A stretch of 64,000 nucleotides of DNA. Origin: Candidatus Multivoradales bacterium (GTDB lineage Bacteria; Acidobacteriota; Thermoanaerobaculia; Multivoradales; Multivoraceae). Made by a program: the position numbers and the translations under genes. The DNA lies in assembly GCA_965223325.1 (NCBI GenBank), contig CBDCWI010000001.1, positions 1,184,001 to 1,248,000 on the forward strand. Direction: 5' to 3'. Under the pieces are notes generated by a model. That model was not told where the DNA came from. It made no database searches and worked only from the letters and a program-made list of their open reading frames with translations. Below, one piece after another: positions 1-64,000 of this stretch. The first letter of the stretch is position 1. Each line of letters opens with the position of its first letter.

Positions 1-544
1 CGGGGAACAGGCTCGACCCCGACTGGTTGCTCCAGTCCTGGGTGTAGCCGATGGCGGTGCCAATGGGCTGGCCATCCTCGTCGCGTACCCGCAACCGCAC
101 CCGACGCGCCGGCACCGCGATCAACGGGGGAAGGCCGCGATTCTCGAGCACCGGAACGATTGCAGGCGAAACGAAGTACCCGGGCGCCTTCACCTCGAGA
201 AGGTAGATCCCGGGCGACTCGAACCTCATTCGATAGCGACCACGATCGTCGGTTCGCACGGAGGCTGTGGGTTGCCATAAAGGTACTTCCTCGCCCGCTG
301 TGCGGGCCGCGAGGTGTTCGGCCTGGCGATCAACCGCATCGATCCCGGCGAGTGCGAAGGCCTTTACCGTGGCGTTGGCGACCGGGGTGCCAAACCGAGC
401 CTCGACCGCGCCGTCGAGCGTGACGCCCTGGTCCGTCGGCGGGACAACTGCCGGCCGGGCGAGGAAGCCGACCCAGAGAGCGCCCGCTGGGGTGAGCGCC
501 GCCAGCAAGGCGACTCGAATCAGGGTTTTCGGCAACCAACCCAT
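1..544 (-). CDS. Exported protein with carboxypeptidase-regulatory-like (CarboxypepD_reg) domain; partial, runs off left edge
   Basis: Not in the ORF track (no stop in window). Manual minus-strand translation from ATG 544 gives MGWLPKTLIRVALLAALTPAG...GTPVANATVKA...VRTDDRGRYRMRFESPGIYLLEVKAPGY, matching the P(V)xxAxV..TDxxGxY..PGxYxLxVxAPGY pattern. GGAGG lies just upstream. Confidence 0.7.
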   Translation of the reverse strand, partial: MGWLPKTLIRVALLAALTPAGALWVGFLARPAVVPPTDQGVTLDGAVEARFGTPVANATVKAFALAGIDAVDRQAEHLAARTAGEEVPLWQPTASVRTDDRGRYRMRFESPGIYLLEVKAPGYFVSPAIVPVLENRGLPPLIAVPARRVRLRVRDEDGQPIGTAIGYTQDWSNQSGSSLFP

Positions 545-746
545 GCGCGACCTCCGAGGGCGATCTTACCCCCGACTCCGAAAGGCGCCGCGTCTAGAGG
601 ACGATGAGCGTCCCGCTGCCGAACCTGTCGGCGTCACCGAGTCTGTCGCTAGACTGTCACCAGTTCCACCAAAGAAAATCACTGCTGTCGACCTGTCGCG
701 GACAAACCCGCTGGAAGCGCTCGGAGTCGACCCGGAGGACCCACCG

Positions 747-1310
747 ATGAAGCGCATCGTTTTCTCCGCGCTGCTTGCCTCGATCGTGCTCTTTCTCTGG
801 GGCTTCATCTACTGGAGCGTGCTCCCGACCCGCGACGTCTTCAGAGCGTGGAAGGACTCCAACGCGGTCGCCGAGACGCTCCTTGAGGAGGTTCCAGCAG
901 CCGGGGTCTACGCACTGCCCGATCCGCACTTGATGACCAACGACCTGGACGCCTACAGCAGCGCCCATGAACGCGGACCGGTCGCCATGATCTTCGTCCA
1001 CCCCCAGGGTCGTCCCGCGATGCCACCAACGGTCTTCTTCTTCGGCTGGCTGCAGATGTTCATCGCCTGCCTGGGGCTCGCCTGGCTGCTCGATCGCGCG
1101 GTTGCCAGCCTGCACTCCTTCGGCGCACGTTGGGTCTTCGTCTGCGTGGCGGTTGAGGCCGCGATTTTCCTGATCGCGGTGGGTACGCCGATCTGGTGGA
1201 ACCATCCGTGGGGTTTCCACCTGGTCAACATCGGCTTCTACGCGATCGGCGGAGTGTTGGTTGCGGCGGTACTCGCCAAGATGATTCCAGGGCCACAGGG
1301 CGCCGTCTAG
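747..1310 (+). CDS. Hypothetical integral membrane protein (about 4 TM helices)
   Basis: 3' part of ORF 267..1310. GGAGG at 734-738 precedes ATG 747 (MKRIVFSALLASIVLFLWGFIYW). Several hydrophobic segments. Confidence 0.75.
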   Translation: MKRIVFSALLASIVLFLWGFIYWSVLPTRDVFRAWKDSNAVAETLLEEVPAAGVYALPDPHLMTNDLDAYSSAHERGPVAMIFVHPQGRPAMPPTVFFFGWLQMFIACLGLAWLLDRAVASLHSFGARWVFVCVAVEAAIFLIAVGTPIWWNHPWGFHLVNIGFYAIGGVLVAAVLAKMIPGPQGAV

Positions 1311-1367
1311 CATCTCGAGGTCTCGTATGATGGCGACCTCCGGTGCCGTCGCACCGCCGGCCGCTCC

Positions 1368-1856
1368 ATGTCGAACCGGGTAATCAACACCTCCGTCAAC
1401 GGAGAGACCCACGCCGCCGAGGTCGAACCTCGCCGACTGCTCAGCGATTTCCTGCGTCACGATCTCGGGTTGACCGGCACCCACGTCGGCTGCGAGCACG
1501 GCGTCTGCGGTGCCTGCACCGTCCTCTTCGACGGTGAGCCGGTGCGCTCGTGTTTGATGTTTGCCGTCCAGGCTGATGGTCACCAGGTGCGAACCGTCGA
1601 GGATCTCGCGCCACCTGGCCGAGGTCAGCTCAGCCCGCTCCAGGCGGCCTTCAAGGAGGCGCACGCTCTCCAGTGCGGCTTTTGTACGCCTGGAATCCTG
1701 ATGACTCTGGTTCCGTTCCTCCGCGAGAACCCGGCGCCGACCGAGGAAGAGATCCGGGACGCCATTTCAGGCAACCTCTGCCGGTGCACCGGCTACCAGA
1801 ACATCGTCGAGGCGGTGAAGATCGCAGCCACGAACCACGACGACGGCGGGGGCTAG
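1368..1856 (+). CDS. coxS: (2Fe-2S)-binding small subunit, CoxS/CutS family molybdenum hydroxylase
   Basis: GCEHGVCGACTV and QCGFCTPG...NLCRCTGY iron-sulfur motifs. Confidence 0.93.
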   Translation: MSNRVINTSVNGETHAAEVEPRRLLSDFLRHDLGLTGTHVGCEHGVCGACTVLFDGEPVRSCLMFAVQADGHQVRTVEDLAPPGRGQLSPLQAAFKEAHALQCGFCTPGILMTLVPFLRENPAPTEEEIRDAISGNLCRCTGYQNIVEAVKIAATNHDDGGG

Positions 1857-1857
1857 A

Positions 1858-4194
1858 GTGTCGACCCGGCAATTCGGCGAACCGCTCCGCCGTCGTGAGG
1901 ACGATCGACTGCTTACCGGTCGCGCGCTGTTCGTCGACGATGTCCACCTGCCACGCACGCTGCACGTTGCCTTCGTGCGCAGCACCTTTGCCCACGGCAC
2001 GATCGTTTCGACCGACACGAGCGAAGCGCTCAAGAGGCCGGGCGTGGTGGCGGTCTTGACCGCCGAAGATCTTGGCGACTACTGGCAGGCGGGACCGCTT
2101 CTGGTTCCACCACCCCCGATTCCAGGCATCGGGTTCCACGCCCGCACCCAGGTGCCCCTGGCAAAGGGCAAAGTGCGTCACGTCGGTGAGCCCATCGCGG
2201 TCGTGGTGGCGGAAAGCCGTTATCTCGCCGAAGACGCACGCGACGACGTGTTCGTCGAGATCGATCCCCTACCGGCGGTCGTTGACATGGAGGCTGCCCT
2301 CGCCGACCGGTCTGTGCGGGTTCATGATGACCTGGAGTCGAACCTCGCGGCGCACGCCCGCCAGGAGAAGGGCAACTGGGAAACGGCCAGAAGCGCCGCG
2401 GATGTGGTGCTCGAGAGGCGGCTGGTCTACGACCACGGCACCGCGGCGGCGATGGAGAACCGCGGCATTCTCGCGCAATGGAACGCGCGCGAAGAACGGT
2501 TGACGGTCTGGGACACGACGCAGGCACCCATTCCTCTACGCGGCGGACTGGCTGGTCGGCTCGGTCTCGCGGAGTCGCAGGTGCGGGTGATCGCGCCCTT
2601 CATCGGTGGTGGGTTCGGGCCCAAGATCATGATGTTCTATCCCGACGAAGTGCTGGTGCCGTGGCTGGCGATGCGTTTGGAGCGCCCGGTCAAGTGGATC
2701 GAGGACCGCGAAGAGAACTTCTTCTCCACCACCCAAGAGCGTTCGCAGATTCATGACGCGGAGATCGCTTTGACTCGTGAGGGACGGGTGCTCGGCGTCC
2801 GCGATACGTTTCTTCACGACACCGGTGCCTACGACCCGTACGGCCTGACGGTTCCAATCAACAGTCAGTGCACGTTGCTCGGTTGCTACGACATTCCGAA
2901 CTACGCCAGCGAGTTCAAGGCGGTGTTCACCAACAAGCCGCTCGTAACTCCTTTTCGAGGAGCCGGCCGCCAGCACGGAGTCTTCGTGATGGAGCGGTTG
3001 CTCGACGCCGCGGCGCGCGAACTCAACATCGACCCCGCCGAGATCCGCCGCCGCAATCTGATCGACAAAGACGACTTTCCCCACCACCACGGTCTCATCT
3101 ACCAGGACTTCACCGAACTCACCTACGACAGCGGCAACTACGAGGCGTGCCTCGACAAGGCCCTGGCGGCGATCGACTACCAGGGTTTCAAAGAGAACGA
3201 GCAGCCGCGCCTTCGCGCGCTCGGCCGAAAGGTCGGAATCGCCGTCGTTACCTACGTCGAAGGTACCGGAATCGGCCCCTACGAAGGGGCCCGGGTCACC
3301 GTCGAACAGAGCGGCAACGTTTCAGTGGCGACGGGAATCGGAACCCAGGGCCAGGGTCACTTCACCTCCTTCGCCCAGGTGGTCGCCGAACAACTCGGGG
3401 TTGGAATCGACAAGGTGCACGTGACCACCGGCGACACCGAGGTCTTCCACTGGGGTACGGGCACGTTTGCCAGTCGCGGCGCGGTGGTTGCAGGCACCGC
3501 CTGCTTTAACGCCGCGACCTCGGTACGCACCAAGGTGCTCGATCTCGCCAGTGAATTGCTCGAAGCCCCACGCGAGGACCTCGTCCTGGAAGACGGTCGC
3601 GTCATGGTGCGCGGAACTCCCGACCGTGCCCTCGGGCTCGGCGAGCTGGCCGCCGCCGCCAACCCGTTGCGTGGCGCGGTACGACACGGGACCGAACCCG
3701 GCCTCGAAGCGACGTCGTACTTCGCACCCGAGGGCGGCACCACCGCTAACGGCGTCCACGCCATGATCCTCGAAGTCGACCCTGAAACCTACGACACGAG
3801 CATCCTGCGCTATGTCGTCGTGCACGACTGCGGCACGGTGATCAACCCGCTCATCCTCGAAGGGCAGATGGTCGGCGGAGTGGCGCAGGGAATCGGCAAT
3901 GCCTTCTACGAGAAGCTCGCCTTCGACGATCTTGGGCAGCTGCTCAACGCCTCGTTCATGGACTACCTGATCCCGACCTCGACCGACGTGCCAACGGTCG
4001 AGTGCGAGCACCTGGTCACGCCGTCGCCGCTCAACCCCCTGGGCATCAAGGGGGCCGGGGAGGCTGGTGCGATTCCCGTCGGGCCGCTGTTTGCCGCCGC
4101 GATCGAAGACGCGCTCGGCCCAGGAGCTCCCGAGATCCTCGAGATTCCTCTTTCGCCGAACCGCCTTTTCGAGCTCGTCGGAGGCAAAAGTTGA
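1858..4194 (+). CDS. coxL: Xanthine dehydrogenase-family molybdopterin-binding large subunit (CoxL form II-like, not a bona fide CO dehydrogenase)
   Basis: RRREDDRLLTG start, IGGGFGPK, active-site loop PFRGAGR, QGQGH, GIKGAGEAG. Translationally coupled to its neighbours. Confidence 0.9.
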   Translation: MSTRQFGEPLRRREDDRLLTGRALFVDDVHLPRTLHVAFVRSTFAHGTIVSTDTSEALKRPGVVAVLTAEDLGDYWQAGPLLVPPPPIPGIGFHARTQVPLAKGKVRHVGEPIAVVVAESRYLAEDARDDVFVEIDPLPAVVDMEAALADRSVRVHDDLESNLAAHARQEKGNWETARSAADVVLERRLVYDHGTAAAMENRGILAQWNAREERLTVWDTTQAPIPLRGGLAGRLGLAESQVRVIAPFIGGGFGPKIMMFYPDEVLVPWLAMRLERPVKWIEDREENFFSTTQERSQIHDAEIALTREGRVLGVRDTFLHDTGAYDPYGLTVPINSQCTLLGCYDIPNYASEFKAVFTNKPLVTPFRGAGRQHGVFVMERLLDAAARELNIDPAEIRRRNLIDKDDFPHHHGLIYQDFTELTYDSGNYEACLDKALAAIDYQGFKENEQPRLRALGRKVGIAVVTYVEGTGIGPYEGARVTVEQSGNVSVATGIGTQGQGHFTSFAQVVAEQLGVGIDKVHVTTGDTEVFHWGTGTFASRGAVVAGTACFNAATSVRTKVLDLASELLEAPREDLVLEDGRVMVRGTPDRALGLGELAAAANPLRGAVRHGTEPGLEATSYFAPEGGTTANGVHAMILEVDPETYDTSILRYVVVHDCGTVINPLILEGQMVGGVAQGIGNAFYEKLAFDDLGQLLNASFMDYLIPTSTDVPTVECEHLVTPSPLNPLGIKGAGEAGAIPVGPLFAAAIEDALGPGAPEILEIPLSPNRLFELVGGKS

Positions 4195-5063
4195 AACCGG
4201 CTGCCTTCGAGTATGAGGCTCCGCGGAGCCTCGATGAGGCCCTGGCTCTCCTCGCTCGCCATGGAGACGAGGCCAAGGTCCTCGCTGGCGGCCAGAGCCT
4301 GATCGCGACGATGAACTTTCGTCTGGCTCAGCCGGCGATGCTGGTCGACATCAACGGGATCACAGAACTCTCCTACATTCGCGAAGCTTCTGGCGGCCTC
4401 GAGATCGGAGCTCTCACCCGTCAGGCCACCGTCGAGAAGAGTGAGCTGGTCGCGAGCCGTTGCGCGCTGCTCGCCGAAGCGATGCCACACGTCGCCCACT
4501 CGCAGATTCGCAACCGCGGGACCTTCGGCGGCAGTCTGGCGCACGCCGACTCGGCCTCGGAACTGCCGGCAGTAGCACTGGCACTCGAAGCGGAGATGGT
4601 GATCTGCTCCGAGAGCGGCGAACGCACCGTCCCAGCTGAAGAGTTCTTCGTCGGCCTCTTCGAAACGGCGCTCGAACCCGAGGAGCTACTCGTTGAAGTG
4701 CGCTTGCCGGACCTGCCGCAACACACCGGCACAGCGTTTCTCGAGTTGTCGCGGCGGCGCGGCGACTTCGCCCTGGTAGGCGTCGCCGTGGTGCTCGAGG
4801 CGACGCCCGACGGAACCGTCGCCCGCTCCAGGATCGTGCTGCACAGCGTTGGCGAAACGCCCGTTCTCGCCCAGGCCGCGATGACGGCGCTTCGGGGCAA
4901 AGTACCCGACGAAACGAACTGCAGAAACGCCGCCGAGGCCGCCGCAGACAACGACATCGACCCGCTGGGTGATCTTCACGCTTCGGCAGAGTATCGTCGT
5001 CACCTCACTTCAGTGCTCACCCGTCGCGCCCTCCTGGCCGCGGCATCCAGGATTCAGAACTGA
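4191..5063 (+). CDS. coxM: FAD-binding medium subunit, CoxM/CutM family
   Basis: TTG start overlapping the upstream stop (MKPAAFEYEAP). Motifs LAGGQSL, QIRNRGTFGGS, ASAEYR. Confidence 0.9.
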   Translation: MKPAAFEYEAPRSLDEALALLARHGDEAKVLAGGQSLIATMNFRLAQPAMLVDINGITELSYIREASGGLEIGALTRQATVEKSELVASRCALLAEAMPHVAHSQIRNRGTFGGSLAHADSASELPAVALALEAEMVICSESGERTVPAEEFFVGLFETALEPEELLVEVRLPDLPQHTGTAFLELSRRRGDFALVGVAVVLEATPDGTVARSRIVLHSVGETPVLAQAAMTALRGKVPDETNCRNAAEAAADNDIDPLGDLHASAEYRRHLTSVLTRRALLAAASRIQN

Positions 5064-5083
5064 CCAAAAGACAAGGCCCTTTC

Positions 5084-5875
5084 ATGCGCACGATCGATCT
5101 CTCCCAACCGCTCAACCAGGACGCCCCGTTCTGGCCCTACTACCCCCCCTTCGAGGTCAAGTACATCAAGCGCAAGGCCGAACATGGCGTCAACGCGCAA
5201 TATATCCAGACCTCGAACCACATGGGCACCCACCTCGATGCGCCGCGGCACTTCGTCACCGGCGGCATGACAATCGACCAGATCCCGATGGAGTGGTTGT
5301 GTAGCCCGGGAGTGATCGTCGACCTTTCCGATGAGATGGACGACCTGGCCGCGTACACCCCGGAGATGATCGAGAAGCGAGTCGACATCCAGGACGGCGA
5401 CATGCTGCTCCTGCACACCGGCTGGCATCGATTTGCGCAGTTCGGCGAAACGCCCGATGAGGAGCGCTACATTCATCTTCATCCCGGCGCACATCCGTCG
5501 ATGGTGGAATGGCTGCTCGAGAAGAAGATCCACATCTGGGGAGTCGACTGCATCTCAACCGACCACCCAATGAACTTGCCGATCGGTCGCTTTCTGGGTA
5601 AGGGCATGCACGGCCACTGTGATCGGGTGCGTGCCTTGTGCGAGGAGAAGTTCGGTCAAGCGGGAATGGAGGAACTGTTCCCCGACAGCGCCTACCAGCT
5701 CACCCACAACGCCCTCTTCCCCCATGACTGCATGCACATCGAGAACCTCGGCGGCGACATCGACCTGCCCGAGATCCACAACAAGCGCATGCAGCTCGGG
5801 TGCTTCCCCTGGAAGTTCAAGGGCGGCGAGGCGGCCTTCTGCCGCACCGTGGCTTTCCCGGACGCGCCGGTCTAG
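5084..5875 (+). CDS. Cyclase family metal-dependent amidohydrolase (kynurenine formamidase/isatin hydrolase-like)
   Basis: IDLSQP, HMGTHLDAP (HxGTHxDxP), GVDCISTD, IENL motifs. Confidence 0.88.
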   Translation: MRTIDLSQPLNQDAPFWPYYPPFEVKYIKRKAEHGVNAQYIQTSNHMGTHLDAPRHFVTGGMTIDQIPMEWLCSPGVIVDLSDEMDDLAAYTPEMIEKRVDIQDGDMLLLHTGWHRFAQFGETPDEERYIHLHPGAHPSMVEWLLEKKIHIWGVDCISTDHPMNLPIGRFLGKGMHGHCDRVRALCEEKFGQAGMEELFPDSAYQLTHNALFPHDCMHIENLGGDIDLPEIHNKRMQLGCFPWKFKGGEAAFCRTVAFPDAPV

Positions 5876-5881
5876 TACCCC

Positions 5882-7312
5882 GTGTCGGCTTCCGGCGGTC
5901 AGTCTCCTGGCGATCAGCTGGCGGATTCGTCGGCCTGCGGGTTGGTCGACCGCGTGCAGGCGGGTGAGCTCTCAGCCCTGGAGGTCCTCGAGGCCTGTCT
6001 GGAGCGCATCACAGCTCACAACGAAGCGGTCAACGCGATCGTCACGCTCGACCCATCGGCCGAAGAGCAGGCCGCGTCGGTCGACCGTCGTCTGGCGGCG
6101 GGAGAGGAACTGCCGCTGGCTGGCCTGCCGGTCGGAATCAAGGATGTAACGCCGGTCGGCGGCCTTCGTTTGACGTACGGCTCACCGCTCTACCGAGACC
6201 ACGTCGCTGGCGAAGACGCCCTGGTTGTCTCACGCCTGCGAAGAGCCGGCGCAGTCATCGTCGGCAAGACCAATACGCCTGAGTTCGCCACTGGCGGCAA
6301 CACGTTCAACGAGGTGTTCGGCCGCACCGCCAACCCGTGGAACCTCGAGAAGTCGGCTGGCGGTTCAACGGGTGGTGGCGCCGCTGCCCTCGCCACCGGC
6401 ATGATCGCGCTCGCCGAGGGCACCGATCTCGGCGGCTCGCTACGCATCCCGGCATCGTTTTGTGGCATCACCGGCCTCAGACCGTCACCCGGGCTCATTC
6501 CCACCTGGCCCTCCGATGACCTGTGGGACAACCTTCAGGTCACTGGCACCATGGCACGCCGAGCCAAAGACATTGCCCTGTCGCTCGACGCGCTCGCCGG
6601 GCCAAGCCGGCGGGTGCCTCTGGCGCAACCCACTCGCGGCCGCCAGTTTCGCGCGACCGTAGAAGGCGGGCTCGAGCCGGGGACCCGGGTCGCCTATTGC
6701 CCTGACATCTCAGGAATTGGTGTGGACACGGACATAGAAGCCGTCTGCCGCCAGGCGGTTTTCGCGCTGCAGGATCGAGGAGCAGTCGTCGAGGAGACCA
6801 GTTTCGATCTCACCGAAGGATGGCAGGCCTTCCTGGCGCTGCGCGCGCTCTGGATGCTCAACCAGCATGCGGGCCGTCTAGAAGATCTCGCGTCACTCGG
6901 CGACAACGTTCGCGGCAACATCGAAGCCGGCCTCGCACTCGATCCCAAGAAACTCGGCCACGCCGCCCAGACCCGCAGTCACATCCATGCACGCTTCCGG
7001 GAGTTCTTCACCCGATTCGACTTCCTGGCGACTCCCAGCATGTGCGTCTCCCCGTTTCCGGTCACCGAGAACTACCCCCAGACCGTCGCCGGGCGCGAGA
7101 TGAAGACCTACGTCGATTGGATCGCGCCTACCTTCACTCTCAGCCTCACCAGCCTGCCGGTGGCGTCTGTCCCTTGCGGCCTCGATCCCCACCGCATGCC
7201 CGCTGGGCTGCAGCTCGTCGGGCCGATGGACGGCGAAGAGAAGGTACTGGCCCTCGCCGCCACCCTCGAAGAGCTGGCCCCGATCGGCAAGCCACCTCTC
7301 CTTGTGAGCTGA
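5882..7312 (+). CDS. Amidase-signature family amidase
   Basis: GLPVGIKD, GKTNTPEF, GGSTGG, GTDLGGSLRIPASFCG (Ser-cisSer-Lys triad signature). Confidence 0.92.
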   Translation: MSASGGQSPGDQLADSSACGLVDRVQAGELSALEVLEACLERITAHNEAVNAIVTLDPSAEEQAASVDRRLAAGEELPLAGLPVGIKDVTPVGGLRLTYGSPLYRDHVAGEDALVVSRLRRAGAVIVGKTNTPEFATGGNTFNEVFGRTANPWNLEKSAGGSTGGGAAALATGMIALAEGTDLGGSLRIPASFCGITGLRPSPGLIPTWPSDDLWDNLQVTGTMARRAKDIALSLDALAGPSRRVPLAQPTRGRQFRATVEGGLEPGTRVAYCPDISGIGVDTDIEAVCRQAVFALQDRGAVVEETSFDLTEGWQAFLALRALWMLNQHAGRLEDLASLGDNVRGNIEAGLALDPKKLGHAAQTRSHIHARFREFFTRFDFLATPSMCVSPFPVTENYPQTVAGREMKTYVDWIAPTFTLSLTSLPVASVPCGLDPHRMPAGLQLVGPMDGEEKVLALAATLEELAPIGKPPLLVS

Positions 7313-7317
7313 ATCGG

Positions 7318-8658
7318 CTAGGCCGGTTCGGCCGGCTCGATCGAACGGCCGATGGCCAGATTGAGACCGACTCCAGCAAGCACCGCGAGCACCACGGGAT
7401 TGGTCACGATGAGTGCGACTGCCGTGGGCAAGGCGTCAAGCCACTCCCTCCCGAGACCGTTCTGCATGTAGCCGGGGACTGCCAGCGCAAGGACGAGCGT
7501 CAGGCCCACGACGAACTCATGGTTGCGACCGCGCCCGCTCTCGATCCCGGCGCTGATCAACCGTAGCCCAGAGACGACGATCATGCCGCACACCAGAACA
7601 AAAACTCCTCCCAGAACGGGCCGCGGCAGGGCGACCAGGAGCGCTCCGAACTTCGGGCACAGGCCGTAGAGAATCAAGATCAAGGCGGCGACCTGGACGA
7701 CGAAGCGACTGGCGATGCGAGTGGTGCCGATAATGCCAATGTTCTGCGTGTAGCTGGTGCACGGCATGCCGCCGAGTACTGCCGAGATGACGCAGCCGAT
7801 GCCTTCGGCGAAGATCCCGCGATTCATGTGCCGGTCCTCGAACTCGACCCGGGCGACCTCGCAGGTCGCCGCGTAGTCGCCGATCGACTCGACCGCCGAA
7901 CCCAGATAGCCGATCAAGATCACCGAGGTCGCGGCAAGCGAAACCGCCCACCCGTCGATGGGCCCGCCGAACGGAAACAGCCTTGGTAGGGCAAACCAGG
8001 GCCGCGACGCGACCAACTGCCAGTCGACGAGGCCGAGCGCACTGCCGATTCCCAGGCCAACGAGCCAGATCGACACAAAGATCGACGCCTGCGCAACGAG
8101 CCCGTTCGCGACAGTTCGCAAAACGGTGTGGCAAAAGAGCACCAGGGCGATCACCGCACCGGCAAGGGCGAGGTTGACCGCTTGGCCATCGCCAATCGAA
8201 AGGCGCACCGCCAGGCTCCCCAGGCTGAGGCCAATGACAACCACCACGATCCCGGTCACGGTCGGTGGCAGAAAGCGTCGCAAGAGTCCGGGCAGCCTCG
8301 CTGCGCCGGCGGCCGCCTCGAGCATGCCGCCCACCACGATGCCGCCCCACATCGCCGGCGCACCGACCTGGGCGGCGACCGGCGCCAGGGTACCGATCAG
8401 AGTCGCCGAAGGACCCTGCACGATGGGCAGGCGATTGCCGAAGGTTGTCTGAGCTAAGGTCGCCACCCCCATCGCAACCAGGCCAAAGTTGATCAGGTTG
8501 GCCGACTCGGCATCAGTAAAGCCTGTTGCTGCTGCCACCGCCAGGGGCAGAACGAAGGGCGAGATGTCGACCAGGGTGTGCTGCCACCCAAAGAGAATCG
8601 ACTGCCACCAGGCACGCGGGCGATCCTCGACTCCGAGGACCAGAGGCCTAGGAGACAC
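7318..8658 (-). CDS. NCS2 family (xanthine/uracil) permease
   Basis: WQH in TM1, RLPIVQGPS, ESIGD, NAT motif SYTQNIGIIGTTRIASR. Many TM helices. Confidence 0.9.
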   Translation of the reverse strand: MSPRPLVLGVEDRPRAWWQSILFGWQHTLVDISPFVLPLAVAAATGFTDAESANLINFGLVAMGVATLAQTTFGNRLPIVQGPSATLIGTLAPVAAQVGAPAMWGGIVVGGMLEAAAGAARLPGLLRRFLPPTVTGIVVVVIGLSLGSLAVRLSIGDGQAVNLALAGAVIALVLFCHTVLRTVANGLVAQASIFVSIWLVGLGIGSALGLVDWQLVASRPWFALPRLFPFGGPIDGWAVSLAATSVILIGYLGSAVESIGDYAATCEVARVEFEDRHMNRGIFAEGIGCVISAVLGGMPCTSYTQNIGIIGTTRIASRFVVQVAALILILYGLCPKFGALLVALPRPVLGGVFVLVCGMIVVSGLRLISAGIESGRGRNHEFVVGLTLVLALAVPGYMQNGLGREWLDALPTAVALIVTNPVVLAVLAGVGLNLAIGRSIEPAEPA

Positions 8659-10117
8659 GCGCCCGGCTCCCGCGCATCATCAACAGGTATGTCGCGCCGG
8701 CGAGAACGAAGCCAACAAACCACGAGTAGACGTAGAGCGAATCGAAAAGGGCTGGAACATCAGAAACCCAACCCGCCGCAGCCAGGAAACCCGGCACGTT
8801 GGGCGCCACCCCGATGACCAGCGCAATGAGGGCCGCAAGGTTGTAGCCGTTCTGGTAGCCGTAGAGCCCGTCGTGACGGTAGAGCGCCTCGACGTCGAGC
8901 GTGGTGCGGCGCAGGAGATAGTAGTCGGCCAGCACGATGCCGCCGATCGGACCGAGTAGAGCCGAATACCCGACGAGCCAGGTGAAGATGTAGCCCTGGC
9001 TCGACTCGATGAGCTTCCAGGGAAGAATGACCGCACCCAGAAGAGCGGCCACCAGGCCACCAGCGCGAAACGAGAAACGCCGTGGGTCGAGGTTGACCAG
9101 TGCGTTCGCCGGCGAGACGACGTTGGCGGCCAGGTTGGTCGATAGCGTGGCCAGAGTCAGTGCGACCAGCGACAAGAAGACCGCCACCCCACCGTCGAGA
9201 CGACCGAGGAGTACCGTCGGGTCGGGAATCGGCTCGCCGAAGATCACCACCGTTGCCGCGGTCACCGCCACTCCGATGAACGAGAAGAGCATCATGAACA
9301 CTGGCAGGCCAATCGCCTGCCCGAGGACCTGCGCTCGCTGGCCGGTGGCGTAGCGGGTGAAGTCTGGAATGTTGAGCGACAGCGTCGCCCAGAACCCGAC
9401 CATGCCGGTCAAGCCAGGCAGAAACACACCCAGGAACTGCCCTTCCCTGGCACCGCCCGGGCCGAACTGCGACGGTACTGAGAGCATCGCTCCAAAGCCG
9501 TCGGCGCGCGAGTAGGCCCAGGCCAGAAGACCGAGGCCCATCACGATGAGGAGCGGCGCCGCCCAGCTCTCGAGAACCTTGATCGACTCCATTCCGCGCC
9601 ACACGATCACCACCTGCAGCAGCCAGAAGGCGAGAAAACAAGCCAGCTCCGCTAGATTGATTCCCAGAACCGGCAGGTCAGGACCACCGAGGGGTAAGGC
9701 CGAACTCCCGCCACCGAAGAGCGCTGCGGTGAGTTGGTAGATCGCCGAACCGCCAATCCAGGTCTGGATGCCGAACCATCCGCAGGCCACCAGGCCGCGC
9801 AGGAGCGCGGCGACATTGGCACCACGGGTTCCGAAACTGGCGCGGGCCAGAACCGGAAACGGAATGCCGTAGCGCGCGCCGGCGTGACCACACAGAAGCA
9901 TCGGTACCAACACGATGAGGTTGCCCAGCCCCACGGTCAGCACCGCCTGCCACCAGTTCATGCCCAGCTCGATGAGCCCACCGGCCAGCATGTAGGTCGG
10001 AACGCAAGCGACCATCCCGATCCACAACGATGCCATGTGGCGGGTACCCCAGGTCCGCTCTTCGGGCGTCGTCGGCCGCAGGTCTTGATTGATCAGGTGC
10101 GGGTCAGCGTTCCTCAC
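8648..10117 (-). CDS. NCS1 family nucleobase:cation symporter (allantoin/uracil/hydantoin-like)
   Basis: NQDLRPT..RTW, GIPFPVLARASFG, GWFGIQTW, FWATLSLNIPDFTRY, NLAANVVSP. Confidence 0.93.
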   Translation of the reverse strand: MRNADPHLINQDLRPTTPEERTWGTRHMASLWIGMVACVPTYMLAGGLIELGMNWWQAVLTVGLGNLIVLVPMLLCGHAGARYGIPFPVLARASFGTRGANVAALLRGLVACGWFGIQTWIGGSAIYQLTAALFGGGSSALPLGGPDLPVLGINLAELACFLAFWLLQVVIVWRGMESIKVLESWAAPLLIVMGLGLLAWAYSRADGFGAMLSVPSQFGPGGAREGQFLGVFLPGLTGMVGFWATLSLNIPDFTRYATGQRAQVLGQAIGLPVFMMLFSFIGVAVTAATVVIFGEPIPDPTVLLGRLDGGVAVFLSLVALTLATLSTNLAANVVSPANALVNLDPRRFSFRAGGLVAALLGAVILPWKLIESSQGYIFTWLVGYSALLGPIGGIVLADYYLLRRTTLDVEALYRHDGLYGYQNGYNLAALIALVIGVAPNVPGFLAAAGWVSDVPALFDSLYVYSWFVGFVLAGATYLLMMRGSRARVS

Positions 10118-10181
10118 GGTTCTCCTGTACCACTGGTTCGGGGAAAGACTCGGGCGAGCCTACATGTCGGGCCCTTGGAGG

Positions 10182-11507
10182 TCAGCCGAGAGGCGACACG
10201 GCGCGAAAGGTCGCCCAGGTGCGCAACGCCTCGCGCAGCTCTTCGTCGCTCAAACCAATCCAGTGAAGAAGCGATGGGTAGTCGGTCGGTCCGCCGCGAA
10301 CCGCAGCGTCGAGGAACAGAGTGAACGCACTTTGGTGTTCCTCGACCAGAAAGCGCACCAGAAACCCCAGCTCGACGTAGATCTCGCCTCGGTTGGGAGC
10401 GTAGGTGAGCTCGGGCCAGGTCAAGTCCGCCAGGCGGTCGAGCTGCGGCCCTGATTCGCGCCGCCACCGGTCGAGGGCCTGGCCAAGTGCCACCCGCGGA
10501 CCCTGAACCAGAAGCTCGCGGGTGGTTCGAGTTCGGCCCGAGTCTTCACGCACGGTCTCGCTGTGTTCCTCCGTCTGACCGCGGAGTCGATCTCCCGCGA
10601 CGACACCCTCAGGCGAAACCATGATGAGCGAGAAGTCTTCCGCCAACCCCTCTTCGAGCCAGGGCGGCAGCTCGTAGGGGAAGGCACGTTCGGCGAAGAG
10701 GTGCGCTGCCTCGTGAAGCAGGATGGCGGCGAAGTCGGGGAACGTCCCCTCCCCCACCCACATCGCCGCGACCCCGCCCGCAGCGTGGCCGCCAATGTCG
10801 AGCCCGGCAACCAGACTCTCGGCATTGGTGTAGTCGTCGAAATCAGAACGCTCAGAAAAGAGCACCAGGACCTGACGGAACTTCGCTTGCTCTGAAGCGT
10901 GAGCGGCGTAGCGCTCTTCATAGACGGCAACGAGCTGTTCGCCCACTCGCCGCAGCACGTTCATGAAACCCGAGTCCCGCGGCAGGTCGGTCAAGAGCTC
11001 GAAGGGCCCCAACCGCTCCGCAGCGACGGGTGCACCGAGCCGCTCGCTGAGAATGCTCACCGCCCGTTCCAGGCGCAGCGGATCGACGGCTTCGAGCTGG
11101 GCCCGTGGACGGGGCCTCCGGTCAGCGCCGGTTCCGGGTTCCAGCTCGCTATTTCGAGGGTCCTGGGGCGGACCCACCCACACCGCGCGGTCGTGGTGCC
11201 GAACCCTCGTCCACGCGCCCCGTCGTTCGAGAATCTCGGCTTCGGCCGCGTGTTCGAGCCGTCCCAGACGCAGCGATTGCTCGCTGGGTTCGCTCCAGAG
11301 TTTTGTTCCCACCGGCAGGTGGAGGGTGGCGGCCGGCGCCCCAAACCCAGGGGCGGGGCGGCCGAGGACCGGTGGGTCGCTGGTGGCCTCCTGGGCGTTC
11401 GGCTGTTCCTGAGCCATGCCTCCGGATCCGAGACTCGTGGAAAGAAGAAAGAAGAGTCCTGCCAGCAACAAGCGACGGGCCCGTCGCCGCGCTCGCCACC
11501 GATTCAC
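10182..11507 (-). CDS. Exported putative zinc metallopeptidase (HExxH...E, peptidase MA-like) with N-terminal SH3-like segment
   Basis: GTG 11507 overlaps the upstream stop. Signal-like RRLLLAGLFFLL. Motifs ILERRGAWTRV and HEAAH...PWLEEGLAE. Confidence 0.7.
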   Translation of the reverse strand: MNRWRARRRARRLLLAGLFFLLSTSLGSGGMAQEQPNAQEATSDPPVLGRPAPGFGAPAATLHLPVGTKLWSEPSEQSLRLGRLEHAAEAEILERRGAWTRVRHHDRAVWVGPPQDPRNSELEPGTGADRRPRPRAQLEAVDPLRLERAVSILSERLGAPVAAERLGPFELLTDLPRDSGFMNVLRRVGEQLVAVYEERYAAHASEQAKFRQVLVLFSERSDFDDYTNAESLVAGLDIGGHAAGGVAAMWVGEGTFPDFAAILLHEAAHLFAERAFPYELPPWLEEGLAEDFSLIMVSPEGVVAGDRLRGQTEEHSETVREDSGRTRTTRELLVQGPRVALGQALDRWRRESGPQLDRLADLTWPELTYAPNRGEIYVELGFLVRFLVEEHQSAFTLFLDAAVRGGPTDYPSLLHWIGLSDEELREALRTWATFRAVSPLG

Positions 11508-12853
11508 GGAACCTCCGCCAGACCACGAACACCCGACGTGAGCCGGAGTTCCTGCGGTAACCACTTGCCCTCGACCCACAACATGCGTTGACTCTTGACC
11601 TGGCGCTCGAGTCTCTTGAGACCACGGCCAAGGGCGGGCAGGTCATCGACCAGGGTCACGTTGCTCCACTGGCTCTCGGTCAAGGACTCGCCCACCTGCC
11701 AGACCACCAGCGGCACACGAAGTTGCTCGAGGTACTCCTCGACTTGCCGGGGCCAGAGTTGACCTTTGGCTGCTGGTTTGTCGCCGAGGACCAACAGAAC
11801 CGCGCGGCGATGGTTGCGCTGCGCGGCGGTCATGCCCGCAACCGCCACGGCGTCGGCCAGGCGCTGGTCGCTGGCGATGCCGCGTTCATAGTGCACGCGG
11901 CTGAGCAGCCACAACCATCCGGCATCTTTGGCGTCGATCTCGGGTGAGGACGGGAAGAGGTTGGAGTGCGTTCCGTCGGAGGCGATGCGTCGTTCCGGCC
12001 AGGCCGCCAGCAAGAAAACCCGCGCATCGCCCTGCAGCGGCAGGAACTGCCGCATGTGATCACTGGTCGGCACCTGGCCAAGTGGTGACCCAGACTGGCG
12101 GTAGGACGAGGCCTTGCGCTGGAACATTCGCGACAGGCCCTGCTGCGCGGTGATGTCTCTGACCACCACAATGTCGACCGGACCTTTGTCCGAACCCACC
12201 ACCGGAAGCGCGCCGCGCGGGCTGAGGATGGTGTCTTGCATCTCGGCGAGTTCGGGAAGCCTGCGCCGGCCATCGAGCCGCACCGGAAGCGCTGTTAGTT
12301 CACTGCTCACTCGATCGGCGTAGAAGCCCCCGAAGGTGAGTTCTGCCAGCGCCGACACATTGGCTTCGAAGTCCAATTCCGCGCGCAGAAAGTGCAACTG
12401 GTCAGGGTCGTGGGGCGGCAGGGTGATCGCCGCGGGATCATCGAACTCGAGAAGGGTGCCGTCGAACAGCACTCGAATGCTTTCGGGGTCGGTGCCGAGC
12501 ACACTGTCCCAACTCAGGCGAGCGGTGCTGAAGCTGCCGTTCTCGACATCGGGGCGGCGACCGTCGAGAACCAGGCCGGCGTCGGCCATCGGCCCCGGAA
12601 GGTTGATCCACTGCTCGCTGCGGCCGATCTCGAGGCCGTCTTCGGCGAACGCCACGGCGACCAGCCGATGCGGGAGCAGCCGCTCACCGAAGTCGCAGTC
12701 GACCGTCCAGGGCTCGCCCTCGAGACGCGCGAGCAGCTCGCCGTCGAGGCGAACCTCGACCGCGGCCACCTCGTGCGAAACGGCAAGGTCGATGCTCTGG
12801 GGCCCGAGAACCAGGCCCAGAAACACCGTCAGAAAGGAAATAGCTCCGTCCAT
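11504..12853 (-). CDS. Hypothetical protein with Ig-like N-terminus and degenerate VWA-like C-terminus
   Basis: Long ORF coupled to the downstream gene. VAAVEVRLDG...PW...DFG N-terminal segment, then IVVVRD and RRAVLLVLG beta-strands. Confidence 0.65.
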   Translation of the reverse strand: MDGAISFLTVFLGLVLGPQSIDLAVSHEVAAVEVRLDGELLARLEGEPWTVDCDFGERLLPHRLVAVAFAEDGLEIGRSEQWINLPGPMADAGLVLDGRRPDVENGSFSTARLSWDSVLGTDPESIRVLFDGTLLEFDDPAAITLPPHDPDQLHFLRAELDFEANVSALAELTFGGFYADRVSSELTALPVRLDGRRRLPELAEMQDTILSPRGALPVVGSDKGPVDIVVVRDITAQQGLSRMFQRKASSYRQSGSPLGQVPTSDHMRQFLPLQGDARVFLLAAWPERRIASDGTHSNLFPSSPEIDAKDAGWLWLLSRVHYERGIASDQRLADAVAVAGMTAAQRNHRRAVLLVLGDKPAAKGQLWPRQVEEYLEQLRVPLVVWQVGESLTESQWSNVTLVDDLPALGRGLKRLERQVKSQRMLWVEGKWLPQELRLTSGVRGLAEVP

Positions 12854-13046
12854 CGGCTGCTGTCGGCGCTGCCAACGTCCACCACGACCGCTACAGCAGG
12901 AAACTCCTTTCGATAAACTTGCGCTTCTTGTTCAAACCCCATCGAAGAGGTCTTCCTCTTGCCTGGCTGCGGCCGAAGCACGGCGACCCCGTCAGGCGTT
13001 GAGCTGCCGAACTCAAGAGACAAACCGCGGCCTCATTGGAGCGATC

Positions 13047-14813
13047 ATGAAGTCTATCTGCCCAACCTCTCGGAGCGTTTTCCTCGTTTTCGGGCTGCTC
13101 GCGTTGTGCGGCGTCGTACCTATCGCGGCGCAGGAGGAGGGGGAACGCACCGCGCCGCCGCGCATTTTCGTAGAAACGGTCAACGTCGATGTGGTGAATG
13201 TCGATGTGTACGTGCGCGACAAGGAGGGGAACCCGATCACTGGCCTCACGAAGGATGACTTCGAGATGGAAGTCGACGGGCGGCCGGTAGCGATCAGCAA
13301 CTTCTACGCCGTCAACGGTGACCGCCGCAAGCTGGTTCGCCGAGGTGCCGAGATCGAGCTCAACTCCGAGCGCCAGCAGGAGGCTCCCGAGGCAGCAGAT
13401 CCTGAACCCGACACCACCCCGCCGCCTCCTCCGCCACCAACTCCGGAACAAGAGCTGCTGGTGGTCGTCTACATCGACAACTTCAACCTCACGCCGTTCA
13501 ACCGCAACCGCGTGATGCGCGAGCTGCGCGCCTTCTTGCGCGACCAGCTAAGCCCCGACGATCGCATCATGCTGGCGACCTACGACAGGTTCTTGAACCT
13601 GCGGCAGCCATTCACCAACAATCCGCAAACGGTCAACCGCGAGCTCCTCGAGCTCGAAGACGAGTCGGCGCAGCGTATTCATCGCAACAGTGAACGCAAC
13701 GACATCATCTCCAACCTCAACGACGTCGAGCTCGACAACAACGATCCGTCGTTCGCAGTGACCCAGTTGATGGGCTATGTGGGTTCGGTCTTCAACGATA
13801 TGAACGTGACCGTTGATGCCCTCCACTCGGTGGTCGAGAACCTCGCGGCGTCACCGGGCCGCAAGGCGCTGGTCTATGTCTCAGACGGCGTGCCGATGAT
13901 CGCCGGCGAAGATATGTTCCACCTCGTCAACGGGCTCTACGAGAACAGCGTGACCCTGACGTCGCTCACCGAGTACGACTTGTCGGGGCGCTTTCGCGAG
14001 CTCTCCAACAAGGCCAACGCGAACCGGGTGAGTTTCTACACCATCGACGCCCGTGGGCTTACGGTCAACTCGCAAGGTACGGTCGACCAGGCCAACGCCG
14101 GTATCGCTGGCCAGGCGTCGTTCATCGACCAGATCCGCAACAGCAACATGCAGAGTCCTCTGCAGATGTTGGCCGAAGAAACCGGTGGGCGTGCGATCAT
14201 CAACACCAACAAGTTCCTCCCGGACCTGCAGAAGATCGCTACCGACTTCGACTTCTACTACTCGCTCGGCTACACCCCGGCAAAGGGTGGCGACGGGCGA
14301 TACCACGACATCAAGGTCAAGCTGAAGAACAAGCCGCGAGGCACCGAGGTCCGTCACCGCAGTGGCTATCGCGACAAGTCGATCGAGTCGCAGATGGTTG
14401 ACGGCACACTTTCGGCGCTGCACTTGAACCTGCAGCTGAATCCCATCGGGGCGCGGATTATTTTCGGTCCGCCTGAGGCGGCCGGAGCGGGAACGTACAA
14501 GCAGCCGATGATTGTCGCGGTGCCGTGGGAGAGCCTGACTCTGATTCCGAGGAATGGGATCTACCAGGGCAGCCTGCGATTGTGGGTGGTGGCGAAAGAC
14601 GAGGAAGACAAGTCGAGCGAACCGCAGGAGATCCTGGTGGACATTGCGGTGCCCGAAGGTGAGTTGGAGGAGGCGAAGACGAAGCCCTGGGGGTACAAGT
14701 TGGAGCTCAACATGGAGGGGGGTTATCACGACGTTGCGATCGGGGTGCGTGATGATCTTGGGGCTACTAAGACTTTTCTTCGTGAAGGGGTTCGGTTGCC
14801 TTCGCGTGGTTAG
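13047..14813 (+). CDS. Exported VWA domain protein (Acidobacterial VWFA-related type)
   Basis: Signal peptide after ATG 13047. Motifs VNVDVYVRDKEGNPITGLTKDDF, GRKALVYVSDG, LAEETGG, YYSLGY, VRHRSGY. Confidence 0.85.
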   Translation: MKSICPTSRSVFLVFGLLALCGVVPIAAQEEGERTAPPRIFVETVNVDVVNVDVYVRDKEGNPITGLTKDDFEMEVDGRPVAISNFYAVNGDRRKLVRRGAEIELNSERQQEAPEAADPEPDTTPPPPPPPTPEQELLVVVYIDNFNLTPFNRNRVMRELRAFLRDQLSPDDRIMLATYDRFLNLRQPFTNNPQTVNRELLELEDESAQRIHRNSERNDIISNLNDVELDNNDPSFAVTQLMGYVGSVFNDMNVTVDALHSVVENLAASPGRKALVYVSDGVPMIAGEDMFHLVNGLYENSVTLTSLTEYDLSGRFRELSNKANANRVSFYTIDARGLTVNSQGTVDQANAGIAGQASFIDQIRNSNMQSPLQMLAEETGGRAIINTNKFLPDLQKIATDFDFYYSLGYTPAKGGDGRYHDIKVKLKNKPRGTEVRHRSGYRDKSIESQMVDGTLSALHLNLQLNPIGARIIFGPPEAAGAGTYKQPMIVAVPWESLTLIPRNGIYQGSLRLWVVAKDEEDKSSEPQEILVDIAVPEGELEEAKTKPWGYKLELNMEGGYHDVAIGVRDDLGATKTFLREGVRLPSRG

Positions 14814-14818
14814 TGCTT

Positions 14819-14902
14819 GATTCGATTCGGATCCGGATCGGATGGATTCGGATCGATTCGGATCGATTCGGATCGGACGGATCGGAGGTCGGACGGGTCG
14901 GA
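14819..14902. repeat. Low-complexity GATTC/GGATC pentamer microsatellite
   Basis: gattcgattcggatccggatcgatggattcggatcgattcggatcgattcggatcgg immediately after the VWA stop. Confidence 0.8.
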
Positions 14903-14921
14903 ATGGGTGGGTTGGGTCTTG

Positions 14922-15605
14922 GACTCCGCCGCGTCGGAACGGAAGACACGCGGTACGGCACGGCGGCGCTTCGCGGAACTGCGATGGGTGGCGCCGCCTG
15001 CGCTCTCCGGCCGCGTGGACCTGCCGAGGACTTCCTAGGTCCGTGCTCTTGCGACCTCCGAGAGCACCTCCCACGTGTCTTCCGTCCCGACGCTCTCGAC
15101 CGAAGGACGCAACGCCGGTATGGGGGGTGGCCGGAGAAGGTACTGCCCGAGGGCTTGCGAAGCGACCTTTGTACAGTGCTACTTCGATAGGCCTCTGTTC
15201 GGGTGGATGGTGGGTGGGGGTCTCAGACTCCGCCGCGTCGGAACGGAAGACACGCGGTACGGCACGGCGGCGCTTCGCGGAACTGCGATGGGTGGCGCCG
15301 CCTGCGCTCTCCGGCCGCGTGAAGCTGCCGAAGAATTCGAAGGTCCCTGCTCTTGCGACCTCCGAGAGCACCTCCCACGCGTCTTCCGTCCCGACGCTCT
15401 CGACCGATGTTCGCAGCGCCGTTCTGGGGGTGGTGGCCGGAGAAGGTACTGCCCGAGGACGAACGGGAGGCCCTTCTCGCGCCGCTACGACGGCGGACGT
15501 TCGGGCCGAATGGAAGCTGTCTCTGCCCCGAGGATCGAAAGCTCGATCGATGAACGCAACGCCGGTCTGGGGGGTGGACGGAGAAGTTACTGCCCGAGGG
15601 CTTGC
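14922..15605. repeat. Tandem ~304-bp structured repeat (2 copies plus a partial third)
   Basis: gactccgccgcgtcggaacggaagacacgcggtacggcacgg... begins at 14922 and 15226. The ggggg(t)gg.cggagaag.tactgcccgagg segment occurs a third time near 15570-15600. Each unit has a 22-bp imperfect internal inverted repeat. Confidence 0.85.
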
Positions 15606-15616
15606 TGGGTGGCGCT

Positions 15617-16018
15617 TTAGCTTCGCCAGTTCTCGGTCGACAGTTCCCCGACCTTTCGGAATTCACTCTCGTTGTCGGTAACGAGGATGAGAGAGGCGGA
15701 GAGGGCCTGGGCGGCGATGAGCATGTCGTTCGGGCCGATCGGTTGTCCGGTGCGCTCTAGATCTGCTCTTAGAACGCCGTAGCGCGCTGCTGCTTTGGTG
15801 TCGAAGTCGAGCGCCGCGATGTCTTCCAAGACGCGATCGATCCGTTCGTGACTCTCGTTCCTACGCGCGCTCTTGTCGGCACCGAACCGTAGCTCCGCCA
15901 CCGCGATCGAACTGATTGCCAGATCCTCCGGCGATAGGGTGCGCAGGCGCTGTGCGACGGTCGGGTGGCGACCGGTCAGGAAATCGATCACAACGTTCGT
16001 GTCGAGCAGGTACTTCAA
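15617..16018 (-). CDS. vapC: VapC PIN-domain ribonuclease toxin
   Basis: MKYLLDTNV, EL.FGA, PIGPNDMLIAAQA, LVTDNESEF..V..L..ENW. Confidence 0.95.
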   Translation of the reverse strand: MKYLLDTNVVIDFLTGRHPTVAQRLRTLSPEDLAISSIAVAELRFGADKSARRNESHERIDRVLEDIAALDFDTKAAARYGVLRADLERTGQPIGPNDMLIAAQALSASLILVTDNESEFRKVGELSTENWRS

Positions 16019-16251
16019 TCGAAGTCCGGAGCGGGTTCGACTTCAGGAGGATCCTCTGGATAGGGAAACTCTTCTGCCGAGCCGGCCAGTTCGAAGAAGC
16101 CTGAGGACCATCGCTTGCGAAGCGGTTCGAGAATCACCCGCTGGCCCTCTTTGTAGATGAGAACCTCCTCGTCATCGCCGAACCTGTATTTGACCGGGAG
16201 CCGCACGGCCTGACTGCCGCCGCTCTTGAAGATCTTCGCTGTGTCCGCCAT
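16015..16251 (-). CDS. vapB: VapB AbrB/MazE-type antitoxin
   Basis: TAKIFKSGGSQAVRLP. 4-nt overlap with vapC. Confidence 0.93.
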   Translation of the reverse strand: MADTAKIFKSGGSQAVRLPVKYRFGDDEEVLIYKEGQRVILEPLRKRWSSGFFELAGSAEEFPYPEDPPEVEPAPDFD

Positions 16252-16257
16252 GGCTAG

Positions 16258-16279
16258 AGTATATACGAAATGTATATAC
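16258..16279 (-). promoter_or_regulatory. vapBC promoter/operator: -10 TATACT overlapped by two GTATATAC palindromes
   Basis: GTATATAC at 16259-16266 and 16272-16279. Minus-strand TATACT ends 6 nt before ATG 16251. Confidence 0.7.
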
Positions 16280-16292
16280 CGTTGGCATGACC

Positions 16293-17132
16293 TCAGCCGG
16301 GCTTGACCCCTTCGATGTAGGCCATCGGTATGGTGAGGGCGAGGGCGCCGTTCCTGGCCGCGACGTTGTTGAGGCGCTCTTCGAGGTCGGCGAAGACGGC
16401 CTCACACTGGTCCTTGGGAACCAATGCCATCCACGATCCCAGGAAGCCGAGGCGAATCAGGCGATGGCGCAGCATTGCGGAGCCATCGGCGAAGCGCATG
16501 TCGAACGTAGCGCGCTTCGTTTCGCGGACTTCGAAACCGGCGGTCGCAACCAGCGACGCCACGAGCTCTGGCGTCATCCGATGTTGGATGTGCCGGTCGA
16601 GTGCCTTGCGATCGTACTCTGGACAGTTCGCCTCGAGCGCCTTCTGGAACTGTAGGTAGAACTCCCGCATGTGTCCCACGACGTTGGTCGCCAGTGCGAT
16701 CACCGCGCCCGGACTGGCGATCCGGTAGGCGTTTCTAAGCACCGCGATGGGATCGTCGAAGTTGTTGATTCCCAGGTTCGATACCACCAGGTCGACGCTC
16801 GCATCGGGCAAGGAAACAGTCGCGGCATCCTCAGAGAGCACCTCAATGTTTGTAAGCCCCAGGAACTCCACCTTCTTGCGCAGCCGGGCGGCGGCCGCCG
16901 GCCAGGGATCGACCGTTACGGCGTGGCACTCGGAGCCACAGCGCGCCACCAGCTCGAGGGCGAGGAATCCGGTCCCAGCGCCGATGTCGAGCACTCGCAT
17001 GCCGGTTTGCAGCGGGACGTGTTCGAGCAGGAACTGCCCGAAGGGAGCCGACCACAGCGGCAACTCATCAAAAAAGGCTGCGGTGTCTTCGTCTTCGACA
17101 TCGAAGCTGGTTGCGGTGAGGTATTCGGTCAT
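16293..17132 (-). CDS. Class I SAM-dependent methyltransferase
   Basis: VLDIGAGTG motif I, SLPDASVDLVVSN. Start is uncertain (ORF extends to 17183). Confidence 0.88.
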   Translation of the reverse strand: MTEYLTATSFDVEDEDTAAFFDELPLWSAPFGQFLLEHVPLQTGMRVLDIGAGTGFLALELVARCGSECHAVTVDPWPAAAARLRKKVEFLGLTNIEVLSEDAATVSLPDASVDLVVSNLGINNFDDPIAVLRNAYRIASPGAVIALATNVVGHMREFYLQFQKALEANCPEYDRKALDRHIQHRMTPELVASLVATAGFEVRETKRATFDMRFADGSAMLRHRLIRLGFLGSWMALVPKDQCEAVFADLEERLNNVAARNGALALTIPMAYIEGVKPG

Positions 17133-17151
17133 CCGGAGGTCAGCCTGGCGA

Positions 17152-18351
17152 TCATCCGAGTTGGTGAGACAGGAAATCACCAATCACCCCAACTGCCTCC
17201 TCGAGGTGCGCCCGCCCATTGGGGCCAACGTAGTAGTGCGTGGCCCCCCGGACGAGGTGGAGCTGCTTCTGGTCGTGGCCGACTGCCTCGTAGAGGCGGG
17301 CGGTGTGGCTCGGTGTGCAGGCGTCGTCGGCGGTGTTGCCGACCACCAGGACGGGAACGGAGATCGCGGCGCCTGACCTAATGGCGCAACACCTGGCATC
17401 GTCATAGCTCCACTGACTGAGCCAGCTTCGCAGGCTCGAGAACCGGGCCAGCCCGACCGGACCGTCGTTGACTACCTTCGGGTCTCCCAGGTAGCAGGTC
17501 CCGGGAAGACGGTCGCTCGGCTCGATGGTTGGATCCAGCCATCGCGGGTCGGCCATGGTGCCGTGGACGGTAAAGGCGAACTCCCGGTGGGGGTCGACGG
17601 ACGCGCGAATGCCTGCCAGCTTGTCCTTCGCCCAGGCAGTGATCCGGCGATTGCGGGCAACTTGCGCGGCGGCGAAGCTCAGGAGGAAGTCCGCCGAGTA
17701 CGGCGGCTGGTTGGGGTTCTTCGGATCATAGAGATTGAGTGCGGGGTCCCGCTGGTCGGGGCGCGACTCGTCGTGAATGGAGGGGTCGATCCACTCGGTG
17801 AAGATCCGGTGGCGGCTTACGTGGGCGGCGAGCATCAACAGGGCGTCTGCTTTCGGCATGCGTGCCGGGTCGACCTCGTAGGGGTCTCCGGCGGCGGTGT
17901 CGGAGATGCCGGCGCCGGCCTCCGCCAGCGCCTGGTACCACATCGACAACGAACCACCGCCTGACCAGCCGGCCAGCACGATGCGGGAATAGCCCAATCG
18001 GTCACGGGCATCACAGATCGCCTCTCCGAGGTCGCAGGCGACCTTCTCCATGATGAGCGCGTAGTCGGCGCCACGGTAACGCGAGTTGGCCCACAGAACG
18101 TGATGGCCTGCCGCGGCAAGCCCCCTCACCATCGGCAGGTACATGCCGCCGCCGACCGGATGCATGAAGACGATCAGCGCGTCGCTGGGCTGGTCGATTG
18201 GGCGGACCAGGTGACAGTCGAGTCCGATCGTCGCCCCGCCACCGCCATAGACATCGCTATAGGTCGAGCTCTCCTTGAAGCCAACTACGTAGGCGATCCG
18301 CTCGCAGCCCCGGGGCGTCCCGGGTTGTTGCTTGGCCTCCGGCTTTGACAT
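17152..18351 (-). CDS. Alpha/beta hydrolase
   Basis: GWSGGG nucleophile elbow, NTADD acid and GATHYY His. Confidence 0.85.
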   Translation of the reverse strand: MSKPEAKQQPGTPRGCERIAYVVGFKESSTYSDVYGGGGATIGLDCHLVRPIDQPSDALIVFMHPVGGGMYLPMVRGLAAAGHHVLWANSRYRGADYALIMEKVACDLGEAICDARDRLGYSRIVLAGWSGGGSLSMWYQALAEAGAGISDTAAGDPYEVDPARMPKADALLMLAAHVSRHRIFTEWIDPSIHDESRPDQRDPALNLYDPKNPNQPPYSADFLLSFAAAQVARNRRITAWAKDKLAGIRASVDPHREFAFTVHGTMADPRWLDPTIEPSDRLPGTCYLGDPKVVNDGPVGLARFSSLRSWLSQWSYDDARCCAIRSGAAISVPVLVVGNTADDACTPSHTARLYEAVGHDQKQLHLVRGATHYYVGPNGRAHLEEAVGVIGDFLSHQLG

Positions 18352-18366
18352 CTCAGCCTCGCCCGT

Positions 18367-19305
18367 TCAGTCGAATCGCAGAGGCGGCAGCTTGGCCTCG
18401 ATTTCGGCCCGTTGATCGGCCCATTGCTTGGGTAGCGCCAGCGTGCTACCGAGCGTCTCGAGCGGCTCGTCGACGGTCCATCCCGGGTCGAGGTTCGAGA
18501 ACTCGATGTTGATGCCACCAGGTTCTGTCATGTACATCGAGTGGAACCACTTGCGGTCGCGCAGATGAGTAAGGATGGCGCCGGTGCCGCTGAGGACGCG
18601 CCAGAGCACCTCCATTTGTTCTTTGGTTTCGACCGTGAAGGCAACGTGGTGGATACCACCGAGGCCCCAGTGGCCGAAAGGCAGGCCCTCGCCGTCAAGC
18701 AGGTCGAGAAAGCCGCTCGCGCCGCCGTCAGCAAAGGCCAGGCGAGTACGACCGTCTTCCTCGCCGACCACCGTGGCAGCGAGCGGGCCGGTGAAAAACG
18801 CCAGCGTCAACTCAGGAATGCGCGAGATCAGGGTCGTCGAATGAAAGCCGCGCACCTTGTTGGAGTCGTCGAGATCGCCCAGGGCAGGCGGGTTGCGCTG
18901 GTCGTCGCACTCGATCAACTCGGACGGGATCCCCGAAGGGTCCTGGTAGCCGAGCACTTCTTCACCAAAACGACGGCCGCGCCGGTCAGTGGGCAGGCCC
19001 CGCGCTTCGAGGCGCTCTTGCCAGAAATCGAGCGAGCCGCGCGGCACCGAGAACGCAACATCGCTGATCGTCCCGCGCCCGCGCTTCCACACCGGCAGCG
19101 GGGCGCCTTCGAAGAAGAAGTTGGTCATGATCGTGCCGGCATTGCCAGAGTAGTCACCGTAGAACAGATGCCACTGGTCGGCAGTCTCGTGATTGATGGT
19201 CTTCTTGACGCGGCGCAGGCCGAGCGTTCGGGTGTAGAAGTCGTGGTCCTTCTGGCCGTCGGTGGCGGCGCCGGTGATGTGGTGGAGGCCTTTGACCCAG
19301 GTCAT
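18367..19305 (-). CDS. VOC-family ring-cleaving dioxygenase (MhqO/MhqA-like)
   Basis: GLHHITG, LGLRRVKKTIN...HLFYGD, GGIHHVAF, DRKWFHSMY.EPGG..IE. Likely start ATG 19305. Confidence 0.85.
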   Translation of the reverse strand: MTWVKGLHHITGAATDGQKDHDFYTRTLGLRRVKKTINHETADQWHLFYGDYSGNAGTIMTNFFFEGAPLPVWKRGRGTISDVAFSVPRGSLDFWQERLEARGLPTDRRGRRFGEEVLGYQDPSGIPSELIECDDQRNPPALGDLDDSNKVRGFHSTTLISRIPELTLAFFTGPLAATVVGEEDGRTRLAFADGGASGFLDLLDGEGLPFGHWGLGGIHHVAFTVETKEQMEVLWRVLSGTGAILTHLRDRKWFHSMYMTEPGGINIEFSNLDPGWTVDEPLETLGSTLALPKQWADQRAEIEAKLPPLRFD

Positions 19306-19502
19306 GTTCGAACTCTCTTCTGGTCGGTGCAAGACGGAGCCGCCCGGCGGGAGGCCCGGCGGTGGCGGCGTGCTGCGGTCACCCATGTTACGGCTACCGA
19401 GAACCTAGGACGAACGATCAGCGATGCACCAGGACGGCGACTTCATGCTCTGGCGGTTTCATGGCGGACGGTGTTGCGATGATTGGGTCCCGGTACCTTG
19501 GG

Positions 19503-20282
19503 TCAAGGGCACCTTGCGGTATGCCGGAAAAGTACCTTGTTGTCGCGTTCCAGTTCGGCGCCCCATATGAACTCGGCGTCGCTGCCGGAAAACTCAGACC
19601 TGGGCTCGAGGCACTGATCTCGAGTGAGGGCCGCGTCACACCCGAGACTCGAGCGATCGGCAGGCGACGTCATTCCGCAGCAGCCGTCTGAACTGCTCCA
19701 GCTCGGAGACCTGCCCCAGCCCGCCTGGCGGGCGCTGTAGCTTGTTGCGACGTTCCACTGGCGATCGTCGAACTCCGCCCTGGTCCACCCCGCCGGAATT
19801 CCACGATCCTCCACGGCGCAGGCAGCGAGGTTGGTCGGCGAGCACCCATTGGCGATGCTTGCGTCGGTAGGCCCAAAGGTGGCCACGTGGATCTTCCAAT
19901 CGCTCGAGGTCGCAGTCTTCGCACCGTCGTCGAACTGAGCGATCAGGGCTCCGTCGCCCAGCTGCGGGCGCTCTGTTTCGATGTACTCATAGCCCGAATC
20001 CGAGGCGAAGTCTTCACACTGGACGGCATAGGTGATGTCCGACGATCCGTCCCAGTCGAATTGGACACGCACGGCCTGGTGGGGTGTGAAAGGAACGGGG
20101 TCGCTGGCCACTTCCTTGCCGTTCACCCAGAGGGTGAACTTGTTGTCGCAGTAGACCGTACCGACCACCTTCTGCGGTTGGCCGTCGCACACCGCTTCGA
20201 GAGCGCTGGCGCTGTTGGGAGTCGTCGCCTCGCAAGCAGGTATTACCGAAAGGGCGGTCAACATCAGAACGGTTCTGTACAT
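19503..20282 (-). CDS. Cys-rich predicted lipoprotein, beta-sandwich (galactose-binding/lectin-like)
   Basis: MYRTVLMLTALSVIPAC lipobox-like N-terminus. YCDNKFTLWVNG, PAGWT..EFDD.QW, AEFIWG motifs. Multiple Cys. Confidence 0.6.
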   Translation of the reverse strand: MYRTVLMLTALSVIPACEATTPNSASALEAVCDGQPQKVVGTVYCDNKFTLWVNGKEVASDPVPFTPHQAVRVQFDWDGSSDITYAVQCEDFASDSGYEYIETERPQLGDGALIAQFDDGAKTATSSDWKIHVATFGPTDASIANGCSPTNLAACAVEDRGIPAGWTRAEFDDRQWNVATSYSARQAGWGRSPSWSSSDGCCGMTSPADRSSLGCDAALTRDQCLEPRSEFSGSDAEFIWGAELERDNKVLFRHTARCP

Positions 20283-20509
20283 ATCCAGGGACTTTTCGAG
20301 GGGTTCTCGAGACGCTCGAGAGGAGTAGCGTGTTTCCAGGGTCAAGACATCTCAGGATCGTAGCGTCGAGTGGACGCTCCTGTGTTTGGCTTCCGTAATT
20401 CGATGAGACCACCGGACCGACCTACCCCCTTGGGCGTCCTCTCTCCTTTCTACTGTGACCGGGGAACTTCCTTTCCGTCCTCGGTACACCCGTAAGAATC
20501 CGCGTTTAT

Positions 20510-20533
20510 GATACTCTGTATCGTATGCGATAC
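20510..20533 (+). promoter_or_regulatory. Putative autoregulatory operator (GATAC/GTATC half-sites overlapping the start codon)
   Basis: GATAC 20510-14, GTATC 20518-22, GATAC 20529-33 form two overlapping palindromes around ATG 20525. Confidence 0.5.
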
Positions 20534-21052
20534 ACGGAGATTCGCCAGACCTTGCGCGCTGCTCGTGTCGAAAAGGGAATGACGCAGAGGGAGCTGGCCG
20601 AGAGCAGCGGAACGAGTCGAGTCACGATCGCCCGCATCGAGGCTGGTTCCGCCGGCGATGTTCGCATGGGGACGATCACCTCTCTGTGCGACGCCCTGGG
20701 GCTCGAAATTGTGCTCGAGCCCGCTGGCGCCGGGCGGGCCCTCGCGACCCGTCTGGCACGTGAGCAGGAAAAGAACCGTCGTCTCGAGCTTCGCCGTCGG
20801 CACGCGTTACTGGGAGCGCGACTGCTTTGCGAGCCGGCGCCCTCAGCAGCCGCCCTCGTGTCGGAGGCACGGGCCGCCGTGGATCGCTGGGAACGCGAGA
20901 ACCTTTGTAGTGATCACTACGTGACACGTTGGCGCACAGCGCTCGCCGGCCCAGTCGAGAGTGTGGCGGCTGCCCTCTTCAGCCAAACCGAATGGAGTGA
21001 CGCGCTGTTTCAGAATTCACCCTGGGGCTTCGCCCTGGAGGCCGCTGGGTAG
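20525..21052 (+). CDS. XRE-family HTH protein with C-terminal helical domain, putative antitoxin
   Basis: LRAARVEKGMTQRELAESSGTSRVTIARIEAG HTH. Its stop overlaps the next start. Confidence 0.8.
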   Translation: MRYTEIRQTLRAARVEKGMTQRELAESSGTSRVTIARIEAGSAGDVRMGTITSLCDALGLEIVLEPAGAGRALATRLAREQEKNRRLELRRRHALLGARLLCEPAPSAAALVSEARAAVDRWERENLCSDHYVTRWRTALAGPVESVAAALFSQTEWSDALFQNSPWGFALEAAG

Positions 21053-21591
21053 TGAGGCGTGAGGATCTCCGCCGCCTCTTCAAGAGGGCGCGCGACCTAT
21101 GTGGTGAAACGGACTACGTCGTCGTCGGCAGCCTTTCGATCCTCGGCTACGCCGGCTCAGTGCCGCCGCGCATGGCGGCATCGATTGATGTCCGCGCCTA
21201 CTGCCGTCATGAGCCGGAGCGGATCTTCGACCTCGCCTCGGAGCTCGGTCAGGGCAGCCCGTTCGAGTCCGAGTACGGCTACTACCTCGATCCAATCTCC
21301 CCGCGCCTGCCAACCCTCCCCGAAGGCTGGTCAGATCGCCTCACACGAATCGAGCTTGCGCCCGACCTCGCTCTGTGGTTCCTCGAACCGAACGACGCGG
21401 CGGTCTCAAAGTACGCCCGCCTGGAGCCACGCGACCGCGAGTGGATCCGTCCCGGCCTGACAGCCGGCGTTCTCTCGGTCGCGATTCTCGAACAGCGCTT
21501 CCGGAAGACGACCTTCCTCGACCTCGAGGAGTCGTCACGCGCCCGCAAAGCCTTCGACGAAGACTGCCGATGGCTCGAAGCGGACGGTTGA
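21052..21591 (+). CDS. DUF6036-like nucleotidyltransferase-fold protein, putative toxin
   Basis: VVVGSLSILG, LGQGSPF...YGYYLD, LPEGWSDRL, LEPND.AVSK..R...RDRE. Confidence 0.72.
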   Translation: MRREDLRRLFKRARDLCGETDYVVVGSLSILGYAGSVPPRMAASIDVRAYCRHEPERIFDLASELGQGSPFESEYGYYLDPISPRLPTLPEGWSDRLTRIELAPDLALWFLEPNDAAVSKYARLEPRDREWIRPGLTAGVLSVAILEQRFRKTTFLDLEESSRARKAFDEDCRWLEADG

Positions 21592-21605
21592 ACTGGCCGG
21601 AACCG

Positions 21606-23768
21606 CTACCCAACCTTGATCGGGATCGAGCTCGTCGCCTCTTTGCCGTTGGTTACGTTCTTTACCGTGACCACCAGGAGGTATTCACCGGGCTTTGCTT
21701 TTCCCGGCTTGAAGGTGGCAGAGAGCTGTGAGCGACCATCGCTGCCCTGGGCGCCATCGGCGAGGGCTACTTCGGCGGTGCCGCCGGCTTCACCTTCGTC
21801 GGTGAAGAGTTGCGCATCAACATTCAACGAACCGGCTCCCAGGCCGTAGGCGACGAGGCTTATCGGAGTGTCGCCCTTGGCGACGGGGGGTACTGCCGAC
21901 GGAATGAAGGGCTGGCCGTCGCGGAGGAAGGGGAACTCGACGCCCTGGCGCTGATCCTTCTCTTCCTCCCGCAAGAGGACCCAACGATCCGGTGCTTCGG
22001 GAAAGAAGGCGGGAAGCAGGATGGGCCCGGCCGAGGGGCCGGGGGCTGTGACCTCGGTGGTGGCCAGACCGTGACGACCGGTGGCGTCGTTGCGCACCAG
22101 AACGCGGACAGAGTATTTGCCCGGCTCGAGGTCGAAGTGGCCCCAGTACTTGAGGCCGGTCTTCTCGAAGGTCGGGCCGGCACCGTTCTTGTCGATTCCG
22201 ATCTTGCGCACGAAGAAATCGCGCACTGTTCCATCACTGTCGAGCGCGTAGGCGTAGATCTCAACCGGTAACTCCGACCCTTCGAGCCCTTCGGCGAGGG
22301 TCGACCCGCCGATCTCAACCAGCACGGGCACATAACTGTCTTCACTGGGAACGTCGAAGCCACCGGCAAGCACCGCAACGTCGACGGGACCACCGGCGAC
22401 ACCACCAACGATCTGCTCAGCCGAGCCGAGCACGCGCTCGAAGCGGTTGGTGTTGGCATAGCCTCTGGGCGGGTAGTAGCCAGGGCGATGCACCACGTCG
22501 GTGCCGCGGCCGCCACCGTTCTTGAGGCGCACCCGGATCTTGTGGTACTTCTCGTCGTTCGCTTTGAGAGTCGGCTGGAAGGCGAGCAGGTAGGTGACGC
22601 TGGTTTTGTCGAGAACCGACTCCATGGCGGTACCGAGATTGGTGAAGTTCGAGTACATCTCACCGCCGGTGTCCTTGGCCATCATGAACAGCGAGTCGCG
22701 CTTCGATTCGGCTTCGCCGCGCACGAGCCCGGCGACATCGACTGCCTGAATCGTGCAGTTGGCGCGATTGAACTCCTCGAGCATGCGGGTCATCGCACCC
22801 TGTGCTGCTGTATCGCCGTAGATCGCCTCGTTGTCGACTTTCCATGTCTGGCCGTCGGCGGCGTTCTGGGCGTTCTCCAGAAGAGTCGCCTGGTCTTCCG
22901 AGGTCAGACCGCGGTTGCCCACCAGGACAGACGAATCGAAACCCTCCGACATGAAGACCACGTACTTGTTGCCTTGGATACCAGCCATCATGCGCGCGAA
23001 GCCGGTCATCGAACTGGTGAGCGCACCCACCTTGCTGGCCATCTCCTGGCGTGCCTCACGCGAGCGCATGGTGGAGAGATCGCGCCGGGTCTCAGCAGCA
23101 ATCGCGTCGGCGTCGACCTGGCCGCCAGTGCCGCCGTCATCGCCGAGAATCAGGTCGCCTGAGATGTCGCTGCGCACATCGCCAATGACGAGGCCGAGCG
23201 GATCGCGCACCGACTCAGATTGCGTCTGGTTGGCAACGCCCAGGGTCTGGATGGCGTGCCGGATCTGGTTGCGATCTGAAGTGAAACCGAGCACCAGGTT
23301 GGGTTGGTTGTTGTAGGTCGCAACCGCCACCAGGTCGGTGGGGTGAAGCGAGTTCAAGACGAGGTCGGCCGCTTCTTTGCGGGCACGCCCGATCGAGTCG
23401 GGCTCTGAGAAGTAGAGGTCGAAAAGCACCAGGAAGTGCCGGCGGGCGGCGACCGGGACCGGCTCGGTCACGTCGCCGGTTTCGGTGCTCAGATCGACGA
23501 CGTCGAAGCCAACGATCGGTTGCTCCTTGCGCCCGTCGAGAATCTCGAAGTCATCCTGGGTGAGACCGCGAACTGGTTCACCGTTCCGGATGACCTGAAC
23601 GGGCACTTCGACGACGGTGACGTTGGTGGTGTCCGAAAAGCGATCGCGGCCGCGCTGGGCATCGGCTGGTGTCGCTGCGAGCAACACTGCCGAGAAAAGT
23701 CCGAGCGCTACCGCAGCGCGCGGCAGGGATGAGAGGTTCTTCTTCGTGGACTTCGTCGTGGACGACAT
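21606..23768 (-). CDS. Exported VWA domain protein (Acidobacterial type)
   Basis: Signal peptide. VEVPVQV..NGEPVRGLT.DDF, RRHFLVLFDLYFS, KYVVFMSEGF, MAKDTGG, TYLLAF. Confidence 0.85.
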   Translation of the reverse strand: MSSTTKSTKKNLSSLPRAAVALGLFSAVLLAATPADAQRGRDRFSDTTNVTVVEVPVQVIRNGEPVRGLTQDDFEILDGRKEQPIVGFDVVDLSTETGDVTEPVPVAARRHFLVLFDLYFSEPDSIGRARKEAADLVLNSLHPTDLVAVATYNNQPNLVLGFTSDRNQIRHAIQTLGVANQTQSESVRDPLGLVIGDVRSDISGDLILGDDGGTGGQVDADAIAAETRRDLSTMRSREARQEMASKVGALTSSMTGFARMMAGIQGNKYVVFMSEGFDSSVLVGNRGLTSEDQATLLENAQNAADGQTWKVDNEAIYGDTAAQGAMTRMLEEFNRANCTIQAVDVAGLVRGEAESKRDSLFMMAKDTGGEMYSNFTNLGTAMESVLDKTSVTYLLAFQPTLKANDEKYHKIRVRLKNGGGRGTDVVHRPGYYPPRGYANTNRFERVLGSAEQIVGGVAGGPVDVAVLAGGFDVPSEDSYVPVLVEIGGSTLAEGLEGSELPVEIYAYALDSDGTVRDFFVRKIGIDKNGAGPTFEKTGLKYWGHFDLEPGKYSVRVLVRNDATGRHGLATTEVTAPGPSAGPILLPAFFPEAPDRWVLLREEEKDQRQGVEFPFLRDGQPFIPSAVPPVAKGDTPISLVAYGLGAGSLNVDAQLFTDEGEAGGTAEVALADGAQGSDGRSQLSATFKPGKAKPGEYLLVVTVKNVTNGKEATSSIPIKVG

Positions 23769-23837
23769 GACTTCTCCTGGTCGTAGGGCGCGTCCACGTC
23801 CGCCCCGATCAGTCCTCCCTGGCGGGAGAGCGAGGCC

Positions 23838-26030
23838 TCAGGGGTCGACGCGCAACGGAATCGAGTTCGTGTGCCGAGTCTTCGTGGCGGGGTCAGTAAC
23901 CGCCACCTCCAGTGTGTAGTGACCCGTCGCAAGGCTATCTGACTCGAGGGTCGCATAGAGCTTGTCGAGGCCATCGATCCCTGTGACGGTTCGCTCCCGG
24001 AAATCTAGGGGATTCTCCGAAACCACCGTCCCGTCCTCGGCGAGAACCCTTGATTCGAGGTCGATCTGACCCTTTCCGAGGTTGTAGGCCACCAGGCAGA
24101 GCTCAGACATCGATTCGCTACCGATCCCGGGATAGGCGGCCGGAATGTACGGCTCGCCATTGACGGTAAAGGGATAGACCGTGGTGCTCTGGTAGGCGTC
24201 GTCCTGTTCGCGAACGAGAAACCAGGAGCCCGTGTCTTCGAGAAAGAACGGTGGCAGAAGCTGCGGTTCGCCGAGCTCGTACAGAGGCACGGTCATCTCT
24301 TTGGTGCGTACCGTGGTCGCCCCGGTCACCGCGTTGCGCACCAGCACGCGCAGCAGATAGTCGCCGGGCGTCAGGTCGACGTGACCGTAGTACTTGAGAC
24401 CCGTCTCAGCAAACATCGAGCGGCGATTGCCCTCGGAAAGGTCGAAGCTCACCATCTGTGTGAAGAAGTCACGCATCTCGCCCTTGTCGTTGGTGACGTA
24501 GGTGTAGAGCTCGACAGGGAGCAAGTCGTTCTCGAGACCCGCCAGGAGACCTTCTCCGCCCACCTCGATGATGACCGGCACGTAGGCCTGCTCTTCATTG
24601 GCTCTAAACGGCGCCGCTAAGACGTCGACATCGAGATCTTCCTTGCCGGCGGCCGAGGCGATCAGGTCGGAGGCCAACAGGCTTTTCTCCATCGGGTGGA
24701 GTTCATCGAACGGGCGCGGCACGAAGTAACCCATTCGATGCGAAACCTGGGAACCACGCGGCGCGTTGACCTTGACTTTGAGGCGGCGATGGTCGCCGGC
24801 ATCGCCGAGTTCGGTGGGCTTGAAGCTCAACAGGTACGTCACCGTCGATGAGTCGAGCACCTCGGCGAGTTCCTCGCCGAAGTCGTTGGCGTCTTCGTAG
24901 AGCCGGCCGCCGGTCTCGTTGGCGATGTAGAACAGAGCGTCTCTGCCCACGCGGCGAGCCCGATCTTCGCTGGGCAGATCGGCACGCAGACCCGAGATGT
25001 CGACCGCCTGAATCGTGCAGTTCGCTTTCCGGAACTCATCGAGCATCAACGCCACCTGCACCTGCAGCTGGGTATTGCCGTAGCGGTCGTCGGTGTCGAC
25101 CATGAAGTACTGCCCGTCCTCGACGGCGCGCAGTTCGTCCTGCATTTCCTCGTCGAAGAAATCCGGTTGACGCCCGAGCAGCAGGCGCCCATCGAAACCC
25201 TCACTGAACAGCACGACGTGCTTGCGGCCTTCCACCGAGTCGAGCAACCGTGCCATCTCCTTCATCGAGTGGCTCCACGAGGTGATCTGGCCGCGCGCGT
25301 AGCTCTTCTCCATCTTGGCCATTTGCTTGCCGATGACCTGCAGGTAGGCGCTGACGCTGTTTTCGAGCGATGCAACTCCGTCTGAGACACCGCCAACATC
25401 GCGCGCCGACTGTGTTTGGCCGCTGTCGGGAGAGTCGATCATGAATCGCAGCGGATCGCGCGTTGCCAGTTTGAGCAGGCGAGGGTTGCCCATGGTGGTG
25501 ATAGCCCGCGCCAGCTGGGTGCGGTCAGGGGTAAACGTCACCAGCAGCTGGGTCCCGCCCTCGACGGTATGGACGGCCACGGCGGCGAGATCGGCCGGGT
25601 GCATGTTCTCGAGCACGAACTCCTGGGCCGCCTGGCGAGCGCGTGCCAGCGATGTCGGCGGAGAGAACGACAGGTCAAAGAGCAGCAGAAAGTGGCGGCG
25701 AGCCGCAGGCGGGACGTCGTACTCGATGTCCATGACCCGGTCGGGCGAAGGCTCGATCGTCGCCAGATCGACAACCCTGAAGTTGGTGAGCTCTTGGACC
25801 TTCCCTTCATCGAGCACCTGGAAGTCTTCTGCAGTCAGCCCGCGAACCGGCTCACCGTTGCGCGCATAGACATTGACCGGCACCTGCACTTCGATGACTC
25901 GCGCCTGATCATCGAAGGTGTCGAGTGCCGGGCGAGGAGCGGCTTCCTCCTGCGCTACCAACGCGCCGCCTCCACACAGCGCAAAGACTCCGGCGAACAA
26001 CAACTGGCGGAAGGCGGGTGGACGTCTCAT
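23838..26030 (-). CDS. Exported VWA domain protein (Acidobacterial type), paralog of 21606..23768
   Basis: Signal peptide. RRHFLLLFDLSFS (intact DxSxS MIDAS), GRKHVVLFSEGF, IANETGG. Confidence 0.87.
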   Translation of the reverse strand: MRRPPAFRQLLFAGVFALCGGGALVAQEEAAPRPALDTFDDQARVIEVQVPVNVYARNGEPVRGLTAEDFQVLDEGKVQELTNFRVVDLATIEPSPDRVMDIEYDVPPAARRHFLLLFDLSFSPPTSLARARQAAQEFVLENMHPADLAAVAVHTVEGGTQLLVTFTPDRTQLARAITTMGNPRLLKLATRDPLRFMIDSPDSGQTQSARDVGGVSDGVASLENSVSAYLQVIGKQMAKMEKSYARGQITSWSHSMKEMARLLDSVEGRKHVVLFSEGFDGRLLLGRQPDFFDEEMQDELRAVEDGQYFMVDTDDRYGNTQLQVQVALMLDEFRKANCTIQAVDISGLRADLPSEDRARRVGRDALFYIANETGGRLYEDANDFGEELAEVLDSSTVTYLLSFKPTELGDAGDHRRLKVKVNAPRGSQVSHRMGYFVPRPFDELHPMEKSLLASDLIASAAGKEDLDVDVLAAPFRANEEQAYVPVIIEVGGEGLLAGLENDLLPVELYTYVTNDKGEMRDFFTQMVSFDLSEGNRRSMFAETGLKYYGHVDLTPGDYLLRVLVRNAVTGATTVRTKEMTVPLYELGEPQLLPPFFLEDTGSWFLVREQDDAYQSTTVYPFTVNGEPYIPAAYPGIGSESMSELCLVAYNLGKGQIDLESRVLAEDGTVVSENPLDFRERTVTGIDGLDKLYATLESDSLATGHYTLEVAVTDPATKTRHTNSIPLRVDP

Positions 26031-26231
26031 CTTGGTTTCCTTCCGGGGCTGGTCGTGCTCAAGCCAGGCGCCGCCCGGGGCGCATCGCGAGCGTCAGGGA
26101 GCTGGTGTGGAACGTCATGAGGGGCATCCATTCTAGCATTCTGAGACACGTATCCATCAGCGCCTGGGACGAGTTCTCACTCATAGCTACGGCTTGCTAC
26201 GGCGCAAAAGCGCATGCAGTTCGCCGTTCCT

Positions 26232-27431
26232 TCATGCACCATCGCCACCACCAGTGGCTGGCGCGCGCGCCGCGGCACGCAACATGGCCGCGTACTTGCG
26301 TGCCTCGTCGTGGGTCGCATCGAGCCGCAGGGCGCGCTCGACGTGATGTTTGGCCTCTTTGGTCTTGCCGACGGCCAGATAGACGCGGACCAGGCCAATG
26401 TGGACCTCGGGCAGCTCTGAGTCGGCCTTGAAGGCGCGCCGCATGTAGTCGAGGGCGGTGACGGTGTCGCCGCGCGCCAGCGCGACATCTCCTCGGTAGA
26501 TGTAGAAGAACGGACTTGCCTGTTCCTGTTCTTCGAGTCGATCGAGGACCTGGTTGGCCGCCGCGTCATCGCCGGCCTGCTGGTAGGCACGTGCCAGGTT
26601 GCTCAAGAGAGGCGTGTTGTCGGGGTGGAGCTCGAGACCTTTCTCGTAGATCGCGATCGCGCCCGCGGTGTCGCCGGTGCGCAAGCGCACGATGCCGAGG
26701 TTGTTGGCGGCCTTGTCGAAGTCTGGCGCCACGGATGTTGCGATCTCGAGCCAGGTCTTCGCCTCATCGACCTGACCGCGCATCAGGGCCTCGGCGCCGA
26801 GGTTGTTGTAGTAGTGCGCCATCGCCGCCAGGTCCGAGATCGGCTGAAAGTCGCGGTAGGACTTGGCGCGGTAGGGCAGGAAGTCGTAGGTGGCGAGTTT
26901 CCCGTCGACCCGCAAGCCCGCGACGATATGGCCGCGCGAAACCACGACTCCGTCCTGATAGTTCCAGCGCTGGTAGTCCTCGACCTCGACGTAGAAGGGA
27001 TTGAGGCGCCGCTCGCGCGCGACACCCACGAACAGGTTGACGAACGACAGGCAGTTGGCCTGACCGGTGACAAAGGCCTCCCAGGCGTTCTTCGTCGGCT
27101 GGAGCGAGTACTCGAGGCCGACGTGACCGAAGATGAAGTCGAGCACCGCATCCCGGCGCCGGTCTTCTCCACCGGCCAGCGGCACCCTCCCCTCCATTTC
27201 TTCGAGGACCTGCGGCTGGAGCGCGAACGGGACCTCGAACAGGTGGTGATACTCGGGGGCGACGCGCTGCCGGAACTGGTCTTCGAGACCCGGAGCGTCA
27301 TCGAAAGTCTGGAGCTCGGCGCAGCTAAAGAGCGTTGTGGCCGCGATGAGAAGAGCGGTGAATAGGCCAGGCCGCCCACCTCGGCGGTCAGAGTAGCCGT
27401 CTGGCGGCTGCGTGAGCGGGTGCAGCTTCAT
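26232..27431 (-). CDS. Transglutaminase-like domain + TPR lipoprotein
   Basis: LFSC lipobox-like site. ANCLSF, GHI and YDF as candidate Cys-His-Asp triad. C-terminal TPRs (YYNNLGA, ANNLGIV, LLSNLA). Confidence 0.75.
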   Translation of the reverse strand: MKLHPLTQPPDGYSDRRGGRPGLFTALLIAATTLFSCAELQTFDDAPGLEDQFRQRVAPEYHHLFEVPFALQPQVLEEMEGRVPLAGGEDRRRDAVLDFIFGHVGLEYSLQPTKNAWEAFVTGQANCLSFVNLFVGVARERRLNPFYVEVEDYQRWNYQDGVVVSRGHIVAGLRVDGKLATYDFLPYRAKSYRDFQPISDLAAMAHYYNNLGAEALMRGQVDEAKTWLEIATSVAPDFDKAANNLGIVRLRTGDTAGAIAIYEKGLELHPDNTPLLSNLARAYQQAGDDAAANQVLDRLEEQEQASPFFYIYRGDVALARGDTVTALDYMRRAFKADSELPEVHIGLVRVYLAVGKTKEAKHHVERALRLDATHDEARKYAAMLRAAARAPATGGGDGA

Positions 27432-27747
27432 TCAGTTCTCCCAGGAGCAGATTGTCGACACTTCCTATGCACCCCTGATACCGGACCCGCGGCACCGGGG
27501 GGTCGTACCGCCAGATCGTAAGGGGAGCCGCGGCCGCCGGCGAACTCGCGAGGTCTCAAGACCGCTACGTTTCCTAGACATACGAGCTATACGCCTTTCG
27601 TCTCCTTCAAGGTCTTGGAGAAATCCTCAATCATTTGAATTCAGACGCGAGGTTCGCCACCTCAGAGACGAGACCAGAAACAACCGATCCCCTTTTGATC
27701 CCCAAAAACGGGGCGTTCGCCCCTCATCCCACTTTCTCGGCCGTTCG

Positions 27748-27763
27748 TGGCATCAAGGTTGCT
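27748..27763 (+). promoter_or_regulatory. Sigma-54 (-24/-12) promoter of TonB receptor 1
   Basis: TGGCATCAAGGTTGCT = GG-N10-GC, matching the TGGCAC-N5-TTGCW consensus, about 200 nt upstream of ATG 27963. Confidence 0.7.
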
Positions 27764-27962
27764 CTCCATCCCGGCAAGAATTCGTGGGACAACTGAAGGT
27801 CGTCCCGTTCACCGACGGGGGGAATCGCTCGAACGAGGTAGCAGCTCACTGGAATTCGTGGAAATCGGAGCCACCTGGCACCCTGACCACGGCCTTCCTG
27901 AGCCAGGTACCAAAGGGCGTTCACCACCCCACAAACCCAATTGAAGGGGAGTTGCTTCAAAC

Positions 27963-30881
27963 ATGAAGAACACTACCTACTGGCGTAAGGCAGCGATTTT
28001 CGTTGCCGCGCTCTTCCTCCTCTCCGGAGTGGCCTTCGCGCAGGCGACGGGCAACATCTTCGTTGAGGTCATGGACTCTGATGGCGGCGCGCTTCCGGGC
28101 GTCACCGTCGTCGTTTCCGGTATCGGCGCCGACAAGACGCAGATCACCGACGCAAACGGTACCGCTCGCTTCCTCAACCTCGATCCGGGCGCCTATGCCG
28201 TCACCGGCGAGCTAGAGGGCTTCGGTGCGGTCGACTTCCCCGGCGTTCAGGTCGGCGTTGGTCGTAACACCGAGATCAACCTCAGCATGAACCCGGCGGT
28301 CGAAGAAACCATCACGGTTACCTCCGAGACCCCGCTCCTGGATGAGCGCAAGCTCTCCTCAGGCACCAGCGTCACCCAGGTCGAGCTCGAGAAGATCCCG
28401 ACTGCCCGTGACCCGTGGTCGCTCCTGTCGCAGACGCCTGGCGTGCTCGTCGATCGCGTCAACGTCGGCGGTTCTGAGTCCGGTCAGCAGTCGACCTTCC
28501 GCGCCCAGGGCGTGTCGGGCAACCAGAACGACTTCCAGGTCGATGGTCAGTCGATCACCGATATGGCAGCCACCGGCGCCTCGCCGACCTACTACGACTT
28601 CGATCAGTTCGCCGAGATGTCCTTCACCACCGGTGGAACCGACGCCTCCAAGAACAGCGCCGGCGTCCAGGTCAACCTGGTCACCAAGCGCGGCACCAAC
28701 GAGTTCCGTGGCTCCGGCCGCTTCTACTCGACCAAGGCCGGTGGTTACTTCGGCGGCGGTCTCAAGCAGTCCCAGGCCGATCTCACCAGCGAGCTCTACG
28801 CTGGCAACCCGAACGGCGCCCAGACGTCGCTCGCCGGTGCGCAGATCCGCGACATCGAAGACATCGGCTTTGAGGCCGGTGGCGCCGCGGTGCGTGACCA
28901 CTTCTGGCTGTGGGGCTCATGGGGTCAGCAGGACATCAAGCAGAACGCTGCCTCTGGTTTCCCGGATGACACCATCCTCGAGAACACCTCGATCAAGGCC
29001 AACGCTCAGTTCAACGCCGCCAACTCTGGCGTTGCATCGTTCAACAACGGTGACAAGCTGAAGTTCGGTCGCGGTGCTGGCACCACACGTCCGCCCGCAA
29101 CCACCTGGAACCAGCGTGGTCCGTCGGCGATCTATCGCGCAGAAGACACTCACGTCTTCTCCTCGAGCTTCTTCGCCACCGGTACCTACTCGCATGGCGA
29201 CTTCGGTTTCGCTCTGGCTGCCAAGGGTCACCTGCCGAGCCAGAACGGCCTCGATCCGGCAGCGCTTGATCCGCAGTTCGTTGGTGGCTCCTGGCAGGAC
29301 AACTACCTGACCGGCGCCAGCTCGCGTCCCTACGACGAGTTCAAGGTCGACACCCAGTACTTCATGACCACCGGCAACGTGAACCACGAGTTCAAGATCG
29401 GTGGCCGCTACCGCGAGTTCGAACAGAACTCCGACTTCAACTGGGGTCCCCGTAAGACCTTCCATGCAGACTGGAACGACACCGTCTACCACCTCGGCGA
29501 TACCGGCTTCGCCAACGCCGAGTACAGCTCCATCTGGGCACAGGACACCATCGCGATTGGCAAGCTGACCTTGAACGCGGGTCTGCGTTACGACAACCAG
29601 ACGGGCGACAACGAGGCCTACACGCGAGCCGCCCATCCGACGCGCCCGGACATCATCCCGGCGACGACGTTCGGTGGTGGCGATGCCGGCTTCGACTGGC
29701 AGTCGATCCTGCCGCGCCTTGGTGCGACCTACGCTTTGGGCGCTGATCGCTCAACGCTCCTTCGCGCCAGCTTCTCGCAGTTTGCGGACCAGATGGCCAC
29801 CGGCATGGTGAACCGCCTGTCCCCGTTCGGCGACATCTACGCCTACACCTACTCGGACACCGGCGAGTTCTACGCAGCCAGGGGCTTCAACCCGAACAAC
29901 CTGGCCGAGGTTGTCAATCAGAACGACCCCGGAATGGACGCTCCGGTAACCACCGAGTTCCTGGTTGGGGTCGAGCATGCGATCCTGCCTGAGCTGGTCG
30001 TCGGCGCGCAGATCACCGCTCGTAATGTCACCGACATCCTGGACTTCCGGGATCTCATCGACGACGGCAGTGGTGTCCGCGCCGCGCGCGGCTGCGCCAA
30101 CCCCGACGCCAACATCGCCATCGGTGCGAACTGCGGCGACTACCAGGTTGTCCGCCACCTCACAGGCGACGTCCCACGCACCAACACCACCTACCAGGTG
30201 CCGGTCTGGGATCTAACCTCACCGTGGAACGGTGGCTTCCTGGCCACCAACGGCGACCGTGAGCGCGACTACCTCGGATACTCGGTGACCATCACCAAGC
30301 GCCTTGCCAACCGTTGGATGGCGCGTGGTTATGTCCAGATCGGCGAGGCCGAGTGGGACGTCCCGACGTCGTATCACGTCAACAACGACCCGAACCACTT
30401 CCGTGGCGGCGGTCAGCGTGACGGTGATCTCTACGTAACCCGCTCGACTGGCTCCGGCAAGGGCGAGCGCTTCCTCCAGTCGACCTGGTCGTACAACCTC
30501 AACGGTATGTATCAGGTGTCGCCGGATCGTCCGTGGGGCTTCAACATCTCCGCGAACCTCACCGGCCGCGAAGGTCATCCGCTGATGTACTACCACCGTT
30601 CGGGGATCCAGACTGGGTCGTCGACGAACTTCAACGTAGTGCAGGGCGACTTCGACAACCTCCGTTTGGACGACGTTGAAGTCATCGACCTGCGCCTCGA
30701 GAAGGAGTTCTCACTCACCGGTCCGGTCAACATGACCTTCGGTATTGACGTGTTCAACTTGACCAACGAGAACACGGGCCTGTCGTACATCCAGCGTGCG
30801 GCGCGGTCGAACTCGGGCAACCTGGACGACAACGTGTCGCCGCGGATCTACCGCCTCGGCGTGCGTCTCGCCTGGAAGTAG
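27963..30881 (+). CDS. TonB-dependent receptor (CarboxypepD_reg + plug + barrel, Oar-like), paralog 1
   Basis: Signal peptide, GALPGVTV, EETITVT, IPTARDPW, NLVTKRGTNEFRG, TLNAGLRYD, C-terminal RLGVRLAWK. Confidence 0.9.
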   Translation: MKNTTYWRKAAIFVAALFLLSGVAFAQATGNIFVEVMDSDGGALPGVTVVVSGIGADKTQITDANGTARFLNLDPGAYAVTGELEGFGAVDFPGVQVGVGRNTEINLSMNPAVEETITVTSETPLLDERKLSSGTSVTQVELEKIPTARDPWSLLSQTPGVLVDRVNVGGSESGQQSTFRAQGVSGNQNDFQVDGQSITDMAATGASPTYYDFDQFAEMSFTTGGTDASKNSAGVQVNLVTKRGTNEFRGSGRFYSTKAGGYFGGGLKQSQADLTSELYAGNPNGAQTSLAGAQIRDIEDIGFEAGGAAVRDHFWLWGSWGQQDIKQNAASGFPDDTILENTSIKANAQFNAANSGVASFNNGDKLKFGRGAGTTRPPATTWNQRGPSAIYRAEDTHVFSSSFFATGTYSHGDFGFALAAKGHLPSQNGLDPAALDPQFVGGSWQDNYLTGASSRPYDEFKVDTQYFMTTGNVNHEFKIGGRYREFEQNSDFNWGPRKTFHADWNDTVYHLGDTGFANAEYSSIWAQDTIAIGKLTLNAGLRYDNQTGDNEAYTRAAHPTRPDIIPATTFGGGDAGFDWQSILPRLGATYALGADRSTLLRASFSQFADQMATGMVNRLSPFGDIYAYTYSDTGEFYAARGFNPNNLAEVVNQNDPGMDAPVTTEFLVGVEHAILPELVVGAQITARNVTDILDFRDLIDDGSGVRAARGCANPDANIAIGANCGDYQVVRHLTGDVPRTNTTYQVPVWDLTSPWNGGFLATNGDRERDYLGYSVTITKRLANRWMARGYVQIGEAEWDVPTSYHVNNDPNHFRGGGQRDGDLYVTRSTGSGKGERFLQSTWSYNLNGMYQVSPDRPWGFNISANLTGREGHPLMYYHRSGIQTGSSTNFNVVQGDFDNLRLDDVEVIDLRLEKEFSLTGPVNMTFGIDVFNLTNENTGLSYIQRAARSNSGNLDDNVSPRIYRLGVRLAWK

Positions 30882-31186
30882 CTTCTGTGTGCTAGATAGC
30901 ACACAAGCTACTTCTGTCACCCCGGCAAGCGCAGCAAGCTGCGCGCCTCGGCTCGGAAACGAAGTTAGAGGCGAGTTGACGGGGAGACAGTAAGAAGATT
31001 GGGCCGGAGGGAAACCTCCGGCCCTTTTTCTTTCCCGAGTTCCTGTGGGCTGGAAGACACACAAGCTACTTCTGTCACCCCGGCAAGCGCAGCAAGCTGC
31101 GCCCTCGGCTCGGAACGAGGTTAGAGGGCGAGTAGACGGGGAGACACAGAAGATTGGGCCGGAGGGAACCTCCGGCCCTTTTTCTT
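30875..31186 (+). repeat. Array A: 2 copies of a ~155-nt structured unit, each ending in a terminator
   Basis: cacacaagctacttctgtcaccccggcaagcgcagcaagctgcgc...ggggagaca...gggccggaggga(a)acctccggcccttttt repeated twice. Confidence 0.88.
31001..31034 (+). terminator. Rho-independent terminator (sister copies at ~31156, ~34354, ~34508, ~38624, ~38775)
   Basis: GGGCCGGAGG-GAAA-CCTCCGGCCC followed by TTTTTCTTT. Confidence 0.85.
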
Positions 31187-31283
31187 ACTCGGGGAGTTCG
31201 CTGAGGTGCGCTCTATCATTACCATCGGAGCGTCGCTAGGTCCGAAGTCCTTCCTCGAAGCCATGAGACGGAGAACAACTCCC

Positions 31284-34238
31284 ATGACGAAGAGCTCCTG
31301 TCGCGATTGCGTCCTCAAACGGACGTTGGTCCTCATCAGTCTCATCGCGCTGGTATCGACCGCCGTCGTGTTCGGGCAGGCCACCGGCAACCTCTTCGTT
31401 GAGGTCACAGACAACGAGGGAGTCGCCCTTCCCGGCGTCTTGATCGTGGTCTCGGGTATCGGTGCGAGCAAAGCGCAGATCACCGACGCAAACGGTGCCG
31501 TTCGCATTCTCAACCTCGACCCGGGCGTTTACTCCGTCAGCGGAAAGCTAGCGGGCTTCGGAACGGTCGACCACCCCGGTGTACTGATCGGGGTTGGCCG
31601 GAACACTGCGATCAAACTGGTGCTCCAGCCGGCGGTAGATGAAACCATCACGGTCACATCAGAGACCCCACTGCTCGATGAGCGCAAGCTCTCCTCGGGC
31701 ACCAGCGTCACCCAGCTCGAGCTCGAAAAAATCCCCACCGCCCGAGACCCGTGGGCCCTCCTCTCGCAGACGCCCGGCGTCCTCGTCGACCGCGTCAATG
31801 TCGGGGGTTCGGAGTCCGGTCAACAGTCCTCGTTTCGCGCTCAGGGCGTCTCAGGCGCCGAAAACGACTTCCAGATCGATGGTCAGTCGATCACCGACAT
31901 GACAGCCACCGGGACATCGTCGACCTACTACGACTTCGACCAGTTTGCCGAGATGTCCTTCACCACTGGTGGAACCGATGCGTCCAAGAACACCGCCGGT
32001 GTCCAGATCAACCTGGTCACCAAGCGCGGTACCAACGAGTTTCGTGGATCGGCTCGCTTCTACTCGACCAGGCCCGACGGCTACTTCGGCGGCGGACTCA
32101 AGCAGTCGCAGGTCGATCTCACCAGCGAGCTCTACGCTCGCAACCCGTATGGCGCCCAGGCGTCGCTCGCCGGCACCCAGACTCGCGCCATCAAAGACAC
32201 AGGCTTCGAGGCCGGTGGCGCTCTAGTTCGCGACCACTTCTGGCTTTGGGGCTCCTGGGGTCAGCAGGACATCAAGCAGAACGCCGCCACCGGCTTTCCC
32301 GATGACACGATCCTCGAGAACACCGCAATCAAGGCCAACGCCCAGTGGAGCGCCGCCAACTCCGGCGTTGCATCGTTCAACAACGGCGACAAGCTGAAGT
32401 TCGGCCGTGGTGCCGGCACCACCCGTCCCGCTGCAACGACCTGGAACCAGCGCGGTCCGTCGGGGATCTACCGCGTCGAAGACACTCACATCTTCTCGTC
32501 GAGCCTGTTTGCCACCGGCACCTTCTCGCACCACGACCTTGGTTTCGAACTCGTCGCCCGCAGCCACCTGGCCGACGGAAACGGTCTGGATCCAGCGGCT
32601 CGCGACCCACGCTTCATCGGAGGTGCCTGGCAAGACAACTTCCTCTCCGGCGGCACGTCCCGTCCCGCTGATGAGTGGAAGGTCGACACCCAGTACTTCC
32701 TGACCACCGGCAAGATGAACCACGAGTTCAAGATCGGTGGCCGCTACCGCGAATTCGAGCAGAACTCCGACTTCAGCTGGGGTCCCCGCAAGACGTTCCA
32801 TACAGACTGGAACGACACCGTCTACCACCTCGGCGACACGGGTACCACGACCGCCAAGTACACCTCGATCTGGGCTCAGGACACTCTAGCGATCGGCCGG
32901 TTGACCCTCAACGCGGGCCTGCGCTACGACCACCAGACCGGCGACAATGAAAGCCACACACGCGCCGCGCATCCAACCCGTCCGGACATCTTTCCAGAGA
33001 CCACTTTCGGGGGTGGCGATGCCGGCATCGACTGGCGATCCATCCACCCTCGCCTCGGTGCGACCTGGGCCCCGGGTTCGAACCGGACGAGCCTGATCCG
33101 CGCCAGCTTCTCGCAGTTCGCCGACCAGATGGGAACCACGATGATCAACCGCCTGTCCCCGTTCGGCGACATCTATGCCTACACCAACAGCGGTACCGGT
33201 GAGTTCTATGCCGCCCGCGGCTTCAACCCGAACAACCCGGCAGAGGTCGTCAACCAAAACGATCGCGGCATGGACGCTCCAGTCACCACCGAGCTCCTGG
33301 TCGGGATCGAACATGCGATCCTGCCTGAGCTCGTTGTCGGCGCGCACGTCACCGCGCGCAACGTCTCCGACATTCTGGACTTCAGGGATCTCATCGACGA
33401 CGGCCATGGTGTTCGTGCCGCCCGCGGCTGCGCCAACCCCGGCGCCAGCACGGCGACAGGAGCCACCTGTGGTGACTACGAAGTCGTTGGGCATCTCGGC
33501 CCACGGCCCAACGGGACGAACTACGAGATTCCTCGGACCGGACAAACCTACGAGGTTCCGGTCTGGGACCTGACGTCCCCCTGGAACGGTGGCTTCCTGG
33601 CCACCAACGGTGACCGCGAGCGTGACTACCTCGGCTACTCGGTGACCATCACCAAGCGCCTCGCCAACCGTTGGATGGCACGTGGCTATGTCCAGATCGG
33701 TGAAGCCGAATGGGATGTCCCGACCTCCTGGCACCTCAACAACGACCCGAACCACTTCCGCGGTGGCGGCCAGCGCGACGGTGACCTCTACGTGACCCGC
33801 TCGCTGGCAGCCGGCAAAGGCGAACGCTTCCTCCAGTCGACCTGGACATACAACCTCAACGGCATGTACCAGATCGGCCCGGATCGCCCATGGGGCTTCA
33901 ACCTCTCCGCCAACCTCACGGGCCGCGAAGGGCATCCGCTGTTGTACTACCACCGCGCGGCGATCCAGACGAGTTCGTCAACGAACTTCAACGTCACGCA
34001 GGGCGACTTCGACAACCTTCGTCTGGACGACGTCGAAGTCATCGACCTGCGCGTCGAAAAGGAATTCTCCCTGGCCGGCCCGGTCAACCTGACCTTCGGT
34101 ATCGACGTGTTCAATCTGACCAACGAGAACACCGGCCTGTCGTACATCCTGCGCGCAGCACGGCCGAACTCCGGCAACCTCGCCGACAACGTCGCCCCGC
34201 GCGTTTTCCGCCTGGGCGTGCGCCTCGGCTGGAAGTAG
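31284..34238 (+). CDS. TonB-dependent receptor, paralog 2
   Basis: GGAG before ATG 31284. Colinear and highly similar to paralogs 1 and 3. Ends RLGVRLGWK. Confidence 0.88.
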   Translation: MTKSSCRDCVLKRTLVLISLIALVSTAVVFGQATGNLFVEVTDNEGVALPGVLIVVSGIGASKAQITDANGAVRILNLDPGVYSVSGKLAGFGTVDHPGVLIGVGRNTAIKLVLQPAVDETITVTSETPLLDERKLSSGTSVTQLELEKIPTARDPWALLSQTPGVLVDRVNVGGSESGQQSSFRAQGVSGAENDFQIDGQSITDMTATGTSSTYYDFDQFAEMSFTTGGTDASKNTAGVQINLVTKRGTNEFRGSARFYSTRPDGYFGGGLKQSQVDLTSELYARNPYGAQASLAGTQTRAIKDTGFEAGGALVRDHFWLWGSWGQQDIKQNAATGFPDDTILENTAIKANAQWSAANSGVASFNNGDKLKFGRGAGTTRPAATTWNQRGPSGIYRVEDTHIFSSSLFATGTFSHHDLGFELVARSHLADGNGLDPAARDPRFIGGAWQDNFLSGGTSRPADEWKVDTQYFLTTGKMNHEFKIGGRYREFEQNSDFSWGPRKTFHTDWNDTVYHLGDTGTTTAKYTSIWAQDTLAIGRLTLNAGLRYDHQTGDNESHTRAAHPTRPDIFPETTFGGGDAGIDWRSIHPRLGATWAPGSNRTSLIRASFSQFADQMGTTMINRLSPFGDIYAYTNSGTGEFYAARGFNPNNPAEVVNQNDRGMDAPVTTELLVGIEHAILPELVVGAHVTARNVSDILDFRDLIDDGHGVRAARGCANPGASTATGATCGDYEVVGHLGPRPNGTNYEIPRTGQTYEVPVWDLTSPWNGGFLATNGDRERDYLGYSVTITKRLANRWMARGYVQIGEAEWDVPTSWHLNNDPNHFRGGGQRDGDLYVTRSLAAGKGERFLQSTWTYNLNGMYQIGPDRPWGFNLSANLTGREGHPLLYYHRAAIQTSSSTNFNVTQGDFDNLRLDDVEVIDLRVEKEFSLAGPVNLTFGIDVFNLTNENTGLSYILRAARPNSGNLADNVAPRVFRLGVRLGWK

Positions 34239-34650
34239 TTCTTGTGTGCTGGATAGCACACGAACTACTTCTGTCACCCCGCGAAGCGCAGCAAGCTGCG
34301 CCGCTCGACTCGGAACGGAGTCCCGAGCCGGATGGCGGAAGGCAGTAACGATTGGCCCGGGGGGAACCTCCGGCCCCTTTCCTTTTTCGTGCTTGCGCCC
34401 CTTGGCCTCTTGTGTGCCTACTTCTGTCACCCCGCGAAGCGCAGCAAGCTGCGCCGCTCGACTCGGAACGGAGTCCGAGCGGGATGGCCGAAGACAGTAG
34501 AACGATTGGGCCGGAGGGAAACCTCCGGCCCTCTTCTTCTTGTGCTTGCGCCCCTTGGGCTTTTGTGTACCGAATAGCACACAGCTACTTCTACTTCGAA
34601 CACCCCCCGGCCGCAGTGCGGGCAGTGGCCAAGCGCAGCAAGCTGCGCCG
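34232..34650 (+). repeat. Array B: 2 copies (period ~153) plus a fragmented third copy of the structured unit
   Basis: ctacttctgtcaccccgcgaagcgcagcaagctgcgccgctcgactcggaacggagtc at 34265 and 34418. Remnants at ~34575-34650. Confidence 0.85.
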
Positions 34651-34814
34651 TTCAGCTCGAAGCGCCGCTCGGAGCCAGGAGTCGCACTCCATGCCTCATT
34701 CCCAGAGTCACTACTCCGCGCAAGTCGCCGAAGGCGCGCGCATGAAAGCGCGACGTGCGAAGCACGAGCGCGCGCCCCCCTCACCCCACCGGCCTTCGGG
34801 ACCTCGATCCGAGA

Positions 34815-35096
34815 GGGCTGCTGGTGACGGGACGGGTGCCCGGAGCAGTCAGGCGGGAAAGGCGCAGGATCCAGCTTGGGCAGTCTCGGGACGTGGGGCG
34901 GATCAGGGCGGGCAGCTGTTTGAGCGGAACCCAGTCCCAGTTTCCCCAAAGGCCAGAGGACAGCCGGTCGCTCCAGCCACCACGACACCCGATCGAGGTC
35001 GAGCGAGTTCTGCCCGACCCCGCCCCGCGTCTCGAGAATGCCCTAGCTGGATGCGCCGGCCGTCGCTCCGGGCACCCGTCCCGTCACCAGCAGCCC
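34815..35096. repeat. ~280-bp fold-back element (MITE/REPIN-like) with 32-bp perfect terminal inverted repeats
   Basis: gggctgctggtgacgggacgggtgcccggagc (34815-34846) is the exact reverse complement of 35065-35096. The inner arms 34861-34915 and 35005-35057 pair imperfectly. Confidence 0.8.
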
Positions 35097-35142
35097 GGCG
35101 CAGTCCACAGACTTCCCCAACCAGCACACCCACCCGAGCCAC

Positions 35143-35211
35143 GAACCAACCAACAACCGACAACCGACAACCGACAACCGACAACCGATAACCGATAACC
35201 GATAAAAACCG
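35143..35211. repeat. Heptamer tandem repeat (CAACCGA)n/(TAACCGA)n
   Basis: caaccga caaccga caaccga caaccga caaccga taaccga taaccga, read directly. Confidence 0.85.
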
Positions 35212-35386
35212 CCAAGCAACCCAGAACCGTCCAACTCTTTGAAGACGACTCGGACTTTTGAACGCGTCCCGAAGCCGCTTATCCCATGTTCATCCCTGAT
35301 CCGCAGCACCTCTTATCCCATTTTTGTCCCTTGGCCCCCAAGCACTCGTCAAGAGCCCATCCCTGACCCATCAGCGATGCACTTCG

Positions 35387-35402
35387 TGGCACATTCCGTG
35401 CT
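35387..35402 (+). promoter_or_regulatory. Sigma-54 (-24/-12) promoter of TonB receptor 3
   Basis: TGGCACATTCCGTGCT = GG-N10-GC, preceded by TTCG exactly as in the promoter of paralog 1, about 170 nt before ATG 35572. Confidence 0.65.
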
Positions 35403-35571
35403 CCTTCGTCCCTTCAAGTAACCGTGGGCCCAGTCGCTCATCCCAGAGTGACCAGCGACCCAAACATGGAAGTTCGTCCCCTTTTTGTCCCATCGACACC
35501 ATTCGGTTCGCGGGGGTAAACAAACGGGCAGACGATCTTCTCCAACCCTTGAAGGGGAGAAACGCACAATC

Positions 35572-38505
35572 ATGAAGAAGAACTTCTTGCGCAGCCCTGT
35601 TCTCAGGAATGCCATCGTTCTCAGTGCCATCCTCGCGCTCGTGTCGACCGGAGCCGTGCTTGCACAGGCCACCGGCAACCTCTTTGTCGAGGTGACCGAC
35701 AGCGAAGGTGCCGCCCTACCCGGCGTGACCATTGTGGTCTCCGGTATCGGCGCAGACAAGACACAGATCACCGATTCCAACGGTGCCGTTCGCATTCTCA
35801 ACCTCGACCCCGGCGTGTACAACGTTGGCGGCGAGCTCGACGGCTTCGGCACCGTCGACTTTCCCGGCGTTCAGGTGAACGTTGGCCGTAACACGGAGAT
35901 CAACCTGACGCTTCAGCCCGCCGTCGAGGAGACCATCACGGTCACTTCCGAGACTCCGCTGCTCGACGAGCGCAAGATCTCGAACAGCACCAACGTCACT
36001 CAGGTCGAACTCGAAAAGATCCCGACCGCACGTGACCCATGGTCTCTCCTCTCACAGACACCCGGTGTCACCGTCGATCGCGTCAACGTGGGTGGCTCCG
36101 AATCGGGTCAGCAGTCGGTATTCCGCGCCTCGGGCGTTGACTCCGACCAGAACGACTTCCAGGTCGATGGCCAGTCGATCACCGACATGGCGGCCACCGG
36201 CGCCTCGCCGACCTACTACGACTTCGATCAGTTTGCAGAGATGTCCTTCACCACCGGTGGAACGGATGTTTCGAAGACCACCGCTGGTGTCCAGGTCAAT
36301 CTGGTCACCAAGCGGGGCACCAACGAGTTCCGTGGCTCCGGTCGCTTCTACTCGACCAAGGCTGGCGGCTACTTCGGCGGCGGCCTCAAGCAGTCGCAGC
36401 CCGATCTGACGAGCGAGCTGTACGCTGGCAACCCGAACGGCGCCCAGACGTCGCTCGCCGGTGCACAGATTCGCGACATCGAAGACATCGGCTTCGAAGC
36501 TGGTGGCGCGGCTGTCCGCGACCACTTCTGGCTGTGGGGCTCCTGGGGTCAACAGGACATCAAGCAGAACGCTGCCTCTGGTTTCCCTGACGACACCATT
36601 CTCGAGAACACCTCGATCAAGGCCAACGCACAGTTCAACGCTGCCAACTCCGGTGTTGCCTCGTACAACAATGGCGACAAGCAGAAGTTCGGTCGCGGAG
36701 CTGGCACGACCCGACCGCCTGAAACCACGTGGAACCAGCGTGGCCCGTCGGCGATCTACCGCGCCGAGGACACCCACGTGTTCTCCTCGAGCTTCTTCGC
36801 CACCGGAACCTTCTCGCACGGCGACTTTGGTTTCGCACTCGCTGCCAAGGGCCATCTGGCCAGCCAGGACGGCCTCGACCCGGCGGCGCGCGACCCGCAG
36901 TTCGTCGATGGTTCCTGGCAGGACAACTACCTGACCGGCGCCAGCTCGCGTCCCTACGATGAGTTCAAGGTCGACACCCAGTACTTCATGACCACTGGCA
37001 ACGTGAACCACGAGTTCAAGATCGGTGGCCGCTACCGCGAGTTCGAACAGAACTCCGACTTCAACTGGGGTCCTCGCAGTACGTTCCATGCTGACTGGAA
37101 TGACACCGTCTACCATCTCGGCTCGACCGGTGTCTCCACCTCGGAGTACAGCTCGATCTGGGCACAGGACACCATCTCACTTGGACGCCTGACCTTGAAC
37201 GCCGGTCTGCGCTACGACAACCAGACCGGGAGCAACGCTGCCTTCACGCGGGCCGCCCATCCAACGCGCCCCGACATCATTCCGACGACCTCGTTCGCGG
37301 GTGGTGACTCTGGGTTCGACTGGACGTCGGTGCTGCCTCGACTGGGTGCGACCTACGCAATCGGTTCAGACCGCTCGACGCTGCTTCGTGCCAGCTTCGC
37401 GCAGTTCGCAGACCAGATGCAGACCGACTGGGTCACCAGGCTGTCGCCTTTCGGCGACATCTACGCCTACACCTACACCGACACCGGCGAGCTGTACAGC
37501 GCGGTCGGATTCAATCCGGACAACCCGGCCGAGGTCGTCAACCGCAACGACTCTGGAATGGACGCTCCGGTGACCACCGAGCTTCTGCTTGGTATCGAGC
37601 ATGCGATCCTTCCCGAGCTGGTGGTCGGTGCCCAACTGACCGCACGTAACGTCACGGACATCCTCGACTTCCGCGATCTCGTCAACGACGGCGGCGTGGT
37701 GCGTACGGCCAATGGCTGCTCGAACCCCTTCGCCAGCACGGGCGTTGGAGCACGGTGCGGCGACTACGAAGTCGTCGACCGTTTGAGCGGGACGATTCCT
37801 CGCACCAACCAGGCGTATGACGTGCCGGTCTGGGATCTCGCAACGCCCTTCACAGGTGGCTTCCTGCTCACCAACGGTCAGCGCGAACGCGATTTCCTCG
37901 GCTACTCGGTGACCATCACCAAGCGCCTCGCGAACCGTTGGATGGCGCGGGGTTTCGTCCAGTACGGGGATTCGGAGTGGGACGTTCCGATGTCGCACTT
38001 CCTGAACAACGACCCGAACCAGTACCGTGGCGGCGGAAACCGTGACGGCGACCTGCACGTCGAGCGTTCGTCTGGCTCTGGCAAGGGCGAGCGGTTCCTC
38101 CAGTCGACCTGGTCCTACAACCTGAACGGCATGTATCAGGTCGGACCCGATCGCCCGTGGGGCTTCAACGTCTCGGCCAACATCAACGGTCGTGAGGGCT
38201 ACCCGATCGCCTACTACCAGCGCTTTGGGCTGGCCAGTGACGCATCGGCCAACATCGACATCATCAATGGTGACTACGACAACATCCGTCAGGATGACAT
38301 CGAGGTCCTCGACCTCCGCGTCGAGAAGGAGTTCTCGCTGACCGGACCGGTCAACATGACCTTCGGCATCGACGTCTTCAACGTCACCAACGAGAACACC
38401 GGCCTGAGCTACATCGCGCGTGCCGCGCGGTCGAACTCGGGCAACCTGGACGACAACGTTTCGCCGCGGATCTACCGCCTCGGCGTGCGTCTCGCCTGGA
38501 AGTAG
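35572..38505 (+). CDS. TonB-dependent receptor, paralog 3
   Basis: GAAGGGGAG RBS before ATG 35572. Same architecture as paralogs 1 and 2. Ends RLGVRLAWK. Confidence 0.9.
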   Translation: MKKNFLRSPVLRNAIVLSAILALVSTGAVLAQATGNLFVEVTDSEGAALPGVTIVVSGIGADKTQITDSNGAVRILNLDPGVYNVGGELDGFGTVDFPGVQVNVGRNTEINLTLQPAVEETITVTSETPLLDERKISNSTNVTQVELEKIPTARDPWSLLSQTPGVTVDRVNVGGSESGQQSVFRASGVDSDQNDFQVDGQSITDMAATGASPTYYDFDQFAEMSFTTGGTDVSKTTAGVQVNLVTKRGTNEFRGSGRFYSTKAGGYFGGGLKQSQPDLTSELYAGNPNGAQTSLAGAQIRDIEDIGFEAGGAAVRDHFWLWGSWGQQDIKQNAASGFPDDTILENTSIKANAQFNAANSGVASYNNGDKQKFGRGAGTTRPPETTWNQRGPSAIYRAEDTHVFSSSFFATGTFSHGDFGFALAAKGHLASQDGLDPAARDPQFVDGSWQDNYLTGASSRPYDEFKVDTQYFMTTGNVNHEFKIGGRYREFEQNSDFNWGPRSTFHADWNDTVYHLGSTGVSTSEYSSIWAQDTISLGRLTLNAGLRYDNQTGSNAAFTRAAHPTRPDIIPTTSFAGGDSGFDWTSVLPRLGATYAIGSDRSTLLRASFAQFADQMQTDWVTRLSPFGDIYAYTYTDTGELYSAVGFNPDNPAEVVNRNDSGMDAPVTTELLLGIEHAILPELVVGAQLTARNVTDILDFRDLVNDGGVVRTANGCSNPFASTGVGARCGDYEVVDRLSGTIPRTNQAYDVPVWDLATPFTGGFLLTNGQRERDFLGYSVTITKRLANRWMARGFVQYGDSEWDVPMSHFLNNDPNQYRGGGNRDGDLHVERSSGSGKGERFLQSTWSYNLNGMYQVGPDRPWGFNVSANINGREGYPIAYYQRFGLASDASANIDIINGDYDNIRQDDIEVLDLRVEKEFSLTGPVNMTFGIDVFNVTNENTGLSYIARAARSNSGNLDDNVSPRIYRLGVRLAWK

Positions 38506-38910
38506 CTTTGTGTGCTGAATAGCACACAGCTACTTCTGTCACCCCGCGAAGCGCAGCAAGCTGCGCCGCTCACCTCGGAACGCCGTTCCGAGCACCGGCA
38601 GCGGGGCGACCGTTAGAAGGATCGGGTCGGAGGGAAACCTCCGGCCCTTTCTTTTGCTTTGTGTGCTGAATAGCACACTGCTACTTCTGTCACCCCGCGA
38701 TGCGCAGCAACCTGCGCCGCTCACCTCGGAACGCCGTTCCGAGCACCGGCAGCGGGGCGACCGTTAGAAGGATCGGGTCGGAGGGAAACCTCCGGCCCTT
38801 TCTTTTGCTTTGTGTGCTGAATAGCAAACAGCTACTTCTGTCACCCCGCGATGCGCAGCAACCTGCGCCGCTCACCTCGGAACGCCGTTCCGAGCACCGC
38901 TAGCGGGGCG
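38499..38910 (+). repeat. Array C: 2 full copies plus 1 truncated copy of the structured unit (period 151)
   Basis: gtgtgctgaatagca at 38510, 38661 and 38812. Near-identical units. Confidence 0.9.
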
Positions 38911-39175
38911 CCAGCCCCTTCGCCCTGCCACGCGGGCCTCGAATCGAGCGTCGGAATCTGCAACCGGCCTCGCCTGTTGAACGGAAAGCAGTCCTCACAG
39001 GGGGCGTGGAGGCCTCTTCGTCTCGATCCGCGCTTCAGATAAACTGGCATTTCTCTTACGACACCCTCTTCCACTGAGCTTCCCTTCGGCCCTCGCGACC
39101 GATTCGACCCCGAGTTCGCCGCTCCCTGCGGCCCTCCGATCGACGCGCGAGAAGCTGAAACGACGGAGAATTCCC

Positions 39176-40189
39176 ATGTTCAAGCCATCTGTTTTCCAAC
39201 GAGCACGCTTCGCTTCCCTGGCTCTCGGCTGTCTGCTGGTCCTCGCCTTTGGCACGCTGTTCGCCACCGCCGCGAGTGCGCAGCAGTGGGGCGGCAAGGG
39301 GCGCATCACGGGCGAAGTCACCGACACTGAAGGCAACAAGATCGAGGGCGCGACGATCATTCTCGCGATCGATGGCGACGGGCCTCCACCGGTCACGACC
39401 AACAAGAAGGGGCGCTGGGCCAAGGCCGGCGTCCGTGGTGGCCTCTGGGACGTGCGCATCGAGAAAGAAGGCTTCGCGGCGAGCGAGACCAAGGTCCAAG
39501 TCAGCGAATTCGCCACCGGCATCGACCGAGCCCACGTCACAACCAAGCTCGGAACCGGCGGCGGCGGGGCGACTGCGACTGCCGATCGAGACGGCGCGGC
39601 GGAAGACGCTGAAATCGCGGCCGCCCGCACCCTCCTCAATGAGGGCAACAGCCTGCTCGCGGCTGAGGACCTGGACGGAGCGATGGCGAAGTTCAGTGAG
39701 GCGCTCCCTGCTCTCGGCGACGCCGCCAAAGTGCAGGTCATGACCTCAATCGCCCAGATCCAGGTCAACAAGGGTGATTCGGCAGCCGCCGTCTCCACTC
39801 TCGAGAAGGCTCTCGCGATCGATCCTCAGAACATCAACGCGCTCAAGGTCATCAGTCGCGCTCTAAAGAACAGCGATCGTGCCGCCGAGGCCGAGCAGTA
39901 CATCGCGCGCCTTCCCGAGGATCAGCGGGCGGATCCTCAGGAACTCCTGCAGCAGGGCGTCGACGCGTACAACCAGAACGATCTCGACGCGGCCTTCGGT
40001 CACTTCGACGCGCTGGTTTCCGCGGCTCCTGACGATCCACAGGCCTACTACTACCGTGGGCTCGTTGCGATGGCACAGCAGAACAACCCTCAGGCGATCG
40101 CCGACTTCAAGAAGCTGATCGAACTCGCTCCTGCCGACGAGAAGGCGATCGAGGGCAAGCAGTTTCTCGAGTACCTCGAGTCGCAGTAG
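39176..40189 (+). CDS. Exported CarboxypepD_reg + TPR protein
   Basis: GGAG RBS, signal peptide (..ASAQQW), GRITGEVTDTEG..IEGATI...TNKKGRW, C-terminal TPRs (AYYYRG..A.ADF). Confidence 0.85.
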   Translation: MFKPSVFQRARFASLALGCLLVLAFGTLFATAASAQQWGGKGRITGEVTDTEGNKIEGATIILAIDGDGPPPVTTNKKGRWAKAGVRGGLWDVRIEKEGFAASETKVQVSEFATGIDRAHVTTKLGTGGGGATATADRDGAAEDAEIAAARTLLNEGNSLLAAEDLDGAMAKFSEALPALGDAAKVQVMTSIAQIQVNKGDSAAAVSTLEKALAIDPQNINALKVISRALKNSDRAAEAEQYIARLPEDQRADPQELLQQGVDAYNQNDLDAAFGHFDALVSAAPDDPQAYYYRGLVAMAQQNNPQAIADFKKLIELAPADEKAIEGKQFLEYLESQ

Positions 40190-40304
40190 TTGAAGAGGCG
40201 GTAAGGCAGGCGAGTGGAGCCTTCGGGTTCGCTCTGCCCTCTCGCTGTCTCACGACGGCGATCCTGTGAACGGGCTCCCGCCATCGCTTTGCGCCGCCCT
40301 CTTG

Positions 40305-42533
40305 ATGCCGCAACTGCTCACTCTTCGGCACCTGGCTTTGCCAAAAGCACCCACCCTTGGCGGTCGCTGGCCGGCGACGCTCCTAGGCGTCGCCGTCCTG
40401 GCAGTCTGCCTGGGCTGTAAAGATTCCGCACCCGAGCCGTCGGGCCAAGAGGCAAGCGCCAGGGACGCGGCGGACCCGGTTATCACGGGAGCAACCGACG
40501 AGGTCTCAACGGTTCCGGACGCCGCACCTGAAAGCGGGTTCGCGCGCGACATTGTCATCGTCAGTATCGACACGCTGCGCGCCGACGCCCCTGGCTTTTC
40601 TGGCAACGTCGAGGTCCGGACGCCGAATCTCGACCGACTGGCACGCAGGGGCCGCGTTTTTCGCCGAGCGTACGCCCACAACGTCATGACACTTCCGTCG
40701 CATACGAACATCCTCACCGGAAAGCTCCCCTGGCAACACGGTGTCCGCGACAACGCGGGCTTCACGCTGTCGCCCGACGTACCGACGGCGGCGACGGTTC
40801 TTCAGGAGGCAGGTTTCAGGACTGCGGCCTTCGTGGCAGCTTTTCCTCTCGATCGGCGCTACGGCCTCGGTCGTGGCTTCGAGGTCTACGACGATCGCTA
40901 CCCCGAGGCCTCGGCTGAAGGGTTCGCCGTCGCCGAACGTGCCGGAGATGAGGTCGTGCGAGGAGCCGTGGCGTGGTGGAAGGAGCATGCCGGAGAGCGG
41001 CGTTTCCTGCTCGTGCATCTCTATGAACCCCACGCCCCCTACACACCGCCCGCGCCGTGGGCCGGTGAGTACGCAGAAAACCCCTACCTGGGTGAAGTGG
41101 CGACGGCGGACGCCTACCTCGGGCCGCTCTTCGATGCGATTCTGGACCAGACTGGCGAGAGCTCGAGCACCACGGATTCACCGCTGGTTGTGGTGACCTC
41201 CGATCACGGCGAAGCGCTCGGCGAACACGGCGAACAGACGCACGGCCTCTTTGCCTACGAGGAAACTCTCAGGGTACCGATGTTCGTTTGGTCCAGACAT
41301 CTCACGCCCGCGGTCAGTGACCGCCCGGTTTCGCACATCGACATTCTTCCTACGATTCTTGACGCAGCAGGGGTCAAAGCACCGGTAGACCTCGCCGGTC
41401 ATTCGCTTCTGCGGGCCGGGAACTCGAAGGGTGCCCTCTACTTCGAGAACCTCAGAACCCACCTGAGCCGCGGCTGGGCGCCACTGCGCGGTGCTTTGCG
41501 CTGGCCAGACAAGTACATCGAACTCCCCATCCCGGAGCTCTACGACCTCGCACGCGACCCCGACGAACAAGACAACCTCGCGGAAAAACGCCCTGAACTC
41601 ATGCGCGAACTCGCCTCGAGCCTCAGCGCAGAGTCGTCGTGGCCACCACAGGCAGGCGCCACCAGCGCTCTTGAGGCGGCGCGCCTGCGCGCGCTCGGCT
41701 ACTTGACGGCAGATGCCACCGGCGAAGCACGCACCTTCGGGCCCGAAGATGACCCCAAGAACCTGGTCGTTCTCGACTCAAAACTGCAGGGGGTGGTGGC
41801 GGCCTTCCAGACCGGCGACCTCGAACGTGCTGAAACCCTGGCCCGCGAGGTGCACGCCGAGCGCCCGCAAATGGGCCTGGCCTGGCTGACGCTGGCCCAG
41901 GTGCTGCTCGAACGTAACCGTATCGAGCTGGCGCTGCCGTTGATGGCCGAGGCCACCCGCCGCGACATCGCACCGGTTGCACTGAGGCGCCAGTACGCGC
42001 TCACTCTCGCCGAGGTCGGGCGGGCTGAGCAGGCGGTCGCCGTACTCGAACCCCTGCGCCAGAGCGCCGACCCCGACACCCTGACGGCTCTCGGCCTGGT
42101 ACTCGCCGAGGCGGGGCAGCTCGATCGCGCAGAGCGTACGCTGCGTTCCGTCTTCTCGCGCGACGCGGAACATGCACTGGCTCTCGAGCACCTGACGCGC
42201 GTCTCGGTGCTGCGCGGCGACTGGCGAGAGGCCGAGAAGCGGGCCCGACAAACCCTCGAGCGCGACTCGGACATGGCTCTCACGTGGAACTACCTCGGCC
42301 TCGCACTCTTCAACCTCGGGCGCACCAACGAAGCGCTCGACGCCTGGCAGGCGTCGATTGACCGTGACCCAGATGACTGGGATGTGCTTTTCAACCTTGG
42401 CCTTGCTGCCGCCGGCGCCGGCCGCGCCGACCTCGCCCGCCCCGCGCTCGAACGCTTCGTTAGAGCGGCACCCTCTTCGAAGTACGCGGCAGACAAACCG
42501 CGCGCACGCCAGGCCCTTGGCCAGCTACGATAA
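40305..42533 (+). CDS. Sulfatase-like (alkaline phosphatase superfamily) hydrolase/transferase + TPR lipoprotein
   Basis: CLGC lipobox, IVSIDTLRAD, TLPSH, HGVRDN, HLYEPHAPY, TSDHGE, ELYDL..DP.E, LRALGY, TPRs. Start uncertain (40266-40305). Confidence 0.85.
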   Translation: MPQLLTLRHLALPKAPTLGGRWPATLLGVAVLAVCLGCKDSAPEPSGQEASARDAADPVITGATDEVSTVPDAAPESGFARDIVIVSIDTLRADAPGFSGNVEVRTPNLDRLARRGRVFRRAYAHNVMTLPSHTNILTGKLPWQHGVRDNAGFTLSPDVPTAATVLQEAGFRTAAFVAAFPLDRRYGLGRGFEVYDDRYPEASAEGFAVAERAGDEVVRGAVAWWKEHAGERRFLLVHLYEPHAPYTPPAPWAGEYAENPYLGEVATADAYLGPLFDAILDQTGESSSTTDSPLVVVTSDHGEALGEHGEQTHGLFAYEETLRVPMFVWSRHLTPAVSDRPVSHIDILPTILDAAGVKAPVDLAGHSLLRAGNSKGALYFENLRTHLSRGWAPLRGALRWPDKYIELPIPELYDLARDPDEQDNLAEKRPELMRELASSLSAESSWPPQAGATSALEAARLRALGYLTADATGEARTFGPEDDPKNLVVLDSKLQGVVAAFQTGDLERAETLAREVHAERPQMGLAWLTLAQVLLERNRIELALPLMAEATRRDIAPVALRRQYALTLAEVGRAEQAVAVLEPLRQSADPDTLTALGLVLAEAGQLDRAERTLRSVFSRDAEHALALEHLTRVSVLRGDWREAEKRARQTLERDSDMALTWNYLGLALFNLGRTNEALDAWQASIDRDPDDWDVLFNLGLAAAGAGRADLARPALERFVRAAPSSKYAADKPRARQALGQLR

Positions 42534-42537
42534 AGCG

Positions 42538-44796
42538 ATGCCTCAGACTTCTTCCCGCAAGGGGCGCGTCGTTTCGTCCACACGCCTGCTCGCCGCGGCA
42601 TGCGCGAAGAGCGTCAAGCACCTCGGCACCTTCACTGGTGCTCTCCTGCTCCTACTCGTCATCACGGGCTGTGGCCCTGAACCATCGTCGCCCGGCACGA
42701 CCAGCGCCACCGCGGTCACCGAGAATGCCCCCGTCATCATCGTGTCGATCGACACCCTGCGCTCGGACCGGCTGCCGGCCTACGGCTACCAGCGCATCGA
42801 AACACCCGCGATTGACGCCTTTGCCGCCGACAGTACGCTGTTCGAAAACGCCTGGACTCACATGTCGCTGACCCTGCCGTCGCACGTCTCGATTCTGTCG
42901 GGCGAAATCCCCGTCGAGCACGGCGTCCGCGACAACCTCGGCTACCAGGTCGCACCGGAAACCGAACTGCTGTCTGAGTCCCTGGGAAGCAAAGGATACG
43001 AAACGGCCGGCTTCGTCTCGAGCTACGTTCTTCGTGCTGCCACCGGCATCGACCAGGGCTTTGGCACCTGGGATGACGAGGTGCCCTTTGAATCGAGTAA
43101 ACAACTCGGTGGGCTGCAGCGACCGGGTCTCGAAACCCTGGCACGCACCACGGCCTGGCTCGACGAGACACTCGCCGCCGACCCGGACCGGCCCTTCTTT
43201 CTCTTCTTCCACATCTACGAACCACACTCGCCGTACGCGCCAAGCGAACCGTTTGCTTCACGCTACGACAACCCCTACGACGCGGAGGTCGCCGAATCCG
43301 ACGACATCGTGGGGCGCCTCTTCGAAGACCTTCAGAAACGTGGCGTCTACGACGACGCGCTGATTGTGCTCTTGTCGGACCACGGTGAAGGGCTCATGGA
43401 TCATGGCGAAATGGACCACCTGATCTTCGTTTACCGCGAGGCTCTCCAGGTGCCGCTCTTGATCAAGCTCCCCCTGAACCGTGGCGCAGGCGAACGGGTG
43501 AGCGACAACGTCCAGCTGACGGACGTCTACCCCACCATTCGGGCGGCCCTGGGTCTGGAGAAGAAGCCCACTGTTGGAGTCGACCTGTTTGGCGAGCGAG
43601 ACCGCCTGACAAGCGAACGAACCGTATTCTCAGAGTCGATCTACCCACGCGTCAACTTCGGCTGGAGCGACCTGGCGTCGATGATTCGCGACCGCTTCCA
43701 CTACATCGACGCGCCGCGACCCGAGCTCTACGACCTCGCTCTAGACCCATTCGAGCGCACCAACATCGTCGGCGACCACCCCGCGCTGGTGAGCGACCTG
43801 CGCTCCGCGCTGCGCGGAATCGATCGTACGATCGAAGGGCCGGGCGAGGTCGACGCCGAGACGAAAGCCCAGCTTGCCGCTCTCGGCTACATCGGCAGCA
43901 ACGGGGGCGCCATCCCGGAGGGCGACCTCGCCGACCCGAAGGACAAGATCGAGGTCATGGGCCTTCTGCATCAGGCCGACACACTCCTCCGTCGAGCAGA
44001 CCTGCCCCGCGCCATCGCCGCCTACGAGCGTATTGTCGCGCAGGAACCCGACATGCTCCACGCCTGGAAAATGCTCGCCCGCGCCCGTCATCAGGCTGGG
44101 CAACTGGGCGGCGCGGCACAGGCGTACGAGCGCGCGCTGGCGATCTCGGGCGGCGCCCCGACGACGCTTCTCAACTTGTCGATCCTGCAGTTCGAAATGG
44201 GCGAAGTCGCCACGGCCCGCGCCGGGGCGCTACTGGCGGTCGACACGGTGCCCGCCGCACATGCTCTCCTGGCCCGCATCGCGATCGAAGAAGGCGAGTT
44301 GGAAGAGGCCGAGCGACACGTCCAGGCTGCGCGCGAGGTCCACCCCGACCCGATCGAAGCGAGCATCCTCGAGATCTCCCTTCGGAACGAGCGCGGCCAA
44401 CACCAGGAGGCGCTCGACCTCGCGACGCGCACCGAGCGCGAATTCGGTGCTCGCGCTGATCGCGAGGTGCTGCACACCTTGTTTTCTCAGAGCGGAACCG
44501 CACTCGGCAAGCTGGGCCGTTTCGAAGAGGCGAAGGCCGCCTACCAGAAAGCGATCGAAGCCTCCGACCAGGCGGTTTCGGCTTACGCGGCACTGGCTTT
44601 CCTGTTGGCGCTCGAGGGCGATGGCCCGGCAGCCGGTCGCACCCTCGAGGCGATGGTGCAGGCAAACGACAACCCTCTGGCCTACGCCGAGGCGGTCCGC
44701 ACTCTGCAAGCGATGCAGGACCCAGATTCAGCGCAGCGCCTGCTGTTGGTCGCCCGACAACGTTGGCCCGATGCCGAGGCTTTGAGACTGCGCTAA
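42538..44796 (+). CDS. Sulfatase-like hydrolase/transferase + TPR lipoprotein, paralog 2
   Basis: ITGC lipobox, IVSIDTLRSD, TLPSH, HGVRDN, HIYEPHSPY, LSDHGE, LAALGY, TPRs. Confidence 0.85.
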   Translation: MPQTSSRKGRVVSSTRLLAAACAKSVKHLGTFTGALLLLLVITGCGPEPSSPGTTSATAVTENAPVIIVSIDTLRSDRLPAYGYQRIETPAIDAFAADSTLFENAWTHMSLTLPSHVSILSGEIPVEHGVRDNLGYQVAPETELLSESLGSKGYETAGFVSSYVLRAATGIDQGFGTWDDEVPFESSKQLGGLQRPGLETLARTTAWLDETLAADPDRPFFLFFHIYEPHSPYAPSEPFASRYDNPYDAEVAESDDIVGRLFEDLQKRGVYDDALIVLLSDHGEGLMDHGEMDHLIFVYREALQVPLLIKLPLNRGAGERVSDNVQLTDVYPTIRAALGLEKKPTVGVDLFGERDRLTSERTVFSESIYPRVNFGWSDLASMIRDRFHYIDAPRPELYDLALDPFERTNIVGDHPALVSDLRSALRGIDRTIEGPGEVDAETKAQLAALGYIGSNGGAIPEGDLADPKDKIEVMGLLHQADTLLRRADLPRAIAAYERIVAQEPDMLHAWKMLARARHQAGQLGGAAQAYERALAISGGAPTTLLNLSILQFEMGEVATARAGALLAVDTVPAAHALLARIAIEEGELEEAERHVQAAREVHPDPIEASILEISLRNERGQHQEALDLATRTEREFGARADREVLHTLFSQSGTALGKLGRFEEAKAAYQKAIEASDQAVSAYAALAFLLALEGDGPAAGRTLEAMVQANDNPLAYAEAVRTLQAMQDPDSAQRLLLVARQRWPDAEALRLR

Positions 44797-44823
44797 CTGG
44801 CGCATTCGCACGCGGGGGCGAAG

Positions 44824-46626
44824 CTACTCGAGCCAATCGAAAGCTGGCGGCTGCTGGTTGCGATAGCGCTCGAGGCGCGCCCGCGCCTTCGCGAGTTCGG
44901 GGGCGCCGGCTCGTTCCTTCGCACTGACAACCCGCGACTGCCAGAGAACGGCATTCTCGAAGTCGCCGTTTGCAGCAAACGCCATCGCCAGAGTCTCGGC
45001 GTGAGGCAGTGACTGCTCGCGCCCGAGAACCCTCTCTGCCAGTTCGAGTGCACGGTCCGGGTCTCGTAGTTCGGCACCAGGCACCGTTGCCAGTAACCGC
45101 GCCCCGATGTGTTGGAGAGGCAGACTGTCCGGGAGTGCTTCCCTGGCGCGCTCGAGCCACGCGAGAGCCTCTTCGAACTGCGCCTGGAGGAGAAGCGAAA
45201 GCGTGCCACCGAACCAGGCACTCGCGTTGCTCGGGTTCACCCCGAGAGCGCGGTCAAAGAAGCGCACCGCCTCATCATGACGTCCAAGCCCGCCAGCGGC
45301 GCGCGCCGCCTGTAACGCCAGGTCATCGCGCTCCGGCAACAACTCGGCGGCAGCCGACAGGTGCGAGAAGCCGGCCTCGAGACCCGAACGCTCCACCACG
45401 CCACCAGCGGGATTGAGTGACAGTTCTGCAAGCGCCTCGTGCGCGGCACCCCGCAACGACACATCCTCGGCCTGGGTGAGTTTGTCGAAACGCTCACCGG
45501 CCTCCTCGACTTTGCCCGCGCTGCGCGCGAGAACGGCGAGGTTGAAGCTCGCTTCTTCGAAGTCTGGTGCAGAGTCGAGCGCGCGCTCGAAGTGCTCGCG
45601 CGCCTCTTCAGGGTTCGACTCGACCAGCATCAGGCCGAGGTTGTTGTGGGCAACGGGGTTTCCCTCATCCCCAGAAAGCACCGCACGCCAGGCCTGGGCA
45701 GCTTCATCTTGACGGCCCAGGCGGGTGAGGCTGGTGGCCAGACCGCGCAACGCCGAAGGGTGACCAGGAGCTAGCGAGAGCGCCTCGCGGTAAAACGCCA
45801 CGGCGTCCGCGAAGCGGCCCGCCGCATTGGCAATGACCGCCTCTTGAACCCGGGCAGCGGCGGAACGGGAAACACCGCGCAACGCTTCGATCAGGGGGTC
45901 GTCGAGACCCGGCCGAACCTCTCCGCGCTCCTCTAAAAGCGCCCGGGCGCGCTCTCGTTGCCCGACGCGGAGGTAGGACTGCGCGAGTGGATAGTTGACC
46001 GCCGTCACGTAGGGAGCGACGCGCCGAACGCCTTCGAAGTGCTCGATAGCCTCGTCGAAGCGCTGCTGTTCGAAAGCGATCGTCCCCAGCCCTTCGTGGC
46101 AGGCGGCGACGCTCTCGCCCCGTTCTAGAGCCTCCTCGAAGAGCACCCGGGCGCGCGCCGACTCACCGGCCTCTTGTTCGACCTGGGCCAGGCGAACCAG
46201 GGCCGCGCCGTAGAGAGGGTTGAGCTCACGCGCCTTCCCGAGTGCCGCGCGCGCCTCTGGAAAGGCGGCAACCTGCTGCGCCAGGGCGCCGAGGTAGTGC
46301 TGCCAGCGAAAGTCCTCGGGCGCCGCCCGACTGGCCAACTCGAGCGCCTCACGCGCCGGCTCGTCGTAACCGTAGGCCGCATAGGCCATACCGAGCTCAC
46401 CGTAGACATCTGCGGGTACGCCGGCGGCCTCACCGGCAGCGCTCTGCTCGACGGCGCGGTGGAGGGCGCGAAGATGATCGGCAACCTGAGGCTCTGCCGC
46501 CTCGAGATCGGGCATGGCCGGAACCTCGGTTTCGGCGCGACCCTCCACCCCTGGCGCCGGGGGGACAGGAGAGAGGGCTCCAGCCAGAACGGCGAGCGCC
46601 AGCGCGACTCTCGCTAGACCAGCCAC
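44824..46626 (-). CDS. Exported TPR protein
   Basis: Signal peptide, PEDFRWQHYLG, multiple TPRs, C-terminal LLAT.P..ELRD..RALELAE...ETLAMA.A..G.F. Confidence 0.85.
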   Translation of the reverse strand: MAGLARVALALAVLAGALSPVPPAPGVEGRAETEVPAMPDLEAAEPQVADHLRALHRAVEQSAAGEAAGVPADVYGELGMAYAAYGYDEPAREALELASRAAPEDFRWQHYLGALAQQVAAFPEARAALGKARELNPLYGAALVRLAQVEQEAGESARARVLFEEALERGESVAACHEGLGTIAFEQQRFDEAIEHFEGVRRVAPYVTAVNYPLAQSYLRVGQRERARALLEERGEVRPGLDDPLIEALRGVSRSAAARVQEAVIANAAGRFADAVAFYREALSLAPGHPSALRGLATSLTRLGRQDEAAQAWRAVLSGDEGNPVAHNNLGLMLVESNPEEAREHFERALDSAPDFEEASFNLAVLARSAGKVEEAGERFDKLTQAEDVSLRGAAHEALAELSLNPAGGVVERSGLEAGFSHLSAAAELLPERDDLALQAARAAGGLGRHDEAVRFFDRALGVNPSNASAWFGGTLSLLLQAQFEEALAWLERAREALPDSLPLQHIGARLLATVPGAELRDPDRALELAERVLGREQSLPHAETLAMAFAANGDFENAVLWQSRVVSAKERAGAPELAKARARLERYRNQQPPAFDWLE

Positions 46627-46627
46627 T

Positions 46628-48409
46628 TCAGCGCGAGCCCTCTGGCGGTCGCGGCTCGGCCGGTGGAAGAACGGGATGGTAGCGCCCGACGTCCAGCTTT
46701 GCCTCCCGAACGGCGCCGGAGGGCCAGCGCATGGTCACCTCGACCCGCCCCTTGGCGAGCGCTCCAAGCCCAACCAGCACCCGCGGGTCGTGGCTCGAAG
46801 CGTAACTTCCGTCGCGACGTGCACGTCGTACGATCGGGCCGCCTGGAGTGGTGACCGAAACCGTGAAACCAGCAGGCAAGACGGCATCATCCTTCCCGTC
46901 TCGCGACGCCCCGACGAAGCCGATCCAACCGGACTGGTTGGCGCGGTCGTTGCGCAGAAGCCTGAGCGGTGCGTTGTTGTTGAAGATGATCGCATCGGCG
47001 TCGCCGTCGTTGTCGAGATCGCCAACCGCCAGCCCGCGACTGACTTCTTCGTTGTCGAGCCCACCACCGGCGCGCGACGACCAGTCCTCGAACGAACAGC
47101 CGAGCGTGCCGCCGGCGATGCAAACGAAGAGTTGGTTCGTTTCACCGAGCGGGTAGGGGTGCGTGCGATCCTTCGCTTCGGCGGTATCGATCGCACCATT
47201 GACGGTGATGAGATCGAGGAGGCCGTCGTTGTCGGCGTCGATCCAGGCGGTCCCGAAGCCGGTCGACCGCACGCTCGCCGCACCTAATCCGGATGGTGCC
47301 GTGGCGTCGCGAAAGAGGCCATCACCCTCGTTGACGTAAAGCGTGTTGGTTTCCCCGCGTAGGTGAGTCAAAAAGAGATCGAGATCTCCGTCATGGTCGA
47401 AGTCGGCGGCGTCGACGCCCATGCTGGCTTCAGCAAGCCCCTTCGAGTTGAGCGCAGCGCCCGATAGGAGGCCCTCATCGACGAAGCGGCCGCTACGGTT
47501 GAGGAAGAGATGATTGGCCATCTGGTCGTTGGCCACGTAAAGATCCGTCGCCCCGTCGCCATCGAGGTCTGCGGCTATGACTCCCAGGCCGCGACTCTCG
47601 GGAGCTCCCAGCCCTACCCGATCGGCCACGTCTTCGAAGCGCCCGTCACCGAGGTTGCGATAGAGGCGATCCTGGGCACCCGGGAAGTTGAGCGGCCCGC
47701 AGTAGTCCAACTCCACCGTTTCACTCGGGCACCGTCGATGGCGAAAGAACTTGAAGTCGAGATAGTTGACGACGTAGAGATCGAGCAACCCGTCGCCATC
47801 GAAGTCCAAGGTGGTTGCGGCGACGGACCAGGACGCATCGTCCGTACCGCTCTCCTCGCTCACGTCGATGAAGGTCCCGTCTCTGCTGTTACGCAGCATC
47901 ACGTTGGCACCGAGGTTCAAGACGTAGAGATCGTCCCACCCGTCGCCGTCGAAATCGGCCGCGATGGCGCCCATCCCGTAGCCAAGAGAAGCGATTCCAG
48001 CTTCGGCAGTCACGTCATCGAACCGCAACGCGCCGGACCGCCCTGCCTCGCGCAACCGGTTCTCGAACAGGCGATCGCCTGACGCCGCCTCGGGGGGAGC
48101 CGGAACCTCGGCATCCGTCGCTTTCTTGTTCGGCCCGAGGAGATGACCTTGCACGACGAACACGTCGAGATCACCATCGCGATCGAAATCCAGCAAAGCC
48201 CCTCCTCCACCCATCACTTCGGGTAGGTACTGCTCCCCGGTCATGCCGTTCCAGTAGCTATGGACCAGCCCAACCTCGGCTGCGACCTCACTGAAGAAAG
48301 GCGCCTCCTCGGCTGATCCAGGGGCGCCCATTAGAACCACGAACCCTGCGAGAGCAGAGAGAACCCTCACGGCGCGCCAGGGGCAGTTCGGAAGAGGCGA
48401 TGCGTTCAT
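46628..48409 (-). CDS. CRTAC1-family FG-GAP beta-propeller + ASPIC/UnbV domain protein
   Basis: Repeated DFDxDGxxDL motifs, ASMGVD, SRGLAVGDLDNDGD, C-terminal GSYASS...VLVGLG...RWPSG. Confidence 0.9.
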   Translation of the reverse strand: MNASPLPNCPWRAVRVLSALAGFVVLMGAPGSAEEAPFFSEVAAEVGLVHSYWNGMTGEQYLPEVMGGGGALLDFDRDGDLDVFVVQGHLLGPNKKATDAEVPAPPEAASGDRLFENRLREAGRSGALRFDDVTAEAGIASLGYGMGAIAADFDGDGWDDLYVLNLGANVMLRNSRDGTFIDVSEESGTDDASWSVAATTLDFDGDGLLDLYVVNYLDFKFFRHRRCPSETVELDYCGPLNFPGAQDRLYRNLGDGRFEDVADRVGLGAPESRGLGVIAADLDGDGATDLYVANDQMANHLFLNRSGRFVDEGLLSGAALNSKGLAEASMGVDAADFDHDGDLDLFLTHLRGETNTLYVNEGDGLFRDATAPSGLGAASVRSTGFGTAWIDADNDGLLDLITVNGAIDTAEAKDRTHPYPLGETNQLFVCIAGGTLGCSFEDWSSRAGGGLDNEEVSRGLAVGDLDNDGDADAIIFNNNAPLRLLRNDRANQSGWIGFVGASRDGKDDAVLPAGFTVSVTTPGGPIVRRARRDGSYASSHDPRVLVGLGALAKGRVEVTMRWPSGAVREAKLDVGRYHPVLPPAEPRPPEGSR

Positions 48410-48420
48410 CGACAACCGAC

Positions 48421-49503
48421 TCAGAACCGCCGCGGACTCTCGAGGCCCTCTGCGCTTGTGCGGCCTTCCTCCTGGAGTCGAGTGCGGGTTTCCTCTCGCT
48501 CGACGGCGACCCGTTCTTTGAACGTTTCGAGCTCGGCCGCTGACCGTTGGTGATCTCCCAGCGCCCGCAACGCCCTGGCAAGGCCGTAGTGCGGTGCCGA
48601 GGCCCCGGGCGCGAGCTCCGCGGCGCGCTCGTAGGCCTTGACCGATCTCTCGAGCAACGCATCGCGACCCTCGCCCTCGGTCTTCATCGCGGACTCGAGG
48701 CGGACTCTTCCGAGGTCGAGCCAGAAGTCGACGCGTGAGGCGAACGCCGGTCGTGCCTGTTGGACCAGCGCCTCGAGCAAATGGCCCGCTCTTTCAGCCT
48801 TGCCCTCCCAGAGCCAGACGGCCGCCAGCAGACGCAGGGCCTCCTGGTTGCGCGTCGACACACGGAGCGGCGTCTCCTCCTCGCCGTTCAAGCTGGCGCC
48901 TCCGGGACCGATGGCCTCGAGCAGCAGAGTCTCCGCTCGGCGTGGCTGATTGTTCTCCCAGGCCACCCGCGCCAGCTCGAACAACCACTCGGGCCGGCGC
49001 GGGCCCAGCTCGAGTGCGCGTTCGAGCGGCTCACCAGCCGACTGCCAGAGTCGGTCAGCGGCCCGCGCTCGCCCCAGGTCGACGTGGTTCTCGGCTGCAT
49101 CAGGTGCGAGCGCAACGAGCTCCTCGGCAAGTAGCACGCGGTCACCCACCCGGCCCTCGCGCTCTGCCCGCTCGAGTTGTCGCTTGACCTGAACCACGGC
49201 AAGGTTGCCGCGCCCCTGTCTGGCGAGCGCACGCGACCAGCCGATCAACGCCTGAGTGCTCTCAGGATCATCGACCAGCACGCGCCGAAAGCCCGCTTCG
49301 GCCTCCTTCCAGTCATTTCTGGCCAGAGCATCCTCGGCAACAGCGAGGTCGCTCGGAGGGGTTTCTGATTGAACAGCGGCGATCGTTTCTGCCGCTCCGC
49401 TCGTGACCTGGGAGAGCGGCCCGAACACCGCGCCGATCAGAATCGTTGGAACCCCCACGGCGCCGCTGAAAGCGCGGAGGGCGGGCCGACGACTAGGACC
49501 CAT
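48421..49503 (-). CDS. TPR protein
   Basis: Helical repeats (ALIGWSRAL, HVDLGRA, HYGLARAL). Lies in an operon with the CRTAC1 genes. Confidence 0.75.
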   Translation of the reverse strand: MGPSRRPALRAFSGAVGVPTILIGAVFGPLSQVTSGAAETIAAVQSETPPSDLAVAEDALARNDWKEAEAGFRRVLVDDPESTQALIGWSRALARQGRGNLAVVQVKRQLERAEREGRVGDRVLLAEELVALAPDAAENHVDLGRARAADRLWQSAGEPLERALELGPRRPEWLFELARVAWENNQPRRAETLLLEAIGPGGASLNGEEETPLRVSTRNQEALRLLAAVWLWEGKAERAGHLLEALVQQARPAFASRVDFWLDLGRVRLESAMKTEGEGRDALLERSVKAYERAAELAPGASAPHYGLARALRALGDHQRSAAELETFKERVAVEREETRTRLQEEGRTSAEGLESPRRF

Positions 49504-51208
49504 CGAGACGCTCCTTGAGCGCCATCACCTCTGCGTCGTCAGGGCGCAGCATCATCAGGCGTTCGACGAGCGGCCTCGCCTCTTCCTTCTTGCCACGCGA
49601 CATCAAGAGGATCGAGTAGTCCGAAAGTGCCGGGGGGTGTTCCGGAGCAACAGCGAGAGTGCGCTCGAAACTCTCTTCGGCCTCGTCAAGCCGATCGAGC
49701 GCCATGAGAACGGCACCTCGCTGGTAGCGAGCGTCGGGTAGATCGGGGCGCACCGTCAAGAGTTGTTCAATCGCTCCTAACGCCTCCTCGCTACGCCCAC
49801 CCTGAAGCAAGAGCCGCGAGGCCAAAAGGACCGGACGTGGGTCTTCGGGTGCGATTGCCGCTTCCTCGGCGAGCAGCGCCAGGCCCTGGTCGAGCCTGTC
49901 GGCGAGGGCGAGCTCGCTCGCCTCTCGCAGGCTGCGCAGGGTCGGATCAGCGACTTCGGCTTCCAACTGGTTCACCGCACTGACGTCGTCCTCGTTGGCA
50001 CGGTTGAGTTCGGTGAACTTCTCGAGCGCGGCTTTCGCCTCGGCGCGCTGGCCGATGGCGGCGAGGGCCTGGCCAAAGGTCTGCCAAACCTGTTTGCGCT
50101 CGGGATCGAGCTCTGAGGCAAGGCGAAGAAAAGGCACCGCATCGGCGGGACGCCCGGCCGACTGCAGAAGGCGGCCGTACTCGAAGAGCACTTCGGTCGC
50201 CAGACGGGAAGGGTTCTCCGGCGGCGGGGCGGCGAGCAGGGGCTCGGCGTAGGGCTGGAGCTGGGCGATGGACTCCTCAACCCTCCCGGCTTGAAAGTAG
50301 GCATCGGCGAGCTGCACCGAAAGCCCCGGATCGGCTCCGGCACCCTCCGATTGAACAACCGATTCGAGTGCTTCAATGGCCTTCTCCGCTTCACCGACCG
50401 CCAGGTAGGCGCGCGCCAGGACGCGCGCCAGGTCGACCGCCAACGCCTCGGGTGGGTTCTCGGCAACCGGCTCGAGAAACCCGAGCGCCGCGAAGGGATC
50501 GCCTTCGATCATGGCGACCTGGCCACGGAGTAGGCGGATACCCGGGTCGTCTTCGGGCAGCTCGGCAAGCAGGAACTTCGCATCCGGAACCCGTTCGAGC
50601 CGCACCGCGCCGAGTGCTGCCACCCGGCGCGCCTCGTCGTCTTGCGGGTTGGCGAGCACCCACGGTCGCAGATAGATATAGGCCTCCTCGACCTGGCCGG
50701 CCATGCTGAGAAGCAGACCGAACTCGCGCAGCGCCGGCGACGTCGGCTCGAGATCCAGAGAGCGCTCGAGAAGCTGCGCAGCGAGTTCACCGCGCCCGTT
50801 GCGCATCGCTGCGCGGCCGGCGTTGTAGAGCACCGCCGCGTTGTTGGGCTGGCGCTGTGCGACTGGCGCCAGGACTTCGAGTGCCTCGTCGTTGCGATCG
50901 GCCTGCAGGTAGAGGCCGCCCAATGTCGCCAGGACCACGTCGTCTGCTTCGTCACGGTCGCGCAACGACTCGAGCGATGAAATCGCCGCATCGATATCGC
51001 CCGTCTCGATACTGGCGATGGCAGAAGACCACTCCGGGGGCGGCTCAACCGAGGCCGCCTCGGAAGCCTGCTGCTGGCCGGTGGCGGGCATCGCAACAGC
51101 CACCACCAGCGAGAACAGCGTCAGAAGCAAGAGCGGGGCGCGTTGTGCGCCGAGCTGGGAACCGGTTGCCGCAACGCATGGACGGAACGTCATGAGCTTG
51201 GATTTCAT
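49493..51208 (-). CDS. Exported TPR protein
   Basis: Hydrophobic LLLLTLFSLVVAVAMPA, then many TPRs. Start probably 51208 or 51193 (ORF extends to 51457). Confidence 0.8.
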   Translation of the reverse strand: MKSKLMTFRPCVAATGSQLGAQRAPLLLLTLFSLVVAVAMPATGQQQASEAASVEPPPEWSSAIASIETGDIDAAISSLESLRDRDEADDVVLATLGGLYLQADRNDEALEVLAPVAQRQPNNAAVLYNAGRAAMRNGRGELAAQLLERSLDLEPTSPALREFGLLLSMAGQVEEAYIYLRPWVLANPQDDEARRVAALGAVRLERVPDAKFLLAELPEDDPGIRLLRGQVAMIEGDPFAALGFLEPVAENPPEALAVDLARVLARAYLAVGEAEKAIEALESVVQSEGAGADPGLSVQLADAYFQAGRVEESIAQLQPYAEPLLAAPPPENPSRLATEVLFEYGRLLQSAGRPADAVPFLRLASELDPERKQVWQTFGQALAAIGQRAEAKAALEKFTELNRANEDDVSAVNQLEAEVADPTLRSLREASELALADRLDQGLALLAEEAAIAPEDPRPVLLASRLLLQGGRSEEALGAIEQLLTVRPDLPDARYQRGAVLMALDRLDEAEESFERTLAVAPEHPPALSDYSILLMSRGKKEEARPLVERLMMLRPDDAEVMALKERLDGS

Positions 51209-51257
51209 CGCGGGTCTCTCTGGAGCATGTAGGCCGCCGGAGGTACTAGTTGCGGAA

Positions 51258-51297
51258 CCTTCCGAGACCGGGCCTTCCGAGACTGGGCCTTCCGAGA
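51258..51297. repeat. 15-bp period direct repeat (CCTTCCGAGA x3)
   Basis: Copies at 51258, 51273 and 51288. Confidence 0.7.
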
Positions 51298-51466
51298 TCA
51301 GAGGGCCGGAGGGCCCCTGGGTCGCTTCAACGTCGGTGGTGGCGCGGCTCTTCCGTCGCCAGTTGACGGGTCTAGGAAGGGTGGGCCCGGAGCTGGTTTC
51401 GAGTGTGAATGAGGATATCAAAGGGAGCCTGCGGGAAGGCTCCTCGAGACTCTGCACCCTGGCGGT

Positions 51467-53902
51467 TCAAGGCCGGATTCGGGGTGCGATCCAGCTCATT
51501 TCCGGTGCCCCAACTGCTTCGATTCCGGCACCTTCGCGCAAGCGCCAGTGCATGGCCGTCTCGCCGGCCGGCGGCCAGTCGAAGACCTCTTCGTCGCCCG
51601 AGGCCGGCCAGCGAACGCGCACCCGCCGAAGACGCTCGCCGCGTGCGTGCACTTCACGCAGGCCCACTTCGAGACGCAGGCTCGAGGAGCCGAACGATCC
51701 ACCAGAACCGACCTGTCGATGAATGCGGCTTTCCCCCGGTTCGCCGTTCTGGCCGACGAAGTCGAACGTCACGCGCGCCCCGACGGCGAAGCGGTTCGCC
51801 CCCGCAGCTTCGAGGAGCAGGACGACGGCTTCGCCGGCCTGCGGTGCGAGGGGGTTCACAAAGAGAGCATTGGGATAGGAATCGTAGGGATAGGCCCCGC
51901 CCAGCTGATGGAAGATGTCCTCGTCACCGTCGTTGTCGACGTCACCCCAGGCGATTCCGTGACCCTTCTGGAGGTGACCGAGGCCCACGGCCGCGGTCAC
52001 GTCCTCGAACCGTAGAGTTTCTTGCGTGCTGGCGTTGCGGTAGAGGACGTCGGGCATCAAGGCGGTGAAGTTCGGAACCCCGGTGCCGAGGTAGAGGTCG
52101 AGGCGACCGTCGGCATCGACATCGCCAAAGTTCGCACCCATCACCAGACGCGGTGCAGAAAGCCCTGCCGCTCTCGTGTCGTCGCGAAAGCGGAGTCGTC
52201 CGTCTGGGTGAACCCCGAGGTTGCGGTAGAGGCGCGGCGAAGCATCGCCTGCGGTCGCTGGTGAGTCGGACCCGAACGCCGCAGCGAAGACGGTGGCCAC
52301 CTCAGTACCGTAGCCGTTGACGAGAAGATCGAGGTCGCCGTCATTGTCGGCGTCAAAGAACCAGGTCGCGAAGGTCCGCCCGTCGCCGTCGACTCCGAGC
52401 GGACCGGCGATGTCTTCGAACGTCCCGTCGCCGAGGTTGCGGTAGAGCCGGTTGACGCCGAAGTTCGAGATGTAGAGATCGGGCCACCCGTCGTTGTCGA
52501 CGTCACCCCAGGTCACTCCCTTGGCAAACCGGCGATTGAGGGCCCCGGCGGTGCGCGCCGCGTCGACGAAGCGCGGCAGGCCCCCGTCGGGGCTCAGTTC
52601 GTTGCGAAACAGCTGAGACGGGTAGGCGGCGGCTGAACCCGGTTGGTCGAAGGCAATCGCTTGCGGATCGAGCGCAGACTCTGGGGATTCGTTGCCGATA
52701 TAGAGGTCGAGGTCGCCGTCGCGGTCGTAGTCTGCCCAGGCAGCAGTCTGGGTTGGATAGGACGGCGACGCGAGGCCAACCGCATAGGTCACGTCGACGA
52801 AATAGGTTCTGCCGCCAGGATCGACCCGGTTGTGGAGGAGCGAATTGCGCTGCCGCCCTGTTTCGCCCAGCCAGGCTCCACGCAGCACGAGAATGTCGAG
52901 CCGCCCGTCGCCGTCGAAGTCGGCGTGAACGAGGTTGAGGCCGCCGCTTTGACCGTCGAGCTGCCAGTCGGCAGTCGCGTCTTCGAAGCCAGCACCCGTG
53001 CTGCGTAGGGCGCGCAGCGGCTCACACGGGTGCCAACTGGAAGAAATTAAATCGAGGCGGCCGTCGCCGTCGAAGTCATCGACGATTGCCCCGCCCGACA
53101 GGTCCGCCGAGTTCAGCCAGGAGTGATGGTCGCCTGAAAGCCTCCCGGGAGCCAGCATGTCGACGAACGGGCGCAGGGTGGTAGCAGCCGGCGAATCGAT
53201 TCTCGGAGCCGGCAGCCGGTCACGCTCCTCAACACCGTCGGGCCAATCACCCGTCAGCATGCGCGCGATGTTGAGCAGCCAACGCGCCTCCGCCTCGTAG
53301 GTCGCGTCACCATTGCTGCGCGCCAGGCGCAGCAAACGATCGAACGACTGCGCCGCCCTGCGGGCCGGGCCCTTTTCCTTATGTATCGAGCTGGAAGTGA
53401 CCGGAAGAATGCAGCTGCCGCCATCGTGCATCGAGAGACAATTCTGGTCTTCCGCGACGAGTAGGTGGGCGACTCCGAGCAGCGTCAGGAGGTTGGCCTC
53501 GAGGTCGAAGGGCACTGTGCCTTGTTGGCTCGGCCCATCCACCGCGTCGACGATTGAAAGCGCCGCGCCAAGGTGTCCGATCGCATCGTCGAGTCGCGCG
53601 AGGCGGATCTCGTGCCAGGCGGCCTGCGCCAACGAGGTCGCGCGCGCTATGGAACCGTCGTCACTCGCCTTGGCCGCCGCGAGCAAGCGATCGATCTGCG
53701 AACCTCCGAACCAGGCATCACTCGCCTCGGTTCGTCGCTCACACAGCCGGTCGAATTCGAGTGTTGCCCGCCGGTTCCACGACAATTCCTGGTCGTCTAG
53801 CTCCAGACCCCCACCCGATACGACTGTTTCCTGCCCCGCCGCCGGCAGAGTGGCCCAGAGCAGGGCGATGAGTCCGACGACGAGACCGCCGCGCGAGCGC
53901 AT
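51467..53902 (-). CDS. CRTAC1-family FG-GAP/ASPIC-UnbV protein with N-terminal helical (Cys-containing) domain
   Basis: ATG 53902 overlaps the upstream TGA. EDQNC...SCILP, FG-GAP repeats, GHLQKGHG, QVGSGGSFGSS, RWP. Confidence 0.87.
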   Translation of the reverse strand: MRSRGGLVVGLIALLWATLPAAGQETVVSGGGLELDDQELSWNRRATLEFDRLCERRTEASDAWFGGSQIDRLLAAAKASDDGSIARATSLAQAAWHEIRLARLDDAIGHLGAALSIVDAVDGPSQQGTVPFDLEANLLTLLGVAHLLVAEDQNCLSMHDGGSCILPVTSSSIHKEKGPARRAAQSFDRLLRLARSNGDATYEAEARWLLNIARMLTGDWPDGVEERDRLPAPRIDSPAATTLRPFVDMLAPGRLSGDHHSWLNSADLSGGAIVDDFDGDGRLDLISSSWHPCEPLRALRSTGAGFEDATADWQLDGQSGGLNLVHADFDGDGRLDILVLRGAWLGETGRQRNSLLHNRVDPGGRTYFVDVTYAVGLASPSYPTQTAAWADYDRDGDLDLYIGNESPESALDPQAIAFDQPGSAAAYPSQLFRNELSPDGGLPRFVDAARTAGALNRRFAKGVTWGDVDNDGWPDLYISNFGVNRLYRNLGDGTFEDIAGPLGVDGDGRTFATWFFDADNDGDLDLLVNGYGTEVATVFAAAFGSDSPATAGDASPRLYRNLGVHPDGRLRFRDDTRAAGLSAPRLVMGANFGDVDADGRLDLYLGTGVPNFTALMPDVLYRNASTQETLRFEDVTAAVGLGHLQKGHGIAWGDVDNDGDEDIFHQLGGAYPYDSYPNALFVNPLAPQAGEAVVLLLEAAGANRFAVGARVTFDFVGQNGEPGESRIHRQVGSGGSFGSSSLRLEVGLREVHARGERLRRVRVRWPASGDEEVFDWPPAGETAMHWRLREGAGIEAVGAPEMSWIAPRIRP

Positions 53903-55672
53903 CACGGCGGGGGCGGAGCCTCGGCGGCGCGGACCCACGGCTCCACCACCCTGACAACGCGGTCACGGGGAAGACCTTCGATGCGCTGCCGGGCTCCCCC
54001 TGGCCATCGGATTTCTGCGATCAGGGGCTTCGCCTCGGCGGTCTCTTTGCCCAGGCCCCAATGCAGGGTGGCCTCGCTTTGCGACAGGTACGACGACGCA
54101 CTACGCACCTCGCGAAGCATGGGTCGGTCGGTTGCGCCGGCGAGCAGCACGCGCGCTCCGAGCGCGGCGCGGTTGCTGCGCCTGCCCTCGAGTTGCATGC
54201 GTAGCCACGGGCGAGGCGCTCCGACGTTCTCGTAGACCTCGGCGGTGTCGTTGGAGTTGACCACCAGCACCTCAAGGTCGCCGTCGAGGTCGAGGTCGCC
54301 GATCGCCGAGCCGCGACTGGGGCGCACGACGTCGAGCCCCGTACCGAGCCGGTCGACGTAGCGACCGCCGCCGAGGTTCTCCATCACCAGATTGCGCTGC
54401 GCGTACTCCTTGACCTTCGAGAGCCGTGCGGCGTTGGGCAGGATGTGTCCGTTGGCTACCACCAGATCGAGATCGGTGTCGTTGTCGAAGTCACCTGCGT
54501 TGGTGCCGAAACCGAGCAGGTGTAACGACGCCTCAGCCACTCCGCCACGGAAGCGATCGTCGACGAAAGTGCCTCCGCCAAGGTTGCGGTAGAGCGCGTT
54601 GGTTTCGAGAGCGAAGTTGGTTACGAACAGGTCGAGCCGGCCGTCACCGTCGAGGTCGGCCATTTCGACGCCCATGCCGGCCTCGGCCTGACCGTTACGC
54701 TCGAGGGCCGCGCCCGACAACAGCGACCAGTCTTCGAAGGTCCCATCGCCGCTGTTGAGAAACAGCAGGTTCGGGTCCTTGTCATTGGCGGTGTAGATGT
54801 CGGGCCAGCCGTCGTCGTCCAGGTCGCCGATGACCACGCCAAGAGTCGCCTCTGCGGAACCGGAGAGCCCCGAGGCCTCGGTAGCGTCTTCGAAGACCCC
54901 TTCGCCGGTGTTGCGGTAAAGCGTATCGACCAGACCGTTGTAGACGTCGGGGTGGCAGTAGCCACGCTCACCGGCATCTTTGTCGCCACAGAAGATGTGG
55001 TTCTCGAGCGAATGGTCGGTGTAGTTCCCCACGTAGAGATCAAGATCGCCGTCGAGGTCGAGATCGGCAAACCCGGCAGACGAGCTCCAGCGCTCTTCGG
55101 CAACTCCACGAGCCACCGCCTCTTCTTTGAAGCTCCCGTCGCCCAGGTTTCGGAAGAGGCCGTTCCGGCCGAAGGCGGTGAGGTAGAGATCGGGCCAACC
55201 GTCACCGTCGACATCACCCACCGCCGCTCCACAGCTATAGCCGCTCCACTCGATCCCAGACTGGTCGGTGACATCAATGAAGCGCAACCCGCCGCCTGGC
55301 TGTGGCCCGTCATTGCGCAACAGGCGCGACTTGGGGGGCGGTCCCTCGTACCCGGGTAGCAAGCCGCCGTCGACCCAGAACACATCGAGGTCGCCATCGC
55401 CGTCGTAGTCGAAGAGCGCCACGCCGCCAATCATGGTCTCGATCATGTAGTTGTCACCAGCGCCGGCATGGCGGTGCCGGAAGTTCAGCCCCCAGGAACT
55501 GGCCACGTCGCGGAACTGAATCGTGCTCTCGGACGCGGCGCCAGGCTCCTACGGTGGCAGACGTTTGGGCGGGAGAGGATTCGGCCGAGAGTGCTCCAGC
55601 AATGGCCATCGGGATCAAGACGGCGATGCGGAGCCGAGGTCCCGTTCGGCGCGGTGGTCTGGGCAATGACAT
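53902..55672 (-). pseudogene. CRTAC1-family FG-GAP/ASPIC-UnbV protein with apparent 1-nt frameshift at ~55549 (or an assembly error)
   Basis: The body frame (EPGAASESTIQFRDVASSWGLNFRH...) is preceded by TAG at 55551-55549. The signal peptide MSLPRP..RIAVLIPMAIAGALSA from ATG 55672 is in the adjacent frame. Removing one base joins them. Confidence 0.65.
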
Positions 55673-55905
55673 CGTGCTTTTCATCCCGAATAGAAAGCCG
55701 TTCGTGGCGCCTTTGGTAGGATCCGTCCCCGTTGATATTGGAGTTCGATCCGCCCCGGATGAGGGCGACATCGCCACCTCCCGAGTTTCTGCCGAGCCTT
55801 CCTTTCGTCGAGGTCGGCCTGGTACTGGCGGCCGGTCCCCAGAGCTCTCGCGGAGGCGCGCCAACTGCCTGAAAAGGCCGTCCTTTCGTAACCAAGGAGT
55901 CTGTC

Positions 55906-58350
55906 ATGAACCGTGCCCTCACCGCCTCGGAACGGCCGTTCCTGTGGCTTTGTGCCCCGCTGGGAACCGCCCTTCTCCTGCTCACCGCGGCAAGTGCGAG
56001 CGCGCAGGAACTCTTCAAGATCCTCGGCCCGGCGCCGTTCGATTCAGTCGCCGAACGCAGCATCGCTCCAGGCGAAGTCCTCGAGCCCCAGGCTGAGTGG
56101 TTCATCGAGCCCGACCTCGACCGTTTGCGCCAGTTTCCAGCTGAGATCGCGGTAGAGACGCCCGACGGTGCGCGCCATGTTGCGACGCGCCTCCAGGAGA
56201 TCGATCGCGGCAACGGCAACCTGTTCTGGGGTGGGCGCATCGAAGGTGTTGACCTCGAAGGCGCATCGGTCACTCTCACCCTGCACGAGGGACACCTCGT
56301 CGGGCGGGTGACGACCCCCGAGAACACCTACCGAATCGAGCCGCGTCCCGATGGTCTGCGCTTGATGGAAACGCGGCCGACCGCCGCGGCTTGTCGCCAC
56401 GCTGTGGTTCCTGACTTCGATGACTCTGACGACGGGCCGCGCCTGGCAGCCGCAGCCGGGCATGTCCACCCCCATGACTCTGTTGTGCACGCGGTCGATG
56501 GCGTCACCCATCGTGCGGGCGCAACGCTCGACTTCGTGGCTCTCTACACGACCGGTGCTGTCAGCCGACTCGGCAGTGTCTCTGCTGCCGAAGCGACGAT
56601 CGTCAACTCGGTCGACTTCGCCAACACCGTGTTCTCGAATTCGAGCATCGACGCCATGCTGCGGCTGGTGGGCATGTCGCAGATCGAGGATCTCGCCAAC
56701 TTCGAGAACGGTGCCGGTGCGTTGCTAGGCGAGTTTCGCCAGAACGCCACCGCGATGTCGCGGCGCGCAGCAACGGGTGCCGATCTGGTCCATCTCTATG
56801 CTGGTCGCAACGAACTGGTCGGAGCCTGCGGAATCGCCTACCTGCTATCGCGTGGGGTCGGGCCGGGCTCGATGTCCCCCTACGCCTACGGCATCAGTAG
56901 CGTTTCGCGCTGCAACGTCGACGATGTGGTCATCCACGAGGTCGGGCACAACCTGGGAGCGAACCACGACCCGTCTTCTGCCGGTGTCACGCCCGAGGAG
57001 GCCTACTACCCCGACTCGTTCGGGCACAGTGACTTCAACGCTCGTTTCGACACCATCATGGTCTACGGGTCCCAGGAAACCGCACCCTACTTCTCGTCAC
57101 CGAACGACACCTACAAAGGTGCCCCCACGGGGACGGCGGGAGAACGCGACAACGCGCGTACTCTTCGCGACACCGTGCACGTCGGGGCGCAGTATGGAAA
57201 CCACGTCTCGGGCGGCGGTGGCGGCGGTGGCGGTGGTGGCGGCGTCGACCCCATTCCCACTCCCACCGATCTGACCGCTACGCGTACCTCGTCAACCGAG
57301 ATCGCACTCACGTGGACCGGTATCCCCGACGGCACGACTGTCAGCATCGAGGCACGGAGCCCGGTGACTCTGGAATGGACCACCCTGGCGGAGGTCGACG
57401 GCTCGGCCGGCGCCACGATCACCGGCCTGGTCGCCGACACGCCCTACACATTCCGGGCCGTTGCATCCAAGGACGGTGAAGAGTCGGACTACTCGGAGAC
57501 CGTTTCGGCGACCACGGTGTCGACCACCGCGACCTGCCGAGACGGCGACGCCTACCTCTGTTTGCTCGAGGAGCGCTTCGAAGTGAGCGTGCAATGGCGC
57601 GACCCGCAAAGCGACAACAACGGCGTGGGAACGGCGGCGAGCATCCCGAGCGGCGACAAGACCGGTACCTTCTGGTTCTTCAGCCCGACGAACGTCGAGC
57701 TGGTGGTCAAGACGCTCAACGGAACGTCGCTCAACGACGCCTACTGGGTGTTCTACGGAGCCCTCTCCGACGTCGAGTACTGGATCACGGTGCGCGACAC
57801 CGAGGACGGCATCGAAAAGACCTACTGGAACGCCCCCAAGGAGGTCTGCGGCCGCAATGACACGTCGGCCTTCCCGGTTGCTGACAAGCGTCGCGCCTCC
57901 ATCCAGGACAACGGCACCTTCATCCCCATGGTGGGGGCCGAGCTCAGCCTCGAGCAACTGGCAACCGCGCCGGCCAGTCGCGTCGACAGAGGCACGGCAG
58001 GCTGCACCGCGGGCGACACAGTGCTCTGCTTGCAAGAAGGTCGCATCAAGGTCGAAGTCGAATACGACAACACCGGCCGCAAGGAAGGCGACATCGGCCC
58101 CGGCAGGGTCCTCGACGAGCTCACCACCAAAGACACGGGCTTCTTCTGGTTCTTCCAGGAGGTCAACCTCGAGCTGGCCGTCAAAGTCCTCGACGCGCGC
58201 AACATCAACGGCAACTTCTGGGTCTTCTACGGCGCCCTATCGGACGTTGCGTACGAAATCACCGTAACCGACGCCGAGACCGGCGCCACTGCGGTCTACG
58301 GCAACCTCCAGGGCAACATCTGCGGCAAGATCGACGTGAACGCCCTCTAG
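55906..58350 (+). CDS. Secreted M12B/reprolysin-like zinc metalloprotease with FN3 and two C-terminal FWFF-type domains
   Basis: AAGGAG RBS, signal peptide, HEVGHNLGANH, Met-turn TIMVY, poly-Gly linker, FN3 (PTDLTA..IALTW..YTFRAVA), two CL..RF/I.V..FWFF..N.EL.VK.L..WVFYGALSDV repeats. Confidence 0.88.
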   Translation: MNRALTASERPFLWLCAPLGTALLLLTAASASAQELFKILGPAPFDSVAERSIAPGEVLEPQAEWFIEPDLDRLRQFPAEIAVETPDGARHVATRLQEIDRGNGNLFWGGRIEGVDLEGASVTLTLHEGHLVGRVTTPENTYRIEPRPDGLRLMETRPTAAACRHAVVPDFDDSDDGPRLAAAAGHVHPHDSVVHAVDGVTHRAGATLDFVALYTTGAVSRLGSVSAAEATIVNSVDFANTVFSNSSIDAMLRLVGMSQIEDLANFENGAGALLGEFRQNATAMSRRAATGADLVHLYAGRNELVGACGIAYLLSRGVGPGSMSPYAYGISSVSRCNVDDVVIHEVGHNLGANHDPSSAGVTPEEAYYPDSFGHSDFNARFDTIMVYGSQETAPYFSSPNDTYKGAPTGTAGERDNARTLRDTVHVGAQYGNHVSGGGGGGGGGGGVDPIPTPTDLTATRTSSTEIALTWTGIPDGTTVSIEARSPVTLEWTTLAEVDGSAGATITGLVADTPYTFRAVASKDGEESDYSETVSATTVSTTATCRDGDAYLCLLEERFEVSVQWRDPQSDNNGVGTAASIPSGDKTGTFWFFSPTNVELVVKTLNGTSLNDAYWVFYGALSDVEYWITVRDTEDGIEKTYWNAPKEVCGRNDTSAFPVADKRRASIQDNGTFIPMVGAELSLEQLATAPASRVDRGTAGCTAGDTVLCLQEGRIKVEVEYDNTGRKEGDIGPGRVLDELTTKDTGFFWFFQEVNLELAVKVLDARNINGNFWVFYGALSDVAYEITVTDAETGATAVYGNLQGNICGKIDVNAL

Positions 58351-58363
58351 CGCACCACCCACG

Positions 58364-58442
58364 CACACAGTCGGGGGTACTTTCCCAAGCCACCGCAGCG
58401 CCGCGCGCCCGCCACACACAGTCGGGGGGACTTTCCCAAGCC
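58364..58442. repeat. REP-like repeat pair left of the HUH transposase
   Basis: cacacagtcggggg(t/g)actttcccaagcc at 58364 and 58415. Confidence 0.8.
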
Positions 58443-58633
58443 GTGGCGGCGGTGCGCGTGCTGCCGCGCCCCTCGGCACCTCCTGGGCCCGCATCCCACC
58501 CCTTTTCCGCCCTCCGAACCCCTCCGCCAGCGGCCCGCCACCGCCTTTCACGCCCGCCAAACGCAGCTCCGCCAGGCCCGCGCCACCGCGGGCCGACTGG
58601 GCGCCCTGTCGCCGGCTCAGCTAGCGCGCTGAA

Positions 58634-59593
58634 TCAAGGGCCGGCCCTCAGTGCCTGGACCGTCTCGAAGGGTCGCGGGCTCGGAAACGTCCCCTCAGGG
58701 AACTTCACGTCGAGTTCTCCCTCACGCTGACGGTCCCGCGCCAGCCGGTGCGCCCTCCACACCCAGTCAAAAGCTGCCAGCAGTCGCTGCTGCTCGTCCT
58801 CATTGCTGGCAATCACCAGCGGACAAGGGCCCAGAGCCATTTTCCTGGGAGTCCCGAAAGGGCTCAACCGAAAGAGCTTCCACTGGCCGGCAGGCTTCGT
58901 GCCTTCCCGTTTATGACGCGCTCGCGTCTCGCGTTCGATTCCGCGAATCATCTCGCGCACCCACTCGCAGTAGTCCTCGTCACTCAGGTGGTCAAGGCCC
59001 GGGAGCTTCGAAATCACCACCGTTTCCTTCTTCGTGAAGTCCTTCTTCGTCAGGTGACGCCCCGCCTTCGTACGCTTGGCCCGGCAATAGGCCGTGTGGT
59101 CGACCCACTCGCCCTCGAGCTCGAACTTCCCTTCCCACAAGGCCCGCGCGACGGTCACCCCAGGCCACTTGAGAGGTGAAGACACCAGGCCCGCCGCACA
59201 GCCCTGCGCCAGGACGTAGCGGAAACGCTTCGACGTATCGGCAGGGTCGCGCCCGATAAAGGACGGTTTGTAGGGCGTTTCCCACTTCGGGCCCTTCCAG
59301 CCATGGCGAATGCGGATCTCGACGCTCGTCTGCTGCTGGACGCGGTACATGAAGTCCGCCAGCTGCTGGGCGTCTCGTGCACCGACCAGGAAATGGTGGT
59401 GGTTGACCTGATAGTCGACGGCGTAGATGGGGGTATCGGTCTTGCGCTGTGCGCGGCCGATGATGCCGTTCATGTGTGATCGCTGCTCAGAGTCGGGCTT
59501 GAGCAGGAAGGTTCCGTTCGTAATGCGGGCGGTCAGCATGACTGGTTCCGGCCCGCTGTCGGTCGTTGGTACGTATCTCGGTTTTGCTCCCAT
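58634..59593 (-). mobile_element. HUH Y1 transposase, REP-associated (RAYT/TnpA-REP-like)
   Basis: T.R...FLLKP, HUH motif NHHHF, GPKWETPYK (cf. W..RY), catalytic Tyr in RYVLAQG..AGLV.SP..WPG, C-terminal FPEGTF. Flanked by inverted short repeats. Confidence 0.8.
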
Positions 59594-59681
59594 ATGACAT
59601 GGGACGCAGAACGCCTGCGCAGCCTTGCAGCGAGGCCAAACCGGGGCGAATTACGAGGTTTCGCGAACCGTGACTGGGGTC

Positions 59682-59770
59682 GGGAAAGTCCCCCCGACGG
59701 TGTGCGGGCGCGCGCCCGCGGGCACTCGCGCGGCCCCCCGCGTTGGGGCGGGAAAGTCCCCCCGACCGTG
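59682..59770. repeat. REP-like repeat pair right of the HUH transposase (inverted relative to the left pair)
   Basis: gggaaagtccccccgac at 59682 and 59750, reverse complement of gtcggggggactttccc. Confidence 0.8.
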
Positions 59771-59822
59771 CGCGACCGTGCGCGAGGTCGCGCTGCGAGC
59801 TTCGGCCCTCGCCGCCTCCCCG

Positions 59823-60971
59823 TCGCATCGAAGCCAGGAATCCGCGGCGCGCGACAAGCCCAACGAAGGCCACCGGCGCTCCTACAGGGCGATCTCATAG
59901 GCCTGGCGAACGCGCAACGGACCGCTTGCGCCGCAAAGGTGATCAGTAGCAGGAGCCGTGGTACACGAGTTGCGCTCCGAAAGGACGGCCGACAACCTGC
60001 TCCGCCTCTCATCGCGAGGCCCGCACTACAAAAGCGTCAAAACCACGTTGCGATACCAACCAGCGACCCACACCCAGGACCGCGCAGCGAATCGACCCTG
60101 GCGTAGCTCTCTGGCTCCCGCCCTCGCATCGAAGCCACGGTTCCGCGGCGCGCGACAGGCTTAACGAAGGCCACCGGCGCTCCTACAGGGCGACCTCATA
60201 GGCCTGGCGAACGCGCAACGGACCGCTTGCGCCGCAAAGGTGATCAGTAGCAGGAGCCGTGGTACACGGCGTCGCGATCGGAAAGGACGGCCGACAACCT
60301 GCTCCGCCGCTCATCGCGAGGCCCGCACTACAAAAGCGTCAAAACCACGTTGCGATACCAACCAGCAACCCACACCCAGGACCGCGCAGCGAATCGACCC
60401 TGGCGTAGCAAGCCCTCTCTGGCTCCCGCCCTCGCATCGAAGCCAGGAATCCGCGGCGCGCGACAAGCCCAACGAAGGCCACCGGCGCTCCTACAGGGCG
60501 ACCTCATAGGCCTGGCGAACGCGCAACGGACCGCTTGCGCCGCAAAGGTGATCAGTAGCAGGAGCCGTGGTACAAGACGTTGCGCTCCGAAAGGACGGCC
60601 GACAACCTGCTCCGCCTCTCATCGCGAGGCCCGCACTACAAAAGCGTCAAAACCACGTTGCGATACCAACCAGCGACCCACACCCAGGACCGCGCAGCGA
60701 ATCGACCCTGGCGTAGCTCTCTGGCTCCCGCCCTCGCATCGAAGCCACGGTTCCGCGGCGCGCGACAGGCTTAACGAAGGCCACCGGCGGTCCTACAGGG
60801 CGACCTCATAGGCTTGGCGAACGCGCAACGGACCGCTTGCGCCGCAAAGGTGATCAGTAGCAGGAGCCGTGGTACACGACGTTGCGCTGCGAAAGGACGG
60901 CCGACAACCTGCTCCGCCTCTCATCGCGAGGCCCGCACTACAAACAGCGCTAAAACCACGGCTCCTGCTAC
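59823..60971. repeat. Tandem array of 4 x ~300-bp units (ABAB higher-order structure)
   Basis: tcgcatcgaagcca starts at 59823, 60124, 60432 and 60734. The last unit is truncated and closed by a 17-bp inverted repeat. Confidence 0.92.
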
Positions 60972-62959
60972 CGCCAGGGCGCTCGCACCTTCTGCCTGGC
61001 CTGGTAGCGCGCCAACCTCTCCTTGATGGCAGGATCGGCGCCACCGCCGCCGCTCCTCGAGATGACCTCCTCCTGCAGGCGAGCGGCTTCTTCGAAGCGT
61101 TCCAGCTCGGCCAGGGCCATGGCGACGGTTTCGGCGTGGTCGGCGCTGGGGGCGGCCTGCATGACGCCTTCGGCGAGGGCCAGGGCACGCGTACCGTCTC
61201 GGACTTCGGGATCGGCGCTGGCGGCGAGCAGCCGCGCGAGCGCATGCTCCAGGGGCATCGCGCGCGGCAATGCCGTGAGGCCGCGTTCGAGAACCGACTT
61301 GGCATCGGCGTCACGATCGGAGGCCATCAGCGCAACGGCGTGTCCGAACCAGGCGCCTACTTCCTCGGGCGCTGCTTCGTGGAGACGCTCGTAGGTTTCG
61401 TTCGAGGCGGCGAAGTCGCCGCTCGCCGCTTGTGCGCGCGCCAGCATGGACAAGACGTCGGCGCTCCCGGGGGCCAGGGTGAGCGCCGCTTCCAGATGCT
61501 CGATGGCCGGGGCAAGGCGAGGCGGTTGTTGAGACATGGCGAGGATCGCCAGGCGCGAGCGGGCCTCGATGCGCTCGCGAACGGCGCCGGGCGCATAGCC
61601 GAGGACGCGCGTGAGCTCCTTCTCGGCCACCTCGACCTTGCCGAGCTCGTAGAGCGCCGCCCCCAACGTGACCCGCGCGTCGGCCAGCGCCGGGTCGACG
61701 GCCAGGACCTGCTCGAGAATCGTCTGAGACTCGTTCGCCTTACCGACGCGCCACAGCACATCGGCAAGGCGGACTTGCGCTTCGAGGTCTCGAGGGTCGA
61801 TCTCGACCACTTTGCGGTATTGAGTCTCGGCCTCCGCCAGGTCTCCGCGGCGCGCCAGCATCAACCCCAGGTTGAAACGCGGGTCGCGGTAGTCGTCGCG
61901 CAGCGCGATCGCCTTCCTCAGGTAGGTCTCGGCTTCGCCGTGGCGACCGAGCTCGATGAGTGCCATGCCGGCGTTGAACCACCCCTCGTGGCTCGACGGC
62001 TCGGCTTCGACCAGCGAACGGAAGGCCTCGAGCGCCGCCTCAGCATCACCGGCACGCAGGGCCTCAGTGCCGCGTTTGAAGAACGCCTCACGGCTGACGT
62101 TCAACGTCTTGACGCGATCCATCAACGGGTCAGGAAAGGCGATCTCAACGTGTTTGTTGGCGCGCAGCGCGTGGCGCGCCGCGTCACGCTGCCCGATAGC
62201 GCGCAGGGCCAACCCCAGGTGATGGTTGACGACGCTGCCCTCGGGCTGACCCGGCAGTGCCTTCCGAAACCATTCGACCGCTTCGGCCGCCTCGCCTTCG
62301 TCCAACAGCACACGCCCCAGGTAGGCCTGCGCAGCGGAGCTCGAGGGCTCGAGGTCGAGAGCGTGCAGGGCGGCCCGCCGTGCCGCGGCGAGCTCACCGC
62401 GTTGGAGTTGGATCTCGGCGAGCCGTATCCAACCCTCGATGCCGCGCGGCTCCTTCAGAGTGGTCAACCCGAACTGATCGGCCGCCGCATCGAGGTTGCC
62501 GTCGAAGAGCTCGAGTACACCGAGGTAGTAGTGCCAACGGGCGTCCTCGGGAGCTAGCGCCGACGCTTGCGAGAGGGCGGGTCGCGCCGCGTCCATGAAG
62601 TCGTAGAGCAGATACAACCGCCCTAGCAGCCCGACCGCATCGGCCAGCTCGGGCGCGGACGTCTCCTCGAGAGCGGCCAGCCGCGCGAGGCGCTGGCGCG
62701 CATCCTCGACCTGCGAAGTCACGCCATCTTCGTATTGATCGAGCGAGGGAGAAGGAATCGCATCGATGTCGACCGCCGGCGACGCCGGTTGAGCGAACAG
62801 CGGTATCGGCGAGCAAAACACAACAGACAGGCCCACTAACCCGGCCATCGCCAACCCGGCCATCGCACCTCCGCCGCGACTCGGTTCAGACGACGTCACA
62901 CCGCTGACCGTCCGACGGGTCAGGGCCGCGGCCCATGGGCCGCGGCGTCGATCAATCAC
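60968..62959 (-). CDS. Exported TPR protein, paralog of 44824..46626
   Basis: PEDARWHYYLG, TPRs, C-terminal LARLLA.S.DPEVRDG.RALALAE..HAETVAMALA. Start uncertain. Confidence 0.85.
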   Translation of the reverse strand: MIDRRRGPWAAALTRRTVSGVTSSEPSRGGGAMAGLAMAGLVGLSVVFCSPIPLFAQPASPAVDIDAIPSPSLDQYEDGVTSQVEDARQRLARLAALEETSAPELADAVGLLGRLYLLYDFMDAARPALSQASALAPEDARWHYYLGVLELFDGNLDAAADQFGLTTLKEPRGIEGWIRLAEIQLQRGELAAARRAALHALDLEPSSSAAQAYLGRVLLDEGEAAEAVEWFRKALPGQPEGSVVNHHLGLALRAIGQRDAARHALRANKHVEIAFPDPLMDRVKTLNVSREAFFKRGTEALRAGDAEAALEAFRSLVEAEPSSHEGWFNAGMALIELGRHGEAETYLRKAIALRDDYRDPRFNLGLMLARRGDLAEAETQYRKVVEIDPRDLEAQVRLADVLWRVGKANESQTILEQVLAVDPALADARVTLGAALYELGKVEVAEKELTRVLGYAPGAVRERIEARSRLAILAMSQQPPRLAPAIEHLEAALTLAPGSADVLSMLARAQAASGDFAASNETYERLHEAAPEEVGAWFGHAVALMASDRDADAKSVLERGLTALPRAMPLEHALARLLAASADPEVRDGTRALALAEGVMQAAPSADHAETVAMALAELERFEEAARLQEEVISRSGGGGADPAIKERLARYQARQKVRAPWR

Positions 62960-64000
62960 TCTTCCTGACCTTCGCCACGCACGAGGGTGCGGTAGCCGCC
63001 GGCCTCGAGGTTCGAGAACCGTTCGCTTCCTCCGCCCGGCCAGTCGACCCGAACGTTGACCTTCTCTCCCGGTGACACCGCCAGAACAACCCGTGGGTCG
63101 GACGCCGCCCCGTAGCTCCCATCGGTGTGGACGCGGCGAACCTGGCCGCTTCCGTCTTCGAGCGTCACCACCGCGCCGTAGGCATCGCGAAGAGCAGCCG
63201 GATCTCCCGGTGGGTCAAAGGCGACCCGCAAACCAATCCACTCCCCTGGCAGAGGGTCACGCTGGTTCAGCCACAGCCGCACCGGCCCGGCGTTGTTGAC
63301 CACCACCAGGTCGGTGTCCCCGTCGTTGTCGAGATCACCACCGGCCACCGCGCGCCCCACCTCGGCAAGCGGCGGCGACGCCTCGCGCCTGGCCGCCGGC
63401 ACTTCCTCGAAACGGCCGCCGCCGAGCCCTCTCCAAAGCTGATCGGTCTCGCGCATTGGCAGCAGCTCGCCCGCCTCCAGCTGCTCCGGATCGCGCCGCA
63501 CCCCACCATTGGCAACGAACAGGTCGAGGTGACCGTCGAGATCCTGGTCAAAGGCTATGGTGCCGAAACCGGTTGCCGACCAACTACTCTCGCCAAGCCC
63601 GGCATCGACGGTGACATCCTCGAAGAACCCCGTGCCATCGTTCTCATAGAGGGTGTTGGTCTCACGCTGGAGATGGGTCATGAACAGATCGACCGCCCCG
63701 TCTCCAGTGAGGTCCTCGGCGACCACACCCATGCTCGCCTGGGGCATTCCTTTCCCATCGACGGCAGTGCCAGCAATCAGGGCGTCGTCGATGAACTTTC
63801 CTTCGCCCCGGTTGAGCCACATGTGGTTCTCCATTTGATCGTTGGCGACATACAGGTCCTGCCGACCGTCACCATCGAAATCAGCCGCGACGACTCCGAG
63901 GGTCGAACCCTTCGCCTCTCCTGCCACCTCGCCTTCGTCGCCCACCGCAACCATGCCCGCACGCGCGGTCACATCCTCGAAGCGGCCGCCCCCGAGGTTG
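62956..64000 (-). CDS. CRTAC1-family FG-GAP/ASPIC-UnbV protein; partial, 5' end beyond the window
   Basis: Frame stays open to the window edge (NLGGGRFEDVT...). DFDGDGRQDLYVAND, ASMGV, GSYGAASD..WPGG. Confidence 0.88.
   Translation of the reverse strand, partial: NLGGGRFEDVTARAGMVAVGDEGEVAGEAKGSTLGVVAADFDGDGRQDLYVANDQMENHMWLNRGEGKFIDDALIAGTAVDGKGMPQASMGVVAEDLTGDGAVDLFMTHLQRETNTLYENDGTGFFEDVTVDAGLGESSWSATGFGTIAFDQDLDGHLDLFVANGGVRRDPEQLEAGELLPMRETDQLWRGLGGGRFEEVPAARREASPPLAEVGRAVAGGDLDNDGDTDLVVVNNAGPVRLWLNQRDPLPGEWIGLRVAFDPPGDPAALRDAYGAVVTLEDGSGQVRRVHTDGSYGAASDPRVVLAVSPGEKVNVRVDWPGGGSERFSNLEAGGYRTLVRGEGQEE

Follow-up and report, generated by a model that had tools for sequence, protein, structure and literature searches.

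Tandem structured units at the stop codons of TonB-receptor-like genes in an acidobacterial genome: a candidate modular repeat of gene 3' ends

Introduction

In a stretch of 64,000 nucleotides from Candidatus Multivoradales bacterium (the window in the following) two to three tandem units of 151–158 nt lie behind each of three paralogous TonB-receptor-like genes. This raises the question of what these units are and whether they belong to the receptors. An earlier note on this DNA had seen in them a candidate new family of non-coding RNAs or REPs, each unit with its own terminator, and had suggested small RNAs, mRNA-stabilising elements or mobile single-stranded hairpins as possible roles. We analysed the anatomy of the units, their copies in the own genome and in relatives, and their relation to known repeat systems. 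The features are collected in Table 1.

Table 1. Features of the receptor locus and of a second kind of array, in positions of the window
Feature	Position	Strand	Description	Basis
Receptor gene 1	27963..30881	+	972 aa; CarboxypepD_reg and Plug; ends in ...TGG AAG TAG	Pfam, ORF list
Receptor gene 2	31206..34238	+	1010 aa counted from the first listed start; paralogue of gene 1	ORF list, Pfam
Receptor gene 3	35485..38505	+	1006 aa; paralogue	ORF list, repeats, Pfam
Array 1	30876..31195	+	Two units, 30882-31040 and 31041-31195; H1 of the second unit degenerate	
Array 2	34233..34680	+	Units 34239-34392 and 34393-34546, partial third from 34547	
Array 3	38500..38915	+	Units 38506-38656 and 38657-38807, truncated 38808-~38915 without terminator; period 151, 2.7 copies	TRF
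Hairpin H1, array 1	30876..30913	+	AAGTAGCTT.TGTGTGCT / AGCACACAAGCTACTT; 5' arm holds the receptor TAG 30879-30881	Folds, sequence
H1 equivalents	34233-34270 and 38500-38535	+		Folds, sequence
Three-way-junction core, array 1	30914..30990	+	P1 TGTCaCCCC/GGGGnGACA; P2 SSS-AA-GCGCAG-CAAG-CTGCGC-SSS; P3 variable	
Equivalent cores	Starts near 31072, 34271, 34424, 38538, 38689, 38840	+		Folds, patterns
Intrinsic-terminator hairpin and T run, array 1	31001..31024	+		Terminator scan, fold
Other terminators	31156-31178, 34508-34531, 38624-38647, 38775-38798	+		Terminator scan
Imperfect sixth terminator	34354-34377	+		Fold
Second-kind array	59823..60971	-	'core2' units, period about 302, 3.7 copies	
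115-nt [G]TAG hairpin	60857-60971	-	Includes the stop codon (TAG) of a 748-aa TPR gene; precedes the 'core2' units	

Results

Folding of the first unit of each array gave the hairpin H1, a three-way junction and then a GGGCCGGAGG-GAAA-CCTCCGGCCC hairpin followed by Ts, reproducing the hairpin, multibranch fold and GAAA terminator hairpin that had been described before. H1 is composed of GTAG, a stem, a loop, the second strand of the stem and CTAC. At all three genes the TAG stop codon of the receptor sits in its 5' arm, a feature unremarked in the earlier note. The segment CTACTTC, which is complementary to GAAGTAG, and the P2 stem-loop are invariant in 8/8 units; across the alignment of the eight units 44 of 216 columns are invariant. 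The first units showed fold z-scores of -9.0, -3.2 and -6.2 (200 dinucleotide shuffles) and their opposite strands of -6.7, -9.4 and -4.8. Since both strands fold about equally well, energy gives no choice of strand. The proposed search of Rfam (version 15) returned no match at gathering score in the whole 64 kb window, and at E <= 10 the best match between 30800 and 39000 was PrrB_RsmZ with 24.1 bits, compared with a gathering score of 44.

A repeat finder recovered a 59-nt core in eight copies (at 30908, 31066, 34265, 34418, 34612, 38530, 38681 and 38832), in agreement with the about eight units in three arrays counted behind the receptor genes, and a 151-nt tandem family at 38505-38957 with identities of 100, 98 and 75%. 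Within array 2 most of H1 is deleted from the unit 34393-34546, and the partial third unit retains H1 and P2, carries an insertion ahead of P2 and lacks the terminator. That units are more alike within than between arrays was borne out: identity amounts to 92% in array 1, 83% in array 2 and 93–98% in array 3 (83–98% within arrays) versus 70–84% between arrays. Adjacent coding sequence is 82–91% identical. Conservation between arrays is thus at about the level of the coding sequence, which could reflect recent duplication rather than constraint. A 257-nt repeat, D1, comprises the end of receptor gene 2 together with the first unit.

Compensatory changes had been claimed for the third stem. Its variants indeed fold as true hairpins in single-sequence folds, but covariation within the genome is weak: among its ten full cores, two-sided changes affect 3 of 24 pairs (two in the P2 base, one in the third stem), a number matched by 65 of 500 shuffles, and paired cells make up 92.4% compared with 88.2% in shuffles. 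The third-stem variants do not represent column-by-column covariation, since the register differs between them. The signal is clear only once relatives are included. For 19 distinct copies from relatives, in an alignment that was fitted to the covariance model, 17/24 pairs change on both sides versus 8.0 +/- 1.6 after shuffling, and none of 500 shuffles reached 17.

A terminator scan found five intrinsic terminators on the + strand within units, and an imperfect sixth is visible in the fold. An individual terminator per unit therefore holds for 6/8 units, the last units of arrays 2 and 3 being without one. At 12 loci of receptor homologues in four other genomes a hairpin is present 3' of the stop codon, and at 6/12 of them a GC-rich stem is followed by Ts, several being, by reading, of the form GGCCGGRG..CYCCGGCC. 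Because of this similar stem in half of the homologues, the terminator appears to stem from the receptor genes' own 3' end and to have been copied along with the duplicated unit. The puzzle that one terminator would suffice to stop transcription seems to lose its ground with this. The P2 core was found at 0/12 of the same 3' ends, which speaks against an association with receptors across relatives. A scan for sigma-70-like promoter sites found 0 in the units, with 0.8 expected.

We then asked how far the core extends beyond the receptors. In the 6.69-Mb genome nhmmer found 12 copies at E <= 3e-5, located at two loci: eight in the window and four at C2:1641015-1641633 on the other replicon. The next-best match had an E value of 0.008. 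The C2 copies form a fourth array with the same core, positioned 3' of a Bac_transf sugar-transferase gene whose TAG is located in the arm of a 113-nt hairpin; a terminator is absent from this array in the sequence read. A pattern of the P2 sequence alone matched 17 sites at eight loci. At 16/17 sites complementarity is complete both in the 7-bp stem and in the 3-bp base; three stem sequences and three base sequences occur. Variant cores make up a fifth array behind another gene and an array inside the rplR-rpsE junction. The units are therefore not specific to receptors, contrary to what had been supposed.

A covariance model was run against 61 genomes including the own one, seven of which gave matches at E <= 0.01. 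Dispersed copies unrelated to TonB-receptor-like genes, which the earlier note had set against its own proposal as the picture of an ordinary REP, were found in part: 20 matches lie in one relative, 10 in another and 3 in a genome of the same genus, dispersed behind varied genes. A strict pattern searched in about 186,000 species genomes hit 41 stretches, 31 of them in records titled Thermoanaerobaculia or Acidobacteriota. Copies in two relatives share constant arms and CTAG borders, which fits TA or CTAG as a target. Anchoring at stop codons is weak in the relatives: of 19 copies with a detectable upstream hairpin, 4 close a frame (>= 160 codons, GC3 >= 0.85). The family of hairpin repeats to which the receptor units belong is wider than the receptors and in this bacterium occurs at stop codons of many unrelated genes, where it expands into tandem arrays.

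Since H1 contains the receptor TAG, the receptor units are tied to a genome-wide system of stop-codon hairpins. We found 49 long [C/G]TAG...CTA[G/C] hairpins in the genome. With thresholds of >= 100 codons and GC3 >= 0.70, a long frame ends at the sense-side TAG in 37/49 hairpins and at the antisense-side TAG in 1/49, whereas 8.5% of all TAGs in the genome close such a frame. Of the 12 hairpins without such an anchor, at least 5 belong, as later units, to arrays with an anchored first unit. CTAG is the head in 34 and GTAG in 14 of 53 hairpin heads. The arms are locus-specific, yet complementary, with 23 of 47 distinct arm pairs being perfect, and conserved outer (CTAG) and inner (CGTGGT) boxes lie 7–8 nt apart. 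Mismatches between the arms of sister 113-nt hairpins, read on the gene-sense strand, are A.C in 18 and G.T in 2 cases. As A.C far outnumbers G.T, wobble pairing would form on the antisense strand, and the mismatches of these hairpins would fit a role of the antisense strand or at the DNA level better than a role in the sense mRNA.

Genome-wide, TRF reported about 71 tandem arrays with a period >= 90. The window itself holds an array of a second kind (59823..60971), in which the 5' arm is present in the first unit only and the 3' arm is kept by all units. Several arrays have their unit boundary exactly at the inner box, with the 5' arm restricted to the first unit. When an nhmmer profile was built from 40 distinct copies of core2, the more abundant module, the P2-core loci remained unmatched (best E 3.4), so homology of the two cores was rejected and they are treated as different modules sharing a position. 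A loose pattern, CTA[GC]..TCAC..GCAAGC, gave 94 matches versus 32 for a reversed-pattern control, and this census was discarded for its high background.

Discussion

With about even confidence we regard the units as a lineage-specific, modular 3'-UTR repeat of a REP/BOX/MITE-like kind that shares a transcript with the upstream gene and multiplies locally. A family member would consist of a hairpin, with a 5' arm that begins at, and contains, the upstream TAG ([C/G]TAG ... CTA[G/C]), and of a structured core, here the P2 core CCC-SSS-AA-GCNNNGC-loop-GCNNNGC-SSS within the three-way junction. At the receptor locus this element would occupy the stretch from the stop codon to the intrinsic terminator that belongs to the gene; the segment of hairpin, core and terminator would have been duplicated two to three times, and the receptor gene would have been duplicated too. 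Transcription most likely continues from the receptor gene into the units, which would form the tail of its mRNA. The first terminator would stop most transcripts, the stable hairpins would protect the mRNA 3' end against exonucleases, and repetition of the terminators would provide insulation between the tandem paralogues. Extra units would be by-products of array growth through slippage or unequal recombination rather than separately needed genes. Of the roles suggested before, the one at the mRNA end is consistent with position and orientation of the units.

Each unit might instead give rise to a small RNA of its own, about 150 nt long and either derived from the 3' UTR or processed between units, which would end at the unit's terminator and act on the receptor mRNAs or in trans. 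Individual terminators are known from tandem sRNA genes in other systems: OmrA/OmrB, PrrF1/PrrF2 and Qrr are head-to-tail genes of about 100–150 nt, each with a terminator, and some tandem sRNAs regulate outer-membrane receptors. Here a terminator ends 6/8 units, and the invariant CTACTTC is complementary to GAAGUAG, which ends all three receptor mRNAs; the invariance of this segment and of P2 may, however, reflect recent duplication alone. Unlike the known tandem sRNA genes, the units have no promoter each in the sigma-70-like scan and start inside the upstream stop-codon hairpin, with related cores lying behind unrelated genes and the same core on C2 lacking the terminator in the sequence read. 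We therefore consider such sRNAs unlikely. Very improbable is a ligand- or protein-sensing attenuator, that is a tandem riboswitch-like leader of the downstream gene. The aptamer-like junction followed by a terminator would suit it, as would the position of arrays 1 and 2 ahead of receptor genes 2 and 3, with the ORF of gene 2 starting 20–80 nt past the last terminator. Yet the first hairpin incorporates the upstream gene's stop codon, the array at C2:1640908 shows no terminator in the sequence read, copies in relatives are dispersed behind varied genes and Rfam gave no match. Downstream contexts of the arrays vary: some have a co-directional gene, but array 3 and the array at C2:90912 have no co-directional receptor gene downstream, the latter meeting a convergent gene. 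This favours a 3'-end element over a leader.

Doubtful on balance, though of some substance, is the possibility that the hairpins act as DNA, being substrates of single-strand recombination or transposition (REP/RAYT-like, attC/integrase-like or linked to a retroelement) with the arrays as by-product of mobility. The GTAG/CTAG head with a palindrome resembles the GTAG REPs described by Di Nocera 2013 (PMC3733652). The genome contains 28 Y1_Tnp matches, 25 of them above cut-off. The Y1 genes read are bordered by an unrelated inverted repeat (GTCGGGGGGACTTTCCC or GTCGGGGGTAAGTTTTGA type); around all 28 matches the flanks show other inverted repeats or none, and the [C/G]TAG hairpin is absent throughout. 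A RAYT link was therefore rejected, and the HUH-mobilised hairpins proposed before are not supported. One integron-integrase-like gene is present (TIGR02249, 422.7 bits versus a cut-off of 265), and arms that differ by locus but stay complementary, with conserved outer and inner boxes, resemble attC sites in layout. The 2.3 kb upstream of that gene, however, holds tRNA-fragment repeats and none of these hairpins, so that an integron link is not supported. A group II intron with 14 identical RT copies lies antisense at one fixed 'core2' site in 12/14 cases. In a blastn comparison of six units with the 1.9-kb intron the best match was 18 nt (E 0.03) without significant similarity, and an origin of the units from intron fragments was rejected. 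The unit boundary at the inner box, with the first unit alone having the 5' arm, and the mismatches of wobble type on the antisense strand (18 vs 2) also favour a DNA-level element. Against it, a search for the same arms 160–6000 nt apart turned up arrays and intron insertions and no transposase, so neither this search nor the Y1 flanks revealed an autonomous partner of the hairpin family; the receptor units have T runs on the sense strand after the last hairpin, and the strict polarity to the upstream gene (37:1) is unexpected for a strand-blind DNA element.

The favoured 3'-UTR repeat shares traits with several known systems. GTAG REPs lie mostly 3' of coding regions, are clustered and are believed to work as RNA hairpins after transcription (PMC3733652). 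Common to REP/BIME and GTAG repeats (REPINs, RAYT) and to our hairpins are short GC-rich palindromes and a GTAG-type head. In contrast to REPIN-RAYT systems no RAYT gene is flanked by these hairpins, and in contrast to GTAG REPs the CTAG head is the commoner one. The head is the stop codon of the upstream gene, arms are locus-specific and the units are modular, 150–300 nt long and in direct tandem arrays instead of inverted doublets. Whereas REPs show a high copy number of one sequence, the P2 core is present in 12–17 copies at 2–8 loci next to 49 hairpins with differing arms.

BOX (pneumococcus), ERIC/IRU and Correia/NEMIS elements are likewise intergenic, non-coding, modular and strongly folding, and are co-transcribed with neighbouring genes. 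They have no sequence relation to our units, those represented in Rfam being unmatched, and to our knowledge they have not been reported to start in stop codons or to show a polarity of 37:1. Mycobacterial MIRU, each measuring tens to about 100 nt, are intergenic tandem repeats within operons, co-oriented with the genes, overlapping stop and start codons and described with small reading frames. Tandem co-oriented units are thus found in both, whereas our units are dominated by hairpins, the comparison resting on the description of MIRU. Sites of the attC type are imperfect palindromes that keep structure rather than sequence, have boxes at the outer and inner stem ends and a fixed polarity at the 3' end of reading frames, and group IIC-attC introns insert into them antisense. 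These layout features are common to the hairpins here. However, the attC consensus R''/R' (RYYYAAC / GTTRRRY) was not seen by eye in the sequences read, the hairpins are scattered on both replicons behind large ordinary genes without a cassette array, and the intron is inserted in 'core2' and not in the hairpin.

One tentative idea, which we think has a small chance of being right, is that the outer arms of the hairpins are templated on the stop-codon region of each host gene and not carried in ready-made. Within a conserved scaffold, each unit would then hold a locus-specific 'anti-stop' of 7–17 nt complementary to ...N-TAG-N7 of its gene, which in the receptor units would be CTACTTC. Templated arms would mean target-templated or guide-directed (re-)insertion at gene ends, possibly via a resident reverse transcriptase, HUH enzyme or integrase, or alternatively antisense modules acting in cis on sites of translation termination. 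The family would then serve the resident group II intron as homing ground.

If the favoured 3'-UTR reading is right, this uncultured acidobacterial lineage would combine three repeat properties that are rarely found together, namely an exact start at the stop codon, near-perfect co-orientation with the gene and growth into long tandem arrays behind dozens of genes. It would offer a natural case for how non-coding repeats find 'safe' sites and for how repeats affect mRNA 3' ends and operon insulation. In the literature covered on Acidobacteria REPs, on bacterial MITEs, stop codons and CTAG, on Thermoanaerobaculia tandem repeats and on REPs in relation to stop codons, ribosomes and tmRNA we found no description of the stop-codon hairpin family. 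In practice, automated scans may mistake such arrays for sRNA genes or riboswitches. The arrays also break short-read assemblies: across 30400-39300 the unit number was unreadable from the contigs of four DNA runs, which are short pieces ending at the repeats.

Tandem units behind the receptor genes

The three paralogous receptor genes encode TonB-dependent-receptor-like proteins with the domains CarboxypepD_reg and Plug, and each gene is followed by a tandem array. A repeat finder run on the window returned a 59-nt core in eight copies and one 151-nt tandem family, confirming the units of the earlier note; TRF gave periods of 153 for array 2 and 151 for array 3. In an alignment of the eight units 44 of 216 columns are invariant. 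The greater likeness claimed for units of the same array was also found, with 83–98% identity inside arrays versus 70–84% across them.

When the first units of the three arrays were folded singly, the claimed architecture reappeared: a first hairpin (H1), a three-way junction of the stems P1, P2 and P3, and, ahead of a run of Ts, a GC hairpin of 10 bp. P1 is TGTCaCCCC/GGGGnGACA, P2 is GCGCAG-CAAG-CTGCGC atop a 3-bp base with an AA bulge between them, and P3 is variable. These units are far more stable than shuffled sequences (z-scores of -9.0, -3.2 and -6.2 for arrays 1–3). Reverse strands reach equal stability (-6.7, -9.4 and -4.8), therefore energy gives no choice of the relevant strand. The terminator, previously assigned to every unit, is present in six of the eight and missing from the other two. 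Between array 2 and the third receptor gene, at 34715-34842, contigs of four DNA runs show many joints and loose ends, going back 48, skipping 69 and carrying varied inserted letters, which suggests a variable short-repeat region.

The earlier note had overlooked that the receptor gene's TAG stop codon is part of the H1 stem, on its 5' side: AAGTAGCTT.. pairs with ..AAGCTACTT. The receptor TAG occurs in the first unit of an array only, and the 3' arm is kept in every unit. All eight aligned units share an unchanged CTACTTC, which is complementary to GAAGTAG.

Coordinates of genes, arrays and mobile elements (C1 and C2, contigs of the same genome; positions without prefix, window)
Feature	Position	Strand	Locus	Remarks
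Paralogous receptor genes, head to tail	27963-30881, 31206-34238, 35485-38505			~1000-aa products
Y1_Tnp (HUH) gene, ~319 aa	domain ~59225-59485, flanks to ~59800	-		one of 28 matches
Core2 array	59823-60971	-		behind 748-aa TPR gene; period 302, ~3.7 units
Group II intron	C1:1611044-1612606 and 13 other places		L113-L115	RF02005
rplR-rpsE junction array	C2:2441451-2441955	-		P2-pattern sites
Integron-integrase-like gene	C2:3806467-3808190		L117	TIGR02249, 422.7 bits vs cut-off 265

Copies of the core elsewhere in the genome

We searched the whole genome (6.69 Mb, two contigs) with nhmmer at E <= 3e-5 and obtained 12 core copies, eight in the window and four at C2:1641015-1641633; a covariance model agreed. 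The latter belong to an array at C2:1640908 with a period of 209, located behind a Bac_transf sugar-transferase gene. The TAG of this gene forms part of one arm of a 113-nt hairpin, after which comes the core known from the receptor units; no terminator was seen in the sequence read there. A sequence-only P2 pattern matched 17 genome sites, and stem and base were fully complementary in 16 of them, with stem sequences of three kinds (GCGCAGC, GCAGCGC and GCACGGC). This complementarity at positions left free by the pattern is the best structure-blind evidence for P2. Further loci among the 16 sites are an array at C2:90912 behind another gene, two solo copies and the rplR-rpsE junction array. 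In the junction array each unit consists of the element and the first 57 nt of rpsE, the element's TAG closes each truncated copy, and after the final unit comes a complete rpsE. With the core behind the Bac_transf gene and P2 variants at these other loci, the description of the family as receptor-linked no longer holds.

A stop-codon-anchored hairpin family

A genome search for [C/G]TAG hairpins revealed a family of about 113 nt together with 94-nt and 35-nt forms. The layout is [C/G]TAG-N7-8-CGTGGT, about 80 nt, and ACCACG-N7-8-CTA[G/C]; outer and inner boxes are conserved, and the N7-8 stretches are locus-specific yet complementary. Arm pairs are perfect in 23 of 47 distinct cases. Complementarity extends beyond TAG by one base in 51 of 53 elements and by two in 32, then falls to chance level. 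Elements were oriented by their G/T-rich interior, and a frame was counted as closed if it had at least 100 codons with GC3 >= 0.70. The sense-side TAG closes such a frame in 37 of 49 long elements and the antisense-side TAG in one; among all TAGs of the genome the share is 8.5%, and TAG is the stop of 39% of a crude gene set (1706/4366). At least five of the 12 unanchored long elements are later units of arrays with an anchored first unit.

Most hairpins of the family are followed by a second conserved module, core2, and hairpin plus core2 form arrays of 2–7 units; genome-wide, TRF listed 71 arrays with a period of at least 90. A strict hairpin-core2 pattern matched 62 times in this genome versus 0 for the control, and in none of 60 relatives. 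Several arrays keep the 5' arm in the first unit only and the 3' arm in every unit, as in the window's core2 array, where the TAG of the TPR gene falls within a GTAG hairpin of 115 nt. Three observations tie the receptor arrays to this wider family: H1 has a stop codon within the same [G]TAG...CTA[C] form, a 113-nt hairpin and the receptor-type core occur together in the array at C2:1640908, and at C2:90912 a 94-nt hairpin is combined with a variant of the P2-carrying core. An nhmmer profile of core2 did not match the P2 core, so the two cores are different modules in the same position.

Relatives and covariation

The covariance model (E <= 0.01) matched in seven of 61 related genomes, own included, with 20 matches in one genome of another genus, 10 in a further genome and three in a same-genus genome. 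There the layout is CTAG-hairpin-CTAG, P2 core, long hairpin and CTAG, P2 stems differ in sequence (GCGCGGC, GCGCCGC), and copies are dispersed, several at contig ends. With one genome per species, a strict pattern found 41 stretches. Of these, 31 come from records with Thermoanaerobaculia or Acidobacteriota in the title and ten are single matches in unrelated taxa; the ten we take to be chance.

The compensatory changes claimed before are weak within the own genome, where both partners differ in three of the 24 pairs, a number reached by 65 of 500 shuffles. When relatives were included the claim fared better: two-sided changes affect 17 of the 24 pairs (0/500 shuffles reach this) in an alignment fitted to the model, and under that fit clear covariation is indicated for P1, for the base of P2 and for a single pair within P2.

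Origin of the terminator

Twelve receptor homologues from four other genomes end in ...GWK-stop (TAG 9, TAA 2, TGA 1), and most of the stops are followed by a hairpin. A GC-rich stem and then Ts occur in 6 of the 12 loci, several of these stems being GGCCGGRG..CYCCGGCC, close to the window's terminator; the P2 core is absent from all 12 3' ends. From these loci we conclude that the terminator probably belongs to the 3' end of the gene and was carried along when the unit duplicated. The puzzle raised earlier, that one terminator would suffice, thereby falls away. Behind some homologues, in other genera, stand tandem structured units whose sequence is unrelated (L091 in genome G010; L085, L090 and L094 in G005). 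Those of G010 include a hairpin, GTGCT-GAT-AGCAC, that resembles H1 in its inner part.

Possible roles and comparison with known repeats

At about an even chance, we regard the units as a modular repeat residing in the 3' UTR, putatively co-transcribed, which would protect and terminate the mRNA end and amplify locally. The T runs of the receptor units lie on the sense strand. That the units instead serve as a recombination substrate at the DNA level seems unlikely to us. Discrete small RNAs as putative products are a still more doubtful proposition: sigma-70-like promoter sites in the arrays numbered 0 versus 0.8 expected. A leader attenuator is highly improbable, the first units being anchored at stop codons. 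Arm mismatches of the 113-nt hairpins, read on the gene-sense strand, are A.C in 18 cases, G.T in 2 and others in 14, some loci counting more than once. This A.C excess would mean wobble pairs on the antisense strand or more C-to-T change there, and the bias tells against a simple sense-RNA reading of this hairpin module.

No Rfam family matched anywhere in the window at gathering score, the best sub-threshold match being PrrB_RsmZ (24 bits vs 44), and in the literature searched we found no description of a stop-codon-anchored hairpin-repeat family; the proposal of a new repeat or ncRNA family stands. Nearest in kind are REP/BIME, BOX, MIRU and attC-like elements, with BOX, MIRU and attC compared by their general description. 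The GTAG-type head of REPs is shared; the other defining features that were tested are absent here. The present family stands apart by its anchoring at stop codons, a nearly absolute polarity, arms that differ from locus to locus, and long arrays of direct repeats.

Candidate mobilizing enzymes

No autonomous partner of the hairpin family was found at Y1_Tnp flanks, by an arm-pair search or around an integrase-like gene. Y1_Tnp matches number 28 in the genome, 25 above cut-off, and are flanked by inverted repeats other than [C/G]TAG hairpins, which speaks against the suggested HUH mobilization. The window's own gene lies between inverted copies of GTCGGGGGGACTTTCCC and resembles the TIR-associated tyrosine transposases described for Acidobacteria in PMC3733652. 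A search for matching hairpin arms separated by 160-6000 nt turned up a reverse transcriptase of 521 aa that is present in 14 identical copies and belongs to a group II intron (181-183 bits). Twelve of the 14 intron copies are inserted at the same core2 site (CCGCTTG | CGCCGCAA), in antisense orientation relative to the host gene. An origin of the units as intron fragments was rejected, there being no significant similarity between the two. No [C/G]TAG hairpins were seen in the 2.3 kb upstream of the integron-integrase-like gene. Beside this gene are 134-nt repeats with a fragment resembling a tRNA 3' end, and an apparent tRNA gene lies nearby on the opposite strand.
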